DNA of 64,000 nt from Leptonemataceae bacterium (GCA_965227295.1 OZ245742.1:3584001-3648000); one strand, 5' to 3'; positions 1 to 64,000 are shown, counted from the stretch's first letter. Program-made: numbers and translations. The notes: generated from the letters alone by a model not told the origin.

Positions 1-467
1 ACTTTCACGATCACGGCCTGGACCCGAACGATCCCGAGGACGTCTTCAAAGCGACGGAATCCATGCGTGGTCGCCTGGACGAGGCCTGGATCAAAAAGTA
101 TGGAGCGCTGGCGAAGGATCTGGGGCACGTCACGTCGGTGCGCATTCATCACGAACCGGCCGGCCTGCGGATCGAAGTCAAAAATCCTGCTATGCGTTCC
201 AGCGAAGAAGAGCGCGTGCGTCGCCGCCTGGCTCGCGGCATGCAGTACGACGATCTGGTCACTTTCTATATGGAGCACGGCGATCAAACCGAGGGCGAGG
301 GCCTGGGGTTGATGATGGTCCTGCTGTTACTCAAGGCCGAGGGCGTGAACCCGCATTATTTTCGCATGGGTGTTGTCGACGATCGTACGATGGCGCGCAT
401 TGAGATTCCCTTCACCGGCGATTTTCAAAGCGTGCGCGGCCCCGATCCGGCCGGGCATAAACGTTAG
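1..467 (+). CDS. Histidine-kinase/GHKL-like ATPase-domain protein, 5' end outside the window
   Basis: Frame is open back to the window start; GEGLGL G2-box-like motif followed by a TMARIEIP terminal strand. Confidence 0.55.
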   Translation, partial: FHDHGLDPNDPEDVFKATESMRGRLDEAWIKKYGALAKDLGHVTSVRIHHEPAGLRIEVKNPAMRSSEEERVRRRLARGMQYDDLVTFYMEHGDQTEGEGLGLMMVLLLLKAEGVNPHYFRMGVVDDRTMARIEIPFTGDFQSVRGPDPAGHKR

Positions 468-1541
468 CTCCGCAAGCAGCTCCGCACACGTCGGCGCCCG
501 GCCTTCGTTCAACGCATACCGCTCGAACCACGTTTCATAGCGCACGGCCTCGCCGTCTGCCCCGCGCGACCGCGATAGATACGGATCCCGGCAAACGGTG
601 CGGACCCGCGTGACGCCGCCCGCGTGTGAAACCGCATACAACCCGAATAACTTCCAGCCGCCCACATGATGGACCAACACGTCCGGTACGTTCCCCGATG
701 TAGCGCGCAGATTCGCGAGCATCAACCGAAACTGTTCGTCCGAGGTGTACGCATCTTCAATCGCATTCGAAAGATAGACAATGCGCCGCCGATCGTCCGG
801 TTGCGCGAACGCCGCGTCATGCAGCGCCGCGAGTTCCAGTTGAATCGAATCGAACAACTCCGCGTTCACCGTGGCCTGAAACTCCGGCAGTACCGTTGCG
901 CAGTACTCCTGCTGGATCGAACGGCAGAGATACTTCAGCCGGGCCGGCGCCCGCCGGGCGCGTGTGTCGGGAAATCCGAACGCCGGGTAGGCCAGTTCCA
1001 CGCCCGCGAGTACGGCATCCTGCGCGGCGGCGTTCGCCCGTGCAAAGCGGCCGGCGCGAAAGGATTGCAGCAGTTCATGATGCACGGCATGGATGCGCCA
1101 ATCGATATCCAGCATCGTTAACGATGTACAGCCGAGTTCACTGTGCATAATGTAGGGTTGCAACAGGCCCACGCTGTAACAATCAAAGCGGTCGCCGGTG
1201 TAGAGACGGCGGAGCAACCGGAAGTCGCGGTCCGGTCGGTAGTCGTTCATTTCGTAGAAGTTCCGACAGCCGCCGCGCAGGGCCGTGAGATCGTTGCGTT
1301 GCAATGCAACCGTACAGTACGCGTCGTCGGCATGGGCGTCAAGGCGCGCAAAGAGCGTGTCCAGTTCCTCATTCGCATAGCGCTCGCGATCAAAAACCGT
1401 TGCAAACTCCGCGCGATGCACGGACGATACGCGCAGGCTCCAGCCGTCCGAGCGTGATGATCCCGTGAGGTTTCCGAAGGCCGCGCAGTTCAAGCAGTAC
1501 AGAGCCATGCCCGCAATGAAACGAGTCCGTAAACGCAACAC
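327..1541 (-). CDS. Hypothetical exported protein / possible lipoprotein
   Basis: Long ORF with signal-like N-terminus (LRTRFIAGMALYCLNC); start uncertain; 3' end overlaps the previous gene. Confidence 0.55.
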   Translation of the reverse strand: MLRLRTRFIAGMALYCLNCAAFGNLTGSSRSDGWSLRVSSVHRAEFATVFDRERYANEELDTLFARLDAHADDAYCTVALQRNDLTALRGGCRNFYEMNDYRPDRDFRLLRRLYTGDRFDCYSVGLLQPYIMHSELGCTSLTMLDIDWRIHAVHHELLQSFRAGRFARANAAAQDAVLAGVELAYPAFGFPDTRARRAPARLKYLCRSIQQEYCATVLPEFQATVNAELFDSIQLELAALHDAAFAQPDDRRRIVYLSNAIEDAYTSDEQFRLMLANLRATSGNVPDVLVHHVGGWKLFGLYAVSHAGGVTRVRTVCRDPYLSRSRGADGEAVRYETWFERYALNEGRAPTCAELLAELTFMPGRIGAAHALKIAGEGNLNARHRTIVDNTHAKIMRVHALGLE

Positions 1542-2664
1542 ATCTACCGGTATCCTGCGATGGATCGTGTGTGCAAGCCTTCCGATGATGTACGCCGGAC
1601 TCATGGCGGCCTGCAATCCTGCCGCGGAGCCTGCAGACGACAACGCGACTTTCCTCGAAGAGCTGACCGTCGTCGATTTGCACAACGATCGTTCGTTCTT
1701 TTTGAGCGCGGCGCAAATTCCCTGGAAGGATTGCAGCCGCACACAAATCTGCGCGAGCCGCTACGCCCGCGATCAGTACGTCTTTTCCATCTTTCGGCCG
1801 CCGCTGCCGCTGTCCGGCGGGCGCTTTCGTCTCACGAACGCTCAAGCACAACGCATGAACGCGATGAGCCACCACGAGTATGTGCGGCACGCCATCGAGG
1901 AGTTGCGCAGTGCCTCGGGTCTGCCGGTACTGTACGATCGCGATGAGCGTGATGCGGGGCTGTTGTTCGGCATCGAAGGCGCTTTTTTGCTGAGTGACGG
2001 CCCGGGGCAACAGCCGCCGTCCATGGAACGCCTGGAAACGATGATCCGGGAACTAAAAAGCCTCGGCGTCGTTTACGTCGGCATCGTCTGGTCCAACGAA
2101 AACGCTTACGCCGGTGTCGCCGGCACGGATCGGGGGCTCACCGGGCGTGGGCGTAATCTCGTGCGTCTGTTGATCCGCCACGGTGTCCTCATCGACCTTT
2201 CCCACGCCTCGGATGCCGCGGTACAGGACGTCTACGAGCTCACCGGCGGCTATTATCCGCTGTTTTTCTCGCATTCTTCGGCGCGATCCGTATGTGATCA
2301 TCCCCGCAACGTATCCGCGGCGCAGCTCCGCCTGGTTCGCGAGACGAACGGCCTCGTCGGCGTAAACTTCCACGTCCCATACATTAGCTGCGGGAAAACG
2401 GCCCGGCGCGGGGACGTGGTTCGACACATTCAGGCGATTGTGGACGGGGCCGGGGTCGAGCATGCGGCCTTCGGCGGCGATTTTGACGGGCTGATTCGCC
2501 TCCCCGAAGGTCTGGAAAGGCCCGCGGATGTGCGCCAACTCGCCGGAGAGCTGCTGGAGAGCGGATATAGCCGTACAGATGTCGAAAACATTGCGTTCCG
2601 GAACTTTCACCGGCTGCGTGATCGCATTCGTACGATTGACGAAGGTATTATAGCGGAAGAGTGA
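1516..2664 (+). CDS. Membrane dipeptidase (peptidase M19), probable lipoprotein
   Basis: DLHND, IEG, IDLSH, SHS, HPRN and GGDFDG motifs; LMAAC lipobox-like; start uncertain. Confidence 0.85.
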   Translation: MKRVRKRNTSTGILRWIVCASLPMMYAGLMAACNPAAEPADDNATFLEELTVVDLHNDRSFFLSAAQIPWKDCSRTQICASRYARDQYVFSIFRPPLPLSGGRFRLTNAQAQRMNAMSHHEYVRHAIEELRSASGLPVLYDRDERDAGLLFGIEGAFLLSDGPGQQPPSMERLETMIRELKSLGVVYVGIVWSNENAYAGVAGTDRGLTGRGRNLVRLLIRHGVLIDLSHASDAAVQDVYELTGGYYPLFFSHSSARSVCDHPRNVSAAQLRLVRETNGLVGVNFHVPYISCGKTARRGDVVRHIQAIVDGAGVEHAAFGGDFDGLIRLPEGLERPADVRQLAGELLESGYSRTDVENIAFRNFHRLRDRIRTIDEGIIAEE

Positions 2665-2665
2665 T

Positions 2666-4012
2666 CTAGATTTCTACGCCGCGCCACTCCCCGGAACGAA
2701 ACTTACGGCCGAAAATCAGCGAGAGCAGGGCGATCCACACCGCAATGCCCGACCAGAGCCCGGCCGAATCGTAGCCGAGATACACGCCGAAGAAGTAGGC
2801 CGTCGGCAGCATGATCATAAACGAACAGAAGGCGTACACCGCCAGCACCCAGTATACGATGCCCGCGCTGCGCAACGCCGCCGCCATGACCATATGATAT
2901 CCGTCCGCGCCCTGCACGAGGGATACAATGATCAACGCGGGCAACGCTTCTGCGAGGACGCGGGCATCGTCCGTAAACGCCCACAAGAGCGGCCGTCCGA
3001 AGATAATAAACAGCATTCCCATGCCGGTCATAAGCAAGACCGCAAAGAGCGCCGCGCGCTGCACGCCGAAACGTGCCTCGCGATGCTTGCCGGCCGCCAC
3101 GGCCTGGCCGAGAATCGTCGTGGCCGCCACCGAAAAACCGAAGCCGGGCATAAACGAAAGACTCAACAACGACACGATGATGCCCGTAACCGCGACGGAA
3201 TTTGTGCTGATCATGTCCGCGAGCACGTAAAAGAGCGTGAATGACACATTCATGAGGAAGTTGTCGAGGGCCGGAGCAAAGCCGACGTAAGAAATTTCTC
3301 GAACAACGTTCCATTCGAAGCCGAAACCTGCGCGAATCGCCGAACGAAACGGTTGTTGAAACAAGAACACCAACTCGATCAACAAGCCAGGGATACTTGC
3401 CAGGCTCGATGCCATGGCCGCACCGTCCGTTCCATACGCGGAAAAGCCGAGATTGCCGTAAATCAGCACCCAATTGCCGAAAATATTCGCAATCATCGTC
3501 GCAACGGCGCCGTACAGCCCGATTTCGGTGCGTCCGGCACCGTCAAAGAAGGCGCGCACCACAAAAACGAGGAAATACGGCACAATTCCGAGAAAGCGAA
3601 TGCGTACGAAGTCAATGGCGGTGCCGCTGTACTCTTCCTGACGGCTCAGTAACGCAATGATGCCTTCCGCATTCGCAACGGCGAACCATTGCACAATACC
3701 ACCAATGAGCAGTGCGAGTATGATTCCCGTAACGAGAATACGTCCCGCGGCTGCGTAATTTGCCGCACCGAAACGCCGCGCCACGATGATTTGCACACCG
3801 AAGCTTGCGCCCATAAAAAACGCGAGGATCGCCCAGAAAACCATGCCGCCGAGACTCGTTGCAGCAAGTGCGGGCGCACCCAGACGACCGACCATCAAAG
3901 CGTCGGTTATCATGATCGCCGTTTGTGTGACCATTGCTGCCGTTACCGGCAATGAAATACGCCACACCAGCCGATTCAAAGGGCTCATGCGCACGAAACG
4001 ATGCAGATCCAT
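2666..4012 (-). CDS. MATE family efflux transporter
   Basis: About 12 hydrophobic segments; DALMVGRLG, N..LIYG..G and PGFGFSVAAT motifs. Confidence 0.9.
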   Translation of the reverse strand: MDLHRFVRMSPLNRLVWRISLPVTAAMVTQTAIMITDALMVGRLGAPALAATSLGGMVFWAILAFFMGASFGVQIIVARRFGAANYAAAGRILVTGIILALLIGGIVQWFAVANAEGIIALLSRQEEYSGTAIDFVRIRFLGIVPYFLVFVVRAFFDGAGRTEIGLYGAVATMIANIFGNWVLIYGNLGFSAYGTDGAAMASSLASIPGLLIELVFLFQQPFRSAIRAGFGFEWNVVREISYVGFAPALDNFLMNVSFTLFYVLADMISTNSVAVTGIIVSLLSLSFMPGFGFSVAATTILGQAVAAGKHREARFGVQRAALFAVLLMTGMGMLFIIFGRPLLWAFTDDARVLAEALPALIIVSLVQGADGYHMVMAAALRSAGIVYWVLAVYAFCSFMIMLPTAYFFGVYLGYDSAGLWSGIAVWIALLSLIFGRKFRSGEWRGVEI

Positions 4013-4452
4013 ACGCCTGTCAGAAGATTTTGGAGCTCTATACTGTCACTCGAAAGAGATTAAGCGCGATGAACGTGGTAGTTTTTTACACGAACGGACG
4101 CAAACGCGAAGGTTGATTACACCGCTGTGATGCGTAACGCGCGCCGGAACATCTTTAGTCGGCGTAAGAAAAAAAGTTTTGAACTACGGCTCTTCCCATG
4201 CATCACTTGAGTCGATAAACGGTATCGAGATGAAGAAAAATATCGCAAAGGCGCGGTGTTTAAAATTTTTGTTGTAAAAAAATCCGGCATTTAGGAATAT
4301 TATGTCTACTTGCGTTTTTGGGCGATTTTCGGCGCCGGAATCGGTCTTCGGATCGGGAAAGGACTCACGCGGAGAATGCGTCGGAAATGCAAAGTCGAAA
4401 GACTATGAGTTTTCCTTTAACAGCCGTAAACTCAGGAAAACAGGTGTAAAGC

Positions 4453-4755
4453 ATGGCGAAGAAGAAAGCTAAGAAGAAGACCAAAAAGAAGGTCGCCAAG
4501 AAGAAGAAAAAGGTGACCAAAAAAAAGGCTAAGAAAAAAGCCAAAAAGAAGGCCAAGAAAAAGGCCAAAAAGAAAGTAAAGAAAAAAGCCAAAAAAAAGG
4601 CTAAGAAAAAGGCTAAAAAGAAAGCCAAGAAAAAAGCCAAAAAAAAGGCTAAGAAAAAGGCTAAAAAGAAAGCCAAGAAAAAAGCCAAAAAGAAGACCAC
4701 GCGGAAGAAGACCGCAAGAAAATCACAGCCCGCAGCGGGCTCTCTGCTTTTCTAA
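4453..4755 (+). CDS. Lys/Ala-rich histone H1-like protein
   Basis: 100 aa of KKKA repeats; CAGGTG RBS-like upstream; hairpin terminator downstream. Confidence 0.75.
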   Translation: MAKKKAKKKTKKKVAKKKKKVTKKKAKKKAKKKAKKKAKKKVKKKAKKKAKKKAKKKAKKKAKKKAKKKAKKKAKKKAKKKTTRKKTARKSQPAAGSLLF

Positions 4756-4781
4756 CGGTCGAAGCCGTGTTCTCGGCGTCG

Positions 4782-4830
4782 AACGGGTGCTGAGGAGACG
4801 TTTTTCGTCTTTTCGGCACCCCGTTTTCTT
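4782..4830 (+). terminator. Probable intrinsic terminator of the histone-like gene
   Basis: aacgggtgctgaggagacg / cgtcttttcggcaccccgtt stem followed by a T-rich tail. Confidence 0.6.
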
Positions 4831-4865
4831 GCTTTCGGTGCGAGAAGTCTCTTCGAGGCAGCTTC

Positions 4866-5924
4866 ATGCACCCATTTCGTTCCGTTTTTTCACTGATTAC
4901 TGGAATCTTCGTGTTTCTGGCCGCTTGTGGTGGCAGTGAGGGCAACGAGGGTCATTCCGGTCCTTCCTCTCTCGATCGAATCTACACCATTACCCCGGTT
5001 GAACTGCGTCGGGAGCCCCGATCCTACGCCTTTGAGCAGGCTGTCCTGCTGGAATTCTCCTCCGATTTTCCGGAAATCCGTCTCTTTGAGTGGACTCGCG
5101 CGCAGAATCCACGGAGTTACCAGGCCGAACAGCGCGGTTTCTTCTATAGTTATCTACGCGGCTTTCGGGAAATGCCCGCCGCAGGCCCCGTTCCAATCCC
5201 CGAACAACCGGCCTACGGCGATGTCCGCAATCCCATTGATTCAGAACATCTCCGCGGATTCGGCGATCCGCGCTCCGGTTGGCGTCTGGAAGTCCGGGGC
5301 ATGGGCCTTGAGATGGGGGCGTTCGGTCGTGACTATGAGGTCCAGGCCTCTCCCATGGGTCTATTGCGCACAGAAGAAAAGGGGCTCGCTGAGTATCGTG
5401 TTTATACGGGAGCCGCAGTGCGCCAGGATCGCGGCGAGCGCCACGGAGCTTTGCTCTGGTTCGAAAGCATGTATCTACCGGCGGTGAACCCGTTTGAGTC
5501 ACTGGAGGTGGGGGCGGCGCTTACGGGCGGGCACACGCAGTTCTGGCTCTACGTTCCGAAGGTCCGTTCGGTTCTGTTTCTTGACATCGGTGAGAACGAT
5601 GTACTCGCACCGCTCGTTGCGTTGAATACGGGCGTTCGTCTGGAAGTGAGCGACGAGGGCGGCCGCGTGCGCCAGCTGGAAGCACTGAGCCTGGACGTGA
5701 GTGATCGACGCGGGGATGAGCGTGGTGAGCGCTGGCCGGCAGCCTGGGAGGGCAGCATCGCAAGTGACGGTGAGTGCAAGACGACCCTCGAAGAGATCCA
5801 CGGCACGAGTTTTTACAGCCTGGCGCGCGGTCGCTCCCGGCTGGCGTCATTGCGCGGCCGAATTGAGTGCGAGGGCGAGAGCTTTCGCGTCACGGGCTTT
5901 GCCCGCAGTTGGCCGGAACCCTGA
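4866..5924 (+). CDS. Hypothetical lipoprotein
   Basis: Lipobox FLAAC; 352-aa ORF directly upstream of the esterase. Confidence 0.7.
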   Translation: MHPFRSVFSLITGIFVFLAACGGSEGNEGHSGPSSLDRIYTITPVELRREPRSYAFEQAVLLEFSSDFPEIRLFEWTRAQNPRSYQAEQRGFFYSYLRGFREMPAAGPVPIPEQPAYGDVRNPIDSEHLRGFGDPRSGWRLEVRGMGLEMGAFGRDYEVQASPMGLLRTEEKGLAEYRVYTGAAVRQDRGERHGALLWFESMYLPAVNPFESLEVGAALTGGHTQFWLYVPKVRSVLFLDIGENDVLAPLVALNTGVRLEVSDEGGRVRQLEALSLDVSDRRGDERGERWPAAWEGSIASDGECKTTLEEIHGTSFYSLARGRSRLASLRGRIECEGESFRVTGFARSWPEP

Positions 5925-5930
5925 ATCATC

Positions 5931-6569
5931 ATGCATTATGTTTATCTACACGGATTCTGTTCCGGAGCGCAATCCTACAAGGGCGTCTACTTTGCCGAAC
6001 GCCTGGCCGAGCAGGGACATACCCTGCATCTGCCCGATCTAAACGACGGGGACTTCGAACATCTTACGATCAGTCGTGAATTGGAAGTGCTGCACCGCAC
6101 GATCGAAGCACTGCCGCCGGGGGATGTGACGCTCTTTGGATCGTCTCTGGGCGGATTCGTTTCGTCGCTGTACGCCCGGGAGCATTCGCGCGTGAAGGCC
6201 CTGGTCTTGCTCGCCCCGGCCTTTCAGTTTCTGCGCCGGAACCTGCGCATTCGCGGAAAGCTGTTCTTCGATGAATGGGAACGCCGGGGCACGCGGGATT
6301 TTTATCACCACGCATACGACGAAGACCGGCCGCTGCACTACGGCATCGTCGAGGATGCGCAACAGTACGATGACATTCCCGTGGGGGAGCATCAAATCCC
6401 GGCGTTAATCCTGCAGGGACTCTACGACCAGGATGTTCCACCGGAAACCGCGATGGAGTATCATCGCCAGAATCGCGCTTCGGAGCTGGTGTTGTTGCAC
6501 TCGGACCACCGGCTCACCGACGTCCTGGCCGTTCTCTGGCGCCATACCCGCGGTTTTCTGGGACTCTGA
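5931..6569 (+). CDS. YqiA/YcfP-family alpha/beta hydrolase (esterase)
   Basis: YLHGFxS and GSSLGG motifs, C-terminal DH. Confidence 0.9.
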   Translation: MHYVYLHGFCSGAQSYKGVYFAERLAEQGHTLHLPDLNDGDFEHLTISRELEVLHRTIEALPPGDVTLFGSSLGGFVSSLYAREHSRVKALVLLAPAFQFLRRNLRIRGKLFFDEWERRGTRDFYHHAYDEDRPLHYGIVEDAQQYDDIPVGEHQIPALILQGLYDQDVPPETAMEYHRQNRASELVLLHSDHRLTDVLAVLWRHTRGFLGL

Positions 6570-6622
6570 TCCGCATATTTTTACTTTGCAGATTCCTGGT
6601 GCCGTGCCGTAGTCTACCGGCC

Positions 6623-6958
6623 ATGACGGAACGCGAGCCTATCGATCTGCAAAAGCACCGCCTGGCGCGGGAGCTGGAGGGCGAACTGGGCGGTCTGTTC
6701 GGCATTGACCGGGCCGACATTGAAAGTGCGATTGAGCGGCTGTGGGGAGATATCTCCCGCGGCGAATACAATGAACGCGCCCGGTTGAATCGCATTCCCG
6801 AGTCCCTCCAGCGCGTGATCCATTGTCTGGACGTCGTTTACGAAAGCGCCCGGGCGGCGCTGCGTGACGAAGACGACGAAAGTTTCACCCACGTCCTGGA
6901 ACTCGTCGAAAACTACCAGAAACGTATCTCTCGCCTCAGGAACGATCATTCCGATTGA
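6623..6958 (+). CDS. Hypothetical protein
   Basis: Helical charged ORF with host-like codon usage. Confidence 0.6.
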   Translation: MTEREPIDLQKHRLARELEGELGGLFGIDRADIESAIERLWGDISRGEYNERARLNRIPESLQRVIHCLDVVYESARAALRDEDDESFTHVLELVENYQKRISRLRNDHSD

Positions 6959-7041
6959 ACCGATCTCCATTTCTGTTCGTCGTACCAACGTATCGCGCCG
7001 CACAACGGTGCTCCCCCACGGAGGGGGGAAGGAGGTACGCT

Positions 7042-7383
7042 ATGACCTTAATGCCATTGACGACCGTAAGTTCGGAGAACCGTCGCCGTCGTACGGCCGC
7101 GCGCCGCGGGCGTATAGATCGCTATCGTCGCCGCTACGACCGCTGGATGCGCCGCGTCCACCGGCTGGCCGTGGGCACCGCCGTTCTGTTGTGGCTGTCT
7201 CTTGCGGGAACGCTCCTCGTTTTCTTATCGTTGGAGTTGCGCCAGTGGTCCACGCTGCTCGCCCTCTTCGCCGCGTCTCTCGTGGGCCCGTACATCGTTT
7301 CAATGATTGTGGAGTCGGTCCTGGCCGGGATTGTCCGGGCCCTGTTCAAACCGTACGTACCCCACGCCGCCCGGTTGCGATAA
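7042..7383 (+). CDS. Small membrane protein
   Basis: Strong AAGGAGG RBS before ATG 7042; two TM-like segments. Confidence 0.6.
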   Translation: MTLMPLTTVSSENRRRRTAARRGRIDRYRRRYDRWMRRVHRLAVGTAVLLWLSLAGTLLVFLSLELRQWSTLLALFAASLVGPYIVSMIVESVLAGIVRALFKPYVPHAARLR

Positions 7384-7393
7384 TCGGCGGCGT

Positions 7394-8191
7394 TTACTTC
7401 ACCTCGTTCAATCCCCAATCATAGGACAGGTACTCCAGTTCCACGTTCCCCCGGTTCGCGCGGAGGTCTGTTTGCACGTCCGGGGCGAGGTACGGCAGGA
7501 TCACATCGATGATCGCGGACTCCGGCGCCCCGGGATCCTTTACAAAATCTTCGCGGTACCAATCGAGAATCTTTGATACATACAGCGTACGGGATGTCGC
7601 GTCGTAGCGAGAGTAGCGCGGGTCACGCAGCCAGGCTTGCATTTGATCGTCGAGCTGTGCATCGAGGCGCGGGCCCTCGTAGGCTTCATGGCGGAGCGGC
7701 GGGCAACCGACGGACGCGCAATTGATGGCGCCGTGATGGCGAAAGTCCTGGTAGACCGGCCGCAGGATTTCGTGTTCCACATCGTCCAGGGTGTAGCGTT
7801 GGTCGTGAATGGGAAACTCCCAGGTCCGCCAGATCGTGCGGCCGAAAACGACGCCGAGGTAGAGGCTGCCGAACAAATGCAGCTCGTTGATGCTGTCCAC
7901 GCGTTCGTTGTCGGCGATGAGCTTGAGGGTATGGGCGTTGTAGACGTTCAACCAGAAGGCGATGCGATCGTTGCCGTCCAGGGACGTCGGGTCCGTGGAG
8001 GCGAGTTGGGCGATGTAGTGTTCCAGGCGCGGATCCTCCTGGAGCGCGCCGTAGTCTTTCACAAAGCCATGCGCGAGGTGATCCTGCAGAAGTTCGGTAA
8101 ACAGGGCGTGCCGATCGCCGATCGCGGAAGCAGGAGTAGCTGCGAGTGCGAGGAAGGCTCCGGCGAGGACGACGCGGATCAGGTGGGGCAT
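7394..8191 (-). CDS. DUF547 domain protein
   Basis: AFWLNVYNA, LDDVEHEILR, NCASVGCPPL, SKILDWY and YDWGLN motifs. Confidence 0.9.
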   Translation of the reverse strand: MPHLIRVVLAGAFLALAATPASAIGDRHALFTELLQDHLAHGFVKDYGALQEDPRLEHYIAQLASTDPTSLDGNDRIAFWLNVYNAHTLKLIADNERVDSINELHLFGSLYLGVVFGRTIWRTWEFPIHDQRYTLDDVEHEILRPVYQDFRHHGAINCASVGCPPLRHEAYEGPRLDAQLDDQMQAWLRDPRYSRYDATSRTLYVSKILDWYREDFVKDPGAPESAIIDVILPYLAPDVQTDLRANRGNVELEYLSYDWGLNEVK

Positions 8192-8298
8192 GGGAATCTC
8201 CGCTGTTTTAGTAGGTTACTCACCGTGACGGTTACGCCGGGACCGAAATTTCCGCTGGATTTTCTCCGGTTTCTGGTTATCCTGAGTGTATGGCCTAC

Positions 8299-8517
8299 AT
8301 GGCAGTCGGTTCCAGGCAAATCCTCTTCTCGGACACCGCGGCCCCCGCCGCGTCCCGGGACGATATCCGCGAAGTCGCCAACGTCAGCGACAACACCCAG
8401 GCAGAAGCTTCTACACCCGCGGCCACCCCGCAGCCGGAAAACCAACCGGCCACGCCGCCGCCTGCCGCCCCGCCTGCCGCGGGCGATCCCGGTTTCAATC
8501 TCGACGTGTCCGCGTAA
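8299..8517 (+). CDS. Small Ala/Pro-rich protein with GxNLDVxA C-terminus
   Basis: Low-complexity linker; the C-terminus resembles YjfB-type small motility-associated proteins. Confidence 0.5.
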   Translation: MAVGSRQILFSDTAAPAASRDDIREVANVSDNTQAEASTPAATPQPENQPATPPPAAPPAAGDPGFNLDVSA

Positions 8518-8520
8518 ACC

Positions 8521-9385
8521 CGGAAACCCGTTACGAACCGCGGCTTTTGAACTACGGGAAAGTTTTTGTTTGTTCAAGCACGCCCCGAATCGTGGAATCT
8601 GGATTAAGACTTTTATGGGTACAACTGGTTCCAGCTCACGAGCGGAGGTCAGGCAGGGGAACATGGTAAGGCGGACCGGAACGGCGTCTTCGCCGCAAGA
8701 ATCGCTATGGTAGCTGAGTCGCACAACCAGCGTCCGGGTCGAACGCAGCATACTTCACAAAACGAAACTCCACAACTCCCGCTCAGCTGTAGCCAAAAAA
8801 ATGGCATTTCACGGTTGCGCAACTTACCTTGTGTGTCTCACGGCAACGTGAGCGAACCGCGACTCTTGAACTCCGGGTAAAGCTCGGGTGATTCGTAAAC
8901 GCCCCGAATCTTGGTGTAAGTTGAGGCCAGTCTGGGTTAAGACTTGTATGGGTACAACTGGTTCCAGCTCACGAGCGGAGGTTATGCCGGGGAACGTGGT
9001 AAGGCGGACCGAAACGGCGTCTTCGCCGTAAGAAACGCTACGATATTCCGAACCGCACAACCAGCGTCCGGGTCGAGGCGGACAATCTCAGCAAAACGAA
9101 TCACCACAACTCCCGCTTCGCTGTAGCCAAATCAACCACCCCTTCACGATTGCGCAACTTACCTTCTGTGTCTCACGGTAAACGCCACGAAACACAGCTC
9201 TTGAACTACCGGAAACGTTTTATTCGTTTGCACACGCCCCCGAATCGTGGTGTAAGTAGCGGCCAACGTAAATTAAGCCTTTTATGGGTACGGCTGGTTC
9301 CAGCTGACGCGCGGAGGTTATGCCGGGGAACGTGGTAAGGCGGACCGGAACGGCGTCTTCGCCGCAAGAAACGCAATGGTAGCCG
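8521..9385. repeat. Non-coding tandem array of diverged ~320-335 bp units (A 8521-8840, B 8841-9175, C 9176-9385 partial)
   Basis: Blocks TTGAACT, ACGCCCC, TATGGGTAC, CTGGTTCCAGCT, TGGTAAGGCGGACCG and AACGGCGTCTTCGCCG recur in all three copies; CGCACAACCAGCGTCCGGGTCGA and TTGCGCAACTTACCTT recur in A and B. Confidence 0.9.
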
Positions 9386-9402
9386 CATCGTATAAGTGAG
9401 AT

Positions 9403-10242
9403 TCAGAACTTCAGTGTGATCTCGTAACCCTGATGCTTGCGCATGTTGATGACGCGGTTGCCTTCGAAGATCAGATACTGCCCTTTGATGCCGAGCAATA
9501 GCCCGCTGATCTCCGATTCTTTATCGAAGCCGACGGACTTTACTTTTTCGGGATAGGACTTCACGGGATACTGGATCGCCGTCTTGCGGCCGCCCGCAAC
9601 GGCGTACTGTTTCAGATCTGCCGGTAGCAGTTCGATGATTTTAGCTTTCGCGGCGAGGAGGTCGCGATCGGCGCGTTCGTCCTTCAGCATTTTGCGCCAG
9701 TCCGTGCGGTCGGTGAGATGTTTCTTGAGCGCGACCTCGATGAGCCCGGCCGTGTAACGATTCGGTGTCTTCGCGAGCGGCACGGCCGCGTGGGCCCCCT
9801 GATCGATCCAGCGCGTGGGAACCTGGCTGCCGCGGGTGATGCCGACCTTTACATCGCTCGAAAGCGCCAGGTAGACGACGTGTTCGACCAGGCAATGTTT
9901 CTTCGACCACTCCATGTCCCGGGATTCTCCTGCCTGGGCCCGGCAGAGCTCCGGACGCAGGACGCAGTCGCTCGTTTCCGGCGCCCTCTGGAAGCATGGA
10001 TAGCAGTAACCCTGCGCAAAGGATTTGTTCGTTGCCCGGCCGCAACGAATGCAGTAGATCTTCCCACTGTAACTGAGGATGAGCGGCTTCTTCGAACCGA
10101 CGGCCTTGTTCATTTCGAACTCCGCACTCTTGCGAACTTTGCCCACCCCCGCCGGTTGTTCCAGGGCCAGGGTGTAGCGGACCGGGTCCTTCGCGTTCTT
10201 GCGTTCGGTTTTCATTTTTCGGATGGTACCGGTGATTTGCAT
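9403..10242 (-). CDS. DUF2797 domain protein (Zn-binding)
   Basis: CIRCG..T.KSFAQGYCYPCF, HVVYLA, KVGITR, RWIDQGA and GIKGQYL motifs. Confidence 0.9.
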   Translation of the reverse strand: MQITGTIRKMKTERKNAKDPVRYTLALEQPAGVGKVRKSAEFEMNKAVGSKKPLILSYSGKIYCIRCGRATNKSFAQGYCYPCFQRAPETSDCVLRPELCRAQAGESRDMEWSKKHCLVEHVVYLALSSDVKVGITRGSQVPTRWIDQGAHAAVPLAKTPNRYTAGLIEVALKKHLTDRTDWRKMLKDERADRDLLAAKAKIIELLPADLKQYAVAGGRKTAIQYPVKSYPEKVKSVGFDKESEISGLLLGIKGQYLIFEGNRVINMRKHQGYEITLKF

Positions 10243-10330
10243 GATCGTCCTCGCATTCACGGGTGGGAACATCCGCGAATGCGAGGACAGAAGCCCGAAG
10301 CGCGCGGAGCGTCCAGAGTTTCTCAGGACG

Positions 10331-10708
10331 TCACGCGAAAACCGAGCGCAGGCGCTCGCGGGCCCCCCAGAGGATCACGGCTTCCGTCGTGAGCAGGAAC
10401 GCTCCCATCACGTAGCCGGGCGGGTTGCGCGCGAGGAGCCAGAGATACGGGACGATGTTCGCGATGATCGGCAGCAACAGTAACGCGCCGGCGAGCCGGG
10501 TGCGCGGGAACAACAGCATTATCCCGCCCGCGATTTCGATCAGGCCGACGAAACGCCAGAGATAGCCGGTCGCAACGACGGCCGAAATAAAGAGCGATGC
10601 CTCCGGGCGTACCGGCGGCACCGGCATGAAGGCATAAAATTTGCTCGCGCCGTAGAGAATAAATAGCAGTGCCGCCGTCGTGGCGACGAATCCCGTGATG
10701 ATCTTCAT
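10331..10708 (-). CDS. DoxX-family membrane protein
   Basis: 4 TM segments, G.SKF and EIAGG motifs; GGAGG RBS. Confidence 0.8.
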   Translation of the reverse strand: MKIITGFVATTAALLFILYGASKFYAFMPVPPVRPEASLFISAVVATGYLWRFVGLIEIAGGIMLLFPRTRLAGALLLLPIIANIVPYLWLLARNPPGYVMGAFLLTTEAVILWGARERLRSVFA

Positions 10709-10734
10709 CGAAACCTCCTGGGTCCGCGCAGATT

Positions 10735-10835
10735 TAGTTGTGCGGACAAGTATTCAAGCGGGAAGTAGTTCATCATTTGATTGTCCGGGCAAGTAAAAAA
10801 ATCCCGTGGCCTGAAAAAAGTTGTCAGGACAACCA
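10735..10835. promoter_or_regulatory. Three imperfect palindromes TTGT-N4-(A/G)CAA, putative MarR operators
   Basis: TTGTGCGGACAA 10738, TTGTCCGGGCAA 10781 and TTGTCAGGACAA 10821 lie between divergent doxX and marR genes. Confidence 0.7.
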
Positions 10836-10854
10836 GTTGGCCGTATTTCGGATC

Positions 10855-11295
10855 GTGGCCCTGCATCTAAACGACCAACCCGGCTATCTTCTCAACCGGA
10901 CCGCGCTGCTCTTCCGGCGCGAGCTCCAGCGGGCCCTGCGCGAGTTTTCCGACATGACCCCGGAGCAGTGGCAGACGTTGAATACCCTCTGGCAGGCGCC
11001 GGATGGGCTGACGCCGACGGAAATCGCCGCCGTTACGCTCCAGGACCTCCCGTCCATTTCCCGGATGGTGGCGCGGATGGAAGAGAGCGGCTGGGTGGAA
11101 CGGCAACGGCTGCCCGAGGACCGTCGTTCGTTTCGGCTGCGCCTGACCCGCCGGGGCCGAGAACTGGAACGCAAGATTCCGGCGCGCCTGCAAAATCACT
11201 TCGAACCCTATCTGGGCGCCCTGAGCGTCGAAGAGCGCCGGCAACTGGTGCACGCGCTGCGCAAACTTCGTTCCGCCCTGGGTGATTCTCTGTGA
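10855..11295 (+). CDS. MarR family transcriptional regulator
   Basis: MTPEQW..L, ISRMV.RME..GWVER and DRRS..L.LT..G motifs. Confidence 0.92.
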   Translation: MALHLNDQPGYLLNRTALLFRRELQRALREFSDMTPEQWQTLNTLWQAPDGLTPTEIAAVTLQDLPSISRMVARMEESGWVERQRLPEDRRSFRLRLTRRGRELERKIPARLQNHFEPYLGALSVEERRQLVHALRKLRSALGDSL

Positions 11296-11388
11296 TTCTC
11301 GTCCGGCAAAAAACTATTGCCACGTCTCCACGTTCCCGGAATGTTCTCCGCACGGCTCCACCGGGCTGGAATGTTCAAAATCTCACGT

Positions 11389-11727
11389 ATGGCTGACAAC
11401 TTTCAGATTCAACATTCTCTCGATCGCAGGGTTCCTGTCGTGCAACTCAAGGGAGAAATCACTTCTGAGGCGGAGGAAGCCCTGCTCGAATGTTACGATT
11501 CCATTCCCCGGGACAAGCTCGGGCACGTCGTCTTCGACTTCAGTGAGACGCAGTATATCAACTCGTCCGGCATTGCCGTTCTCATTCAGCTCATCCAGCG
11601 CGCCTCGGACTCCCGCTACAAAATCGAGTTTGCATCGCTGAGTCCGCACTTTCGCAAAGTCATGGATATCGTCGGTTTAACCGACTTCGTAAAAATCCAC
11701 AACAGCCTGGAAGACGCCCTGGGTTGA
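11389..11727 (+). CDS. STAS-domain anti-sigma factor antagonist
   Basis: DFSETQYINSSGI phospho-Ser motif. Confidence 0.9.
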   Translation: MADNFQIQHSLDRRVPVVQLKGEITSEAEEALLECYDSIPRDKLGHVVFDFSETQYINSSGIAVLIQLIQRASDSRYKIEFASLSPHFRKVMDIVGLTDFVKIHNSLEDALG

Positions 11728-11749
11728 AGGTCGGGGAGGGACGAACCAA

Positions 11750-12850
11750 TTGGATTTCGTCTTTGCTTCGGATCACGTCTTCATTTCCGGGACCGGCATG
11801 CCCTGGTGGGCGCTGCTCTTTGTCGTTTTTCCCGTGGCCATCGGCGGCTTCGGCGTCTGGGTTCTTCGCAACAGCAAGCGTACCTGGTTCGGCATTGCCT
11901 GGCTCTCGTTCGCACTGACTTTTCTTTCAGCCGTGCCGGTCCTTCTGCAGATCTATACCGGCCTCAGCGTGAAGATCGATGCCGCCGCGCGCAGTGTCCA
12001 CATCCGCGACGACTCCTCCGGCGAGACGGGCTTTGTGGCGGAGTTCGATGATTTTCCGGCCTACGGCAAACGTGTGATTGTGGAAACCGACGATGAGGGC
12101 AGACGTTCCACGACCTACGTCCTGGACCTCATGCATCGGAGCGGGGCGGCGGTGGAACTGGCGGAGCTTTCGAGCGAAGCGGAGTTTCAGGAAAAGCAAA
12201 AGCGCCTGAGCGAAGTCCTGGACCGGCCGCTGGTCGAGTCTCCGGCGGAGTTGCGCAGGCTCGGCGCGCGGTCTTCCGCCGCTGATATTACACCGCAGGA
12301 TGTTTGCGCCGCGCAGTATGCCACGGTGCGGGCGAACTTGCAGAACGATGGAAGTTGCGTGCTCACCTGGAAGAATGCGTTCCCGGCCATGTTGCTTCCG
12401 GGACTGCTCCTGTGCATCACCGGCTTTCTATTTTTGATCGATCGTGTTCATGAACACGGCTGGTCCTGGTGGGCGCTCTTTCCGTTCGGCATCGTGGGTT
12501 TGCTGTTTTTCTCCATCGCCTACGCCGGCGTCCGGGATGCGTCCGCGAGTAGTTCGCTCGTGTTCTCCGACGCTGAGTTCCGCGCGTACACCGAGAGCAG
12601 TGTCTTCGGCCGCACCCTCGAAAGCTCGCTCCCCGTGGCTGAAGTGATCGTCGTGTCCGCTCGAATCTCGGACACCGCGTCGGAGATGGCGTTGATGGAC
12701 CGGGAACTGCGCGCGCCGGCAAGCATCGGCGCCGTCTTCTCGGCGCTGAGCATCGATTACGTCCTGGTCTACACGAACGGCATGTCCGCGGCGGATGTCC
12801 TGCGCATTGCCGACTTTGCGGAACGCCGCCTCCCGCCGCGAGACTGGTAA
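11750..12850 (+). CDS. Hypothetical membrane protein (two TM hairpin + beta-rich modules)
   Basis: GGAGG RBS, TTG start, 4 TM segments. Confidence 0.7.
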   Translation: MDFVFASDHVFISGTGMPWWALLFVVFPVAIGGFGVWVLRNSKRTWFGIAWLSFALTFLSAVPVLLQIYTGLSVKIDAAARSVHIRDDSSGETGFVAEFDDFPAYGKRVIVETDDEGRRSTTYVLDLMHRSGAAVELAELSSEAEFQEKQKRLSEVLDRPLVESPAELRRLGARSSAADITPQDVCAAQYATVRANLQNDGSCVLTWKNAFPAMLLPGLLLCITGFLFLIDRVHEHGWSWWALFPFGIVGLLFFSIAYAGVRDASASSSLVFSDAEFRAYTESSVFGRTLESSLPVAEVIVVSARISDTASEMALMDRELRAPASIGAVFSALSIDYVLVYTNGMSAADVLRIADFAERRLPPRDW

Positions 12851-12890
12851 ATTCCCGTAACGTTACGGCGGATTTTTCCCGATGCTTTGA

Positions 12891-13817
12891 ATGATGTTCG
12901 CGCGTTTTTCGGGAATCTTTCGCTGTATTGCCGCCGTGCTCACTACCACCCTGCTGGCCGGCTCCGCCGCCGCGCCCCTGGTCGAACTCCGGGCGCAGTC
13001 CGTGGTGATGCGCGCCCTTCCGGATCCGTACTATCCCCAGCAGCCCAAAGGGCAGTTGCGCTTGAACTATTACTATGATCGCACCGGGCGGTGGGTGAAA
13101 TTCTCGGACTGGATTCCTTTTCAGCAGCGCAAGTGGTCGCCGCGACACTTAGAGGACTTTTACGAACTCTACGGTCTGCCCCATCATTACAAGACCGCCG
13201 AGGTCAAAGAGAGCATTTACTTTCTCGTGCAGGCCCTCACGCATCGTTTTCGCCATCCGCGCCACGCCCTGTGCAAGATCGAAAACGAACGCCAGTACCA
13301 CAAGTACCGGCTCTTAATGTTCATGCAGATCAACTTACTGATCATGCGCATGTATCTGCGCCTGGGATCGCTCTACGACAAACGCCATCTTTACTTCCAC
13401 GACCTGGACTTCGCCGACGACCTGGAGATTTCGTTCTTGATCGCGCGGACGTACTACCGCGAGGCGATTACCTACTGGAAACACGCGCAGAAATACGCCG
13501 ACGAGGCCAACGAGTACCGCTTCGAACTGGATCTGCCCACCATCGAGAGCACGCGCTTCGAGATCGTCACCGGCGAGCTGGATTACGATCGCATCATCCA
13601 GCGGCATTTGTACAAGGTCGAGGCGAAGCTCGGTATGACCTCGGACTTTCTGGATCAGGAGGGGCGTCCGCGCCCGGTGAAGTCCGTGATGCAGGAAGAC
13701 ATCGAGGGCATGTACGACGAAAACTTCACCAGCGAACCCCTGGACCCGCCGGTGCTCGATCCCGAGTGGAAGGAGACGCCGTTGTTCGACGACGTCATCG
13801 ACGAGGAGGGCCGGTAA
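12891..13817 (+). CDS. Conserved hypothetical exported protein
   Basis: Signal peptide, strong host codon bias, Tyr/His-rich helical body. Confidence 0.75.
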   Translation: MMFARFSGIFRCIAAVLTTTLLAGSAAAPLVELRAQSVVMRALPDPYYPQQPKGQLRLNYYYDRTGRWVKFSDWIPFQQRKWSPRHLEDFYELYGLPHHYKTAEVKESIYFLVQALTHRFRHPRHALCKIENERQYHKYRLLMFMQINLLIMRMYLRLGSLYDKRHLYFHDLDFADDLEISFLIARTYYREAITYWKHAQKYADEANEYRFELDLPTIESTRFEIVTGELDYDRIIQRHLYKVEAKLGMTSDFLDQEGRPRPVKSVMQEDIEGMYDENFTSEPLDPPVLDPEWKETPLFDDVIDEEGR

Positions 13818-13824
13818 TCTCTTT

Positions 13825-13930
13825 GCCACAGAGGCACAGAGAGCACAGAGCATGGTATGATAAGTTTCAGCAGCAATGATGGTCGTCGTATCTTATCGCT
13901 CTTGCTCTGTGTCCTCTGTGCCTCTGTGGC
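13825..13930. repeat. Bipartite palindrome E1 (CACAGAG-type arms)
   Basis: Arms 13825-13852 and 13903-13930 are reverse complements at 26/28 nt. Confidence 0.9.
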
Positions 13931-14762
13931 CAATGGTTCTTCCACGAGCGCCGCGCCTTCGATCGCTCTGGACCACGACTTCTTAACCGCATATGATCTT
14001 TTCTTAAAGCGCTACGGGACCGGGCCGGTCGTCGACGTGCGCGAGGCCTCCACGAACGGCCAGGCCTGGGCGACCTTTCCGTATCCCACCGATCTCTACC
14101 CCGGCCCGCGGCCCGCGCCCGCCGGAGATCTCGCCTGGAACGAGGCGTTGTATCGGCGTGCGCTGAGTCAGTACGAGCGCGCTCTGGACGCCGTGAACGC
14201 CTTTCGCGAACGGGAACAGGAACTCAAAGACGAGCGCGAGAATCTACGCGAAGCGCTCTGGTGGAAACAGATCGACGCCGTGGATCGCATCGAGCGCGTG
14301 GAGCAGCGCGTTCGGGATCGTTATCATCGCGAGACTGCGCAGTACTTTCGCGGGACCTTCGAGTCGCTGGATCGCATCGATCGCGAGAGCCTCGATTCTT
14401 CGGAGCGGGTGGTCGAACTCCGCAAGCGCGCGTATCGATTGTATGCCGTCCACGAAATCGCCCTCGGCGGATTCACGCCGGCGCTGAAAGTACTCGAACG
14501 TTACCAGGACCTGCCGGGGGATCCCTCCGTACGCGAAGAATGGCCGTTGCACTATTATCTGAGCATGTGTTACGCCGCGCAGTTCCGCCGGGGGCGCGCT
14601 AACACCGGCGTAAGTGAAGTTACGCTGCGCGCCCTGCGCCGCCGGAAGAACATCCACAAACTGCGGGCCGTGGAACTGCGGCACGGCCGGAACTCCGAGG
14701 AATTCCGGCGCGTGTTCGCGGATGTGCGGCTTGAGGAACTGGGTTCGCCGCGGTCCGACTAA
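13857..14762 (+). CDS. FcpA-related periplasmic flagellar protein (paralogue of flagellar coiling protein A)
   Basis: WWKQID, EEWPLHYYLSMCYA and RKNIHKLRAVELRHGRNSEEF resemble Leptospira FcpA C-terminal motifs (recalled, not searched). Confidence 0.7.
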   Translation: MISFSSNDGRRILSLLLCVLCASVANGSSTSAAPSIALDHDFLTAYDLFLKRYGTGPVVDVREASTNGQAWATFPYPTDLYPGPRPAPAGDLAWNEALYRRALSQYERALDAVNAFREREQELKDERENLREALWWKQIDAVDRIERVEQRVRDRYHRETAQYFRGTFESLDRIDRESLDSSERVVELRKRAYRLYAVHEIALGGFTPALKVLERYQDLPGDPSVREEWPLHYYLSMCYAAQFRRGRANTGVSEVTLRALRRRKNIHKLRAVELRHGRNSEEFRRVFADVRLEELGSPRSD

Positions 14763-15859
14763 GACTTGTTCGGCTTGCGAACGCCGTCGATCGTCTCGCC
14801 GTTTTGCTCGGCCGGATCGCCTTCTTCATCGCGCTTCCACAACTGACCGAGCATCACCCAGGCAAAGCCGATCGAAGCCAGCACCAGGCCGGTGATCTGC
14901 GATTGGGTGAAGCCGTACCAGTGCCAGTTCTCGAAGTAGACCGCGGACGGATGCACGACGCGCATGTCGATGTGGTGCGAAAGCGACAACGTTTCGCCGT
15001 CCACCGTGTAGGTCGGTGCATCCAGGATCGGGATGACCGCGTCGTTCAGGCGCAGGAACTCCACCGAGAAACGGGCGAGGCCGTTGAAGATTAAGAACAT
15101 CGCCACCATCATGCCGGGGCGGAAACGCTGATGTCGCACCCACAGCATCAAAAACAAAAAGAGACCGAAAGATAAAAGCGATTCGATCATGGGCGTGTTC
15201 CAGACGCGCACGCCGTCGGAGCACATGTACGGTAACTCCCAGGCCATGTTCGGATCGGTGCCGGCGCAACCACCGCCCTCCGGTCCGTAGACCATGGTGA
15301 GCAGGGGGATGTAGACGCCCGAGGCATGACCGAAGCAACCGTCCCCGCTGATCAAACAACCGAGGCGACCGATGGCATAACCCAGGGCCATGGAAGGCAT
15401 GAACGCGTCGCCGTAACGCCAGATGGGAAACTTGTTCACCCGCAGATAGACCCAGATCGAAAGAAACGCGACGATGAAGCCGCCGTAAAAGACGAGGCCA
15501 CCGCCGCTTAACAGGTTCTCCCAGAAACCTTCGATATCCGGGTCGTCTTCCCAGCGATTGCGCATGCCGCGCCAGGTGAAGAAGACGTAGTAGAACGTAT
15601 TAAAAAAGCCCGTGTCCACGACCCAGATCTTATGCCAGATCTCGAAGACGAAGAAAATCTTCGAGCCAATGATGGCGCCGACGACGGCGATCAAGAGTGA
15701 CCAGTCCGCCGCCTCGGGCTTGAGCCCGCGCCGATGCAGTTCTCGCGGCGCCAGGTACGAGGCCACGAGAAAGGCGATCATCAGCATAATGCTGTAAGTC
15801 GAGATGCCGGTTTTGCCGAGCAGCGTGAAGCCGCCGGGAAAGGGAATTTCACTAATCAT
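14759..15859 (-). CDS. lgt: Prolipoprotein diacylglyceryl transferase
   Basis: GGLVFYGG, GYAIGRLGC and RFSVEFLR motifs. Confidence 0.92.
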   Translation of the reverse strand: MISEIPFPGGFTLLGKTGISTYSIMLMIAFLVASYLAPRELHRRGLKPEAADWSLLIAVVGAIIGSKIFFVFEIWHKIWVVDTGFFNTFYYVFFTWRGMRNRWEDDPDIEGFWENLLSGGGLVFYGGFIVAFLSIWVYLRVNKFPIWRYGDAFMPSMALGYAIGRLGCLISGDGCFGHASGVYIPLLTMVYGPEGGGCAGTDPNMAWELPYMCSDGVRVWNTPMIESLLSFGLFLFLMLWVRHQRFRPGMMVAMFLIFNGLARFSVEFLRLNDAVIPILDAPTYTVDGETLSLSHHIDMRVVHPSAVYFENWHWYGFTQSQITGLVLASIGFAWVMLGQLWKRDEEGDPAEQNGETIDGVRKPNKS

Positions 15860-15868
15860 ATTGTTTCG

Positions 15869-17230
15869 TTACGGACGGCCCGCGCCGGCAGCGGAGTGCT
15901 CCGCCGCCTCCCGGCGCAGGGCTTCCACCTCTTCGATTTCTTTGGGAATGCTTTCGGTTATGACGACGGGAGTCTCGCCGCGGACCATGACGTCGTCTTC
16001 AATGCGGACGCCGATTCCGCGAAAGGCCTCCGGCGTCTTCGGATGATGCGGCAAAAAGTACAGGCCCGGTTCCACGGTGCAGACCATGCCGTCGGCGAAC
16101 TTGCGCGGCTCACCTTTGTCGTAGTACGGGCCCAGATCATGCACGTCCATGCCCAGCCAGTGGCCGGTGCGGTGCATGTAGAACGGGGAGTAACTTTCAT
16201 CCTCGATATGTTTGTCGAGGGGTATGCTGCGATCCAGTACGTTCATGTCGAGGAGCGATTGCGTAAGATCACGCACGGTGGCGTTATGCACTTCCACGAG
16301 GGATGAACCGGCGACGGTACGGGCGATGGCGTTTTTCTGCGCGTCGAGTACGGCCTGGTAGACGTCGCGCTGTTCCGGCGTGTAGCGATCCGAGACCGGC
16401 CAGGTGCGCGTGACGTCGGCGTTCATGAAGTCCTTCTCGGCACCGGCATCCACCAGGACCAGGTCGCCGGCCTGCATGGCGCGGTCGTTTTGAATGTGAT
16501 GCAACACGCAGGCATTCGCGCCGGACGCAACGATGGAAGGATATCCCTCGGTACCACGATCCCGGCGGAAAGCGTACTGCAACATGGCTTCGAGTTCGTA
16601 CTCGAAGGTACCCGGCTTTGCCGCGCGCATGATTTCCAGGTGTCCGTTCTCGGTGAGGCGGGCGCACTCTTCCAGGGCGGCGAGATCGAAGCTGTCTTTG
16701 ATTAACCGCTGCTCATGTAAGATTACGCCCGGGTTCACGACGGTATCCGGGCCGTAGCTGCCCTTGCGGGAATTACGCATCACCCGATACGCCCGGGGTA
16801 GAATTTCGGCGTCGCGGTTCGGGTCTTCGCCGAAACGATAGTAGAGCGTGGCCTTGTCTTTGAGAAGTCCGGCCAGGCGCGCGCGGAACGCCTTGTAGGG
16901 CTTCACTTCTTTGATGCCCAGGGCTTCGGCCGCGTCGCAGGTGCTCAGCCGCGGCCCTTCCCAGGTTTCGCGCTGGCGGTTTTTCTTCGGAACGAAGAGC
17001 ACCTCTTCCTTTTTTGTGAGGACGAGCACGGCGTCTTCTTCGTCGAAGCCCGTGAGATAAAAAAAGTCCGAGTCCTGGCGATAGCGAAAGTGCACGTCGT
17101 TGGAGCGAACGCGGGAGGGGGCCGTAAAGAACACGGCCACGCCGTCTTCGGGCAGGGCGGTCTGGAAAGCCTGGCGTCGCCGGGCAAAGCGGCGCAGCAG
17201 ATCGTCGGAGTATCGCGCTGGGTTTGGCAT
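15869..17230 (-). CDS. pepP: Xaa-Pro aminopeptidase P
   Basis: RQDSDFFYLTG, DAGAE, DVTRT, GHWLGMDVHD, VEPGLY and GVRIEDD motifs. Confidence 0.95.
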   Translation of the reverse strand: MPNPARYSDDLLRRFARRRQAFQTALPEDGVAVFFTAPSRVRSNDVHFRYRQDSDFFYLTGFDEEDAVLVLTKKEEVLFVPKKNRQRETWEGPRLSTCDAAEALGIKEVKPYKAFRARLAGLLKDKATLYYRFGEDPNRDAEILPRAYRVMRNSRKGSYGPDTVVNPGVILHEQRLIKDSFDLAALEECARLTENGHLEIMRAAKPGTFEYELEAMLQYAFRRDRGTEGYPSIVASGANACVLHHIQNDRAMQAGDLVLVDAGAEKDFMNADVTRTWPVSDRYTPEQRDVYQAVLDAQKNAIARTVAGSSLVEVHNATVRDLTQSLLDMNVLDRSIPLDKHIEDESYSPFYMHRTGHWLGMDVHDLGPYYDKGEPRKFADGMVCTVEPGLYFLPHHPKTPEAFRGIGVRIEDDVMVRGETPVVITESIPKEIEEVEALRREAAEHSAAGAGRP

Positions 17231-17267
17231 GCAGTCAGGAAAGTAAAGATTCGTCGAAGGAACGATG

Positions 17268-18509
17268 CTACGAACTGCCGTCCGTTTTTTCGCCCCCGTT
17301 CGTCAGTTCCACAAAATATTTATAATTCCGGTGACTCCCGAGCACGATAATCGCCCCGGCCTCGCGGTCCCGGGCCATCTCCATCAGAGCTGCCGCGCAG
17401 CCGTCACCGCCTGGAAGTGCCGTGCAGCCCGGCAGCGGGGCGCAGTACTGCTCATCCACAATCATGGCCGACACGCCGAAATCCGCCGCGCGGACGGCTT
17501 CCGCGACGGGCCCTGGATTTCGATCCGCCAGCAGGCCGAGCACCACCAGACAGCGATCCGGCTCCGGCAGGTGATCGCGCAAACGCAAATCCCGCAGGCT
17601 GCGCCCCACGGCATCGGGAGTATGGGCGACATCGAAGTAGGCGCGCATGAGATTGCCGTGACGATCCGGTAACATCGTCTCCCGTTCTTCCAGCCGGCCC
17701 GGCGGCGGCGGCACATCCTGCTGTGCATTGAAGGCCTCGCGCAGGTGTCGGGCGATCCAGCGGGCGAAGCCGCGGTTGGTGGTCAGATAGTCCGCCGGTC
17801 CGGCGAGCACCGGTGGTTCGTAAAAGAAGGCCTCGGCGGCCGGGGCGTACCGGCGCATCTCCATGCGAATCGTGGCGCGGTCCAGTTCCGGCGCCGCCTG
17901 CGGTGCCACGAAGAATCGTGTGCAGTACGAAGAAGCGATGGCGAGTTTCTCACGCAAAATCTCCAGGTGCGTCCTGCCCAGGATTTCGGTGTGTTCGAGT
18001 TCGATCGGAGTGAGCACGACCGTCTCCGCCCGGGCGATGCGAGTGGCGTCGAAGCGCCCGCCCAGGCCGGCTTCGAAGATTTGCACGGGGCTCTTGCGTT
18101 CTTGAAAGACATGCACGGCCAATAGCGTCAGAATCTCAAAGTAACTGAGTTTCTCGTAATATTCACTGCCCAGAAGTTTGCGCAGTGTCTCCAGGCCGGC
18201 GACGGCGTCTTCGGCCGGGATCGGTAGACCGCCCATACGAATGCGTTCGAGCACATGGTGCAGATGCGGTGAGGTATAGAGACCCGCCGGCGCTGCGGCG
18301 AAGTGACTCAGGAACCAGGCGGTGGAGCCTTTGCCGTTCGAGCCGACGATGGAAATGCGCCGACCGTTTAACTGCGGCCAGAGTGTATGGGAAAGATCGA
18401 ACAGCTCTTCCCGGGACGCCATGAGGCGCTCGCGATCAAAAACCCGCGTGCGTTCGGGGTTGATCCGCGCGTTCAGATCGGCGGTGAGAGTTTCGATTGC
18501 GCTGTGCAT
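17268..18509 (-). CDS. folC: Folylpolyglutamate synthase / dihydrofolate synthase
   Basis: GSNGKGST, YTSPHL..ERI, EAGLGGRFDAT and DVAHT motifs. Confidence 0.9.
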   Translation of the reverse strand: MHSAIETLTADLNARINPERTRVFDRERLMASREELFDLSHTLWPQLNGRRISIVGSNGKGSTAWFLSHFAAAPAGLYTSPHLHHVLERIRMGGLPIPAEDAVAGLETLRKLLGSEYYEKLSYFEILTLLAVHVFQERKSPVQIFEAGLGGRFDATRIARAETVVLTPIELEHTEILGRTHLEILREKLAIASSYCTRFFVAPQAAPELDRATIRMEMRRYAPAAEAFFYEPPVLAGPADYLTTNRGFARWIARHLREAFNAQQDVPPPPGRLEERETMLPDRHGNLMRAYFDVAHTPDAVGRSLRDLRLRDHLPEPDRCLVVLGLLADRNPGPVAEAVRAADFGVSAMIVDEQYCAPLPGCTALPGGDGCAAALMEMARDREAGAIIVLGSHRNYKYFVELTNGGEKTDGSS

Positions 18510-18520
18510 CCTTTTTTTTT

Positions 18521-18634
18521 ACCACCGAGGTTCCGAGGACACCGAGGATTTTTCAGGGAGGGCAAACGCAGGCGGAGAGTCGTCAGGCAATGATTGCTCT
18601 CCACTTCTCTCGGTGTCCTCGGAGCCTCGGTGGT
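18521..18634. repeat. Bipartite palindrome E2
   Basis: ACCACCGAGGTTCCGAGGACACCGAG (18521-18546) matches its reverse complement at 18609-18634 at 25/26 nt. Confidence 0.9.
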
Positions 18635-18645
18635 TGAATCAAGTC

Positions 18646-19518
18646 TTATTCCGCACGCTTGCGTAACGCTCCCAGCAACTCCTTCTCCATTAAGTTTTCC
18701 GGCGCGTTTTCGCCGGTGAAGAGTTCGAACTGCAGCACGGCCTGGTACAACAGCATCAAGTAACCCGGCACCGTTTTCGCGCCGCGCGCGGCGGCGTGTT
18801 GCAACAGCGGGGTGCGCATGGGATTGTAGACGATATCAAAGACGTAATGAAAGTCCTGCACGAAGCTGTCCGGCAGCGGCAATTCCTGATCGGCGCCTTT
18901 CATACCGAGCGGCGTTGTGTGAATGATCACATCGACGTCGCGCGGTTCGAGATCGCTGAAGTCCGTACCACGTACCAGCGTGGAGCGCTTGCGATGGCGA
19001 GTCTTCACCGCGTCGACGAACGACCTCAGCTTGCGCGGACTGCGGCCGGCAACGGTGAGCATGGCGGGGGATTCATCCAGCAACAACGCGTGGGCAATGG
19101 CCGTCGCCGATCCACCGTAGCCGAGCAGCAAAAAACGTCGCCCGCGCAAATCCGGGAGATGGACCTTCAGGGCACGCACGGCGCCGGGGCCGTCGGTGTT
19201 GTAGGCATGCAGCGTGTTGTTTTTTGGATTGCGGATGAGCGTATTTGCGGCGCCGCAGCATTCGGTGAGCGCGTCCGCACGATCGGCAGAGCGGGCGGCC
19301 CAGGCCTTGTGTGGAATCGTTACGGACAGCCCGTCGATGCCCAGGGTCAGCACGGCTTTTTTCAGCGCGGCGGTGGCTCGCTCCACGTCGAAGGGGACGT
19401 AGGCGGCGTTGATCTTACGCGCGACGAAGGCGGCGTTGTGGATGAGCGGGCTGAGGCTGTGGCCCGTAGGATGACCCAGGATGCCGAAGAGCCGCGTATT
19501 GCCGTCAATCGGTACCAT
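18646..19518 (-). CDS. aroE: Shikimate dehydrogenase
   Basis: HSLSP.IHN, VTIPHK, GAANT, NTDG, DIVYNP and MLLYQA..QF motifs. Confidence 0.95.
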   Translation of the reverse strand: MVPIDGNTRLFGILGHPTGHSLSPLIHNAAFVARKINAAYVPFDVERATAALKKAVLTLGIDGLSVTIPHKAWAARSADRADALTECCGAANTLIRNPKNNTLHAYNTDGPGAVRALKVHLPDLRGRRFLLLGYGGSATAIAHALLLDESPAMLTVAGRSPRKLRSFVDAVKTRHRKRSTLVRGTDFSDLEPRDVDVIIHTTPLGMKGADQELPLPDSFVQDFHYVFDIVYNPMRTPLLQHAAARGAKTVPGYLMLLYQAVLQFELFTGENAPENLMEKELLGALRKRAE

Positions 19519-19643
19519 AGAGCCGTGCGCTAATCCTTTGGTACGAGTACGTTCGGTGTAAATGCATTATTTGTTACGACAGAAAGTGCGTTCGAAAAAG
19601 AAGTGGTTGTCGTAATACTCTGCAAACAATTCGTGGAGCGTCT

Positions 19644-19967
19644 ATGCCGTCGAGTTCGATTTTCGTCGATTTCCTGGTCTATGTGCTCATCGGTTCCGTG
19701 GCCGCCTGGTTTTTCTATCACCATCGCCGCCGCGACCTGCTGGGCGGATTCTGGGGCGGCCTGGTTATCGGCATCGTCGGAGCCATCCTCATCGCCTGGG
19801 CGGCCGGTCTCTTCAACCTCTGGTTCCGCCGCTTTGTGGACTGGCTCATGAGCCCCGAGTTCGGTTCGTTCCGCATTAACGTAAACATGATCGCCGCGCT
19901 GATCGGTGCCTTCCTGTTCGTCTACATTCTGAACCTCATCAATCACAACAAAGAACGCCGGCACTGA
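19644..19967 (+). CDS. GlsB/YeaQ/YmgE-like small membrane protein
   Basis: 3 TM segments; IGIVGA and ALIGA motifs. Confidence 0.7.
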   Translation: MPSSSIFVDFLVYVLIGSVAAWFFYHHRRRDLLGGFWGGLVIGIVGAILIAWAAGLFNLWFRRFVDWLMSPEFGSFRINVNMIAALIGAFLFVYILNLINHNKERRH

Positions 19968-19990
19968 GGGACTCAGCTTCTGGTTTGTCA

Positions 19991-20162
19991 ACACCGAGGA
20001 CCGAGGGGCCGAGGGGAAGATGTGAGGGTTGGCGTAGACTGCGCGCGTGCAGGCGAAGTGAGCTTTCATTCGTCTGATCAAGAAAACTAAAACCACGCAT
20101 TGCCCGAACACGCTCCACCACGACCACTCTCCCAAAAAAACTCGGTACCCGGTCCTCGGTGT
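19991..20162. repeat. Bipartite palindrome E3
   Basis: ACACCGAGGACCGAGGGGCCGAG ... CTCGGTACCCGGTCCTCGGTGT enclosing about 127 nt. Confidence 0.8.
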
Positions 20163-20215
20163 AAAAAATGATCTTCCGTTCGCCCGCACCGAACGTATTT
20201 TTAACACCGGAAGGC

Positions 20216-20242
20216 TCATCTTTTTTTCTCGATGGCCGATGC
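20216..20242 (+). promoter_or_regulatory. Possible sigma-28 promoter of fliD
   Basis: TCAT-N15-GCCGATGC compared with consensus TAAA-N15-GCCGATAA. Confidence 0.4.
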
Positions 20243-20284
20243 GTTTAAACAGATCGCAATCACCGCATTGCAGGAGTTTTCATC

Positions 20285-22462
20285 ATGCCCGCACCGCCCG
20301 TAATGGATCTCGGTTCCGGGGTTAACACCCAGGATACCATCAACAAGCTCATGGAGCTGGAGCGTATTCCGATCCAGCGCCTGCAGCAGGAGAACAGCCT
20401 TAACGAGATTCGCATCAAGGCCCTGGAAGAGGTCCGCAACCGTACGACGCTGCTCGCCGATCGCTCCCGCAAGCTCTACTCTTTCGCCGGGGCTTTCGCG
20501 GACAAACAGATCGTTTCTTCCGACCCGGGCGCCATTACGGGCCAGGCGTCGCCGTCGGCCGAGGCCGGCAAAGAAGAGATCGAGATCGTGCAACTCGCCG
20601 CGCGCCACCAGATCCATTCGAACCCGGTGTCCCTCGACGATCAACTGCCGGCTTCGCGCTTCGTCATCGCCGCCGGAGACAAGCGGCGGGAAATCGACTT
20701 CGAAGGCGGCGACATCCGGCGCCTGCTCGAAACCATCAAACGCGAGTCGGACGGCGTCGTGGAAACCGCGGCCGGCGTAAACACCGACGCCGCGCACATG
20801 CTGATCAGCCTGCGCTCAGCGGTGAACGGCGAGAAGGGTCGCTTTACGTTCGAAGATCCGAACGGCCTCCTGCGCCGCATCGGCCTGGTGGGCGAGGGCG
20901 CGGCGGAGCTCCCCGAAAAAGAACTCAAGATCGATCGCGGTGAACTGAGCCGCGAAGCTGGTGAGAACAATCCAGAGTCGTTGCAGTATCGTCTGTTGAC
21001 CGCCGGTCGTGGTGTGGAACTCGAAGGCAACGGAGCCGTGCGTTTTCAGGATCCGTCCCTGGCCGGAGAGAGCGGTACGCTGCGTATCAAACTCGAGGCC
21101 CTGAGTGCCCCCGAAAAAACGCCGGAGCAGCAGGCGACGTCGGAAGACGAGGCCCGGAAAGACCCGGCCGCCGCAGAGGAAACGGCAAAACGCGAGAGCG
21201 TGGAGGTCGGCCCGGCCATCGTCGTAAGTGTCGGTGATGTGGAGCTACGGGGCGGAAGCATTGAACGCAAGCGTGTACTCACCGACGAGGACGCAAACCG
21301 CGGAAAACCGGAGCAAAGCGAAAAACAACCGGAAGCCGCGAAGGATCCGCAGCCGCAAGACGACGGCCTCGCGCGATTTCTAAAAATGGGCGTCGGTGCC
21401 GTTTACAAAGAAAACGGTCAGGAAGTTCGCAAAGAAGTCGTGCAATCCGTGGAACTGCCGGCGAACAATGCCCGGAGCGAAGGCAAAGAGATCAGCATCG
21501 ATCTGGCTCAGCTCACCGGCGGCAAACCGGTCGAAGCGTTGTACTTCTTTCAACCGGAAGGCGGCCGCGGTCGTTTCGCCGATCTGAAACTGCAACCGAA
21601 GCCGTCGTCAGAAGGTCGCCTTGGAGCGCAGCACGAGACCAGCCCGGCCCAGGACGCCATCGTTAAGGTCAACGGCATCGAAGTGCGCCGCTCGCAGAAT
21701 AAAGCCATCACCGATATGATCCAGGGGCTCAGCCTCGATCTCAACCGCACGACGAAAGGTCCGGTGACGATCAACGTCGAAACGAACACCGAGGACGTCG
21801 TGACGCAGATCAAAGAGTGGGTCGACACCTACAATGAATTGATGTTGTTTCTCCGCGAGAACTCGCGGACGGACGGTGAAAAGTTCGTGCCGCCGGTCGC
21901 CGGGGACGACAACAAGAATCGTCCGTCTCCCGCGGAGCAGCAGGGCATCTTCGCCTCCGACTCCACCGTGCGCCAGTTGATCACGACGTTGCGTTCCCAG
22001 GTGGCCCTGGCGTATCCGTCGGCGACGAAGCCGTCGTATCGTGTGCTCGCGGACATCGGCATCACCACCGGCGGTGTCGGCGCGAAGTGGGAGGACATCC
22101 AGTACGGTTTCCTGCAACTCGACGAGAAGCGATTGAACGAAGCGTTGAACGAAAACCCGCGCGCCGTAAAAGAACTCTTCGCCTCCGATACGAACGAGGA
22201 TCAGATCCCCGACAACGGCGTGGCCGTCAGCCTGGAGAAACAGCTCCAACCGTACAACCGCGGCGCCGGCGGACTCATCTCATCCCGCGTGAACATGTTG
22301 CGCGAGACCATCGACAACAACAAGGACGAGATGGCCCGCAAAGAGGATAAGCTGGCCGACAAACGCCAGAACCTGCGGGAACGGTTCGGTCGCATGGAAC
22401 GTGCCGTGCACCAGAACCGCGCCATGGGCAACTATCTCAAGCGCAACACGCCGTCACAATAG
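20285..22462 (+). CDS. fliD: Flagellar filament cap protein
   Basis: LGSGVNT..INKLMELER N-terminus; AQDA.VKVNG, LADIGI and C-terminal RFGRME motifs. Confidence 0.93.
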   Translation: MPAPPVMDLGSGVNTQDTINKLMELERIPIQRLQQENSLNEIRIKALEEVRNRTTLLADRSRKLYSFAGAFADKQIVSSDPGAITGQASPSAEAGKEEIEIVQLAARHQIHSNPVSLDDQLPASRFVIAAGDKRREIDFEGGDIRRLLETIKRESDGVVETAAGVNTDAAHMLISLRSAVNGEKGRFTFEDPNGLLRRIGLVGEGAAELPEKELKIDRGELSREAGENNPESLQYRLLTAGRGVELEGNGAVRFQDPSLAGESGTLRIKLEALSAPEKTPEQQATSEDEARKDPAAAEETAKRESVEVGPAIVVSVGDVELRGGSIERKRVLTDEDANRGKPEQSEKQPEAAKDPQPQDDGLARFLKMGVGAVYKENGQEVRKEVVQSVELPANNARSEGKEISIDLAQLTGGKPVEALYFFQPEGGRGRFADLKLQPKPSSEGRLGAQHETSPAQDAIVKVNGIEVRRSQNKAITDMIQGLSLDLNRTTKGPVTINVETNTEDVVTQIKEWVDTYNELMLFLRENSRTDGEKFVPPVAGDDNKNRPSPAEQQGIFASDSTVRQLITTLRSQVALAYPSATKPSYRVLADIGITTGGVGAKWEDIQYGFLQLDEKRLNEALNENPRAVKELFASDTNEDQIPDNGVAVSLEKQLQPYNRGAGGLISSRVNMLRETIDNNKDEMARKEDKLADKRQNLRERFGRMERAVHQNRAMGNYLKRNTPSQ

Positions 22463-22572
22463 GGGCGGCGTGGCAGACGCAAGAGCGCGGCAAGATGTAA
22501 AACTCCTTCGGGCGCATCGCCGCGAGTGTAGCGACTCGCCTTGCGCGAAGACAAAAGAACCGCAGTTTTTTC

Positions 22573-22599
22573 TTAAGAATATCCGTCGAATCCCGATAT
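22573..22599 (+). promoter_or_regulatory. Possible sigma-28 promoter
   Basis: TTAA-N15-CCCGATAT about 30 nt upstream of ATG 22630. Confidence 0.45.
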
Positions 22600-22629
22600 C
22601 ATAAACAAGATCAACCCCGGAGCGGGACC

Positions 22630-23625
22630 ATGCAGATTTACGTCAACGAACAAGAACTCGACGCCGAACTGACCGGCGAACAAAACCTCGAACAAATCTA
22701 CAGCGCAGTGAGCGAGTGGATCGCGAACAACAACCGCTACATATTGTCCATGCGCGTGAACTCCGAGGACGTGGCGTTGTCCGCGCTGGAAGAAATCGGC
22801 ATGGACGGAGTCGACCGGGTGGACTTCTACGTCGGCGACGAACTGGACATGGTCCTCACGACCCTGCACGAACTGGACCGCTACGTCGATCAAATCGGCA
22901 CGACGCTCTACGAACTCGAAACCGTCTCCGAAGCGGACGCCATGAATCTCCGCGAGGGCATGCAGTGGATCCGGCAGATCTTAACGTCATTTTCTTCGAT
23001 CTTAAACCTGGACCTGAGCTCCATGAGCGTACTCGTCCCCGGTTCCCAGGGCTCCGAGGCCATCGATCGTATTCTGGAACGCCTGGAAAAACGGGTGGAG
23101 CAGTTTTTCGAACACAACCAGCGCGACGCCATCGAAGACTTTCTCGAAGATTTGCGTTCTTTTAAGTTCTTCGTCATGAAGCTCGGTCTGCAACTGCGGA
23201 CCATGAACGCGCGTACTGAAGAGCTCACGGAGATGGTGGAGCGTTTCGAAAAAGAAATCCCGCAACTCATCGAGGGCGTGGTTTCAATCAACGAGGGCTT
23301 CAACGCCGGCAAAGATTTCACCGCGCTGGAAACCCTGGATCGCATTACCGAGCGGCTCAACGAATACGTTTCCGCGCTCTTCGCCCTGGACTACCAGCTC
23401 CGCCGGGCCGGCAAACGTACGCTGAACGATCTGGAAGTGGGCGACACGACCTTCCAGGCCGTCGCCACCGATCTTACGAATCTGTTGAAAGATCTTTCGT
23501 CCGCCCTGGAAGAAAACGACATCGTGGCTACCGGCGACATCCTCGAGTACGAGCTCACCGAGAAGCTGGAAATGCTCCGGCCGTATCTGACGGAAATCCG
23601 TCAATTCGTGCTTGCCAGCGAATAG
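22630..23625 (+). CDS. Conserved hypothetical protein downstream of fliD
   Basis: Strong codon bias; C-terminal GDILEYEL motif seen in flagellar-locus hypotheticals. Confidence 0.75.
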   Translation: MQIYVNEQELDAELTGEQNLEQIYSAVSEWIANNNRYILSMRVNSEDVALSALEEIGMDGVDRVDFYVGDELDMVLTTLHELDRYVDQIGTTLYELETVSEADAMNLREGMQWIRQILTSFSSILNLDLSSMSVLVPGSQGSEAIDRILERLEKRVEQFFEHNQRDAIEDFLEDLRSFKFFVMKLGLQLRTMNARTEELTEMVERFEKEIPQLIEGVVSINEGFNAGKDFTALETLDRITERLNEYVSALFALDYQLRRAGKRTLNDLEVGDTTFQAVATDLTNLLKDLSSALEENDIVATGDILEYELTEKLEMLRPYLTEIRQFVLASE

Positions 23626-23647
23626 ATAGCGGGGCCACGCTCCCCGC

Positions 23648-25069
23648 GTGCCCCTGCTGCCGCGTCTGCTTAAGACCTTCTACCGCACCGGACTGCCGTA
23701 CCTGCCCGTGGTCTCTGTCCCCGGGGCGGAGGACGCGGACGGCGCATCCGCCGCAGGCACGGCCCGGCTGATCCTCTCCGGCTTTCTGTCCCGCTCCCGC
23801 GTGGATCGCCTCATGGCCGATCTGGACCGCGCACGGCTGGAGTACGATCACATCCCCGACGATCTGCTCGTGCGGGACTACGTTCCGGAGGGCGCGCTCA
23901 AGTTCTCCGGTCCCCAGGTTCCCGTCTTCGATGCCGCCGGGCAGCAGTTAGCGAACTGGGACGAGCCGCAGTTGCTGAAAGCCGTGGCGGAGTTCCGCGA
24001 GCGCCTGAAGTCCGCCGGCAACGAACCGCACTTTGAAAAGAACACACGCCCCGGCCTCGATACGGATGCCGTTCCGGAGAATGCACCGATCGTGCAGGAT
24101 CGCTCTGACGCGGCGCGCTGGCTCGGCGAACTGTTGCTTGCGGCCTTGCCCTACGCGCTCTTCGCCACGGACCTTCAGGGCAACACGCTCTTTTACAACG
24201 AAAGGTTCGCCGAACGCATCTTAGCAAAGGGGCCGCTCAAGAACTCCATCCGCCTGGCGGAGAGTTACTTCACCGAACTCACGCGCACGCTGCTCGCGCG
24301 CTCTTTCGAACGCGATCCCATGCGTGAATTGAGAGACCGGCTCTCCGCGTACAGTACGGAACTGGGACTGCGCATCCGCGTGCTGAATCTCGAAGACGAA
24401 GGCCGCATTCACGGCTACCTCTATCTCTTTCACGACACCGGCGAAAGCGAACTCTTTCACGAACTGGAAGATCGAAACGCCCAGGGCCAGGGCCTGGAAG
24501 ACATCCTGGAAGACGTGGAGGGTCAGTTCATTCATCTCATGCTCACGAAGCACGGGCAGAACGTTTCGCATACCGCGAAGGCGCTGAAGATCAAACGCTC
24601 CACGTTGCAGAACAAGATCAAACGCCTGGACATCGACAACAAGTACGGCCGGCGCATCGAAGGTCCGATTCGCCGGCGGCGGCGTACGGCGCGGGAACTC
24701 GAACGATTGCGCAAGGCCGAAGAGGAGCAAAAGGCCGCCGGTTTCAGCGAACTCACGCGACGTGAAACCGAAGCCGCGCCGGAAAAAACGGAGAGCGTCG
24801 CGCCGCCGAAGGATCTGTCCCGGACCGCCGCGGCGAATCTCCAGCGGGCCGTGGCCGGTCGTAAGGCCGGTGCGAAGAAAGCCGTGAAAAAAGCGGCCAA
24901 ACAAGTCGCGAAAAAAACAGCGAAGAAAACGGCTAAGAAGTCCGCAAAGAAACCAGCGGCGAAGGCAGCGCAGAAATCCGCCAGGAAAGCGGCCAAAAAA
25001 GCCGCACAGAAAACCGCGCGCAAAGCGGCAAAGAAATCGAACCGCGCGACGAAAAAGAAACGTTCCTGA
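23648..25069 (+). CDS. PAS-like + Fis-type HTH regulator with histone-like basic tail
   Basis: LFATDLQGNTLFYN (PAS-like); GQNVSHTAKALKIKRSTLQNKIK (Fis HTH); AKK-rich C-terminus. Confidence 0.75.
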   Translation: MPLLPRLLKTFYRTGLPYLPVVSVPGAEDADGASAAGTARLILSGFLSRSRVDRLMADLDRARLEYDHIPDDLLVRDYVPEGALKFSGPQVPVFDAAGQQLANWDEPQLLKAVAEFRERLKSAGNEPHFEKNTRPGLDTDAVPENAPIVQDRSDAARWLGELLLAALPYALFATDLQGNTLFYNERFAERILAKGPLKNSIRLAESYFTELTRTLLARSFERDPMRELRDRLSAYSTELGLRIRVLNLEDEGRIHGYLYLFHDTGESELFHELEDRNAQGQGLEDILEDVEGQFIHLMLTKHGQNVSHTAKALKIKRSTLQNKIKRLDIDNKYGRRIEGPIRRRRRTARELERLRKAEEEQKAAGFSELTRRETEAAPEKTESVAPPKDLSRTAAANLQRAVAGRKAGAKKAVKKAAKQVAKKTAKKTAKKSAKKPAAKAAQKSARKAAKKAAQKTARKAAKKSNRATKKKRS

Positions 25070-25137
25070 AACTTCGTTGCCAGCGAAATCCCGGTTCTTA
25101 AAATCGTGCGCCGAAAAAGAGCGCCGCACAATCACAC

Positions 25138-26388
25138 ATGGCGCGCCGGAGAGGTTTCATGCAACGCAACACGCTATTGATCATCGCCGCGGGGGTGATC
25201 GCCATTCTACTTGTTTTTTTGATTCTCGTCCTCGGCGGCGAGGACGGTTCGCGGAGCGCGGACGAGGACTTCATGGGATCGCAAGACGATCCGACGCAGT
25301 TTACGCCGGACGAGGGCAAGGGGGAGGGCGAGTCCGCGTTCAATATTCCGCCCACCGATCCCGTGGAACGCCTGGAGCGCTATCGCCGTTGGGCCGTGTA
25401 TCCGCCGTTCAGTCGGCCGCTGCATGCCGGCCAGGTCGATCTCATCGATCCCTACAACGCCGAACGCCCGCCGCTGGGCGTCGTTAAAACGCCGGCGCAG
25501 GATTGCCAGCGGACGGCGGACGGCGGCCTGGAATGTGCCCGCCAACCGGAAATGAGCGACGTGATCTGCGATCTGGAATCCGAGGCGAGCATCTCCGTGG
25601 GCCGCGACGACTTTCGAGTATTCTTTAACTGTACGAATCCGAAGGGCGAACAACTCACGCCGCCGCAAATCGAGGCGAAGGTCTATCGCGTGCTCTTCGG
25701 CAAACAGTACGGATCCCTGCCGCCGGTCTTTGTCGGCGATGACGGTGAGAACGGCGACGTCACCGCGAAAGACGGCATCACCACGATCGTCGTGCGACCC
25801 ACCGCGCAGGACTGGGGCCAGATGTACGTCGAGGTCGATGCAAAAGTCGGCGACCTCGAGCACAACCAGCGCGTGGGCTGGTTCTCCACGCCGCATACCG
25901 TCGCCGAATTCGCGGGCAAACCCTCGGAGTCCATTCGCGACGGCAATCTCGTGGTGAGTGTTCCCGTCAACGTGCAGAAGAAAGGATACTACGAGTTCCA
26001 GGCCAACCTGCAGGAGCAGGGCGGCGAACAACGCTGGATCGCCAGCGCGACCTGGGAGGGCGATCTGCCGGCCGGGAACGCCGTGGTGGAGTTCACGTTC
26101 TGGGGCAAGATCATCCGCGACGCGGAAGCCGACGGTCCCTATGTCGTGCGAGAAATTCGCGGCAAACGCCACAACTCACCGGTTTCTCCGTCCATGGTGG
26201 AAAAATCCCGTCGCGAAGGGACGCCGATCCCGGAAGTGCAACACACGGAACCGATCTGGGAATTCGTGAAACCCTACGGCGAGGTCTACGAGACCCAGGC
26301 CTATACCGCATCGCAGTTTTCGGAAGCGGAGTGGGATAGCGAGGAGAAACGCCAGCGACTGCAATTCCTGGAAGCGCAGGTTCAGTAA
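25138..26388 (+). CDS. Membrane-anchored protein with a choice-of-anchor X-like domain
   Basis: N-terminal TM segment; DDGENGDVTAKDG motif; Ig-like beta-rich C-terminus with DGPYV. Confidence 0.65.
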   Translation: MARRRGFMQRNTLLIIAAGVIAILLVFLILVLGGEDGSRSADEDFMGSQDDPTQFTPDEGKGEGESAFNIPPTDPVERLERYRRWAVYPPFSRPLHAGQVDLIDPYNAERPPLGVVKTPAQDCQRTADGGLECARQPEMSDVICDLESEASISVGRDDFRVFFNCTNPKGEQLTPPQIEAKVYRVLFGKQYGSLPPVFVGDDGENGDVTAKDGITTIVVRPTAQDWGQMYVEVDAKVGDLEHNQRVGWFSTPHTVAEFAGKPSESIRDGNLVVSVPVNVQKKGYYEFQANLQEQGGEQRWIASATWEGDLPAGNAVVEFTFWGKIIRDAEADGPYVVREIRGKRHNSPVSPSMVEKSRREGTPIPEVQHTEPIWEFVKPYGEVYETQAYTASQFSEAEWDSEEKRQRLQFLEAQVQ

Positions 26389-26520
26389 TACCGATTTTAA
26401 CCGACGAGGCTCGGTGGTCCATTTTCCGGGCGCACGAGAGTTTTTCCCTTGCACATACTGGAAGGTATGTTCTCGCTGACCATATACAAACAAAAAACAT
26501 TAGATAAGAGGTTGAGTACA

Positions 26521-27420
26521 ATGCGAAAATATCTAACACCGGTCGCGCTTGCGGCGATCCTTACAATTCCGCTGCTCGAAATCGACGCGCGTCGGAGCCC
26601 TCCGCCCCCGCCGCCGGCTACGAACCCGTCGAGCAATGTCTACAATCTGCTCCTGCACGGCCGTTCCAGTGAGGACCACTGTGTTCCGGTTTCCGGCGTG
26701 AACAGCGCCACAAACGACAAGAACGGCTATTGGAGCGATGCCAATCTTTCCGGACTCTCCAATGTTCGCTACATCGGCTTCGTCGGCACGCGGAACGGCG
26801 GCGCCTACAGCTGGGAGAACTGCGGAGCGCAGCGTCAGTTGCACGATGCCCTGCGGACCTTCTGCACCGGCGGCAAAAAATGCAATCTTTACACGCACTC
26901 CACGGGCGGGCTCGTGGCCGCGTACTACTTCTATCGCAGCGGCCGCAGCGGTCTGAACATCCTGGATGTCCGTCTCATGGCGAACGCATCCGGCGGCTCT
27001 GAGCTCGCGGACATCTCGTCGCGCTACCTGCGCTGGCTCGGATTTACGCCGGCTTACGTGCGCAATCTCGACGAAAGCGTAAGCACGAGCGGCGCGCGGA
27101 CCTGGAACCACAACGACACCGCCGGTCTTACGCTGGATCTGACCTCCGGCCAGGGCTCCGACTATCTCAAGCTCACGTCTCCCTTTCTGCCGGGCATTGA
27201 CGACGGCGTACTTGCAAACCACACGCTCTGCGGCGTGAACCGGGTCACGAAAGTGGATCGTTCCTGCCCGAACGGCAGCGGTTCATTCAGTGAGTCCTAT
27301 CGCTGCGGATTCCTGTGGCTGAAGAAATGCCACCGCACGCACCATCGCTGGAGCGGGTACAACACCGTGCTTATGCGGAAGAAAGACACGCACGGCGATG
27401 CGAAAGAGCATTACCGTTAA
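26521..27420 (+). CDS. Secreted Cys-rich alpha/beta hydrolase (copy 1)
   Basis: Signal peptide; LLHG, THSTGG nucleophile elbow, GGSELAD, DDGVL and a terminal His. Confidence 0.8.
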   Translation: MRKYLTPVALAAILTIPLLEIDARRSPPPPPPATNPSSNVYNLLLHGRSSEDHCVPVSGVNSATNDKNGYWSDANLSGLSNVRYIGFVGTRNGGAYSWENCGAQRQLHDALRTFCTGGKKCNLYTHSTGGLVAAYYFYRSGRSGLNILDVRLMANASGGSELADISSRYLRWLGFTPAYVRNLDESVSTSGARTWNHNDTAGLTLDLTSGQGSDYLKLTSPFLPGIDDGVLANHTLCGVNRVTKVDRSCPNGSGSFSESYRCGFLWLKKCHRTHHRWSGYNTVLMRKKDTHGDAKEHYR

Positions 27421-27431
27421 AGAGTTTTTTC

Positions 27432-27542
27432 ACTCCGAGGACCGAGGTACCGAGTAAAAGAATCCCGAGAGCGAACTTAGCCTGGACGCGTTCCAGCTAC
27501 GTTCTCCCTCCCGGAAGACCTCGGTGGCTCGGTCCTCGGAGT
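27432..27542. repeat. Bipartite palindrome E4
   Basis: ACTCCGAGGACCGAGGTACCGAG matches the reverse complement at 27520-27542 at 21/23 nt. Confidence 0.88.
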
Positions 27543-27684
27543 TGATTCTTCTTCCCTCCGCTAACAATCTCATAACCTTCCCGTTTCTGTTTTCTCCTTG
27601 CAATCGCCGACCGTATTGGTTAGAATTGGCAAGATACTCTATAAACATACAGTAGTATCATCAATATCTATAGGAGAGTTCATT

Positions 27685-28575
27685 ATGCGAAGAGTACTAC
27701 CTCTTGCTATCATTGCCGTATTCGCAGCCGGTGTTGCCACCGAGGTAACTGCGAACAAAACCCCGCCGCCGCCTCCGAGCACCAGCAGCAGCCCGGTCTA
27801 CAATCTGCTCATACACGGTCGTTCCAGTGAAGATCACTGCGTACCGGTCAGCGGCGTAAACAGCGCCACGTCCGACAAGAACGGCTACTGGAGCGACGCG
27901 AACCTTTCGGGTCTTTCCAACGTGCGTTACATCGGCTTCATCGGCACGCGCAACGGCGGCGCCTACAGCTGGGAGAACTGCGGCGCGCAGCGTCAGTTTC
28001 ATAACGCCCTGCAAACGTTCTGCACCGGCGGCAACCAGTGCAAAATCTACACGCACTCGACCGGTGGTCTGGTCGCCGCTTATTACTTCTACAACAGCGG
28101 CGCAAGCGGTCTGAACATCCTGGACGTGCGCCTCATGGCCAACGCCTCGGGTGGATCGGAACTGGCCGACATTTCTTCGGACTATCTTTCATGGCTGGGC
28201 TTTACGCCGGCATACGTGAAGAACCTGGATGAGAGCGTCAGCACCAGCGGCGCGCGCACCTGGAACCACAACGACACGGCCGGTCTCACGCTGGACCTTA
28301 CGTCCGGCGAGTCTTCGGATTATCTCGGCGTAACGTCTCCGTTCCTGCCGGGCCACGACGACGGCGTGCTCGCAAACCACACGCTGTGCGGTGTCAACAA
28401 AGTCGCTGACGTGGATCGTTCCTGCCCGAACGGCAGTGGCTCATTCACCGAATCCTACGGCTGCGGTTTTCTCTGGCTGTCCACGTGCTCGAAGACGCAC
28501 CATCGCTGGAGCGGGTACAACACCGTGCTCATGCGGAGCGGCGACACGCACGGAGATGCGAAAGAGCATTACTGA
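27685..28575 (+). CDS. Secreted Cys-rich alpha/beta hydrolase (copy 2, close paralogue)
   Basis: AGGAG RBS; same motifs and mostly identical mature sequence to copy 1. Confidence 0.8.
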   Translation: MRRVLPLAIIAVFAAGVATEVTANKTPPPPPSTSSSPVYNLLIHGRSSEDHCVPVSGVNSATSDKNGYWSDANLSGLSNVRYIGFIGTRNGGAYSWENCGAQRQFHNALQTFCTGGNQCKIYTHSTGGLVAAYYFYNSGASGLNILDVRLMANASGGSELADISSDYLSWLGFTPAYVKNLDESVSTSGARTWNHNDTAGLTLDLTSGESSDYLGVTSPFLPGHDDGVLANHTLCGVNKVADVDRSCPNGSGSFTESYGCGFLWLSTCSKTHHRWSGYNTVLMRSGDTHGDAKEHY

Positions 28576-28601
28576 TCGTTGAGATCCTGAGAAAGTAAAC
28601 G

Positions 28602-28645
28602 ACTCCGAGGATCAAGGTACAACTGGGTACCTCGGTCCTCGGAGT
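28602..28645. repeat. Short palindrome E5 (collapsed member of the same family)
   Basis: ACTCCGAGGATCAAGGTAC / GTACCTCGGTCCTCGGAGT, 17/19 nt, 6-nt loop. Confidence 0.85.
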
Positions 28646-28693
28646 TCATCTTAAAGTGATTTACGTCGCCCGCCGCCGAACTACATTGCGGCG

Positions 28694-29656
28694 ATGCGTC
28701 CTCGAATCTTCCTGCCGTTCCTGATCCTCGCATCCCTCCACTGCGCGCTTATGTACTCCGATCGCGGCAAGTGGCTCAACCCCGCGTTCATTCCACATAC
28801 CGGCAAACACGGCGCCTTCGCCGAAGTCCTCATGTCGTACGAAAGCCGGGCCTCCTGGGTTCCCTGGAATACTACGGCGGTGAGCCGGAACTATCAAACG
28901 ACCATCTGGATGACTCCGTTGCGCGCGACGGGTGCTAAACCACAACTCGGCGAACGTTACGCCCTGGCGCAGTACGACGGCTGGACCTTGAATACCTCGC
29001 TCTACGCCGCGCACTCGGCTCTGAGCCAGGGCGATGCCGACTTCCTCGTGGCTCTGCGCGGCACGGATGATTCGCCGGGCGGAGAGCAGCGCGAGGTTGT
29101 TTTTATTCCGCTCACGGCATCGGTGGAGGATGCGGCTTTACCGGTCGACCCCTCGTTTACTCACCAGGCCGCCGCGGGCGAGTACCTTCTCGCGGCGATT
29201 CCAGCCCCGGGACAGCCGGTCATTGCGGTCTTTCTCACGCGTTCCACGCTCGATGATCGCGAGGGCAAGCTCCTCCTCGATTTTCGCGAACTGAACGATC
29301 ACGGGACGGAGAGCATTCGCCGCCTGGAGATAGACTGGGAAGGCGATCCCGGAATGCCGGATGTGGCCTGGTCCCGGGACGGGCGGCGCATCTTCCTGAA
29401 ATTGTACCGGAACATCGTGGTCGTGGAGCTGAACGCCGGCGGGGCCCGACCGGCGCGGAGCTTTCCGCAGTGCTTCTATCCGACGGCCTCGGGCAAAGAC
29501 ATCAGCGACGACGGCTGGCAGCTCCTCCGTGGCGGCTATGACCCGGGCGAGCCCGAAGCGGTCCGCTACAATCTGGCGCGCGTGGACGGATGGCGGTCCT
29601 TTGAAAAGGTTGCGATGATATCCGACGTCGATCAAATCGGTTATGGCTGCCGATAG
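28694..29656 (+). CDS. Hypothetical lipoprotein
   Basis: Spirochaetal lipobox SLHC; WSRDG (PD40/propeller-like) motif. Confidence 0.7.
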   Translation: MRPRIFLPFLILASLHCALMYSDRGKWLNPAFIPHTGKHGAFAEVLMSYESRASWVPWNTTAVSRNYQTTIWMTPLRATGAKPQLGERYALAQYDGWTLNTSLYAAHSALSQGDADFLVALRGTDDSPGGEQREVVFIPLTASVEDAALPVDPSFTHQAAAGEYLLAAIPAPGQPVIAVFLTRSTLDDREGKLLLDFRELNDHGTESIRRLEIDWEGDPGMPDVAWSRDGRRIFLKLYRNIVVVELNAGGARPARSFPQCFYPTASGKDISDDGWQLLRGGYDPGEPEAVRYNLARVDGWRSFEKVAMISDVDQIGYGCR

Positions 29657-30086
29657 CGAAGATCGCTACGCACAGCTTTCGGGCAACCTGCGCCGGGATC
29701 TGGGGGTGGAGCATCGCTATGATCCGCCGATCGTGCTTGCTCCGGACCCCTCCCTGGAAGCCGGGGCCCGTCGGGCCTTCACGGCCATGCTGCCGCATCC
29801 TCCCAACGGGGACGCGGAAGATCAGGCCTTCTTCTACAAATTGAAAGATGGCCGCATCGCCGCTTACTTTAATCGCTGCACGCATGTCTCCATTCCGATG
29901 GACTTCGATGATGGGGAATTCCTGGACAGAGACGGCTTCATCATTTGTCGTCTGCATGGGGCTCGCTACGAACTCGAAACCGGACTGCGCTGTCTGGGCC
30001 CGGCGCCCACAAATCTTACCCGCATTGTCTGTGAAGAAGGCGACGACGGTCGTCTAATCGTCTACGGTTGGGAAAAGGTCCGCTGA
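29643..30086 (+). CDS. Rieske 2Fe-2S domain protein
   Basis: NRCTH ... CRLHGARY...TG....GP. Confidence 0.9.
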   Translation: MAADSEDRYAQLSGNLRRDLGVEHRYDPPIVLAPDPSLEAGARRAFTAMLPHPPNGDAEDQAFFYKLKDGRIAAYFNRCTHVSIPMDFDDGEFLDRDGFIICRLHGARYELETGLRCLGPAPTNLTRIVCEEGDDGRLIVYGWEKVR

Positions 30087-30104
30087 AGTCGGACGGAGGA
30101 TTGT

Positions 30105-32849
30105 ATGATTTTATCCGGAGAAAACGCCGCTCTACTCGAAGAAATCTACGCGCGCTTCCTGGAGGATCCGCGCTCGGTAGAGCCGGAGTGGGCCCGTTAC
30201 TTCAGCGAACTGGAAACCGGCAACGGGGCCGCGGCGCCTTCCACGGGAAACGGTCGCCGGCCGGCGATGATGCCGCAGCCGGGCTCCGCCTCCGACGCGG
30301 GCTATGCGCAGCAGGTGTCCGTGCGCAATCTCATTGCTTCGTACCGGCGATTCGGTCATCTCGCCGCGAACCTCGACCCGCTGGGCCTTGCGGAACGTCA
30401 GCGGGACCTCTTGCAACTTTCCCTCTACGGCCTGGATGAGGGGGATCGTAACTCCAGCTTCGTCACCGACGTGCAAACATTACGTTCGGCAAAGTTAAAG
30501 GACATTATCGATCATTACGAACGATCCTACTGCGGCACCATCGGCTTTGAATTCGAGTACATTCGCAATACCGAGGAGCGTGACTGGTTGGAGCGCACCG
30601 TGGAGTCGGCCGAATTCTGGGAGCCGCTGGAAACCGGAGTGAAACTGCGCCTCTTCGAGAAACTCTTCCAGGCGGAGTACTTCGAGAAATTTCTGGCGCA
30701 GAAGTACGTCGGTAAGAAGCGATTCTCCATCGAAGGCGTCGAGTCCATGATCCCGTTGATGGATACGATGATCGAAGAAGCCGGGGCCCAGGAAATCGAG
30801 GGGATCGTCATCGGCATGGCGCACCGCGGTCGATTGAACGTGCTCGTAAACATCATGGAGAAACCGGCCGGGGTGATCTTCGCGGAGTTCGAAGAAAAGT
30901 ACAATCCCGAGACCATGGACTACGCCGATGTGAAGTACCACCTCGGCCACTCATTCCCGAAAATGACGCGCTCCCAGAACGAGGTCCATCTTTCGTTAGC
31001 TTTTAATCCGTCGCACTTAGAAGCCGTGGATCCGGTGGTCATGGGTTCCGTGCGCGCCCGTCAGGCCCTGCGTGGAGATTACGAGCGCCGTCGGGTCATG
31101 CCTGTCATGATCCACGGTGACGCCGCGTTCATGGGGCAGGGCGTCGTCGCTGAAACGCTGAACCTGTGCAATCTCGACGGCTATACGGTCGGCGGGTCTT
31201 TTCACATCATCGCCAACAACCAGATCGGTTTTACGACGCTGCCGCCGGAGTCACGTTCCACGGAGTACGCCTCGGATCTCGCCAAGGGCTTCCAGATACC
31301 GATCTTCCACGTGAACGCCGACGATCCGGAGGCGGTTTTCCGGGCGACGCGCCTGGCCATGGACTATCGCGCGCGTTTTCAGAAAGACGTCATCGTGGAC
31401 CTCATCGGCTATCGTCGCCTGGGCCACAACGAAACCGACGAGCCGGCCTTCACCCAGCCGCTCATGTACGATACGATCAAGAAACATAAGACGTCCGCTA
31501 AGATCTACGAAGAAAAACTTACGGCAGACACGGACGTGGCCGACGAGGACCTGGAGTTCATCATCAACGGATCGAAGTCCGGACTGGAGGCCTCGTTTCA
31601 GCGCGCCCGGGAACGCGATACGAAGATGCGGGTCGATACCATGCGCGGTCGCTGGGCGGATTTTTCCATGGAGTCCCTGGATTCGCAGCCGCAGACGAAG
31701 CTTCTGGCCGAACAACTGGAACGGGTCTACCGGACTCTCTCCACGGTACCGGACGACTTCCATCTGCATTCGAAGCTGAAGCGACTCCTGGACAACCGGC
31801 AGAAGATGTGGTCCGGCGAGACTTTGATCGATTGGGGGTTCGCCGAGGCCCTGGCTTACGGCTCCATCCTGGAAAACGGCTTCAACATTCGCATGTCCGG
31901 CCAGGACGCGAAACGCGGCACGTTCTCTCATCGGCACGCGGTCTTCGTGGATACGGAGGATGGCCACGAGTACGTGCAATTGAATCACATCTCGGACAAC
32001 CAGGGCCAACTGGAAATTGTAAACTCGCCGCTCTCGGAGTACGCGGTGCTGGGCTTCGAATTCGGCTACTCCCTCGCCGATCCGAAGTCCCTGGTCATCT
32101 GGGAGGCGCAGTTCGGAGATTTCGTAAACAGCGCGCAGATCATGATCGATCAGTTCATCTCCAGTTCCGAAACAAAGTGGCGACGCATGAGCGGTCTCGT
32201 AATGCTGCTCCCCCACGGATACGAGGGCCAGGGGCCGGAGCACAGCTCGGCGCGCCTGGAAAGATTTCTACAGCTTTGTTCCCAGGAAAACATGCAGGTC
32301 TGCAACTGCACTACGCCGGCGCAGTTCTTTCATCTCATTCGCCGCCAGCATTTGCGCCGCTACCGCAAGCCGTTGATCGTAATGTCTCCCAAAAGTTTGT
32401 TACGCCTGGCCGACGCCGGTAGCACGCTGGAAGATCTCGGGAAGGGCATCTTTCGTGAAGTCCTGCACGACCACCACATCGATGCAGCGCAGGTCAAACG
32501 CGTCCTCTTTTGTTCGGGGAAGGTCTTCTACGATCTGCGCAACGAACGCAACGAAAAGAAGCGCACCGACGTGGCCATCGTTCGCGTGGAGCAGTTGTAC
32601 CCGTTTCCCGCGGACGACGTGAAGGGCGCCATCCAGAACTACAAGAACGCAAAAGATTTTCTCTGGGTCCAGGAGGAGCCGCAAAACCAGGGCGCCTGGT
32701 ATTACATCCGGGATCGCCTGCACGCGCAGTTACCGGGCAACGCGAAGTTCGAATGCGTCGCCCGTCCCGAATCCTCCAGCCCCGCCGCGGGACTCGTTAC
32801 GTTGCACAAGGCGGAACTGGAAACGCTGCTCAAGGATGCACTGGGTTAA
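30105..32849 (+). CDS. sucA: 2-oxoglutarate dehydrogenase E1 component
   Basis: KRFSIEG, GMAHRGRLN, HGDAAF, WEAQFGDF and LLPHGYEGQGPEHSSAR motifs. Confidence 0.98.
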   Translation: MILSGENAALLEEIYARFLEDPRSVEPEWARYFSELETGNGAAAPSTGNGRRPAMMPQPGSASDAGYAQQVSVRNLIASYRRFGHLAANLDPLGLAERQRDLLQLSLYGLDEGDRNSSFVTDVQTLRSAKLKDIIDHYERSYCGTIGFEFEYIRNTEERDWLERTVESAEFWEPLETGVKLRLFEKLFQAEYFEKFLAQKYVGKKRFSIEGVESMIPLMDTMIEEAGAQEIEGIVIGMAHRGRLNVLVNIMEKPAGVIFAEFEEKYNPETMDYADVKYHLGHSFPKMTRSQNEVHLSLAFNPSHLEAVDPVVMGSVRARQALRGDYERRRVMPVMIHGDAAFMGQGVVAETLNLCNLDGYTVGGSFHIIANNQIGFTTLPPESRSTEYASDLAKGFQIPIFHVNADDPEAVFRATRLAMDYRARFQKDVIVDLIGYRRLGHNETDEPAFTQPLMYDTIKKHKTSAKIYEEKLTADTDVADEDLEFIINGSKSGLEASFQRARERDTKMRVDTMRGRWADFSMESLDSQPQTKLLAEQLERVYRTLSTVPDDFHLHSKLKRLLDNRQKMWSGETLIDWGFAEALAYGSILENGFNIRMSGQDAKRGTFSHRHAVFVDTEDGHEYVQLNHISDNQGQLEIVNSPLSEYAVLGFEFGYSLADPKSLVIWEAQFGDFVNSAQIMIDQFISSSETKWRRMSGLVMLLPHGYEGQGPEHSSARLERFLQLCSQENMQVCNCTTPAQFFHLIRRQHLRRYRKPLIVMSPKSLLRLADAGSTLEDLGKGIFREVLHDHHIDAAQVKRVLFCSGKVFYDLRNERNEKKRTDVAIVRVEQLYPFPADDVKGAIQNYKNAKDFLWVQEEPQNQGAWYYIRDRLHAQLPGNAKFECVARPESSSPAAGLVTLHKAELETLLKDALG

Positions 32850-32863
32850 TATAGTAAGAAGAC

Positions 32864-33910
32864 ATGGGGCTGCGTGTGTACATCTCGACGGCGGGGCGTG
32901 CGTGCGTCGTGTGCCTCGCTGTCTGCGTGCATTCGCACTGTTTCTACGCCCATCCGCTGACGGGCATCACCGGCGATGATTCCGGCGGCGACGATCTTTC
33001 CGCCCTGGCATTGCTCGCGGCGGCCGCCGCCGTGCCCGTCGCCGTGAGCGCCGGCGAGAGCGGCACGGACACAACGGACGGCAGCGGCAGCACCACGACT
33101 CCGTACATCTACGTCGGTGACACCGGCAACGGCGTCCTGTATCGCTTCGAAGATCTCAGCGGCACGAATCAAGTCGAGTCCACCGGCGGCAGCGGCAATC
33201 CCTTCGCTACGAACATCGGCGGCATTACGACGGACAAGGACGGCCGCATCTACGTCATCGCCAACAACCGGCTGTATCGCATGGACGATATGAACGCCAC
33301 GAACCGCGTGGACTACGACGGCGGGGCGATGCCGTTCCTGGCGCCGCGGGACGTGCATGTGGACAGCTCCGGTCGCATCTACGTCACCGATAACAACCGT
33401 GACATCGTCTATCAGTTCGACGATATGAGCGGCACGAACCAGATGACCAGCATTGCCGCACTCAGCAATCCCCAGGGTGTGGTGACGGACTCCCTCGGGT
33501 TGATCTACGTCAGCGATTCGGCCTTCAATCAGATCTTTCGTCTGAACGATATCAACGACTCAACGCCCATGTCGTACAACGGCAGTATGGGCACGAACTT
33601 CAGTAGCCCGTTCGATCTGGACATTGACAGCAGCGATCGCATCTACGTGGCCTGCCTGGGCAACGGTCGCATCTATCGCTTCGACGACATTAGCGGCGCG
33701 GGGCACACAGAGTTCAACGCCGGCACTCTCACCACGCCGGCCACGAGTCCGCGCGGTCTGTCCGTCGACGGCAACGGCCGCATTTTGTTTACGGACTTTG
33801 CTCCGGATCTAGTCTATCGCCTCGATGGTATTGGCGGTACCGGCGCTACCGAATACAACGGTAGCGTGACGACGAACTTTATGCAGCCGTTGTACATGCA
33901 TGCGGAATGA
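32864..33910 (+). CDS. NHL-repeat beta-propeller lipoprotein
   Basis: Six repeats of P..(L/V).(V/I)D..GRIYV.D..N..IYR.DD; HSHC lipobox-like. Confidence 0.82.
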   Translation: MGLRVYISTAGRACVVCLAVCVHSHCFYAHPLTGITGDDSGGDDLSALALLAAAAAVPVAVSAGESGTDTTDGSGSTTTPYIYVGDTGNGVLYRFEDLSGTNQVESTGGSGNPFATNIGGITTDKDGRIYVIANNRLYRMDDMNATNRVDYDGGAMPFLAPRDVHVDSSGRIYVTDNNRDIVYQFDDMSGTNQMTSIAALSNPQGVVTDSLGLIYVSDSAFNQIFRLNDINDSTPMSYNGSMGTNFSSPFDLDIDSSDRIYVACLGNGRIYRFDDISGAGHTEFNAGTLTTPATSPRGLSVDGNGRILFTDFAPDLVYRLDGIGGTGATEYNGSVTTNFMQPLYMHAE

Positions 33911-35018
33911 GATGATTTGCCGGCGGTAGACGTCTCACGAGCTCATACATCTCTCGATCGCATTGTCTCATGTATAACAGGAAGATCGAAGGACGCGCGA
34001 GGATTGGTTCATCTGGGGAGGTCGAACGCAGGATAACAGCCAATTCTGACACGACTCTCTGTACTTGACGTAGTGTCGGACTAAACACCCTTGTCCAATG
34101 GTCCATGGCATCAGGCAGAGTATCCATCTGCCTGTGGCCGAATCTAAAGCCATGCCGCGTATATAATTCTCGGAGGAATATGTCTGTCTGTGACGGCGGC
34201 AGCAGATAATCAAAATCAATGAACCGCATCAAGTACCCGTCCACATTCATCCCCGTGCCGTATACCGATCGAATCGAATGCCCCAACTGCTCTTTATCCA
34301 GCGCCAGCACAAACACGATCCCAGGAATCGCAAACAGATGCTTTGCCTTTTCCAGCACTTCAATAGCGTAATTCGGCCGGCAGCGATCCAGCTCATCGAT
34401 AAAAAACACCAGCGGATTAGAGTTGCCTTTGATCGATTGCACGAACTCCACGAATTCCTGTAAGGATTTCTTGAATTCCTGGAATGCTTCCTTCGATTTC
34501 TCGTAATCATCAAACAGTTCTTCGACATACTCCGCGCCGGCATCTCCGACCGCGGAACCCACCGCATCGTCCAGGTCTTTGTCGGGAATGTTGATCAACC
34601 CGCTCGATAATATGCGGATCAGGGCCGGCAGCCCGCGTTTGATGAGCTTGCCCCCATGCTTGCGAAGGAGCCCCAGGGATTGTCGGGCTTTCTCCTGCAC
34701 GGCATCGTCACGGCCCCGGAGCTCCGCCATGGCCGCCTCGATTTCCGAAATCAAAGCCACCAGCGCATCATCCGTGAAATCACTCTCCCACGCGTTGAAA
34801 TACAACGTCGGAAAACCCTCCAGCTTAAGGTGCGCGTTCCACATCTTAATGAACGTGGATTTGCCCGTACCCCAGGGCGAATCAATTGCCAGCACGGCGC
34901 TGGCTTCGAGGGATTGCACAAACGTCGTCAGAATCTCCGCACTTTCCCTGCGATCCAGTGCGTCGTTTCCAAATGGATCATCCGGATCAATCTCCAACGG
35001 TTCTACTTTCAGGCGCAT
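33879..35018 (-). CDS. KAP family P-loop NTPase
   Basis: DSPWGTGKST Walker A, YFNAWESD, FFIDELDRCRP, LEKAKH and YLMRFID motifs. Confidence 0.92.
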   Translation of the reverse strand: MRLKVEPLEIDPDDPFGNDALDRRESAEILTTFVQSLEASAVLAIDSPWGTGKSTFIKMWNAHLKLEGFPTLYFNAWESDFTDDALVALISEIEAAMAELRGRDDAVQEKARQSLGLLRKHGGKLIKRGLPALIRILSSGLINIPDKDLDDAVGSAVGDAGAEYVEELFDDYEKSKEAFQEFKKSLQEFVEFVQSIKGNSNPLVFFIDELDRCRPNYAIEVLEKAKHLFAIPGIVFVLALDKEQLGHSIRSVYGTGMNVDGYLMRFIDFDYLLPPSQTDIFLRELYTRHGFRFGHRQMDTLPDAMDHWTRVFSPTLRQVQRVVSELAVILRSTSPDEPILARPSIFLLYMRQCDREMYELVRRLPPANHLIPHACTTAA

Positions 35019-35186
35019 GATGAATGACTGAAACGAACTGTGAATCTGTCAACACCGTAGCAAAGCCGGGGCATCGCCCGATCCAGAGTCGCACAATGAG
35101 CGTCCGGGCCGAAGAGAGGCATTCTCAGCAAAACGACATGCCGCAACTCCCGCCAGCCGTAGCCAGAAAAACGGCGCACCCGACCA

Positions 35187-35708
35187 TCATTCTGAAATGC
35201 GATGCACGTTTGCGGCGCCGTGTTCGTACACCAACTTCCCGCCCAGATGCGCGGTATACGCGCACCAGCCGAGCAGTAAGATCTGCACAAATACAGTTAA
35301 GACCCGCAGGGCCAGGCGTCCCGTGTCGTGTTTGAACTTCAGCGCCAGAGCGGCCAGGAAGAACGAGGCGATGGTGCCCACGAGCAGCGTGGAGGCCGCT
35401 TCCTCGTGCTCTTCGACGTGCTGGAGGATGTTCGGTTCGATGCCGGCCCGCTGTAGTTTCGTGGTGTCCACGGAATCCCGGGCCAGGGCGCCCAGGCGAT
35501 CCTCGTCGATCTCGCCCGTGGCCATGGCCGCGTAGATCAACGCGGCCTGAAAAAATTGCCAGGCGAGGACGACCGCCCAGATTTTCCGATCCACCGCCTG
35601 GCCGGACTTACGGGAGACGAGCAGGGCGCCCAGACCGACCAGAGGGGCGAACAGTGCGAACGCAATAGGCAGATGCACGACGGCGGGATGCAGTGGTAAA
35701 TCGAACAT
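35187..35708 (-). CDS. DUF2231-like membrane protein
   Basis: PLHPAVVHLPIA, ATG, HEE and AHLGGKLVY.HG motifs; real start is ATG 35708 inside the longer ORF. Confidence 0.8.
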   Translation of the reverse strand: MFDLPLHPAVVHLPIAFALFAPLVGLGALLVSRKSGQAVDRKIWAVVLAWQFFQAALIYAAMATGEIDEDRLGALARDSVDTTKLQRAGIEPNILQHVEEHEEAASTLLVGTIASFFLAALALKFKHDTGRLALRVLTVFVQILLLGWCAYTAHLGGKLVYEHGAANVHRISE

Positions 35709-35750
35709 TTTGCATTTGACAGGTCGGCCGTCACCGGGCCCACTCACCGA

Positions 35751-36212
35751 ATGAAAGCAACGTTCCGTACAAGCCTGTTGATTGCAATCGCCCTTTTCGT
35801 ATCCACCCCGCTTTTCGCGCAGAAGACTCCCGACCAGTACATCCAGGATCTGAACTCCGACGATCCCGTGGTCCAGATGGAAGCCTGCCGCGCCCTGGGC
35901 ATCGCTGAAGAGAAAAAGGCCGTGGGTCCCCTGACGCAGCTCATGGAAAGCGCCCCGGACAAACATGTCGCCGCCTCCGCCGCTGCGGCCCTCGGCGCCA
36001 TCGGCGATAAGTCCGCCGCCCCGGCCGTGGTTCGCACCGCCAACCAGAGCGACGACGACGTCGTGAAGTATGCCGCCCTCCTGGCCGCCGCCGCACTGAA
36101 AGACGACGGCAACAAAGCGGACGCCGTGGCCGCCGCCGAAAAAATGGAAGGCTCCAACGACGAACTCCTGAGCGACCTGGCCCTCAAAATCAAAGCCGTC
36201 CTTCAGAAGTAA
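35751..36212 (+). CDS. Exported HEAT-repeat protein
   Basis: Signal peptide; ACRALG and AAAALGAIGDKSA repeats. Confidence 0.8.
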   Translation: MKATFRTSLLIAIALFVSTPLFAQKTPDQYIQDLNSDDPVVQMEACRALGIAEEKKAVGPLTQLMESAPDKHVAASAAAALGAIGDKSAAPAVVRTANQSDDDVVKYAALLAAAALKDDGNKADAVAAAEKMEGSNDELLSDLALKIKAVLQK

Positions 36213-36240
36213 GTCGTCACTCCCAGACAACGAGGCCGTT

Positions 36241-37029
36241 CTGCTTCGCCGGGAAGAACTCAGCCGCTACTCGCGGAACATCTTCCTTGAGGAGATCGGC
36301 CGCGCGGGACAGGAACGTCTCAAGGCGTCCCGGGTCTTTGTCATCGGTGCCGGAGGCCTCGGGTCTCCGGCATTGTTGTACCTGGCTGCCGCCGGGGTCG
36401 GTCACATCAGCGTCATCGACGATGATCGTCTCGACCTCACGAACCTCCAGCGCCAGGTCCTCTACAGCAGCGCTGATGTGGGTGAGGCCAAGGCCGTCGC
36501 GGCGGCCCGGCATTTGATCGAGCTGAACCCCGAAATCGAAGTCCAGCCCATTGCCGACCGCCTGGACGCGAACAACGCCGCCGCTTATCTGCGCGGCCAC
36601 GACCTCATCCTTGAAACCTCCGATAATTTCGGGACCAAGTTCCTGGCGAACGATGCCGCCGTACTTCTGGGCATTCCGCTCATTCTCGGCGGCATTCTGC
36701 GTTTTGAGGGGCAGGTTCTGGCGCTCCGGCCGGGAGAGTCGGCGTGTTATCGCTGCCTGTTTCATGAACCGCCGCCGGCGGACGTCGTGCCCAATTGCGC
36801 CCAGGCCGGCGTGCTTGGCGCCACCGCCGGAGTCATCGGTTCGCTCCAGGCCGCGGAAGCCCTGAAGATCCTGAGCGGGGCGGCCGCGCCACCCTACGGT
36901 GAGCTCGTTACGCTGCATCTGCTGGACACCCGGATGCGACGGATTCCATTGCCGCGGCGTGCGGATTGTCCCGTATGCGGGGAGAATCCCACGATTCGTC
37001 ATCTCGTGCCGGAAAATTACGGACACTGA
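36241..37029 (+). CDS. moeB: MoeB/ThiF family adenylyltransferase (probable CTG start)
   Basis: RYSR, GQERL and VIGAGGLGS lie upstream of the tracked ORF in the same frame; NLQRQ, CYRC and CPVC motifs. Confidence 0.88.
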   Translation: MLRREELSRYSRNIFLEEIGRAGQERLKASRVFVIGAGGLGSPALLYLAAAGVGHISVIDDDRLDLTNLQRQVLYSSADVGEAKAVAAARHLIELNPEIEVQPIADRLDANNAAAYLRGHDLILETSDNFGTKFLANDAAVLLGIPLILGGILRFEGQVLALRPGESACYRCLFHEPPPADVVPNCAQAGVLGATAGVIGSLQAAEALKILSGAAAPPYGELVTLHLLDTRMRRIPLPRRADCPVCGENPTIRHLVPENYGH

Positions 37030-37100
37030 CAGCCGTGATTTTTTCATGCCGAAATAGCATTGCAAGATGCAGCAAAACCTGATACTTCAGCAGGGGTCGT

Positions 37101-37304
37101 ATGGCACACAGGCAGGAAGAAGCCGACGAAATTGACGAAATCGAAGACGATATTGACGAGGACTGGTCCGCCGACGAGGACATCGAAGGCGTAAGCTATG
37201 TCTGCGAGGATTGTGACTATCGCTGGGAAGACAGCGGTATGGACGAAGTCGAAGGCAGCATCGTCTGCCCCATGTGCGGTAGTATTAACGTAACCCAGTT
37301 GTAA
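37101..37304 (+). CDS. Small acidic zinc-ribbon protein
   Basis: CEDC...CPMCGS. Confidence 0.75.
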   Translation: MAHRQEEADEIDEIEDDIDEDWSADEDIEGVSYVCEDCDYRWEDSGMDEVEGSIVCPMCGSINVTQL

Positions 37305-37307
37305 GCC

Positions 37308-37547
37308 TTGATACCGGTCCGACTGACACTCCTCCTTTTATTATTCATCGTGCTGATGTTGCTCGTTCTGGGCAATCCGGCACCGGTGCAGTTGAACTTC
37401 ATTTTCTACAGCGCGCGTTTCGAACTCTACAAGGTCATCATCGGCTCCATGGTTCTCGGAATTCTCGGAACGCTGATTTACACCGGACATGCCCGATCCT
37501 TTCTGCGGTTTAGGGGGCGGCGGGATAACTTCGGCCGCCGCCGCTGA
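37308..37547 (+). CDS. LapA-family small membrane protein
   Basis: TM-N.APVQLNF-TM pattern. Confidence 0.7.
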   Translation: MIPVRLTLLLLLFIVLMLLVLGNPAPVQLNFIFYSARFELYKVIIGSMVLGILGTLIYTGHARSFLRFRGRRDNFGRRR

Positions 37548-37559
37548 GCGAGAACGGTC

Positions 37560-38216
37560 CTGGATTCCTTACGCATTCAAAAGGGTCGTTACGGTGGCCG
37601 CAAGATCAAAGCGCCCCCCGCGGTCAGCGGGAATTCTCATCTTACCTTGAGCCTGGTCAAAGAGGCGGTCTTTCAGATCCTTGCCGGTCGACTGGCAAGC
37701 GGTGCCGACGACGACTTCAGCGAAAGCGGCTGCGCCTTCTTTGATGTCTGTGCCGGTTCCGGGCAGATGGGCTTCGAGGCGCTCAGTCGCGGTTTTGCTC
37801 CCGTACATCTTACAGAAGTGGACGGTGGTCGCCTGCGCCATCTCATCAGTGAAGCGAAGCGCGGAGATTACGGCCTGGAAATCCATCGCCGGGACTTTCG
37901 CCGCACGGCCCCGCTGATTCTGACCGAGGCGCGGAGCGTGGTCTTCGTGGATCCGCCGTACAGCTTCTGGAACCGCGGTCGTTCAGAAGCCGTGGACCGA
38001 TTGCTCTATAATCTACGCCATCCTTCCGAAGAAGTGCGCGAGCGCATGCCGACGAGCGTTGACGTGCACTTCGTCGTGCATGGTCCCGACGAGTACGAGC
38101 CGTCACCGGAGGTCCTGCCGGACGATGAAACAGCCCTGCTCCATGTGTCCGATCTGGAACGCCGGGACTATCGTCGCCAGCGCCTGGTATTTCTCAGACT
38201 AAGGACGAACTTGTAA
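37560..38216 (+). CDS. rsmD: RsmD-family methyltransferase (probable CTG start)
   Basis: LRIQKGRYGGRKI upstream in frame; VKEAVF, DVCAGSG.MGFEALSRG and DPPY motifs. Confidence 0.82.
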   Translation: MDSLRIQKGRYGGRKIKAPPAVSGNSHLTLSLVKEAVFQILAGRLASGADDDFSESGCAFFDVCAGSGQMGFEALSRGFAPVHLTEVDGGRLRHLISEAKRGDYGLEIHRRDFRRTAPLILTEARSVVFVDPPYSFWNRGRSEAVDRLLYNLRHPSEEVRERMPTSVDVHFVVHGPDEYEPSPEVLPDDETALLHVSDLERRDYRRQRLVFLRLRTNL

Positions 38217-38320
38217 CACAGTTGACGTTTGCGCGGCGCACAAAAATCATGACGCGGCGCGCCCCGGTCGTCACTTTCGTGTCGCCCCCGTTCACTTCAC
38301 ACTCTTACGCCGATTCAAAA

Positions 38321-39892
38321 ATGGACACCATCTTATATATACTACTGGGAGTGTACTTCCTCGACATCCTGCTGCTCTTTGCGTTCGGCCTGCACGCCTT
38401 CTTAATGATTGCGTTGTCCCGTCGCCGCAGGGAGCACTGTATGGCCGGTGAAACGGACCCGGCGGCGACGGCGCGTGAGTTGCCTGTCGTTACCGTCCAG
38501 CTTCCCATCTACAACGAGTACTACGTCATTGATCGTCTCATCGAAGGAGCGGTGGCTCTGGACTGGCCGCGTAAGAAACTCGAAATCCAGGTTCTCGACG
38601 ATTCCACCGATGCCACGCGTGAAAAGACCGCCGAACTCGTAGAGCAGTATCGCCGCCAGGGCTTCAATATCCAACATCTGCACCGTACGGATCGTACCGG
38701 TCACAAGGCCGGCGCGCTCAAGGCCGGTCTGGCCAGGGCCAGGGGTCGTTTCGTTGCCGTCTTCGACGCGGACTTCGTTCCATCGCCCGAATTTTTGCGC
38801 AAGACCGTCCCGTACTTCGACGACCCGGAGATCGGCATGGTGCAGACCCGCTGGGGTCACATCAACGAGGACTACTCGCTGCTGACGAAGGCGCAATCCA
38901 TCGGCATTGACGGCCACTTCATGATCGAACAAACCGCGCGCAATGCTTCGGAGCTGTGGATGAACTTCAACGGCACCGGTGGTATCTGGCGCAAGCAGTG
39001 CATCCTCGAAGCGGGCAACTGGCAGGCGGACACCCTGACGGAAGACTTCGACTTATCTTATCGAGCGCTACTGGCCGGCTGGAAGTTCCGCTACTTCAAA
39101 GACCTCACGAATCCCGGCGAGATTCCGCCGACGGTGCAGGCATTCAAGTCCCAGCAGTTCCGCTGGTGCAAGGGCTCGATTCAGACCGCCGTTAAATTGC
39201 TGCCGCGCATTCTGACGGCCGACGTCAACTGGAAGATCAAAGCCGAGGCCGTGGTCCATCTGCTCTCGTATACCATGCACCCGCTCATGATTCTGAACAT
39301 CCTGTTTGCCCTGCCGTTGTTGCTCATGGGCGAATGGACGAACCATCAACTGAGCGACGTCTCCATGGTTGCCATCCTCGGAGTCGTGGCGTTCATGAGC
39401 GTTGGCACCTTCGGTCCCATCGTTTTCTACATTGTTTCGCAGCGGGACCTGCATCCGGATCGCTGGGTGCGCCGCATGATCTGGTTGCCCTTCTTGATGA
39501 TGATCGGCATCGGCGTGGCTGTTTCGAATACCCGCGCCTGGCTTGAAGGCATTACCGGCCGCCGCTCGGCGTTCATTCGTACGCCGAAGCTCCGCATTGA
39601 GTCGAAGAAAGATCGCGTGGGTGATCGCAAGATGTACACGATTCCCCTCGATCCGCTCGTGGCCGTGGAATTCCTGATGGGCGTCTACTGCGTTGTCTGT
39701 GGCTACTTTGCTTTTCTTACGCGACCCATGCTCGTTCCGTTTATGGTGATTTACGCCGCTGGCTTCTTTTACGTGTCGATCCTCTCGATCCGTGAAGCCC
39801 TGGCGTCGCGGGAAATCGTGCGACCGAAGCAGCGTCCTTCGTCCACGTCCGCGCCGTCCGCGGAGAGCTTTGCTTCGCGGAACGCCGCCTGA
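38321..39892 (+). CDS. GT2 cellulose-synthase-like processive glycosyltransferase
   Basis: VQLPIYNE, DDS, KAG, FDAD, TED and QQFRW motifs; C-terminal TM segments. Confidence 0.93.
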   Translation: MDTILYILLGVYFLDILLLFAFGLHAFLMIALSRRRREHCMAGETDPAATARELPVVTVQLPIYNEYYVIDRLIEGAVALDWPRKKLEIQVLDDSTDATREKTAELVEQYRRQGFNIQHLHRTDRTGHKAGALKAGLARARGRFVAVFDADFVPSPEFLRKTVPYFDDPEIGMVQTRWGHINEDYSLLTKAQSIGIDGHFMIEQTARNASELWMNFNGTGGIWRKQCILEAGNWQADTLTEDFDLSYRALLAGWKFRYFKDLTNPGEIPPTVQAFKSQQFRWCKGSIQTAVKLLPRILTADVNWKIKAEAVVHLLSYTMHPLMILNILFALPLLLMGEWTNHQLSDVSMVAILGVVAFMSVGTFGPIVFYIVSQRDLHPDRWVRRMIWLPFLMMIGIGVAVSNTRAWLEGITGRRSAFIRTPKLRIESKKDRVGDRKMYTIPLDPLVAVEFLMGVYCVVCGYFAFLTRPMLVPFMVIYAAGFFYVSILSIREALASREIVRPKQRPSSTSAPSAESFASRNAA

Positions 39893-40857
39893 GCGACCTC
39901 AGCCGGTACCCACTGCTCGTTTTCTCCGCGGCACGGTGTACCCTCTACGATCAGGCCGACGCCTGGAGCTATCCGGCGCGGATTTCATTCGCACAGACCG
40001 CACAGCAGCGCCGGCAACTTCTTGAGGAAAGCGAGGAGGTGCTCGCGCGCTCCGGGCCCCCGCTCTCGAAAGAAGATTTTCGTAAGCTTACCTGGCGCCC
40101 CGGTTCCGAATCCGCCGCCTTTCTACGCCTGGTGCATCGCCGGGCTCTGGGGGCCGGCGGACTGCGATTCTCCGGCCTGGAAAATCCGCCGCTGGAGTCG
40201 TTGCGGCTCCACGGCGCCGAAGGTGAGGATTGGGCCGCGGCCTTTCCCATCGTGCGCATGAACGAACGCTCTCATCTTACCGACGAAGAGCATGACTTTC
40301 GCAGCCCGGTCCGGCGACGGATTCTCATCTACGTCAACCCGGCCGGGGAACCTGCATTGCCCGAGGCCGCGCGGGAAGGACAGGAGATCCTTGCATTGCT
40401 GGAAGCCGCCGGGCCCGGCCTGGAAGTACGTTACATCGCGCGCAACTTGAGCGAACACGAATGGTTCGAGGCCGTCGCCGATGCGGACGTCGTCCTGTAC
40501 TTCGGTCACGGCCGAAACATCGGCGGGTATCCGGCGATTCCCCTGGGGGCTCGCGGGACGGTGGACGGCTATGCACCGTTTTTTCCGGGCACCGTACTGG
40601 GCGGCCCTGAACCATCACTTTTTGTATTTGCGGCCTGCCTCCCGGATGCCGGCGAGCTGTCCTTCGACCGCCAGGGGACCTTCGTCTATCCAGTCTGTCG
40701 GATTGCCGACCGGCCCTCGCGTTTTGTGCGGGATTTTTGCGAGCAGCTCTTCGTCGGCGAGTCTGCCGGGAGTCCCGCGCTGGCCTTTCACACGGCGTGC
40801 CGTCGGGACCGGGAACACGGCGACATCCGGCGGTTTCTGTTCCGGCTCCAGGGCTAG
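39889..40857 (+). CDS. Hypothetical protein with CHAT/caspase-like His-Cys motifs; start uncertain (CTG 39889 or GTG 40039)
   Basis: NP.GE..LPEAAREG, LYFGHG and FAAC motifs. Confidence 0.6.
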   Translation: MSDLSRYPLLVFSAARCTLYDQADAWSYPARISFAQTAQQRRQLLEESEEVLARSGPPLSKEDFRKLTWRPGSESAAFLRLVHRRALGAGGLRFSGLENPPLESLRLHGAEGEDWAAAFPIVRMNERSHLTDEEHDFRSPVRRRILIYVNPAGEPALPEAAREGQEILALLEAAGPGLEVRYIARNLSEHEWFEAVADADVVLYFGHGRNIGGYPAIPLGARGTVDGYAPFFPGTVLGGPEPSLFVFAACLPDAGELSFDRQGTFVYPVCRIADRPSRFVRDFCEQLFVGESAGSPALAFHTACRRDREHGDIRRFLFRLQG

Positions 40858-40940
40858 ACCGCGAATCGCTTTGACAATATTTCCGGACGCCTTAGAAGCG
40901 TCCCATGGTTTCGGGTTCCTTCTTTAATGATTCTGTTCAT

Positions 40941-41291
40941 ATGCGCGATGCGTCGCGTCAGAAGCGCAAGATGGCCCGTACGACGGTCAGCCTCAGCGGC
41001 GAGTATCTCGTCGGAAACGATGATCGCCCCGTGGAATGCAGCATCACCGATATTGGCACCGGTGGCCTGTCCATGCTCACCAGAACCTCCATGTATGTCG
41101 GCGATGCCGTGCGTGTGCGTCTGCGCCTCGGCAGCGAATCCCTGGAGCTGGCCGGTCAGGTCGTACGGGTCACAGGCAAGACCGTCGGCGTGCAGTTCAC
41201 CCGCATCGACGAGGAGCAGCTGGAAAAGATCCAGGCGTACATCCACACGACATTCTTCCAGGATCCGAAGGATTCGCGGAAAAACCGTTGA
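40941..41291 (+). CDS. PilZ domain protein
   Basis: KRKMAR (RxxxR) and DIGTGG (DxSxxG-like) motifs; GVQF. Confidence 0.88.
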   Translation: MRDASRQKRKMARTTVSLSGEYLVGNDDRPVECSITDIGTGGLSMLTRTSMYVGDAVRVRLRLGSESLELAGQVVRVTGKTVGVQFTRIDEEQLEKIQAYIHTTFFQDPKDSRKNR

Positions 41292-41370
41292 CCCGCGAAG
41301 CGTTGGTTCACAATCTGGCTGTTTCGTACCCTCCCGCACATACGCGGTCATCATTCAGGAGTCATTCTAC

Positions 41371-41667
41371 ATGCCGGCAGGTGAAAAGGTTTACTGCGCC
41401 AATTGCGCTCATTGCATCGTCGTCCGCCAGTACGAGGCGGAGCACGATAAGTACATTCTCCGCGTTCGTTGCAACAAGAAGAAGTGGTCTAAACGCTCCG
41501 GTGAAGAGAAACTCTACAAGTACTTCACCGTTGCACGGCGTATGCAACCGAACTGTGAAGACTATCAGGAGATGGGGGACTTGCTTCCGTACATTAAGAA
41601 CCTCAAGAAAGAGCTCCCGATCAAAGACGAGATCTACGTGGTGAAAAAACCCGTACGATCTTCCTGA
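41371..41667 (+). CDS. Conserved small Cys-containing protein
   Basis: AGGAG RBS; YCANCAHC motif; strong codon bias. Confidence 0.75.
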   Translation: MPAGEKVYCANCAHCIVVRQYEAEHDKYILRVRCNKKKWSKRSGEEKLYKYFTVARRMQPNCEDYQEMGDLLPYIKNLKKELPIKDEIYVVKKPVRSS

Positions 41668-41668
41668 A

Positions 41669-42964
41669 TTGTTCTCCGCCCTTCGTTCCACGTTCCGCAC
41701 GCCGTATCTTCTCCTGCCGCGCCTGAGCGGCGCGTCGGCAACTTTCGCCCGGCTTCCTGTAGCAGGGCGCATCGTTCTTGCGGCTTCACGGGACCAGACC
41801 GGGTTTGCTTTTGCCCCGGTGAATCCGGAAGACTTCCCCCGCCGTGTCGCCGAGGGCGAGCGCATTGCCGGGGATCCCGACGGCTTCCCGTTGCTGGCCC
41901 CATTGCCGGGCATCCTCGATTACGATCCGTCCATGGCGGTCTTTACGTTAAAGACCGAGGGCAGTGTGCGCTTCGGCCGCTCGGGTAATGCTGAGGCCAC
42001 CGGCGGACTGGCCGCCTCTCTTCGTGATATTCCCGATGCCGCCGAACTTCGCGGGGAGTTTCTGCGCCGGTTGTTGCAGGCCGGTGTACCGTCTCTGGAT
42101 TTTCGCGGACTCTCCCTCGCGACCCTGCTCGATCGTGTCCTGAGTTCCGCCGATGCCACCGTTCGCCCGTGCGTTGTCTTCGATCTCTCAGATCCGGAAG
42201 GAGGCATCGAGTACGAACGTCTCCCGGAATTTTCCAGGGACCGTCTGCAGACGGCGCAGGACCTGTTGCGCCGCATGTCCGCGAGCCCGGAACTGGACCT
42301 GGTCATCTTAGCCGGGAATCGTTCGGGGCCGCGCGAACGTGCGCGCAACCTGGCCGAGGTGCGGGCTGCCCGGGCGTGCGGGCGCCGTCTCGATCACAGT
42401 CGCCCTCTGGAAGGACAGGGCGTTGCCTATCTGGGGCCGGCAACGTTGTATGCTCTGTTCGAGTTTCTATTCTCCGGTCCGTCGGGTGAGGCGCTGCCCT
42501 TCGTGTCGCGCCCGCTGGCGGTGGTACGCGAGAGCGGCGCGACTCAGATCTACCCGCTCGTGAACGGCTACGATCTCGAAACGTATTTCCAGGAGCAGGG
42601 CGCTTCGGTGCACCATGTCATAGCTGGCGACTTCTTTCGTGAACCAGCGCGCAATGCGGCTGATCCTGCGCTGCGTTACTTCAACATCTTTCGCCGGGCG
42701 ACGCTGTATCTGCTGCGCAGCGATCCCGGTTCGCGCCAGGCCTTGAATCTTCCCTGCACGGGCTGCCTCGCCTGTGAACAGATATGTCCAGTGGACGCGC
42801 GTCCCCTGGCATTGATTCAGGCCGGACGCCGGGAGGAATTTCGTGCGGATCGCTGCCTCCAGTGCGGGCTGTGCACCTACGTATGCGAAGCGGGCATCGA
42901 TCTTTCTCATGCGATAGAGGAGCGGCGCGGGGAACTCAACTTGCGTTCCCGTCCCGTGTGGTAA
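41669..42964 (+). CDS. 2x[4Fe-4S] protein, divergent RnfC-like
   Basis: CTGCLACEQICP and CLQCGLCTYVC motifs; VAEGERI...APLPG N-terminal sandwich-hybrid-like motif. Confidence 0.7.
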   Translation: MFSALRSTFRTPYLLLPRLSGASATFARLPVAGRIVLAASRDQTGFAFAPVNPEDFPRRVAEGERIAGDPDGFPLLAPLPGILDYDPSMAVFTLKTEGSVRFGRSGNAEATGGLAASLRDIPDAAELRGEFLRRLLQAGVPSLDFRGLSLATLLDRVLSSADATVRPCVVFDLSDPEGGIEYERLPEFSRDRLQTAQDLLRRMSASPELDLVILAGNRSGPRERARNLAEVRAARACGRRLDHSRPLEGQGVAYLGPATLYALFEFLFSGPSGEALPFVSRPLAVVRESGATQIYPLVNGYDLETYFQEQGASVHHVIAGDFFREPARNAADPALRYFNIFRRATLYLLRSDPGSRQALNLPCTGCLACEQICPVDARPLALIQAGRREEFRADRCLQCGLCTYVCEAGIDLSHAIEERRGELNLRSRPVW

Positions 42965-42973
42965 GGCTGGCTC

Positions 42974-43834
42974 ATGTCCCGGGCGCGCGGTGTCTATCTG
43001 TTCGAAACCGTTCTGGTGTATTTGCCCGCACCGCTGATGATTCTATTCTTCACGGTGGAACCCGTGGTGCCCGCACTGCCCTGGGCAGCGGGCGCCGCCG
43101 TGATCGTCATTGCCTGGCGCGTGCTGCTGTTTCAGCGGGCCTCGGCCGGAGATAACGCCGACCTGCACCGTACGCGGCTCATCGGCGAGGTGCTGGCTCC
43201 GCTGCTTCAGATTCTGTGGCTGCTGTTGCTTTTGCCGCCGGGGGCCGCGATGGTCTGGGCCGTGGTCGTCGTGGTTGTTTATTGCGTGGTGCCGCCTCTG
43301 CCGGACCCGCGCCGCCCCTATCTTTCCCCGGCCGGCCTGGTGCTGATCCTGTTGTGTGCGGTGTTGCTCGTCTGGCCGCAGCTTTTGCCCGCGAATTCGG
43401 TTCCGATCTCTGCCTGCCTCATCCCCGGAGTTACCGCGGACCCCGGGATGCCGTGCCTGCCGGTGGAAAGCGGAGCCGACTGGATGCTGCTTCAGGTAGT
43501 GCTGCTCGTGCTCTTCCGGCCGCGGCGTTACTTCCTGTCGCTGATCGTGTGGTTGTGCATCGGTCTCGTGCTCGCGCAGTTTCTACCGGCGACGGACCTG
43601 CCGGCACTGCTGGCGCTCACGGCCCTGCCGTTCTTTTTTCCTGGCCGTCCGTATCGCCTGCTTGCGCCGCGTCTGGTCTTTGCGCTCATTTGGGCTACCG
43701 GTACCGGCTTGCTGGCGTATCTTGTCGGTCCGGCGGGTGTGTTCGTTCACACGGCCTGGCTCATCGGGTTGCTGGCGGCCATGCTGGTTTCCGCTGGCTG
43801 TGAGTGGTTCCTGGCCGCGCGTCGGTTTTCCTGA
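42974..43834 (+). CDS. Polytopic membrane protein
   Basis: Many TM segments; directly follows the Fe-S gene. Confidence 0.65.
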   Translation: MSRARGVYLFETVLVYLPAPLMILFFTVEPVVPALPWAAGAAVIVIAWRVLLFQRASAGDNADLHRTRLIGEVLAPLLQILWLLLLLPPGAAMVWAVVVVVVYCVVPPLPDPRRPYLSPAGLVLILLCAVLLVWPQLLPANSVPISACLIPGVTADPGMPCLPVESGADWMLLQVVLLVLFRPRRYFLSLIVWLCIGLVLAQFLPATDLPALLALTALPFFFPGRPYRLLAPRLVFALIWATGTGLLAYLVGPAGVFVHTAWLIGLLAAMLVSAGCEWFLAARRFS

Positions 43835-43896
43835 TCGCTTTTTTTCGTCTTTTTCCTTCCGTCGGGTATGCGCCTTTCCTTTTATGGACAGAAGAC

Positions 43897-44358
43897 ATGC
43901 AGGTCCAGGAAGTCATCCCCGAAAATCGCTTGTACCATATTGAGCAGGAGTTCGACGATAAGATTCAGTTGATCGAGTACCTTTTCGATCGCTGCATCGA
44001 GGGAACTGTCCTCACCGAACATCGTGAAAGCATCTGGCAGACTCTGCTGGAGCGTGAACAATCCATGTCCACCGGCATCGGCGTGGGCGTCGCCATCCCG
44101 CACTGCTCCTCGGAGTATGTTCCCGACGTGTTCGGCGTTGCGGCCGTATTAAAAAACGGCGTGGACTTTCAGGCCGTGGACGATGTCCCCGTGCGCATCG
44201 TCGTACTGCTGCTCATGCCGAAAAAGAAATTTGAGAAGCACATCAAGGTGCTCGCTGCCGTGGCGAAGTTGTTTAACAACGAAAGCGTGCGGGCCGAGGT
44301 GCTCGCGGCCGAAAACGCCGGCGAGGCCTATCGCATTATGGCCGCCGCCGAATCATAA
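43897..44358 (+). CDS. ptsN: PTS IIA (nitrogen-regulatory type) protein
   Basis: REQSMSTGIGVGVAIPH and DFQAVDDVPV motifs. Confidence 0.88.
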   Translation: MQVQEVIPENRLYHIEQEFDDKIQLIEYLFDRCIEGTVLTEHRESIWQTLLEREQSMSTGIGVGVAIPHCSSEYVPDVFGVAAVLKNGVDFQAVDDVPVRIVVLLLMPKKKFEKHIKVLAAVAKLFNNESVRAEVLAAENAGEAYRIMAAAES

Positions 44359-44391
44359 CAAAACGGCAGCCCGCCCGCGCCGGCTCTTCCC

Positions 44392-44982
44392 TTACGTCTC
44401 GACGGAATCGATGATGCCGTAGTCCAGGGCTTCCTGGGCGTTCAGGTAGTAGTCGCGATCGGTGTCCTGTTCGACCTGCTCCAGACTGCGTGACGTGGCT
44501 TCGGCGATGATGCGGTTCAACTCATCGCGGATTTTGCGGATCTCTTCCGCCTGGATCTTGATGTCTACCGCGGGGGCGATGATCTGCCCGGAGATCAACG
44601 GTTGGTGAATCATGATCCGCGCGTGGGCCCAGGCCTTGCGTTTGCCCTTCGCGCCGCCGACGAGGAGCAGGGCGCCCATGCTCGCGGCGAGACCCATGCA
44701 AACCGTGGAAACGTCCGAGCTGATCATCTGCATGGTGTCGTAGATGGCCATGCCCGAGGTGATGACGCCGCCGGGGCTGTTGATGTAGAAGGTGATGTCT
44801 TTGCCCGGATCCTGCGCTTCCAGATAGAGCAGGCGCTCGACGATGTAGCGAGCGGAGCGATCCTCAACGGCGCCCCAGAGATAGATCTTCCGCTGCTCAA
44901 GCAGGGTCTCTTCGATTTTTGATTGGATGGGATCGATGGCGGCCGCCGGCTGAGCGGCCTTGATTTCAGAGTACTGGTTCAT
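44392..44982 (-). CDS. clpP: ATP-dependent Clp protease proteolytic subunit (intact triad)
   Basis: YINSPGG, AASMG, MIHQP and TDRDYY motifs. Confidence 0.95.
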   Translation of the reverse strand: MNQYSEIKAAQPAAAIDPIQSKIEETLLEQRKIYLWGAVEDRSARYIVERLLYLEAQDPGKDITFYINSPGGVITSGMAIYDTMQMISSDVSTVCMGLAASMGALLLVGGAKGKRKAWAHARIMIHQPLISGQIIAPAVDIKIQAEEIRKIRDELNRIIAEATSRSLEQVEQDTDRDYYLNAQEALDYGIIDSVET

Positions 44983-45051
44983 AGCTTTCCCGCTAAGAAA
45001 CCGACGATAGGCCTGTAAGTCAACTCAGGAATGCTCCGGAAGAACCGGGGG

Positions 45052-46820
<1,769 letters not shown>

Positions 46821-46917
46821 TTACTCCGGTCCAGTAGAAACTTTTTTGGAATTTTGATTGCCCAAGAGCGGCCTTTCTGATCTGAACATAAGTGCGCCGT
46901 TTCCCGGCGAGACTCTC

Positions 46918-47421
46918 ATGACGACCCACAGCGCCACCATCGACGAACTGAATACCGTCGAAACCAGTGTTGAGACCTGGCAGGATTTCATCGAAGCGAG
47001 CATGGCTTCCGAGTTCTACGGCATCGCCCTGCAACACACGAGCGATCTCGAACTCGCCGCGTCTCTCACGTTGCTCCGGAATTACCTTTCGATTTTTGCA
47101 TCCTCGGAACAGAAGAAGATCGAGTCCGACGTCGAGGAGTTCTACAAATACGCCGCGGGTTTCATCAGCGAGCTCTCGCCGTACCGCTACACGAAGGACG
47201 GCGAATACAACGAGGCCATCCGGGCCGCTTTCATCGGCAAGATCCGTACGCTCCTGAATGCACAGAAGGATGAACAGGGCCAGGTCATCGATCGTGCGCG
47301 TTACATTTTCATTCGCACGCTGGTAAAGTTCTGCTCGTCGCTGGATTACATCATCCAGGTGCACGACGAGTACAAGAAGTTTCTCTTCCGCGATCTACCC
47401 CAGATCCAGCACAAGTCCTGA
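46918..47421 (+). CDS. Conserved hypothetical protein
   Basis: Host-like codon usage; helical. Confidence 0.7.
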   Translation: MTTHSATIDELNTVETSVETWQDFIEASMASEFYGIALQHTSDLELAASLTLLRNYLSIFASSEQKKIESDVEEFYKYAAGFISELSPYRYTKDGEYNEAIRAAFIGKIRTLLNAQKDEQGQVIDRARYIFIRTLVKFCSSLDYIIQVHDEYKKFLFRDLPQIQHKS

Positions 47422-47422
47422 T

Positions 47423-48463
47423 TCATATCACGCCGAAGGCCTTTAGCTGCCGGTAAATGATCTCGATCGACACCATCACGATCGAAGCGAGTGGAATCGC
47501 AATGACCATGCCGATAATGCCGAGGTACTGCTGCATCGTAATGACGGCCAGGATTGCAATGAGGGGATGGAGTTCCACCGAGCGCGCCAGAATGACCGGC
47601 TGAATGAAGACGTTGTCGACGGCCTGGCCGATGCCGATGACGATCAGCGTCGGCACGAGCAGGCTCGCACCGGGTTCCATGATCGCAACGACGATGGCCG
47701 GCACAGCACCGATGATCGGTCCGAGATACGGAATAATGTTCACCGTGGCGGCGAGCAGACCGATGACCGGCCAGTAGGGCAGGCCGATCAAAAAGAAACC
47801 CGTACAGAAGACCGTGGACAGGATGATCCACTGAATGACCAGGCCTTTCATGTAAGCGATGATGTTGCTGTAGATGGAGTTCACGAGCAGAATCACCATC
47901 TCGAAGTAACGGTTCGGGATCATGTACATGAGGCGGCGGAAGATTTCATGGCCCTGCCAGAGAAAGACGACGGTGATGATCGGCGTGACGATCAGATACG
48001 TAACAAAGTTGCCGAGAAACGACATGTCCTGGGGCATCATGCCGGTAATCATGGACTCGGCGCGGTCCACGAGTTTCGCGGCGTCGCCTTTGCCGCTGAG
48101 TCCCGGCAGAGAACCGCCGAAATCTTCCCGCAATCCGTTGATGGCGCCTATGGCCCGATCGCGCAGTATGTCCTGGCGATCGCTGAGGGATTGCAACTCA
48201 CCCAGGATCATCGGGGCGATCAGGTTCACCACAATCACAAGCAGGACGATCATCCCGATGAACACGAAAAAAACGGCGAAGAAACGCGGGATGCCGAGGC
48301 CTTCGAGAAAGTCCACCAGCGGGTTCAAGACGAGGCCGATCAAAAAAGCGATGGCGATGGGGACGGCGAGCGTGGTCACGCCCGCGATCATGAACAACAC
48401 GAAGGCCCCCAGCAGTCCGAAGAACAGCAGTTGAACCAGGAAGTTGGAGATATCGCCGCGCAT
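47423..48463 (-). CDS. AI-2E family transporter
   Basis: LNPLVDFLE, NIIPYLGP and QP......ELHP motifs. Confidence 0.9.
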   Translation of the reverse strand: MRGDISNFLVQLLFFGLLGAFVLFMIAGVTTLAVPIAIAFLIGLVLNPLVDFLEGLGIPRFFAVFFVFIGMIVLLVIVVNLIAPMILGELQSLSDRQDILRDRAIGAINGLREDFGGSLPGLSGKGDAAKLVDRAESMITGMMPQDMSFLGNFVTYLIVTPIITVVFLWQGHEIFRRLMYMIPNRYFEMVILLVNSIYSNIIAYMKGLVIQWIILSTVFCTGFFLIGLPYWPVIGLLAATVNIIPYLGPIIGAVPAIVVAIMEPGASLLVPTLIVIGIGQAVDNVFIQPVILARSVELHPLIAILAVITMQQYLGIIGMVIAIPLASIVMVSIEIIYRQLKAFGVI

Positions 48464-48482
48464 AATACCTGTCGAAACGCAA

Positions 48483-49097
48483 TTAAACGTCGGGTTCGTC
48501 GAGGCCCACCTGTTGTTCGAGCGGTTGAACGGGCTGGATGTCCGGGCCGAATCCCCGTCGATCGAAGGCCGTTTCCGGCTCGATCATCGACAGGCGGTGT
48601 TGCATCTTCTCCAGTTCGGCGTTGGTATTGATGAGTCGCCGGGCCGTCAGGCGCGCCATGTTCATGACGATGACGGAACCCAGGCGGGGATTGCGCTGAT
48701 ACAGGCTCAGAAGATCCGGGCGAAAGAAACCCATGATCCGCGAGTAGCTCTGGGCCCGGGCCGAGGCCGTGCGCGGCAGGTCTTCCAGCAGCGCGAGTTC
48801 GCCCAGGAAATCGCCTTCACCGAGGATCGCGAACTGCCGGCGGTATTCGTCATTCTCCGTCCGGTAGATCTCGACCTTGCCCTCAAGGATGATGTACAGG
48901 CCCACCCCCGGCTCGCCCTGGCGAAAGATGTGTTCGTTTTCCTTGTAGTAGCGCAGGTGACACATACTGCGGATCATCCGCAGGCCGCGCGTGGGGATGT
49001 CCTGGAAGACCGGACAGGCAGCGAGGCGTTCGAGGATTTCTTCTTCCGGATCATTCTGGAAGATGCGCAGACTTTCCCACAGAGTGGATCGGGCCAT
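48483..49097 (-). CDS. Cyclic-nucleotide-binding domain protein
   Basis: IFRQGEPG..LYIILEG and GELALL...PRTASA motifs. Confidence 0.9.
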   Translation of the reverse strand: MARSTLWESLRIFQNDPEEEILERLAACPVFQDIPTRGLRMIRSMCHLRYYKENEHIFRQGEPGVGLYIILEGKVEIYRTENDEYRRQFAILGEGDFLGELALLEDLPRTASARAQSYSRIMGFFRPDLLSLYQRNPRLGSVIVMNMARLTARRLINTNAELEKMQHRLSMIEPETAFDRRGFGPDIQPVQPLEQQVGLDEPDV

Positions 49098-49217
49098 ATC
49101 GTTTACAGTATCGACCGCGCGAATTGTCGGACACACCGGATAGAGGTTTGTTTTTTATGTGGACGAGTATTCGTCCGATAAAATAGGGGTTACGGGGCTG
49201 CTCCGGCTCCGGAATAC

Positions 49218-49289
49218 CGGGATGTAGCGCAGGGGTAGCGCATCTGCTTTGGGAGCAGAGGGTCGTTGGTTCGAATCCAATCATCCCGA
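49218..49289 (+). tRNA. tRNA-Pro(TGG)
   Basis: Cloverleaf; TCTGC-tt TGG ga-GCAGA anticodon arm; TTCGAAT. Confidence 0.95.
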
Positions 49290-49293
49290 CAGA

Positions 49294-49367
49294 GCGCCAG
49301 TAGCTCAGTTGGATAGAGCAGCTGCCTTCTAAGCAGCTGGTCGGGGGTTCGAATCCTCCCTGGCGCG
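49294..49367 (+). tRNA. tRNA-Arg(TCT)
   Basis: GCTGC-ct TCT aa-GCAGC; acceptor stem GCGCCAG/CTGGCGC. Confidence 0.95.
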
Positions 49368-49410
49368 CAGGCAGTCGCTTTGGGACTGCCGAACCAGAAC
49401 AGATAAACAC

Positions 49411-49483
49411 GGCGGGTGTAGCTCAGTGGTAGAGCGCCAGATTGTGGCTCTGGATGTCGGGGGTTCAATTCCCCTCACTCGCC
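49411..49483 (+). tRNA. tRNA-His(GTG)
   Basis: G-1 present; CCAGA-tt GTG gc-TCTGG. Confidence 0.95.
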
Positions 49484-49486
49484 CAT

Positions 49487-49602
49487 CGTTTTTGCCCCTC
49501 CCTCCCGCGCAGCCCTGTGCGCGGCGCCCATCCATGGGCTTAGCGCCCAGGGGGGCGGACATCCTGTCCGCCAATCAGCGCAGAAGGGAGGGGCAAAAAG
49601 CG
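49487..49602. repeat. Composite REP-like palindrome abutting tRNA-His
   Basis: Outer arms TTTTTGCCCCTCCCT / AGGGAGGGGCAAAAA enclose hairpins GCCCATCCATGGGC and GGCGGACATCCTGTCCGCC. Confidence 0.75.
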
Positions 49603-49633
49603 AAGGCGTGGTTTCGTTCGGGACCGGCCTGGC

Positions 49634-50290
49634 TTATCTCGGCCCCGGGAAATAGAACGGCGATTCGAACGGATTGTACGAATACTCCTGATCCGTGTGG
49701 AACCGGAACTCCGGTACGCTCAGGTTTACGCCGGCCACGCTGATCCGCGGGCGCACCGATAGATTCTCCACGTCACCGATGGGAACTCCCAGGAGCCAGA
49801 TCTGGAACTCCGTGGCCGTCTCGATTTCTACATAGTCGGGCAACGATTCGAATTCGTTGACGCTGTAGTACTCCGCAATATCGACATGGCCCGTTCCGGC
49901 ATCGTAGTCATACTGTGTCAGACCGGTGGGAGACAGAGTCGTCGCCTCGTGGCGAAACTGGAAGCTGTCCTGCTCAATGCGCAACGGGGCGGCTCCCGGC
50001 GGGAATTCCAGGCGCCAATGCATGTATACATCCCGGCTCGCGACGAAGTTGTTGTCCGTTGGCCAGAGCGGCAGCAGGCACGGACCGATGAATGCCTTCT
50101 GCTGACCGGAAACGGCCCAATAGTGCAGCGTGATCGGACCGGCCGGGGAAGCCGCGACATAGCGGGCACACGGGACCTCGCAACCGCGGGAGTCGCGGTA
50201 TTGATACTCCGGCGCCAGGTAGTAGCGCGTGTCGATGGTCGAGCAGTGTACGATAAGCAGGGCAATCGGCAGTGTGACGATCCAACGCAT
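49634..50290 (-). CDS. Hypothetical lipoprotein
   Basis: IVHC lipobox-like; lies antisense between two tRNA clusters. Confidence 0.65.
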   Translation of the reverse strand: MRWIVTLPIALLIVHCSTIDTRYYLAPEYQYRDSRGCEVPCARYVAASPAGPITLHYWAVSGQQKAFIGPCLLPLWPTDNNFVASRDVYMHWRLEFPPGAAPLRIEQDSFQFRHEATTLSPTGLTQYDYDAGTGHVDIAEYYSVNEFESLPDYVEIETATEFQIWLLGVPIGDVENLSVRPRISVAGVNLSVPEFRFHTDQEYSYNPFESPFYFPGPR

Positions 50291-50389
50291 GGACGAATTT
50301 TACTTTACCGGGGCGGGGCCGGGAATTCCTTTTCTGTTTGACTACCGGATGGGGCTGAAAAACCTTGCTGTCTCTATCCGGTTCGTCAC

Positions 50390-50471
<82 letters not shown>

Positions 50472-50475
50472 CAAC

Positions 50476-50547
<72 letters not shown>

Positions 50548-50578
50548 CAGTAATCTCGTATCAAGAGAGAACGTTCCG

Positions 50579-50603
50579 AATACCCGCTGCGGCGGGTATT
50601 TTT
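50579..50603 (+). terminator. Intrinsic terminator after tRNA-Gly
   Basis: AATACCCGC-tgcg-GCGGGTATT followed by TTT. Confidence 0.75.
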
Positions 50604-50643
50604 ATATCCTGCTGCTCTAAGACTCTGCCTGCGAATTGTGACC

Positions 50644-51972
50644 ATGGAATTTAAAATCAAGAAACTATCTGAAGTGACCGCCGAGGTTACGCTGAAGACC
50701 ACTGCCGAAGAGGTGGACGAGGCGTATCGCGCCGCGTACAAAAAAGCCCAGACGAAGATTAAGCTCCCCGGCTTCCGCAAGGGTCGCGTGCCCCTGGAAA
50801 TGGTTGAGAAACACCTGGGCGAGAGCGTGGCCGAGGACGCCGCCCGGGAACTCATCGCCGCGACTTTTGAGGATGTGGTCGAGGATCTGGATCCGGCACC
50901 CATCAGCCTGCCGCGCTTTGAGATCGAGTCTTTTGAGCGGGGCAAGGGTGCCGTCTTCAAGGGTACTTACGACACCATGCCGAAGGTCAAGCTCGGTAAG
51001 TACAAAAAACTGAAAGTTAGTGAAGATAAGGCGAAGATCGACGACGCCGTTCTGAAAGAAGAGCTGGAACGCCTGCGCAAAGAAAACGCCACCCTGCAAA
51101 CCAGGGAAGGCGGCGCGCAGAAAGACGACTACGCCACCGCCGAGATCGTGGTCCGGGACTCGGACGGTAAAGAAATGTTCTCGAACAAGGAGTTCCGCTT
51201 CCAGATCGGCGCCGGCCAGAGCCTGCCCGGTTTCGACGATCAGGTGGAAGGCATGGAGGTCGAGCAGGAGAAATCGTTCGAGCTGAACATCGACGAGACC
51301 TTCCCCGACGCCCAGTTCGCCGGGAAGACCGTCCAATGTATCGTGAAGCTCACCGACTGTCGCTTCGCCGACATGCCGGAACTCAACGACGAGTTTGCGA
51401 AAGACATGGGCGAGTACGATACGCTGGCTGATCTTGAGAAGGAACTCCGGGAGAAACTGGAAGAACAGGCCAAAACCGCGCTCAAACAAAAGGCAATGAA
51501 CGAACTGGTCCGCCAGGCCGTCGAAGGCGCGAAGGTTTCCGTGCCCGATTCCGTCGTGGAGAACGAGATGGGACAGCGCTTCGAGCATATCAAGCAGCGA
51601 ATCGGCCAGAAGGATCTGGACCTGGACGGTCTGGCGAAGGCCACCGGTCAGAGCCGGGAGGATCTGGAAAAGGAACTCCGGGAATCCGCGCAGCGCGGCG
51701 TCGAGGAGCGCCTGGTGCTCCGGGAAATCCTCGAAACCGAGGCCATCGAGGTCGCGGACGACGAGATCGAGCAGGAGATCCGCACCATGTACGGACAATT
51801 CCTGCAGGGCCCGCAGCTGGACCAATTCGTGGGCAATGAAAAGGTCCGGGACGACGTTCGGGGCCGGCTACTCTACGTCAAATGCCTGGAGTGGCTCTAC
51901 GACAACGCCGAGGTAAAAACCGGAAATGAGATTTCTTATAAGCAGCTCAAAGAAGAGGGCGCCCTTTCCTGA
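50644..51972 (+). CDS. tig: Trigger factor
   Basis: PGFRKGRVP ribosome-binding motif; FKBP domain; precedes clpP-clpX. Confidence 0.95.
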   Translation: MEFKIKKLSEVTAEVTLKTTAEEVDEAYRAAYKKAQTKIKLPGFRKGRVPLEMVEKHLGESVAEDAARELIAATFEDVVEDLDPAPISLPRFEIESFERGKGAVFKGTYDTMPKVKLGKYKKLKVSEDKAKIDDAVLKEELERLRKENATLQTREGGAQKDDYATAEIVVRDSDGKEMFSNKEFRFQIGAGQSLPGFDDQVEGMEVEQEKSFELNIDETFPDAQFAGKTVQCIVKLTDCRFADMPELNDEFAKDMGEYDTLADLEKELREKLEEQAKTALKQKAMNELVRQAVEGAKVSVPDSVVENEMGQRFEHIKQRIGQKDLDLDGLAKATGQSREDLEKELRESAQRGVEERLVLREILETEAIEVADDEIEQEIRTMYGQFLQGPQLDQFVGNEKVRDDVRGRLLYVKCLEWLYDNAEVKTGNEISYKQLKEEGALS

Positions 51973-52056
51973 ATTCGGCGCTATTCTTTGAGCTATACTT
52001 GACATAAGTCGAATTACTATTTTTCTGGTAAGGTATCCCCGGAGGATCTATACACT

Positions 52057-52647
52057 ATGGCGATCGTACCCACAATCTGGGAACAAACCGGCCGCGGCGA
52101 ACGCGGTTACGACATCTACTCCCGACTCTTAAAAGATCGGGTCATCTTTCTTGGTTATCCCATCGACGACACCTACGCGAACCTCATCATCGCGCAGATG
52201 CTCTTCCTCGATGCGGACGATCCGGAAAAGGATATCTATCTCTACATCAACTCTCCGGGCGGATATGTCAGCGACGGCCTGGCGATCTACGACACCATGC
52301 AGTACGTACGGGCCGACATTCGGACCGTCTGCATCGGCCAGGCGGCCAACATCTCCTCGTTGCTCCTGGCGGCCGGCGCACCGGGCAAACGTTCCGCGTT
52401 ACCCAACGCCCGTATCATGATGCACCAGCCCATCGGCGGCGTCCAGGGTCAGTCCCGGGACATTGAGATCCAGGCGAAGGAGATCCTGCACATCAAAGAG
52501 AAGCTCAACAGCATCTACGCGAAGCACACCGGGCGACCGCTGGAGCAGATCGAGAAGGATGTGGATCGGTTCTTTTACATTTCGTCGGATGACGCCAAAG
52601 AGTACGGACTCATCGATACGGTCATCGAGAGCGAAAAAGAGCGCTGA
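52057..52647 (+). CDS. clpP: ClpP-family subunit with degenerate catalytic triad
   Basis: [17 protein letters not shown] and MMHQP present, but Asn98 and Phe172 occupy the catalytic Ser and Asp positions. Confidence 0.92.
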
Positions 52648-52751
52648 AGACCGCTCAAACGGTCCCGGAGACAATGGATTTTGATTGAAACTCCGGGCAG
52701 GCCGGGGCTTCTTATCATCTCCGGGGGCCCGGACGGACGGCGGACAAGAAA

Positions 52752-54053
52752 ATGGCAGTACGGAAGAAAAGCGGAGATCGAGAGAAGCTGCACTGTAGCT
52801 TTTGCGGCAAGGAACAGGACTCCGTGCGCCGCCTTGTGGCGGGGCCGGGGGTCTACATTTGCGACGAGTGCATCGAGCTCTGCAACGAGATCATCGCCGA
52901 AGAGGGCGATCAGGAGGGCGGCGGCGTCCTCCAGGGTGAGTTGCCGCGCCCGGCGGAAATTCGCGACATCCTCGACCAGTACGTCATCGGGCAGGAGCGA
53001 GCCAAGAAGGCCCTGGCGGTAGCCGTCTATAATCACTACAAGCGCATCAATCAGAACCAGAAGAAAGGTGAGGTCGAGCTGGACAAGTCCAACATCCTGC
53101 TCATCGGGCCCACGGGTTCCGGCAAGACTCTGCTCGCGCAAACCCTGGCGCGGCTCCTCAAAGTGCCGTTCGCCATCGTGGACGCCACGGCATTGACCGA
53201 GGCCGGCTATGTCGGCGAGGATGTGGAGAACATTCTCCTGCGTCTCATCCAGAACGCGGACAACGACATCAAGCGCGCCGAGATCGGCATCATTTACATC
53301 GACGAGATCGACAAGATCTCGCGCAAGACGGACAACCCCTCCATCACCCGGGACGTCTCCGGTGAGGGCGTGCAGCAGGCCCTGCTCAAGATCATCGAAG
53401 GAACCGTCGCCAACGTTCCGCCCCAGGGCGGCCGCAAGCATCCGCATCAGGACTTTCTGTCGCTCGATACGCGCAACATCCTGTTCATTTGCGGCGGTGC
53501 CTTTGTGGGGCTGGACAAGATCATCGAGCATCGCCTCGGTCGTCGGGAGATCGGCTTCGGTCGCAAACCGGACCATGCGCCCATGGGAAAACAGGATCGT
53601 GCGCGTCGCCGGGAGATGCTGGCTCAGGTCATTCCGGACGACCTCATGAAGTACGGCCTCATTCCGGAATTCGTCGGCCGTCTGCCCATGGTGGCAAGCC
53701 TCGACGACCTGGACATCGAAACGCTGAAGCAGATTTTTACCGAACCGAAGAACTCACTGCTGCGCCAGTATCAGCGCATCTTCGAACTGGAAGAGGTGAA
53801 GCTTAAGTTCACCGACGAAGCCATTACGAAAATCGCCGAGCTGGCCATGCAACGCGAGGCCGGCGCCCGCGGTCTGCGCAGTATCGTCGAGAACGTCATG
53901 ATGGAACTCATGTACTCGATTCCGTCCCGGGACGACGTCGAAGAAGTGGTCATCACTCCTGCTGTCATTGAGAAGCAGGATCAGCCCGTCTTCGTCATGA
54001 AGAAAGAGGGCGGTCGTTCTTCGTCGAAAGACAAGAAAGAAAAGCTGGCCTGA
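52752..54053 (+). CDS. clpX: Clp protease ATP-binding subunit ClpX
   Basis: CSFC...CDEC Zn finger; [22 protein letters not shown] and IGF loop. Confidence 0.98.
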
Positions 54054-54085
54054 GTTATTCGGGCCGTATTCGATGCACGATTCTT

Positions 54086-54206
54086 CGCGTCAGCGATTGG
54101 AAGGGTCGCGCGTAGCGCGAGTCCGGAGCGAAGCGCAGGACCGAAGGCGAAGCCGTCGCCCTGGAAAGCGCGGTCGGAAGGCGCCTGGGCCTGGCGCCTT
54201 CCGAGA
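54086..54206. repeat. REP-like palindromic element plus hairpin between convergent clpX and tatC
   Basis: CGCGTCAGCGATTGGAAGGG...CCCTGGAAAGCGCG with internal GCGTAGC/GCGAAGC hairpins, then TCGGAAGGCGCC-N-GGCGCCTTCCGA. Confidence 0.6.
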
Positions 54207-54251
54207 CGCCCAATGAAATCGCATCTTGTCTTGACTAACTTCTGTAAGCGT

Positions 54252-55262
54252 TCACTTACGCCGCCGCGCGCGCTCAATCAACCACACCAGCATCACCGAA
54301 AACCCGTAGAGTCCCAGCAGCAGCGTTCCCATAATCAAGAGCGACAACGGGTCGGGCGGCGTAATGGCGGCCGAGAAAACGAAGATGCCCGTGACGAAAA
54401 CCTTCCAGGTGGCCCGATGCCAGGCCATGGTTACAATTCCCAGGGCACCCAGGATGACGACGACCAGAGGCATTTGAAACATGATGCCCGCGCCCACGTG
54501 CAACAGGAACAGGAAGTTGTAGTACTTCTCCACGGTGGTCTGCGGCGCGATGCCCTCGGGCAAAATCTCCACGAACATGAACTGCAGCGATAGCGGGAAG
54601 ATGTAGAACCAGCACACAGCCATGCCCGTCCAGAAGAGCAGTGTAGAACAGAGGACGATGCCGTTGCCCAGCAGCGCGGCGCGGCGGCTGAGGGCGGGGG
54701 CCACAAAGCCCCACAGGATATACGTTAACACGGGGAGCGCCGTGGCGAGGCCGGTAATGAAACTGACTTTGATGTAAACTTCCATCGGCCCGACGACACT
54801 CTGGAGCAGCAATCTTTCGCCGGTGACCTCGGTGTAAGGCCCGATGAGAAAACGATGGATGTACGTGCTGAACACACCGGCCGCCACACTGAACGTTACC
54901 AAAACACCGATCATCCAGAGGATGCGGACGCGCAGTTCTTCCAGGTGATCGCCCACGGACATGTACTTTTCGCGCGGGTCGTCGTCGTGATAGTCGGCGT
55001 CGAAGCCGTCATCGTGCGGATCGTGGTCGGTAACGGGTGGCTGGTCCGGCGGAGCAGGGGGGCCGCCGACGACCGCATCTTTGCGGTAGCTACCGGTGGG
55101 TACCAGCGTGGGCCGGCGGTCGGTCTTCCGGGGCGCTTTCTTGCGAGAGCGAGCGACTTTCTTGCGGGGCGTCGCACTCTTTTTCCGAGCGGCTTTCTTG
55201 CGGGATGCGGCCGTCTTTTTGCGCGCCGCGGCCTTGCGGGATCCCGATTTCTTCTTCGGCAT
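54252..55262 (-). CDS. tatC: Twin-arginine translocase subunit TatC with basic N-terminal extension
   Basis: MSVGDHLEELR.R, WGFVAPAL, FQMP and AAITPPD motifs. Confidence 0.92.
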   Translation of the reverse strand: MPKKKSGSRKAAARKKTAASRKKAARKKSATPRKKVARSRKKAPRKTDRRPTLVPTGSYRKDAVVGGPPAPPDQPPVTDHDPHDDGFDADYHDDDPREKYMSVGDHLEELRVRILWMIGVLVTFSVAAGVFSTYIHRFLIGPYTEVTGERLLLQSVVGPMEVYIKVSFITGLATALPVLTYILWGFVAPALSRRAALLGNGIVLCSTLLFWTGMAVCWFYIFPLSLQFMFVEILPEGIAPQTTVEKYYNFLFLLHVGAGIMFQMPLVVVILGALGIVTMAWHRATWKVFVTGIFVFSAAITPPDPLSLLIMGTLLLGLYGFSVMLVWLIERARRRK

Positions 55263-55279
55263 GACTCAGGCGTGGTGGA

Positions 55280-55531
55280 TCAGCTTTTCTTGCTGCGACC
55301 GGCTTTCGTTTTCGAGGAATCTTTCTTTTTATCGACACCGTCGATGGTGACCGAGTCCTCGATTTCACCGCGGACGTTCGAGACTTCCTGCTCCGCGTCG
55401 CCCATGGTCTTTTTGAATTCGCGGATGCCGATGCCGAGGTCTTTGGCAAGCTGCGGAATTTTACGGCCACCGAAGAGGATGAGGACGATCAAGAAGACGA
55501 TTAATATTTCCCAGAATCCGAAATTGCCCAT
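55280..55531 (-). CDS. tatA: Twin-arginine translocase subunit TatA
   Basis: EILIV...LFGGRKIPQLAKDLG.GIREFK. Confidence 0.93.
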   Translation of the reverse strand: MGNFGFWEILIVFLIVLILFGGRKIPQLAKDLGIGIREFKKTMGDAEQEVSNVRGEIEDSVTIDGVDKKKDSSKTKAGRSKKS

Positions 55532-55698
55532 GAGACTGTTCCTGCGCCGAACCGATAATGATAGTAGTGCGGCTGGGCGCCCGGCCGTCGCCGGTTCTAC
55601 GGGCAGGAAACTGAGGTCCGGGAGATTCGGCCAGCAAAATGATTTAGAGTTGTCACGCTTTTTTGAGGCTGATACACTCTCGCAGGCGAGGTAATTCC

Positions 55699-56511
55699 GT
55701 GGCGGTCAGCAAGGAACAGAAGCATCTCTACAATGAAAAGGTCCGGCCGTACAAGAGCACGGCGGAAGACCTCAAAAAAGAAATCTCCACCGTGAAGGGG
55801 GCCGGGCGGCGGAACGCGAAGCTGGACCCTTACTTTCAGGTGAAGTCCGCGGTCCTGGGGGCCCAACGGGCCAACACCCTGGTGCAGATGTCCCGCCTGT
55901 CGCAGCAGATCCAGAACATCAAGAACGACAGTTACCTCAACGACGCTCGCAAAGAAATTTCCAGCCGACTTTCCGACCTCCTGAAGATCGTGGGCGAGAA
56001 CCTTGACGGCGGACTCACCGACAACGTCGACGAACTGGCAAAGATCTCACAGCTTACGCCGCTCCAGAAGTTCCATCTGCTTCAGGGACTCAAGGACGCC
56101 ATCGAGAACGTTCGCGCGGCCATGGGGGAGACCTCCAAGTGGCGCTGGTACTATCCGGACATGTATCTCAAGCTCGTGACCCTGGCCCGCAACCTCATGG
56201 ACTTCAAGCAGTTCGAGCGCACGAAGGATCCGAACGACGACAACTACCGGCCGCTTCAGGAGTACATGCGGTTTATGATGGAAGAGTCCCAGAATGCCGC
56301 TCAGGAATACCGCTCCAAGTACGAGCTGAGTACGAACGAGGTCGGCGACCTCCAGGTAATCCAGCGGATTTTCGAGATGCAGAAACGGGTCTACACGTTC
56401 ACCGGGCAGAAGGAGGAACTGAAAAAGGCCTCGATCTCCCTGGATAGCATCAAGGAAAAAATCGAAGCCCAGATGTCCGAAAAGAAGGGCGCCAAAAAGA
56501 AGAAAGGTTGA
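55699..56511 (+). CDS. Conserved spirochaete hypothetical protein
   Basis: GAGG RBS, GTG start, strong codon bias; helical. Confidence 0.75.
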   Translation: MAVSKEQKHLYNEKVRPYKSTAEDLKKEISTVKGAGRRNAKLDPYFQVKSAVLGAQRANTLVQMSRLSQQIQNIKNDSYLNDARKEISSRLSDLLKIVGENLDGGLTDNVDELAKISQLTPLQKFHLLQGLKDAIENVRAAMGETSKWRWYYPDMYLKLVTLARNLMDFKQFERTKDPNDDNYRPLQEYMRFMMEESQNAAQEYRSKYELSTNEVGDLQVIQRIFEMQKRVYTFTGQKEELKKASISLDSIKEKIEAQMSEKKGAKKKKG

Positions 56512-56557
56512 CGCTCCGGCCTTTCCTGGTTTGCTTATCGGGAAGGAGTGCCGAATT

Positions 56558-56872
56558 ATGTCCGTAAAAACCCTTACCGATGCCACCTACGATCAGGATA
56601 CCGCCAGCGGTACGGTGCTCGTCGATTTCTGGGCGGAGTGGTGCGGCCCGTGCAAGATGATCGCTCCCATTGTAGAAGAGCTTTCCGGTGAGATGGGCGA
56701 CGTCACCTTTGCCAAGCTGAACGTGGACGAAAACCAGCAGGTCGCTCAGAAGCTCGGCATCACGTCGATCCCCACGCTCATCCTGTACAAAGACGGCCAG
56801 CAGGTAGACAAGGTCGTCGGTCTCATGCCGAAGCCCCAGCTCAAGAGCTTCATCGAGAAACACAACGGCTGA
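56558..56872 (+). CDS. trxA: Thioredoxin
   Basis: WCGPC motif; AAGGAG RBS. Confidence 0.97.
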   Translation: MSVKTLTDATYDQDTASGTVLVDFWAEWCGPCKMIAPIVEELSGEMGDVTFAKLNVDENQQVAQKLGITSIPTLILYKDGQQVDKVVGLMPKPQLKSFIEKHNG

Positions 56873-56879
56873 GCCTTCC

Positions 56880-57215
56880 TCACTCCGACAGAACCTGCAA
56901 GAACACGCCGTGGTCGTGATCCCCGGCGCGTTCGCTGCGAACGTACACCGGAACGCCGAGTTCCAGCAGGGCGGACTCCTCGTCCGTGAGGACGACGGCG
57001 TGGCGGTGTCCCAGGGTTTCGTCGAGATCAAACACCCGAATTCCGGATCGTAGCAGGCGCAGGGAGAACGCATTCGTCGTGTGGCTGTGCAGCGCCGTCG
57101 TTTCCACCCGGGCCTGAAGCCGGCCATCCTCGCTACCGGACGTACAATGTGCCACCTGGCCGGTCAGGAGCGGGATGATGATCATTCCTGTGATTTTCTG
57201 GATGCGCCGGTTCAT
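56880..57215 (-). CDS. Hypothetical small lipoprotein
   Basis: Signal-like N-terminus ending VAHC. Confidence 0.5.
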   Translation of the reverse strand: MNRRIQKITGMIIIPLLTGQVAHCTSGSEDGRLQARVETTALHSHTTNAFSLRLLRSGIRVFDLDETLGHRHAVVLTDEESALLELGVPVYVRSERAGDHDHGVFLQVLSE

Positions 57216-57367
57216 GCTGTCCGCCTTGACTCAATTTGCATGGCTGCGGAGCCGATTTTAGAAAGGTTGTCTCGTATTTCGATGATTTCCGGGATTTTTT
57301 TAGTGTTAATTAGCTTTCTTTACGGAAAGGTGGCCTTCCAGTTCATGGAGAGCGGAACGGTAGATTC

Positions 57368-59539
57368 ATGGCTTTAACGAAGGTTGAGTTATCGGCTCCT
57401 TATACGTCGCTGCCCCGGGGCGGCTACCTGGTAGAGACGTCCGTCGGCTACATTCAATTCGGTTCCCCGCCGGAGACGATCAAAGACACGATGATGCTGC
57501 CGCGCAGTACGCCGCAGATCTTCGTCCTGCCGAACAAGTTTTTCCACGTGGAGAAGGGCATCTCCGTCGCCGAGCTGGAATTCCCGATCTACTACAATCA
57601 CTTCCTCCGCCAGAAGAAAACCTACATCGTCTGTACCCGGGAACAACGCGAGCAGTTGAAGATCGTGTTGAACGAGGCCGTCTTCGGTCCGGAGATTGTG
57701 GACCTTGCCTCGGAATTCGTCGACGGCGAGTCCACGTTCGGTTTCCCGGACATGGTCAAAGAGATGGATCACTTCCGCGGCGGCCGGGAACTGGACGACC
57801 TGGTGAAGTTCGTGATCTTCAAAAACAACCAGGTGCGGCTGAACAACGTCACGATCACGAAACTGGAGAACGAAAATTTCCGCCTGGAAGATACGGACTG
57901 GAACTCGCGTACCGAACTTCCCGGCGGCGTGGACTTTAAGATCATTTACGATACGGGAAAGCGGCCGGTGGAGCCCTACAAGCCGCCGCTGTTGGGCATT
58001 ACGTGCCTGGGACCGTCCCACGGTTTCGATCCCGAGGAAAACACCAGCGGTTTCTTGCTGTGGATCAATCACCAGGGCATTATGGTGGACCCGCCGGTGA
58101 ACTCGACGGAGTGGTTGCGCGAATCCAACGTCAATCCCAAACTCATTAACAGCATCATCTTAACTCACTGTCACGCCGATCACGACGCCGGCACGTTTCA
58201 AAAGATTCTCGAAGAAGGCAAGATTACCATCTACTCCACGGAGACGGTGATGCACTCCTTCGTGCGCAAGTACCACGGCCTTACGAAGATTCCGGTCAAA
58301 GAACTCTTTTCGCTCTTCGACTTCGTGCCGGTGGTCATCGGCAAGATGTACATCATCAACGGTGCCGAGTTTCGCTTCAATTACGCCCTGCATTCCATTC
58401 CGTCCCTGAGCTTCGAGTTTTTCTTTCAGGATCAGTCGTTCATCTATTCGTCGGATCATCTCAACGATCCCGACCGTTGCGCTCAGTTGCTCGAAATGGG
58501 CATCCTCACGGAAAGCCGCTATCGTGATCTCATCGAATTTCCGTGGCATCACAAAATGATCTATCACGAGGCCGGTATCCCGCCGTTGCATACGCGCATC
58601 GATTACCTGCGTTCATTGCCCGAGGACGTGCAGAAGCGCATCACGGTGTATCACATCGCGAAAAAGGACATGCCGGCGGACTCGCATTTGAACCTGGCGA
58701 CCTTCGGGATCGAAAACACGTACTATCCGGAGACCACGCCGCCGAAACACGAGACGGCCTATCGTTTGCTGGACGCCCTGGCCAACGTGGACATCTTCCG
58801 GGATTTCCCCATTGCGAAGTCGAAAGAGTTTCTAACGATTGTCGAACGTAAGATCTACGAGCGTGGTGAGCGCATCATCGAGAAGAACAGCCCGGGCGAT
58901 AAGTTTTTCATTATCGTTTCGGGGAACGTGCGGGTCGAGGGCCTGGACCATCTCCAGGATGCCGACGAGGGCAAACGCTTCGGCTCGTACGAGTACTTCG
59001 GCGAAGCCTCGCTGATTATGGATCAACCGCGGAGTGCCGACGTCATTGCCGAGACTCAGGTCGAGGCGCTAACGATCAACAAAACGAAGTTTCTGAACTT
59101 CATAAAGGGCTCCGGGCTGAACCAGAAGTTCGCGCGCCTGGCGGAGATCCGTCGCACCGGTAGTTGGGAGACGCTGTCGAAGTCGCGTTTCTTCCGGTAC
59201 ACCACGTCGGCGCAGAAGACCCAGTTGGAACTGCTCGTTTACTTTCGAACCATGCGCATGTCGGATCTGCTGATTCGCCAGGGCCTTACGTTCGACGAAG
59301 CTTACATTATTAAGACCGGTACGGTGGACGTGCTCCGCCACGGCCGCCTGGTGGAAGCCCTGGGCCCCGGCGACTTCTGCGGGGAGATCTTCAAACTCCA
59401 GAAGAACACGCCGTCGGCCTACGATTTTAAGGCCACTTCGAATCTCGAGGTTTACGTGATTCGTCGGGAAGACCTGATCTACTACATCACCGAAAACCCG
59501 GGCGTGTACATGCGCCTGAACTACGTGTACGGGAACTAA
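57368..59539 (+). CDS. Metallo-beta-lactamase-fold hydrolase with two C-terminal cNMP-binding domains
   Basis: THCHADH, HSIP, SSDH and HEAG motifs; FGEASL...PRSADV and GDFCGE motifs. Confidence 0.88.
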   Translation: MALTKVELSAPYTSLPRGGYLVETSVGYIQFGSPPETIKDTMMLPRSTPQIFVLPNKFFHVEKGISVAELEFPIYYNHFLRQKKTYIVCTREQREQLKIVLNEAVFGPEIVDLASEFVDGESTFGFPDMVKEMDHFRGGRELDDLVKFVIFKNNQVRLNNVTITKLENENFRLEDTDWNSRTELPGGVDFKIIYDTGKRPVEPYKPPLLGITCLGPSHGFDPEENTSGFLLWINHQGIMVDPPVNSTEWLRESNVNPKLINSIILTHCHADHDAGTFQKILEEGKITIYSTETVMHSFVRKYHGLTKIPVKELFSLFDFVPVVIGKMYIINGAEFRFNYALHSIPSLSFEFFFQDQSFIYSSDHLNDPDRCAQLLEMGILTESRYRDLIEFPWHHKMIYHEAGIPPLHTRIDYLRSLPEDVQKRITVYHIAKKDMPADSHLNLATFGIENTYYPETTPPKHETAYRLLDALANVDIFRDFPIAKSKEFLTIVERKIYERGERIIEKNSPGDKFFIIVSGNVRVEGLDHLQDADEGKRFGSYEYFGEASLIMDQPRSADVIAETQVEALTINKTKFLNFIKGSGLNQKFARLAEIRRTGSWETLSKSRFFRYTTSAQKTQLELLVYFRTMRMSDLLIRQGLTFDEAYIIKTGTVDVLRHGRLVEALGPGDFCGEIFKLQKNTPSAYDFKATSNLEVYVIRREDLIYYITENPGVYMRLNYVYGN

Positions 59540-59549
59540 GTTCTTCGCG

Positions 59550-60350
59550 TTACGCGGCCAACTTCCAGATCCCTTCGGCCGCCAGCGCCACGAAAAACCC
59601 CAGCGCCAGGAACACACCCAACGGAGCCGGGGCCCTGCGGTCGCGCTGAATCGCGTAGATGTATACGATGCTCCCGACGGCGCCGAGTTGAATCGTAACA
59701 AGGGCCCAGGGCACGCCGCCGTAGAGCGCCAGCACGCCGACTAATATCACATCTCCGAAACCTAAGCCGCGCATGCGCGAAAGAAAGAACAGCGCCAGGA
59801 ATATGAGCAGCGCGACGGCCGCGGTGAGCAGGTGCACCTGCAACAGGTCCCAGTCCCGATGACTGCGTTCTACGGTGGCGGCGGCGGACCAGAGGATTAA
59901 GAACAGGGCGTTTTCGTGATCCAGCAAGAAGTAGTTCCAGTCCGTTGCGATCGAAATGTAGAGATGCCCGCAGAGCAGGATCGTGAGCAGGGCCGCCACG
60001 GGAGACCAGCCGGCGGCCAGCAGCAGCGGAAAGAGCAGGCCTGGAAAGACCTCGCCGGCGAGGGTCCAGGGGCCGATGCGAATCTTACACGCGGAGCAGC
60101 GCCCGCCGGTCAGCACGTAACCCAGGATCGGCGTAAGATGCAGCGGATGAATGTTAGTGCCGCACGCGAAACAGTGGGACGGCCGGAAGAAGATTTCCCG
60201 CCAGCGATTCGGGAGTTTGCGGCCGGGGCCGTAGAAATAAAACAGCACGCGCGAGGCCAGGGCCGTGTAGAAACTTCCCAGCGTGAGGCCGAAGAACGTC
60301 GCCGCGGGGTAGACGATCACCGCGGGCAGATGCGCGAACGCATCATCCAT
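59550..60350 (-). CDS. Prepilin peptidase (A24)
   Basis: GSF, PSHCFAC, GRCSAC, GLGFGD and APLGVFL motifs. Confidence 0.88.
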   Translation of the reverse strand: MDDAFAHLPAVIVYPAATFFGLTLGSFYTALASRVLFYFYGPGRKLPNRWREIFFRPSHCFACGTNIHPLHLTPILGYVLTGGRCSACKIRIGPWTLAGEVFPGLLFPLLLAAGWSPVAALLTILLCGHLYISIATDWNYFLLDHENALFLILWSAAATVERSHRDWDLLQVHLLTAAVALLIFLALFFLSRMRGLGFGDVILVGVLALYGGVPWALVTIQLGAVGSIVYIYAIQRDRRAPAPLGVFLALGFFVALAAEGIWKLAA

Positions 60351-60351
60351 C

Positions 60352-61458
60352 TTACAGCAGATCCAGGAAAGCGTCCATGCCGCGTTCGAGGGTCGCGGAA
60401 TCGGTGGCGTAGGATATCCGCACGCGGTCCTGGGCCTGAGAGAAAATACGGCCGGGGACGATCAGCAGTTCCTTCTCCTGGATGGCCCGCTCAATGAACT
60501 CACGGTCCGTACCGGGGATGCGCGCCCAGACGTAAAAGGCCCCGCCGGGATACGTGAACTCGGTGCGGCCCTGCAAACGTTCCAGGCAATAATCGCGGTT
60601 GCGTTTGTATTCGGCGACGTACGCGGACATGTCTATGTCCAGTGCGGCGATGCCGGCCCACTGCACGGCGGAGGGCGCGCAGACCACGGTGTACTGCTGC
60701 AGCGTGGTCATGGCCTTGATGATGGGCTCGGGACCCGTTACGGCGGAAAGGCGCAGTCCGGTCATACTGTAGCTCTTCGAAAAACCCATGAAGGTAATCG
60801 TGTTTGAGTAGAACTTAGCGGCGGAGACGAACTGGCCCTCGTAGTCGAAGAGTTCGTAGATCTCGTCGGCGACGAGCAGAGCGCCGCCCCGGTCGGCCAG
60901 GTTCGCAAGCGAACGCAATTGTTCTTCGGTCATGACGTGGCCGGACGGATTCGACGGCGAACAGTAGATGATGAGCTTGAGGCCGTTCGGATCGATGCCG
61001 TCGAGGTCCGCGGCGCTGAAGGTCTCCGGCACGTACTCCACGCGCGCGCCCATGAAGTGCAGCATGCTGCGATAGATGAGAAACGCCGGATCGGTGAGCA
61101 GCACGCGATCGCCGGGATCGATAACGGCCTGGAAGAGGAGCTGGATCAACGACGATACGCCGGAACTCACGAGGATGCGGTCGGCCGGAGCGTCGAAGCC
61201 GTTCACCTCTTTGAATTTTCGGGACAGGCGTTCCCGCAGTTCGAGGATGCCCTGGGTTTGCGTGTAGGCGGTCTGGCCGCGGTTCAGGGCCTCGGTGACG
61301 GCCTCACGAATTTCGGACGGCGCGGCGAAGTGCGGCTGGCCGATGGAGAGGTTGATGGGATTCTTGAGGCTCGCCGCGAGCTGAAAGACCCGCCGGATTT
61401 CGGAGGTATCGATGCGGGCCATGCGTTCGGAGAAGATCTGCGGCGAAACCTGAGTCAT
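60352..61458 (-). CDS. Class I/II PLP-dependent aminotransferase
   Basis: NLSIGQP, SPSNPSG, DEIY and GFSKSYSMTGLR motifs. Confidence 0.93.
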   Translation of the reverse strand: MTQVSPQIFSERMARIDTSEIRRVFQLAASLKNPINLSIGQPHFAAPSEIREAVTEALNRGQTAYTQTQGILELRERLSRKFKEVNGFDAPADRILVSSGVSSLIQLLFQAVIDPGDRVLLTDPAFLIYRSMLHFMGARVEYVPETFSAADLDGIDPNGLKLIIYCSPSNPSGHVMTEEQLRSLANLADRGGALLVADEIYELFDYEGQFVSAAKFYSNTITFMGFSKSYSMTGLRLSAVTGPEPIIKAMTTLQQYTVVCAPSAVQWAGIAALDIDMSAYVAEYKRNRDYCLERLQGRTEFTYPGGAFYVWARIPGTDREFIERAIQEKELLIVPGRIFSQAQDRVRISYATDSATLERGMDAFLDLL

Positions 61459-61567
61459 ACACAGCCGAATGCCGGGGACGAGAGCCGACGTAAAGGCAAA
61501 TCCCGATCGTCCCCACGCACCGCTTGAAAAACTTGACTCACCGGTCATAATAAATCGAACTGACCGC

Positions 61568-64000
61568 ATGGAAACCGTGAAGATCGCCGGCCTGGACGTC
61601 CCCCGTTACCACGAGGATCCGGGCTGGATTCCGGAGACAAAGCTCATCCTGACGCCCACCACCCGGCGCAATCTCCAGAAAATCCTCCATCCACTGATGC
61701 ACGGCTACAATCTGTTGCTCGTGGGGGACGCCGGCGTTGGTAAGAATGCTCTCATCTATTACATCAACCAACTGCGCCGTCATCCCACCGTGCGGTACTC
61801 CTTCAATGAAGACACTTTGCCCGAGGACCTGGTAGGCGCGTATCGCATCGATCCGACGTCTCACGGCTTTGTCTGGGCCGATGGGCCGCTGGCTCATGCC
61901 ATGCGTACCGGCTCTACCTTCGTGGCGGACGAGATGAACCTGGCTCCCCCCGAGGTCCTCAAACGTTTTTACTCGGTCTTCACGGATCGTATGCTTCAAA
62001 TCCTGGAAGGGGATTCGACGGAGATCCAGGCCGGGCCGGCCTTCAACTTCGTGGCGACTCAGAACCCGGCAGAGGGCTTTGAGGGCCGCAAGAATCTGCC
62101 GCGGGAAATTCAGAAGTACTTCGCCACGATTTACGTGGACCCGTATCCCCACGACGAACTGGTCGAGATTCTGCACGGCCTGTATCCGGGGCTCGCCCGG
62201 GACACGGTGGACGGACTCGTGAAAGCGAACGACGGCGTGGAACGCTTGATCCTGGATCGTAAGATCGGATCCGCGGACCTCGAGCGCTATCATTTCAACA
62301 TTCGGAACCTGGGGCGTCTGGCCAATCGCGTTAGCAACGCAAGCAGCGGAACGGCCCCGGCGGAACTGGACGATATCTACGTGCGACCTTTCCGCAAAGA
62401 CGAGGATCGCCGCGCGATTCACGAGAGCCTGAAAGAAAACCTGAACGACGCTAAGATCGATTGGCCGGAAGCTTATAAAGAAGACTCCGGTGAGGACATC
62501 GAACTCCACGTGAGTACCGCGGAACGGGCCGTGCGCGTGGGGCGGGCATTCATTGAATATCAGGGCGACGACACCGACGACATCGCCTATCGTTCGATGG
62601 TGCGTACGGCATTCGAGGATTTTCCGCCGGTGACCGCGGCGCGGCCGGTCCTGGAAGCCGTCGCCCGGGCCGTGGAGATGGGTGAGAACATCCTCCTCGA
62701 ATGCGAAGCGGACGTCGAGCCCGAGGACTACGTGCACTTCTTCAGTGAACTGGCGGGCAAGCGCCTGGCGGTGATTACGCTTTCCCGCGGCATGCATACG
62801 GCGGATGTTCTCGGCGGGCTCAAACCCTCGGGCGACGATCCGACGAAAGGCGGCGACGCCGTGCGTTGGGTGGACGGCCCGCTCACCGCCGCGGTCCGGC
62901 GCGGCGACTACGTGTTATTGAAAGGCCTGGAGGCCGCCGGCCCGGAGCTGGTGGAAAAACTGAACATGCTACTGGACGACGCCCGCGCACTGATGCTGCC
63001 GCCGGAGTCGGGCGAGACGGAGCCGCTCAAGCTAACTGACGATGCGCGCATCTTTGCGCAGAAGTTTTTTCGTTTGCAACGGAGCACGCCGTCCATCTCC
63101 CGGGCGTTCCGGAACCGCTTCTCGGCGATCGTCGTGGAACCGATTACCGAGGAGATGAGTCTGCGGGAGATTGTGCAGAGCCGGTTGGGCCTGGATCTGC
63201 TGGAAGATGAGCTGAACCCCGAGACGACGGGCAAGATCGTAAACAGCCTGGTGAAATTCCACGGGACGTTGCGCGAACAGTCCGCGAAGCGCGAGATCGG
63301 TTCCGGCAACATTCAGCCGTACCAGTTCGGTCTCACGAATTTGCGCCGCTGGTGTGAGCATGTGCGCGCTGGCCTCGGCGGTTTCGGCGAAAGCGGTGCG
63401 GCGAACCAGGACGGACTGCGCCAGGAACTCCAGCAATTGCTGTTGCGCGGCGCGGGGGTGGCGTACATCAACGAAATCTCGGACCCGCGCGAGCGGGACC
63501 GCGCGGCGCAGTTGCTCGATAACCTGCTGTCCGGGCTGCCCATCGAAGAGCTGCTGGAGGCGTTCCGGGCGGCCTCAAAAAAAAAAGAGATAAATCAGAA
63601 AAAGACTAACGTTCGCAAGATCTGGTGGGACCAGGACGAACACTTTCGTGAGGCGAACACCGGCAAGTTCAAGCCGAAGCTGGACGGCCGCGATCTCAAA
63701 CAGGGCATCAACATCGACACCCCCGAAACCGGCGGCAATCGCAAAGAAGGCGAGGACGCCTGGTATGGCTCCGACACCCAGGGCAATCAGGGCCAGGGCG
63801 AACCGGGAGCCGGGGGCGGGGCCTGGGGCTATCGCACCGAAGAGCTCTACAAGGAATTTCTGAAAAAACGCCGCGCGCTCTGGGACTACAACATCGGCGT
63901 TACGCTGAAGGATTTCAAAGAGACGTTTGAGGGCGAGATCAATCGCGTGACCATCGACTTCGATCGGCTGCTGGACCCGCAGGTGGACATCGATCGTCGG
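61568..64000 (+). CDS. Large tandem AAA+ (dynein-related/MoxR-like) ATPase, VWA8/midasin-like; runs off the window end and is absent from the ORF track
   Basis: GDAGVGKN Walker A, W.DGPL..A, DEMNLA and ATQNP motifs; second module with degenerate Walker motifs and SRAFRNRF; Gly-rich segment GNQGQGEPGAGGGAWGYR. Confidence 0.85.
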   Translation, partial: METVKIAGLDVPRYHEDPGWIPETKLILTPTTRRNLQKILHPLMHGYNLLLVGDAGVGKNALIYYINQLRRHPTVRYSFNEDTLPEDLVGAYRIDPTSHGFVWADGPLAHAMRTGSTFVADEMNLAPPEVLKRFYSVFTDRMLQILEGDSTEIQAGPAFNFVATQNPAEGFEGRKNLPREIQKYFATIYVDPYPHDELVEILHGLYPGLARDTVDGLVKANDGVERLILDRKIGSADLERYHFNIRNLGRLANRVSNASSGTAPAELDDIYVRPFRKDEDRRAIHESLKENLNDAKIDWPEAYKEDSGEDIELHVSTAERAVRVGRAFIEYQGDDTDDIAYRSMVRTAFEDFPPVTAARPVLEAVARAVEMGENILLECEADVEPEDYVHFFSELAGKRLAVITLSRGMHTADVLGGLKPSGDDPTKGGDAVRWVDGPLTAAVRRGDYVLLKGLEAAGPELVEKLNMLLDDARALMLPPESGETEPLKLTDDARIFAQKFFRLQRSTPSISRAFRNRFSAIVVEPITEEMSLREIVQSRLGLDLLEDELNPETTGKIVNSLVKFHGTLREQSAKREIGSGNIQPYQFGLTNLRRWCEHVRAGLGGFGESGAANQDGLRQELQQLLLRGAGVAYINEISDPRERDRAAQLLDNLLSGLPIEELLEAFRAASKKKEINQKKTNVRKIWWDQDEHFREANTGKFKPKLDGRDLKQGINIDTPETGGNRKEGEDAWYGSDTQGNQGQGEPGAGGGAWGYRTEELYKEFLKKRRALWDYNIGVTLKDFKETFEGEINRVTIDFDRLLDPQVDIDRR

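Follow-up and report, generated by a model that had tools for sequence, protein, structure and literature searches.

To our knowledge, the extragenic repeats reported from bacteria so far are mostly short, 20-150 bp; the units of MIRUs, for example, measure 40-100 bp. REPs, of 20-40 bp, alternate in orientation where they form BIMEs, according to the available parts of their descriptions (PMC2817692, PMC3733652, PMC3333891, PMC3116915, PMC8049555). In NIMEs, dRS3 repeats (ATTCCC-N8-GGGAAT) are separated by RS elements, an arrangement given in the accessible portion of the source as 20-bp repeats that bound elements of 50-150 bp, which fall into more than 100 families (PMC1797815). The species-specific non-coding tandem repeats of Bacillus have constant sizes of 52 nt or 20-21 nt and, in the excerpted text, their authors propose protein polymerisation on DNA or transcription as their role (PMC8161180).

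The locus considered here lies in a 64,000-nt stretch of DNA (the window) from a Leptonemataceae bacterium (GCA_965227295.1 OZ245742.1:3584001-3648000; genome G000), and was compared primarily with two congeneric genomes, G001 and G002. As with MIRUs, as they are presented in PMC3635867, a single repeat family is dispersed between the genes of one chromosome, at many loci and in short arrays of head-to-tail copies; unlike MIRUs, its unit is 329 nt, three to eight times longer, with a strong block structure and mosaic alleles. With the Bacillus repeats it shares a non-coding, species-specific character, a constant unit length and a few short conserved motifs per repeat, and it differs from them in the 329-nt unit and in the conservation of the sequence itself across more than 100 loci; the association with stop-codon position and with breaks in synteny is a feature of the 329-nt family that the consulted part of that report does not describe for the Bacillus repeats (PMC8161180). 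Within the openly accessible literature, no description of the 329-nt family was found, nor any report on intergenic tandem repeats in Leptospirales.

The window array and its family

The gap between two convergent genes holds 2.6 head-to-tail units of 319, 335 and 205 nt (window positions 8534-9392; Table 1), in keeping with the ~2.6 copies described in an initial annotation of the sequence. Tandem Repeats Finder reports a period of 336 with 2.3 copies, 81% matches and a score of 1008 over positions 8603-9385, and a repeat search of the array returned three in-register copies at spacings of 319-336 nt. Identical blocks do alternate with variable segments at the places that the annotation named, and the ~15-nt block said to be lacking from the first copy corresponds to an absence of 14 nt. 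The array begins 17 nt downstream from the stop codon of the upstream ORF, which has ~70% nucleotide identity to the versions in both congeners, and unit C ends 11 nt short of the stop codon of the converging DUF2797 gene. Within unit A, the core module is the sole part with relatives in the two congeneric genomes. The isolated fragment of the family elsewhere in the window lies within a 2.2-kb segment that is absent from the congeners.

Table 1. Positions of the features discussed (window coordinates unless a genome is named)
Feature	Position	Strand	Remarks
Unit A	8534-8846	+	nhmmer profile 1-324, 313 nt; without a 14-nt block near profile 63-76
Unit B	8853-9186	+	full length, profile 1-329
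Unit C	9188-9392	+	from profile search; cut at profile position 204
Genus-wide core module in unit A	8699-8812	+	profile ~180-290
Genus-wide core module in unit B	9032-9147	+	
Upstream flanking ORF	7637-8517	+	Pfam: no family; conserved in both congeners
Downstream converging gene, DUF2797	9403-10272	-	E 2.3e-91
Isolated fragment of the 329-nt family	35084-35171	+	profile 195-281
Signalling gene of the congeners at the window locus	8517-9403 versus L075:330-3062, L076:548-3205		
Head-to-head pairs of core modules	G001 C2:5059846-5060086; G002 C9:1499038-1499304		
Second GC-rich palindromic repeat	G000 C1 near 777790, 1419599, 1823707, 2020573, 5361016, 5633551		
Reverse-transcriptase genes of G000	C1: 40883, 765390, 4099046, 2021332, 2368575, 32821, 3743265, 4553832, 5028782, 3069061		

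On neither strand of window positions 8000-10000 is there an Rfam covariance-model match at E<=1, self-cleaving ribozymes, group II introns and OLE/GOLLD-type large RNAs included, and a scan of the array gave no promoter-like site (0.6 expected) and one terminator-like site (1.8 expected). The array has no similarity at E<=1e-5 to 72,556 plasmid and 50,697 phage records, in a search for which the variable segments, at 10-19 nt, are too short to be detected. No transposase, reverse transcriptase or integrase is encoded by the seven neighbouring ORFs that were tested. The window also has a different short repeat of ~95-130 nt at positions 54082-54213, with at least 20 copies of 80-90% identity scattered over the G000 chromosome.

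When used to search its own genome (5.94 Mb, a single contig), unit B has 142 BLAST matches, and the multi-copy family that the annotation proposed to look for in this way does exist. A profile built from 59 near-full copies gave 325 hits that form 117 single-strand loci, and the array is one of these rather than a unique feature of the chromosome. The loci total 75,204 bp, equal to 228.6 units or ~1.3% of the chromosome; 88 of the 117 are at least 280 bp long, the largest is 2,372 bp and they range from a fragment up to 7 units with ragged ends. All hits within one array share one strand. Each unit is a string of ~15 conserved blocks in constant order, 328-329 nt in length and so not a multiple of three, and is a composite of a ~100-nt core module, a 185-nt part and an optional 75-nt GC-rich hairpin, designated P. 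Four sites have recurrent insertions, located after profile positions 115, 193, 224 and 256, and the sole internal inverted repeat, of 17 nt, pairs positions 92-108 with 264-280. Array starts cluster at profile positions ~1, 35 and 165-195, and ends at ~50, 185-225 and 329; the ends are ragged and the flanking sequences unconserved. In short-read assemblies of two runs from one study, the contigs that hold the window locus break inside the repeat, and their depth piles up across the family.

Profile matches on both strands of the same DNA, at G000 C1:776292-776590 and 1378564-1378848, hint that one half of the unit is weakly similar to the other in inverted orientation. The first half is not, however, recognizable as a diverged inverted core module, since the best reverse-strand profile hit (E 0.094) is no better than those obtained with shuffled sequences.

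Conserved blocks, shared alleles and the P hairpin

Aligned over their full length, 96 units have a mean pairwise identity of 79%, yet 110 of 328 columns have two or fewer variants. The number of variants per column has a variance-to-mean ratio of 18, and not the uniform spread of substitutions that the annotation had named as the sign of neutral decay. The blockwise conservation is real and far from neutral decay. The most conserved stretches include an invariant 17-nt block at profile positions 156-172. Rare variants number 1.83 per conserved column and 1.56 per polymorphic column, values to be read with the knowledge that saturated columns leave few rare alleles. A period of three does not dominate the conservation profile (power 123, versus 696 for the top peak, at 27 nt) and, with a length of 328-329 nt, this marks the unit as non-coding. 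The view that no reading frame is conserved is upheld, and all ORFs within the window array are of 78 aa or less.

The variable segments had been thought to vary freely. They do not: 3,828 of the 4,382 non-consensus calls are alleles common to at least five units, and private substitutions average 1.6 per unit. At a representative 5-nt segment there are 10 haplotypes in all, four of which account for 82 of the 96 units. Linkage (r2) between common polymorphisms is 0.275 for sites 1-3 nt apart, 0.038 for those 9-15 nt apart and 0.013 for those more than 60 nt apart, against a null of 0.010. Each variable block thus has a few discrete alleles that are shared genome-wide, neighbouring blocks assort almost independently with linkage gone within 10-15 nt, and because linkage approaches the null over so short a distance the units form a combinatorial mosaic rather than a tree of subfamilies. 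Array neighbours are 85% identical, versus 79% for random pairs, and the closest relative is an array mate for 28 of 67 units. As the annotation had concluded, this is not a CRISPR array: the unit is 329 nt with ~15 conserved blocks, and the variable segments are shared alleles and not unique spacers.

Mutual information over all pairs of columns gave only local pairs in the top ranks and no long-range Watson-Crick covariation, and an all-against-all scan for helices found none with more than two covarying pairs. Three candidate long-range pairings (98-108/264-274, 138-155/243-260 and 185-191/267-273) were rejected because their joint base counts fit independence; at the 104/268 pair, for example, there are 44 GC, 30 AC, 16 GT and 6 AT combinations. 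RNAalifold predicts -1.4 kcal/mol for the core module, with none of four pairs covarying, and -19.3 kcal/mol for the first half, with two-sided change of any kind in 3 of 35 pairs. This weak consensus fold of the first half has many G-U pairs and would exist on the + strand only. The conserved blocks are primary-sequence motifs without supporting covariation. Selection on a structure or on binding sites had been read from the blockwise pattern: the departure from neutral decay, evident in 110 of 328 columns, stands, but a fold of the unit is not supported, P excepted.

P is an optional GC-rich palindrome of ~75 nt; its core gave 57 hits, 44 of them no more than 100 nt away from an array. It always shares the strand of the array and occupies a single site in the unit, which directly follows the invariant 17-nt block (profile positions 156-172), and many arrays terminate with it. 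In the stem, 42 distinct copies have two-sided changes in 9 of 18 pairs, as exemplified by a pair with 10 GC, 9 TA, 8 TG, 6 CG and 2 AC combinations, and the hairpin is maintained by compensatory changes. The excess of T-G wobbles over A-C mismatches points to folding of the array strand, and is a hint of a single-stranded, strand-specific form that a purely double-stranded-DNA reading would not explain. As DNA, the stability of P is modest (z-scores of -1.2 to -2.6). There is no GTAG/CGTC tag visible at its base, and no canonical T-tract terminator in P or in the array tested. A second, unrelated GC-rich palindromic repeat, with a core like CCCCCGCGCTACGCGCGGGG followed by a conserved tail, occurs at six or more loci (Table 1) and is not associated with the 329-nt arrays.

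Gene ends, relatives and gene order

Based on the crude gene calls made for this analysis, 55 of the 117 loci lie between convergent, 9 between divergent and 53 between tandem genes, with convergent contexts in large excess over divergent (binomial p 3.5e-9). Between tandem genes, 24 arrays are co-oriented and 29 anti-oriented with the genes, so there is no orientation bias. The distance from array to stop codon is mostly 0-30 nt, and arrays fill the entire gap between convergent genes. With an origin near 1.15 Mb and a terminus near 4.05 Mb, 71 of the 117 arrays are oriented with replication, a weak bias (p 0.026). The array strand has 34-35% C and 11-19% G over positions 201-340 (~140 nt), and the opposite strand is C-rich over positions 61-200. 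This composition would be compatible with Rho-utilisation-like zones in both directions and is proof of nothing.

A BLAST search with the unit gave marginal hits in the two congeners and none in 38 further relatives. The congener hits correspond to a module of ~65-100 nt, profile 187-290, in which the conserved blocks are the same and keep their order; two of the copies carry inserted hairpins, at a site that varies. In both congeners these core modules are present as single copies or as head-to-head inverted pairs with a spacer of ~50 nt. Across 151 genomes of the order, a sequence-only model of the core (R1) matched the genus only, with at least 25 matches in G000, 24 in G002 and 16 in G001 (up to 25 candidates being scored per genome), plus one marginal hit (E 0.0099), and a model of the first 185 nt (R2) matched only G000. 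In these 151 genomes, then, the 185-nt part and the tandem form were found in G000 alone, and because the core is genus-wide while the first half is not, the 329-nt tandem unit is a species-level elaboration of a dispersed module common to the genus.

In G001 and G002, the genes on either side of the window array are likewise collinear, and where G000 has the array they have a gene for a ~900-aa 7TMR-DISM/SpoIIE(PP2C)/TPR signalling protein. G000 is without this gene at the locus and has, elsewhere, only paralogs of 43% identity or less. As the congeners hold a gene there, the window locus cannot be taken as a clean empty site. One clean filled-versus-empty comparison is provided by G000 5,159,377-5,159,941, where the array begins 0-3 nt past a stop codon, the gene has final codons unlike those of the congeners and no target duplication is visible. 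At 2.98-3.00 Mb, two genes are 18.4 kb apart in G000, versus 1.1-2.0 kb in the congeners; the extra DNA opens at an array that abuts the stop codon of the first gene, further arrays lie inside it and, downstream of the second gene (Z), there is an array where both congeners have an inverted module pair. At 2.30-2.32 Mb, a 5.8-kb insert specific to G000 ends at an array and another array, the third, occupies a segment that was replaced, while no array interrupts the collinear backbone. At 45-65 kb, genes that are single-copy in G000 stand one by one between arrays, and their homologs lie scattered in the congeners. The window itself, taken as a 60-kb control, is collinear with both congeners over 36 anchors, with indels of more than 800 nt at 6 of 35 junctions, and both of its family hits fall in two of those. 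The window also has five tRNA genes (Pro, Arg, His, Leu, Gly) at positions 49218-50548, with 92-98% identity in the congeners.

In total, for five regions of which four were chosen for array density, discontinuities with the congeners coincide with 13 of 14 family loci and with 4 of 33 array-free junctions (Fisher p 2e-7). The BLAST comparison, at ~70% identity, misses diverged genes, and an absent match is weaker evidence here than a measured gap. In the regions compared, arrays border, or lie within, DNA that is inserted, replaced or relocated in G000. The association has no direction of its own, in that arrays as a cause and arrays tolerated at such sites are indistinguishable by it.

Origin, rival explanations and significance

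The closest parallel is with NIMEs. As these are presented in the consulted part of their description (PMC1797815), both are non-coding arrays in which short conserved sequences alternate with variable segments that fall into families; both are mosaic, dynamic and genus-restricted, are tied to variation in neighbouring genes, are proposed substrates for recombination and, at certain loci, keep arrays in syntenic positions between related species, as is seen here downstream of gene Z. The dRS3 motif has, however, no occurrence in G000 and, in contrast to NIMEs as outlined there, the 329-nt family has a fixed unit of ~15 blocks with strict head-to-tail periodicity and no associated phage or recombinase was found for it (PMC1797815). 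With REPs, BIMEs and REPINs, in the portions of the accounts cited above, it shares abundance at gene 3′ ends, composite mosaic clusters and a GC-rich palindrome, P, in many units, and with REPINs the head-to-head pairing of core modules in the congeners, though with no RAYT. It departs from REPs and BIMEs in the 329-nt unit and in the common direction of all units in an array, with P on the strand of the array, and from all three in that the palindrome is optional, present in ~44 units and with no GTAG/CGTC tag seen, and in that no Y1/RAYT transposase is encoded in the three genomes (PF01797, 0 matches in G000, G001 and G002; the control genomes were matched). The best-supported description is of a long tandem variant of the REP/BIME/NIME kind that is a member of none of them, since unit size, orientation pattern, RAYT and the dRS3 motif all fail as grounds for membership.

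No partner enzyme is apparent. Among 432 genes that flank arrays no gene family is enriched (lowest uncorrected p 0.012). G000 has 10 RVT_1 reverse-transcriptase genes, several of them identical copies, and both congeners have none; all are inside ordinary group II introns, flanked to left and right by Rfam intron domains (RF00029, RF02001, RF02005). The statement in the initial annotation that transposases, reverse transcriptases and integrases are absent nearby is correct for the seven neighbouring ORFs, yet these 10 intron-encoded enzymes are present elsewhere in the genome; of the co-occurring enzymes that it proposed to look for, no RAYT was found in the three genomes. A MITE was rejected on the lack of terminal inverted repeats, the ragged array ends and the lack of a target-site duplication at the one clean insertion, features that also leave no transposition mechanism evident. 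Dispersal over 117 loci and the lack of enriched neighbours argue against an array of integron cassettes.

On balance, we consider it probable that the window array is one locus of a genus-restricted, non-coding extragenic family whose copies, lodged behind stop codons, are maintained as non-autonomous repeat DNA that recombines, rather than as arrayed RNA genes. The family is likely selfish DNA rather than RNA genes, and the non-autonomous element amplified in tandem, one of two candidates originally put forward, fits the data. The conserved blocks would then be needed for propagation or recognition, a DNA-binding or recombination protein being the simplest candidate for what recognises them. 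Ectopic recombination or gene conversion would occur often among the units, and crossovers or short repair patches within the conserved blocks would thereby produce the mosaic; such short tracts could come, for instance, from heteroduplexes that undergo short-patch repair. The location behind gene ends may be where insertion is tolerated, and the dispersed arrays could act as portable homology that promotes the insertion, loss and relocation of neighbouring genes. A bolder extension, which we regard as tentative and rather unlikely, is of a chromosome-wide system for shuffling genes, NIME-like but outside Neisseria and with the arrays as its scaffold, in which a putative block-recognising protein drives very short-patch exchange that generates the mosaic and the gene insertions, deletions and relocations, and so shapes gene order in this lineage.

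Near-invariance in ~96 copies and conservation of the core in three species could equally mean that every copy has a host function. A role at gene ends, in two-way termination or protein binding, has to be taken seriously as a rival, given blocks that hardly vary among all copies and are shared between species, even if we judge it unlikely overall. Each copy would be under selection as a cis-element of the host, either a two-way (Rho-dependent) transcription stop or insulator or a platform to which an abundant DNA- or RNA-binding protein attaches. This would account for arrays that abut stop codons and fill convergent gaps in either orientation relative to the genes, for a zone of C over G that transcription meets from either direction, for core blocks conserved in three species and for conserved blocks without secondary structure, as protein-recognised motifs would be; without a T-tract terminator in the tested array or in P, another mode of termination would be needed there. 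Orthologous gene ends in the congeners lack the element, however, only one species was found to have the tandem form and the unit's first half, copy number varies from a fragment to 7 units per locus with ragged ends, and composition skew alone is weak evidence for Rho sites.

An array of structured non-coding RNAs with variable guide-like segments, the other original candidate, is improbable, with no Rfam match, no covariation outside P, no promoter-like site, no orientation bias relative to genes and no partner enzyme enriched nearby. Strong blockwise conservation would be expected of such RNAs, as would the P hairpin, with its variable presence, fixed site, compensatory changes and G-T wobbles on the array strand, and the weak G-U-rich fold of the first half on the + strand only, but the variable segments are a few shared alleles and not unique spacers, and the proposed comparison of these segments with phage sequences gave no match to the array in 50,697 phage records, nor in the plasmids, with segments of 10-19 nt too short for detection. 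It is more improbable still that the family is an RNA-mediated satellite, with units copied by a reverse transcriptase, possibly by rolling-circle synthesis on circular RNA, and concatemers then inserted. G000 does have 10 RVT_1 genes versus none in the congeners that lack tandem units, array starts and ends at varied unit phases resemble pieces of a concatemer, and template switching could yield mosaics; yet the reverse transcriptases belong to ordinary group II introns, the unit matches neither a self-cleaving ribozyme nor any other Rfam family, array boundaries fall at a few preferred phases at either side and are not truncated on one side only, and the correlation comes from one genome. 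Neutral decay of a local tandem duplication, or of a coding repeat, is hardly tenable. The head-to-tail layout and some near-identical neighbours, such as the three P-bearing units at 5,667,330-5,668,227, are as duplication would leave them, but the 117 loci are dispersed and neighbours are often not closest relatives, per-column variation is over-dispersed 18-fold, and a period-3 signal and a length divisible by three are both lacking at 328-329 nt.

The family is set apart by a strictly tandem 329-nt unit that fills more than 100 gene-end gaps, by its combinatorial mosaic and by the addition of a species-specific part to a genus-wide core. If the arrays cause the differences in gene content and order, they would constitute a simple, enzyme-light route to genome plasticity; if they mark the ends of transcription, they would be a new kind of terminator or insulator. 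Either way, these repeats disrupt assemblies made from short reads and are a feature of this lineage that lacks annotation.
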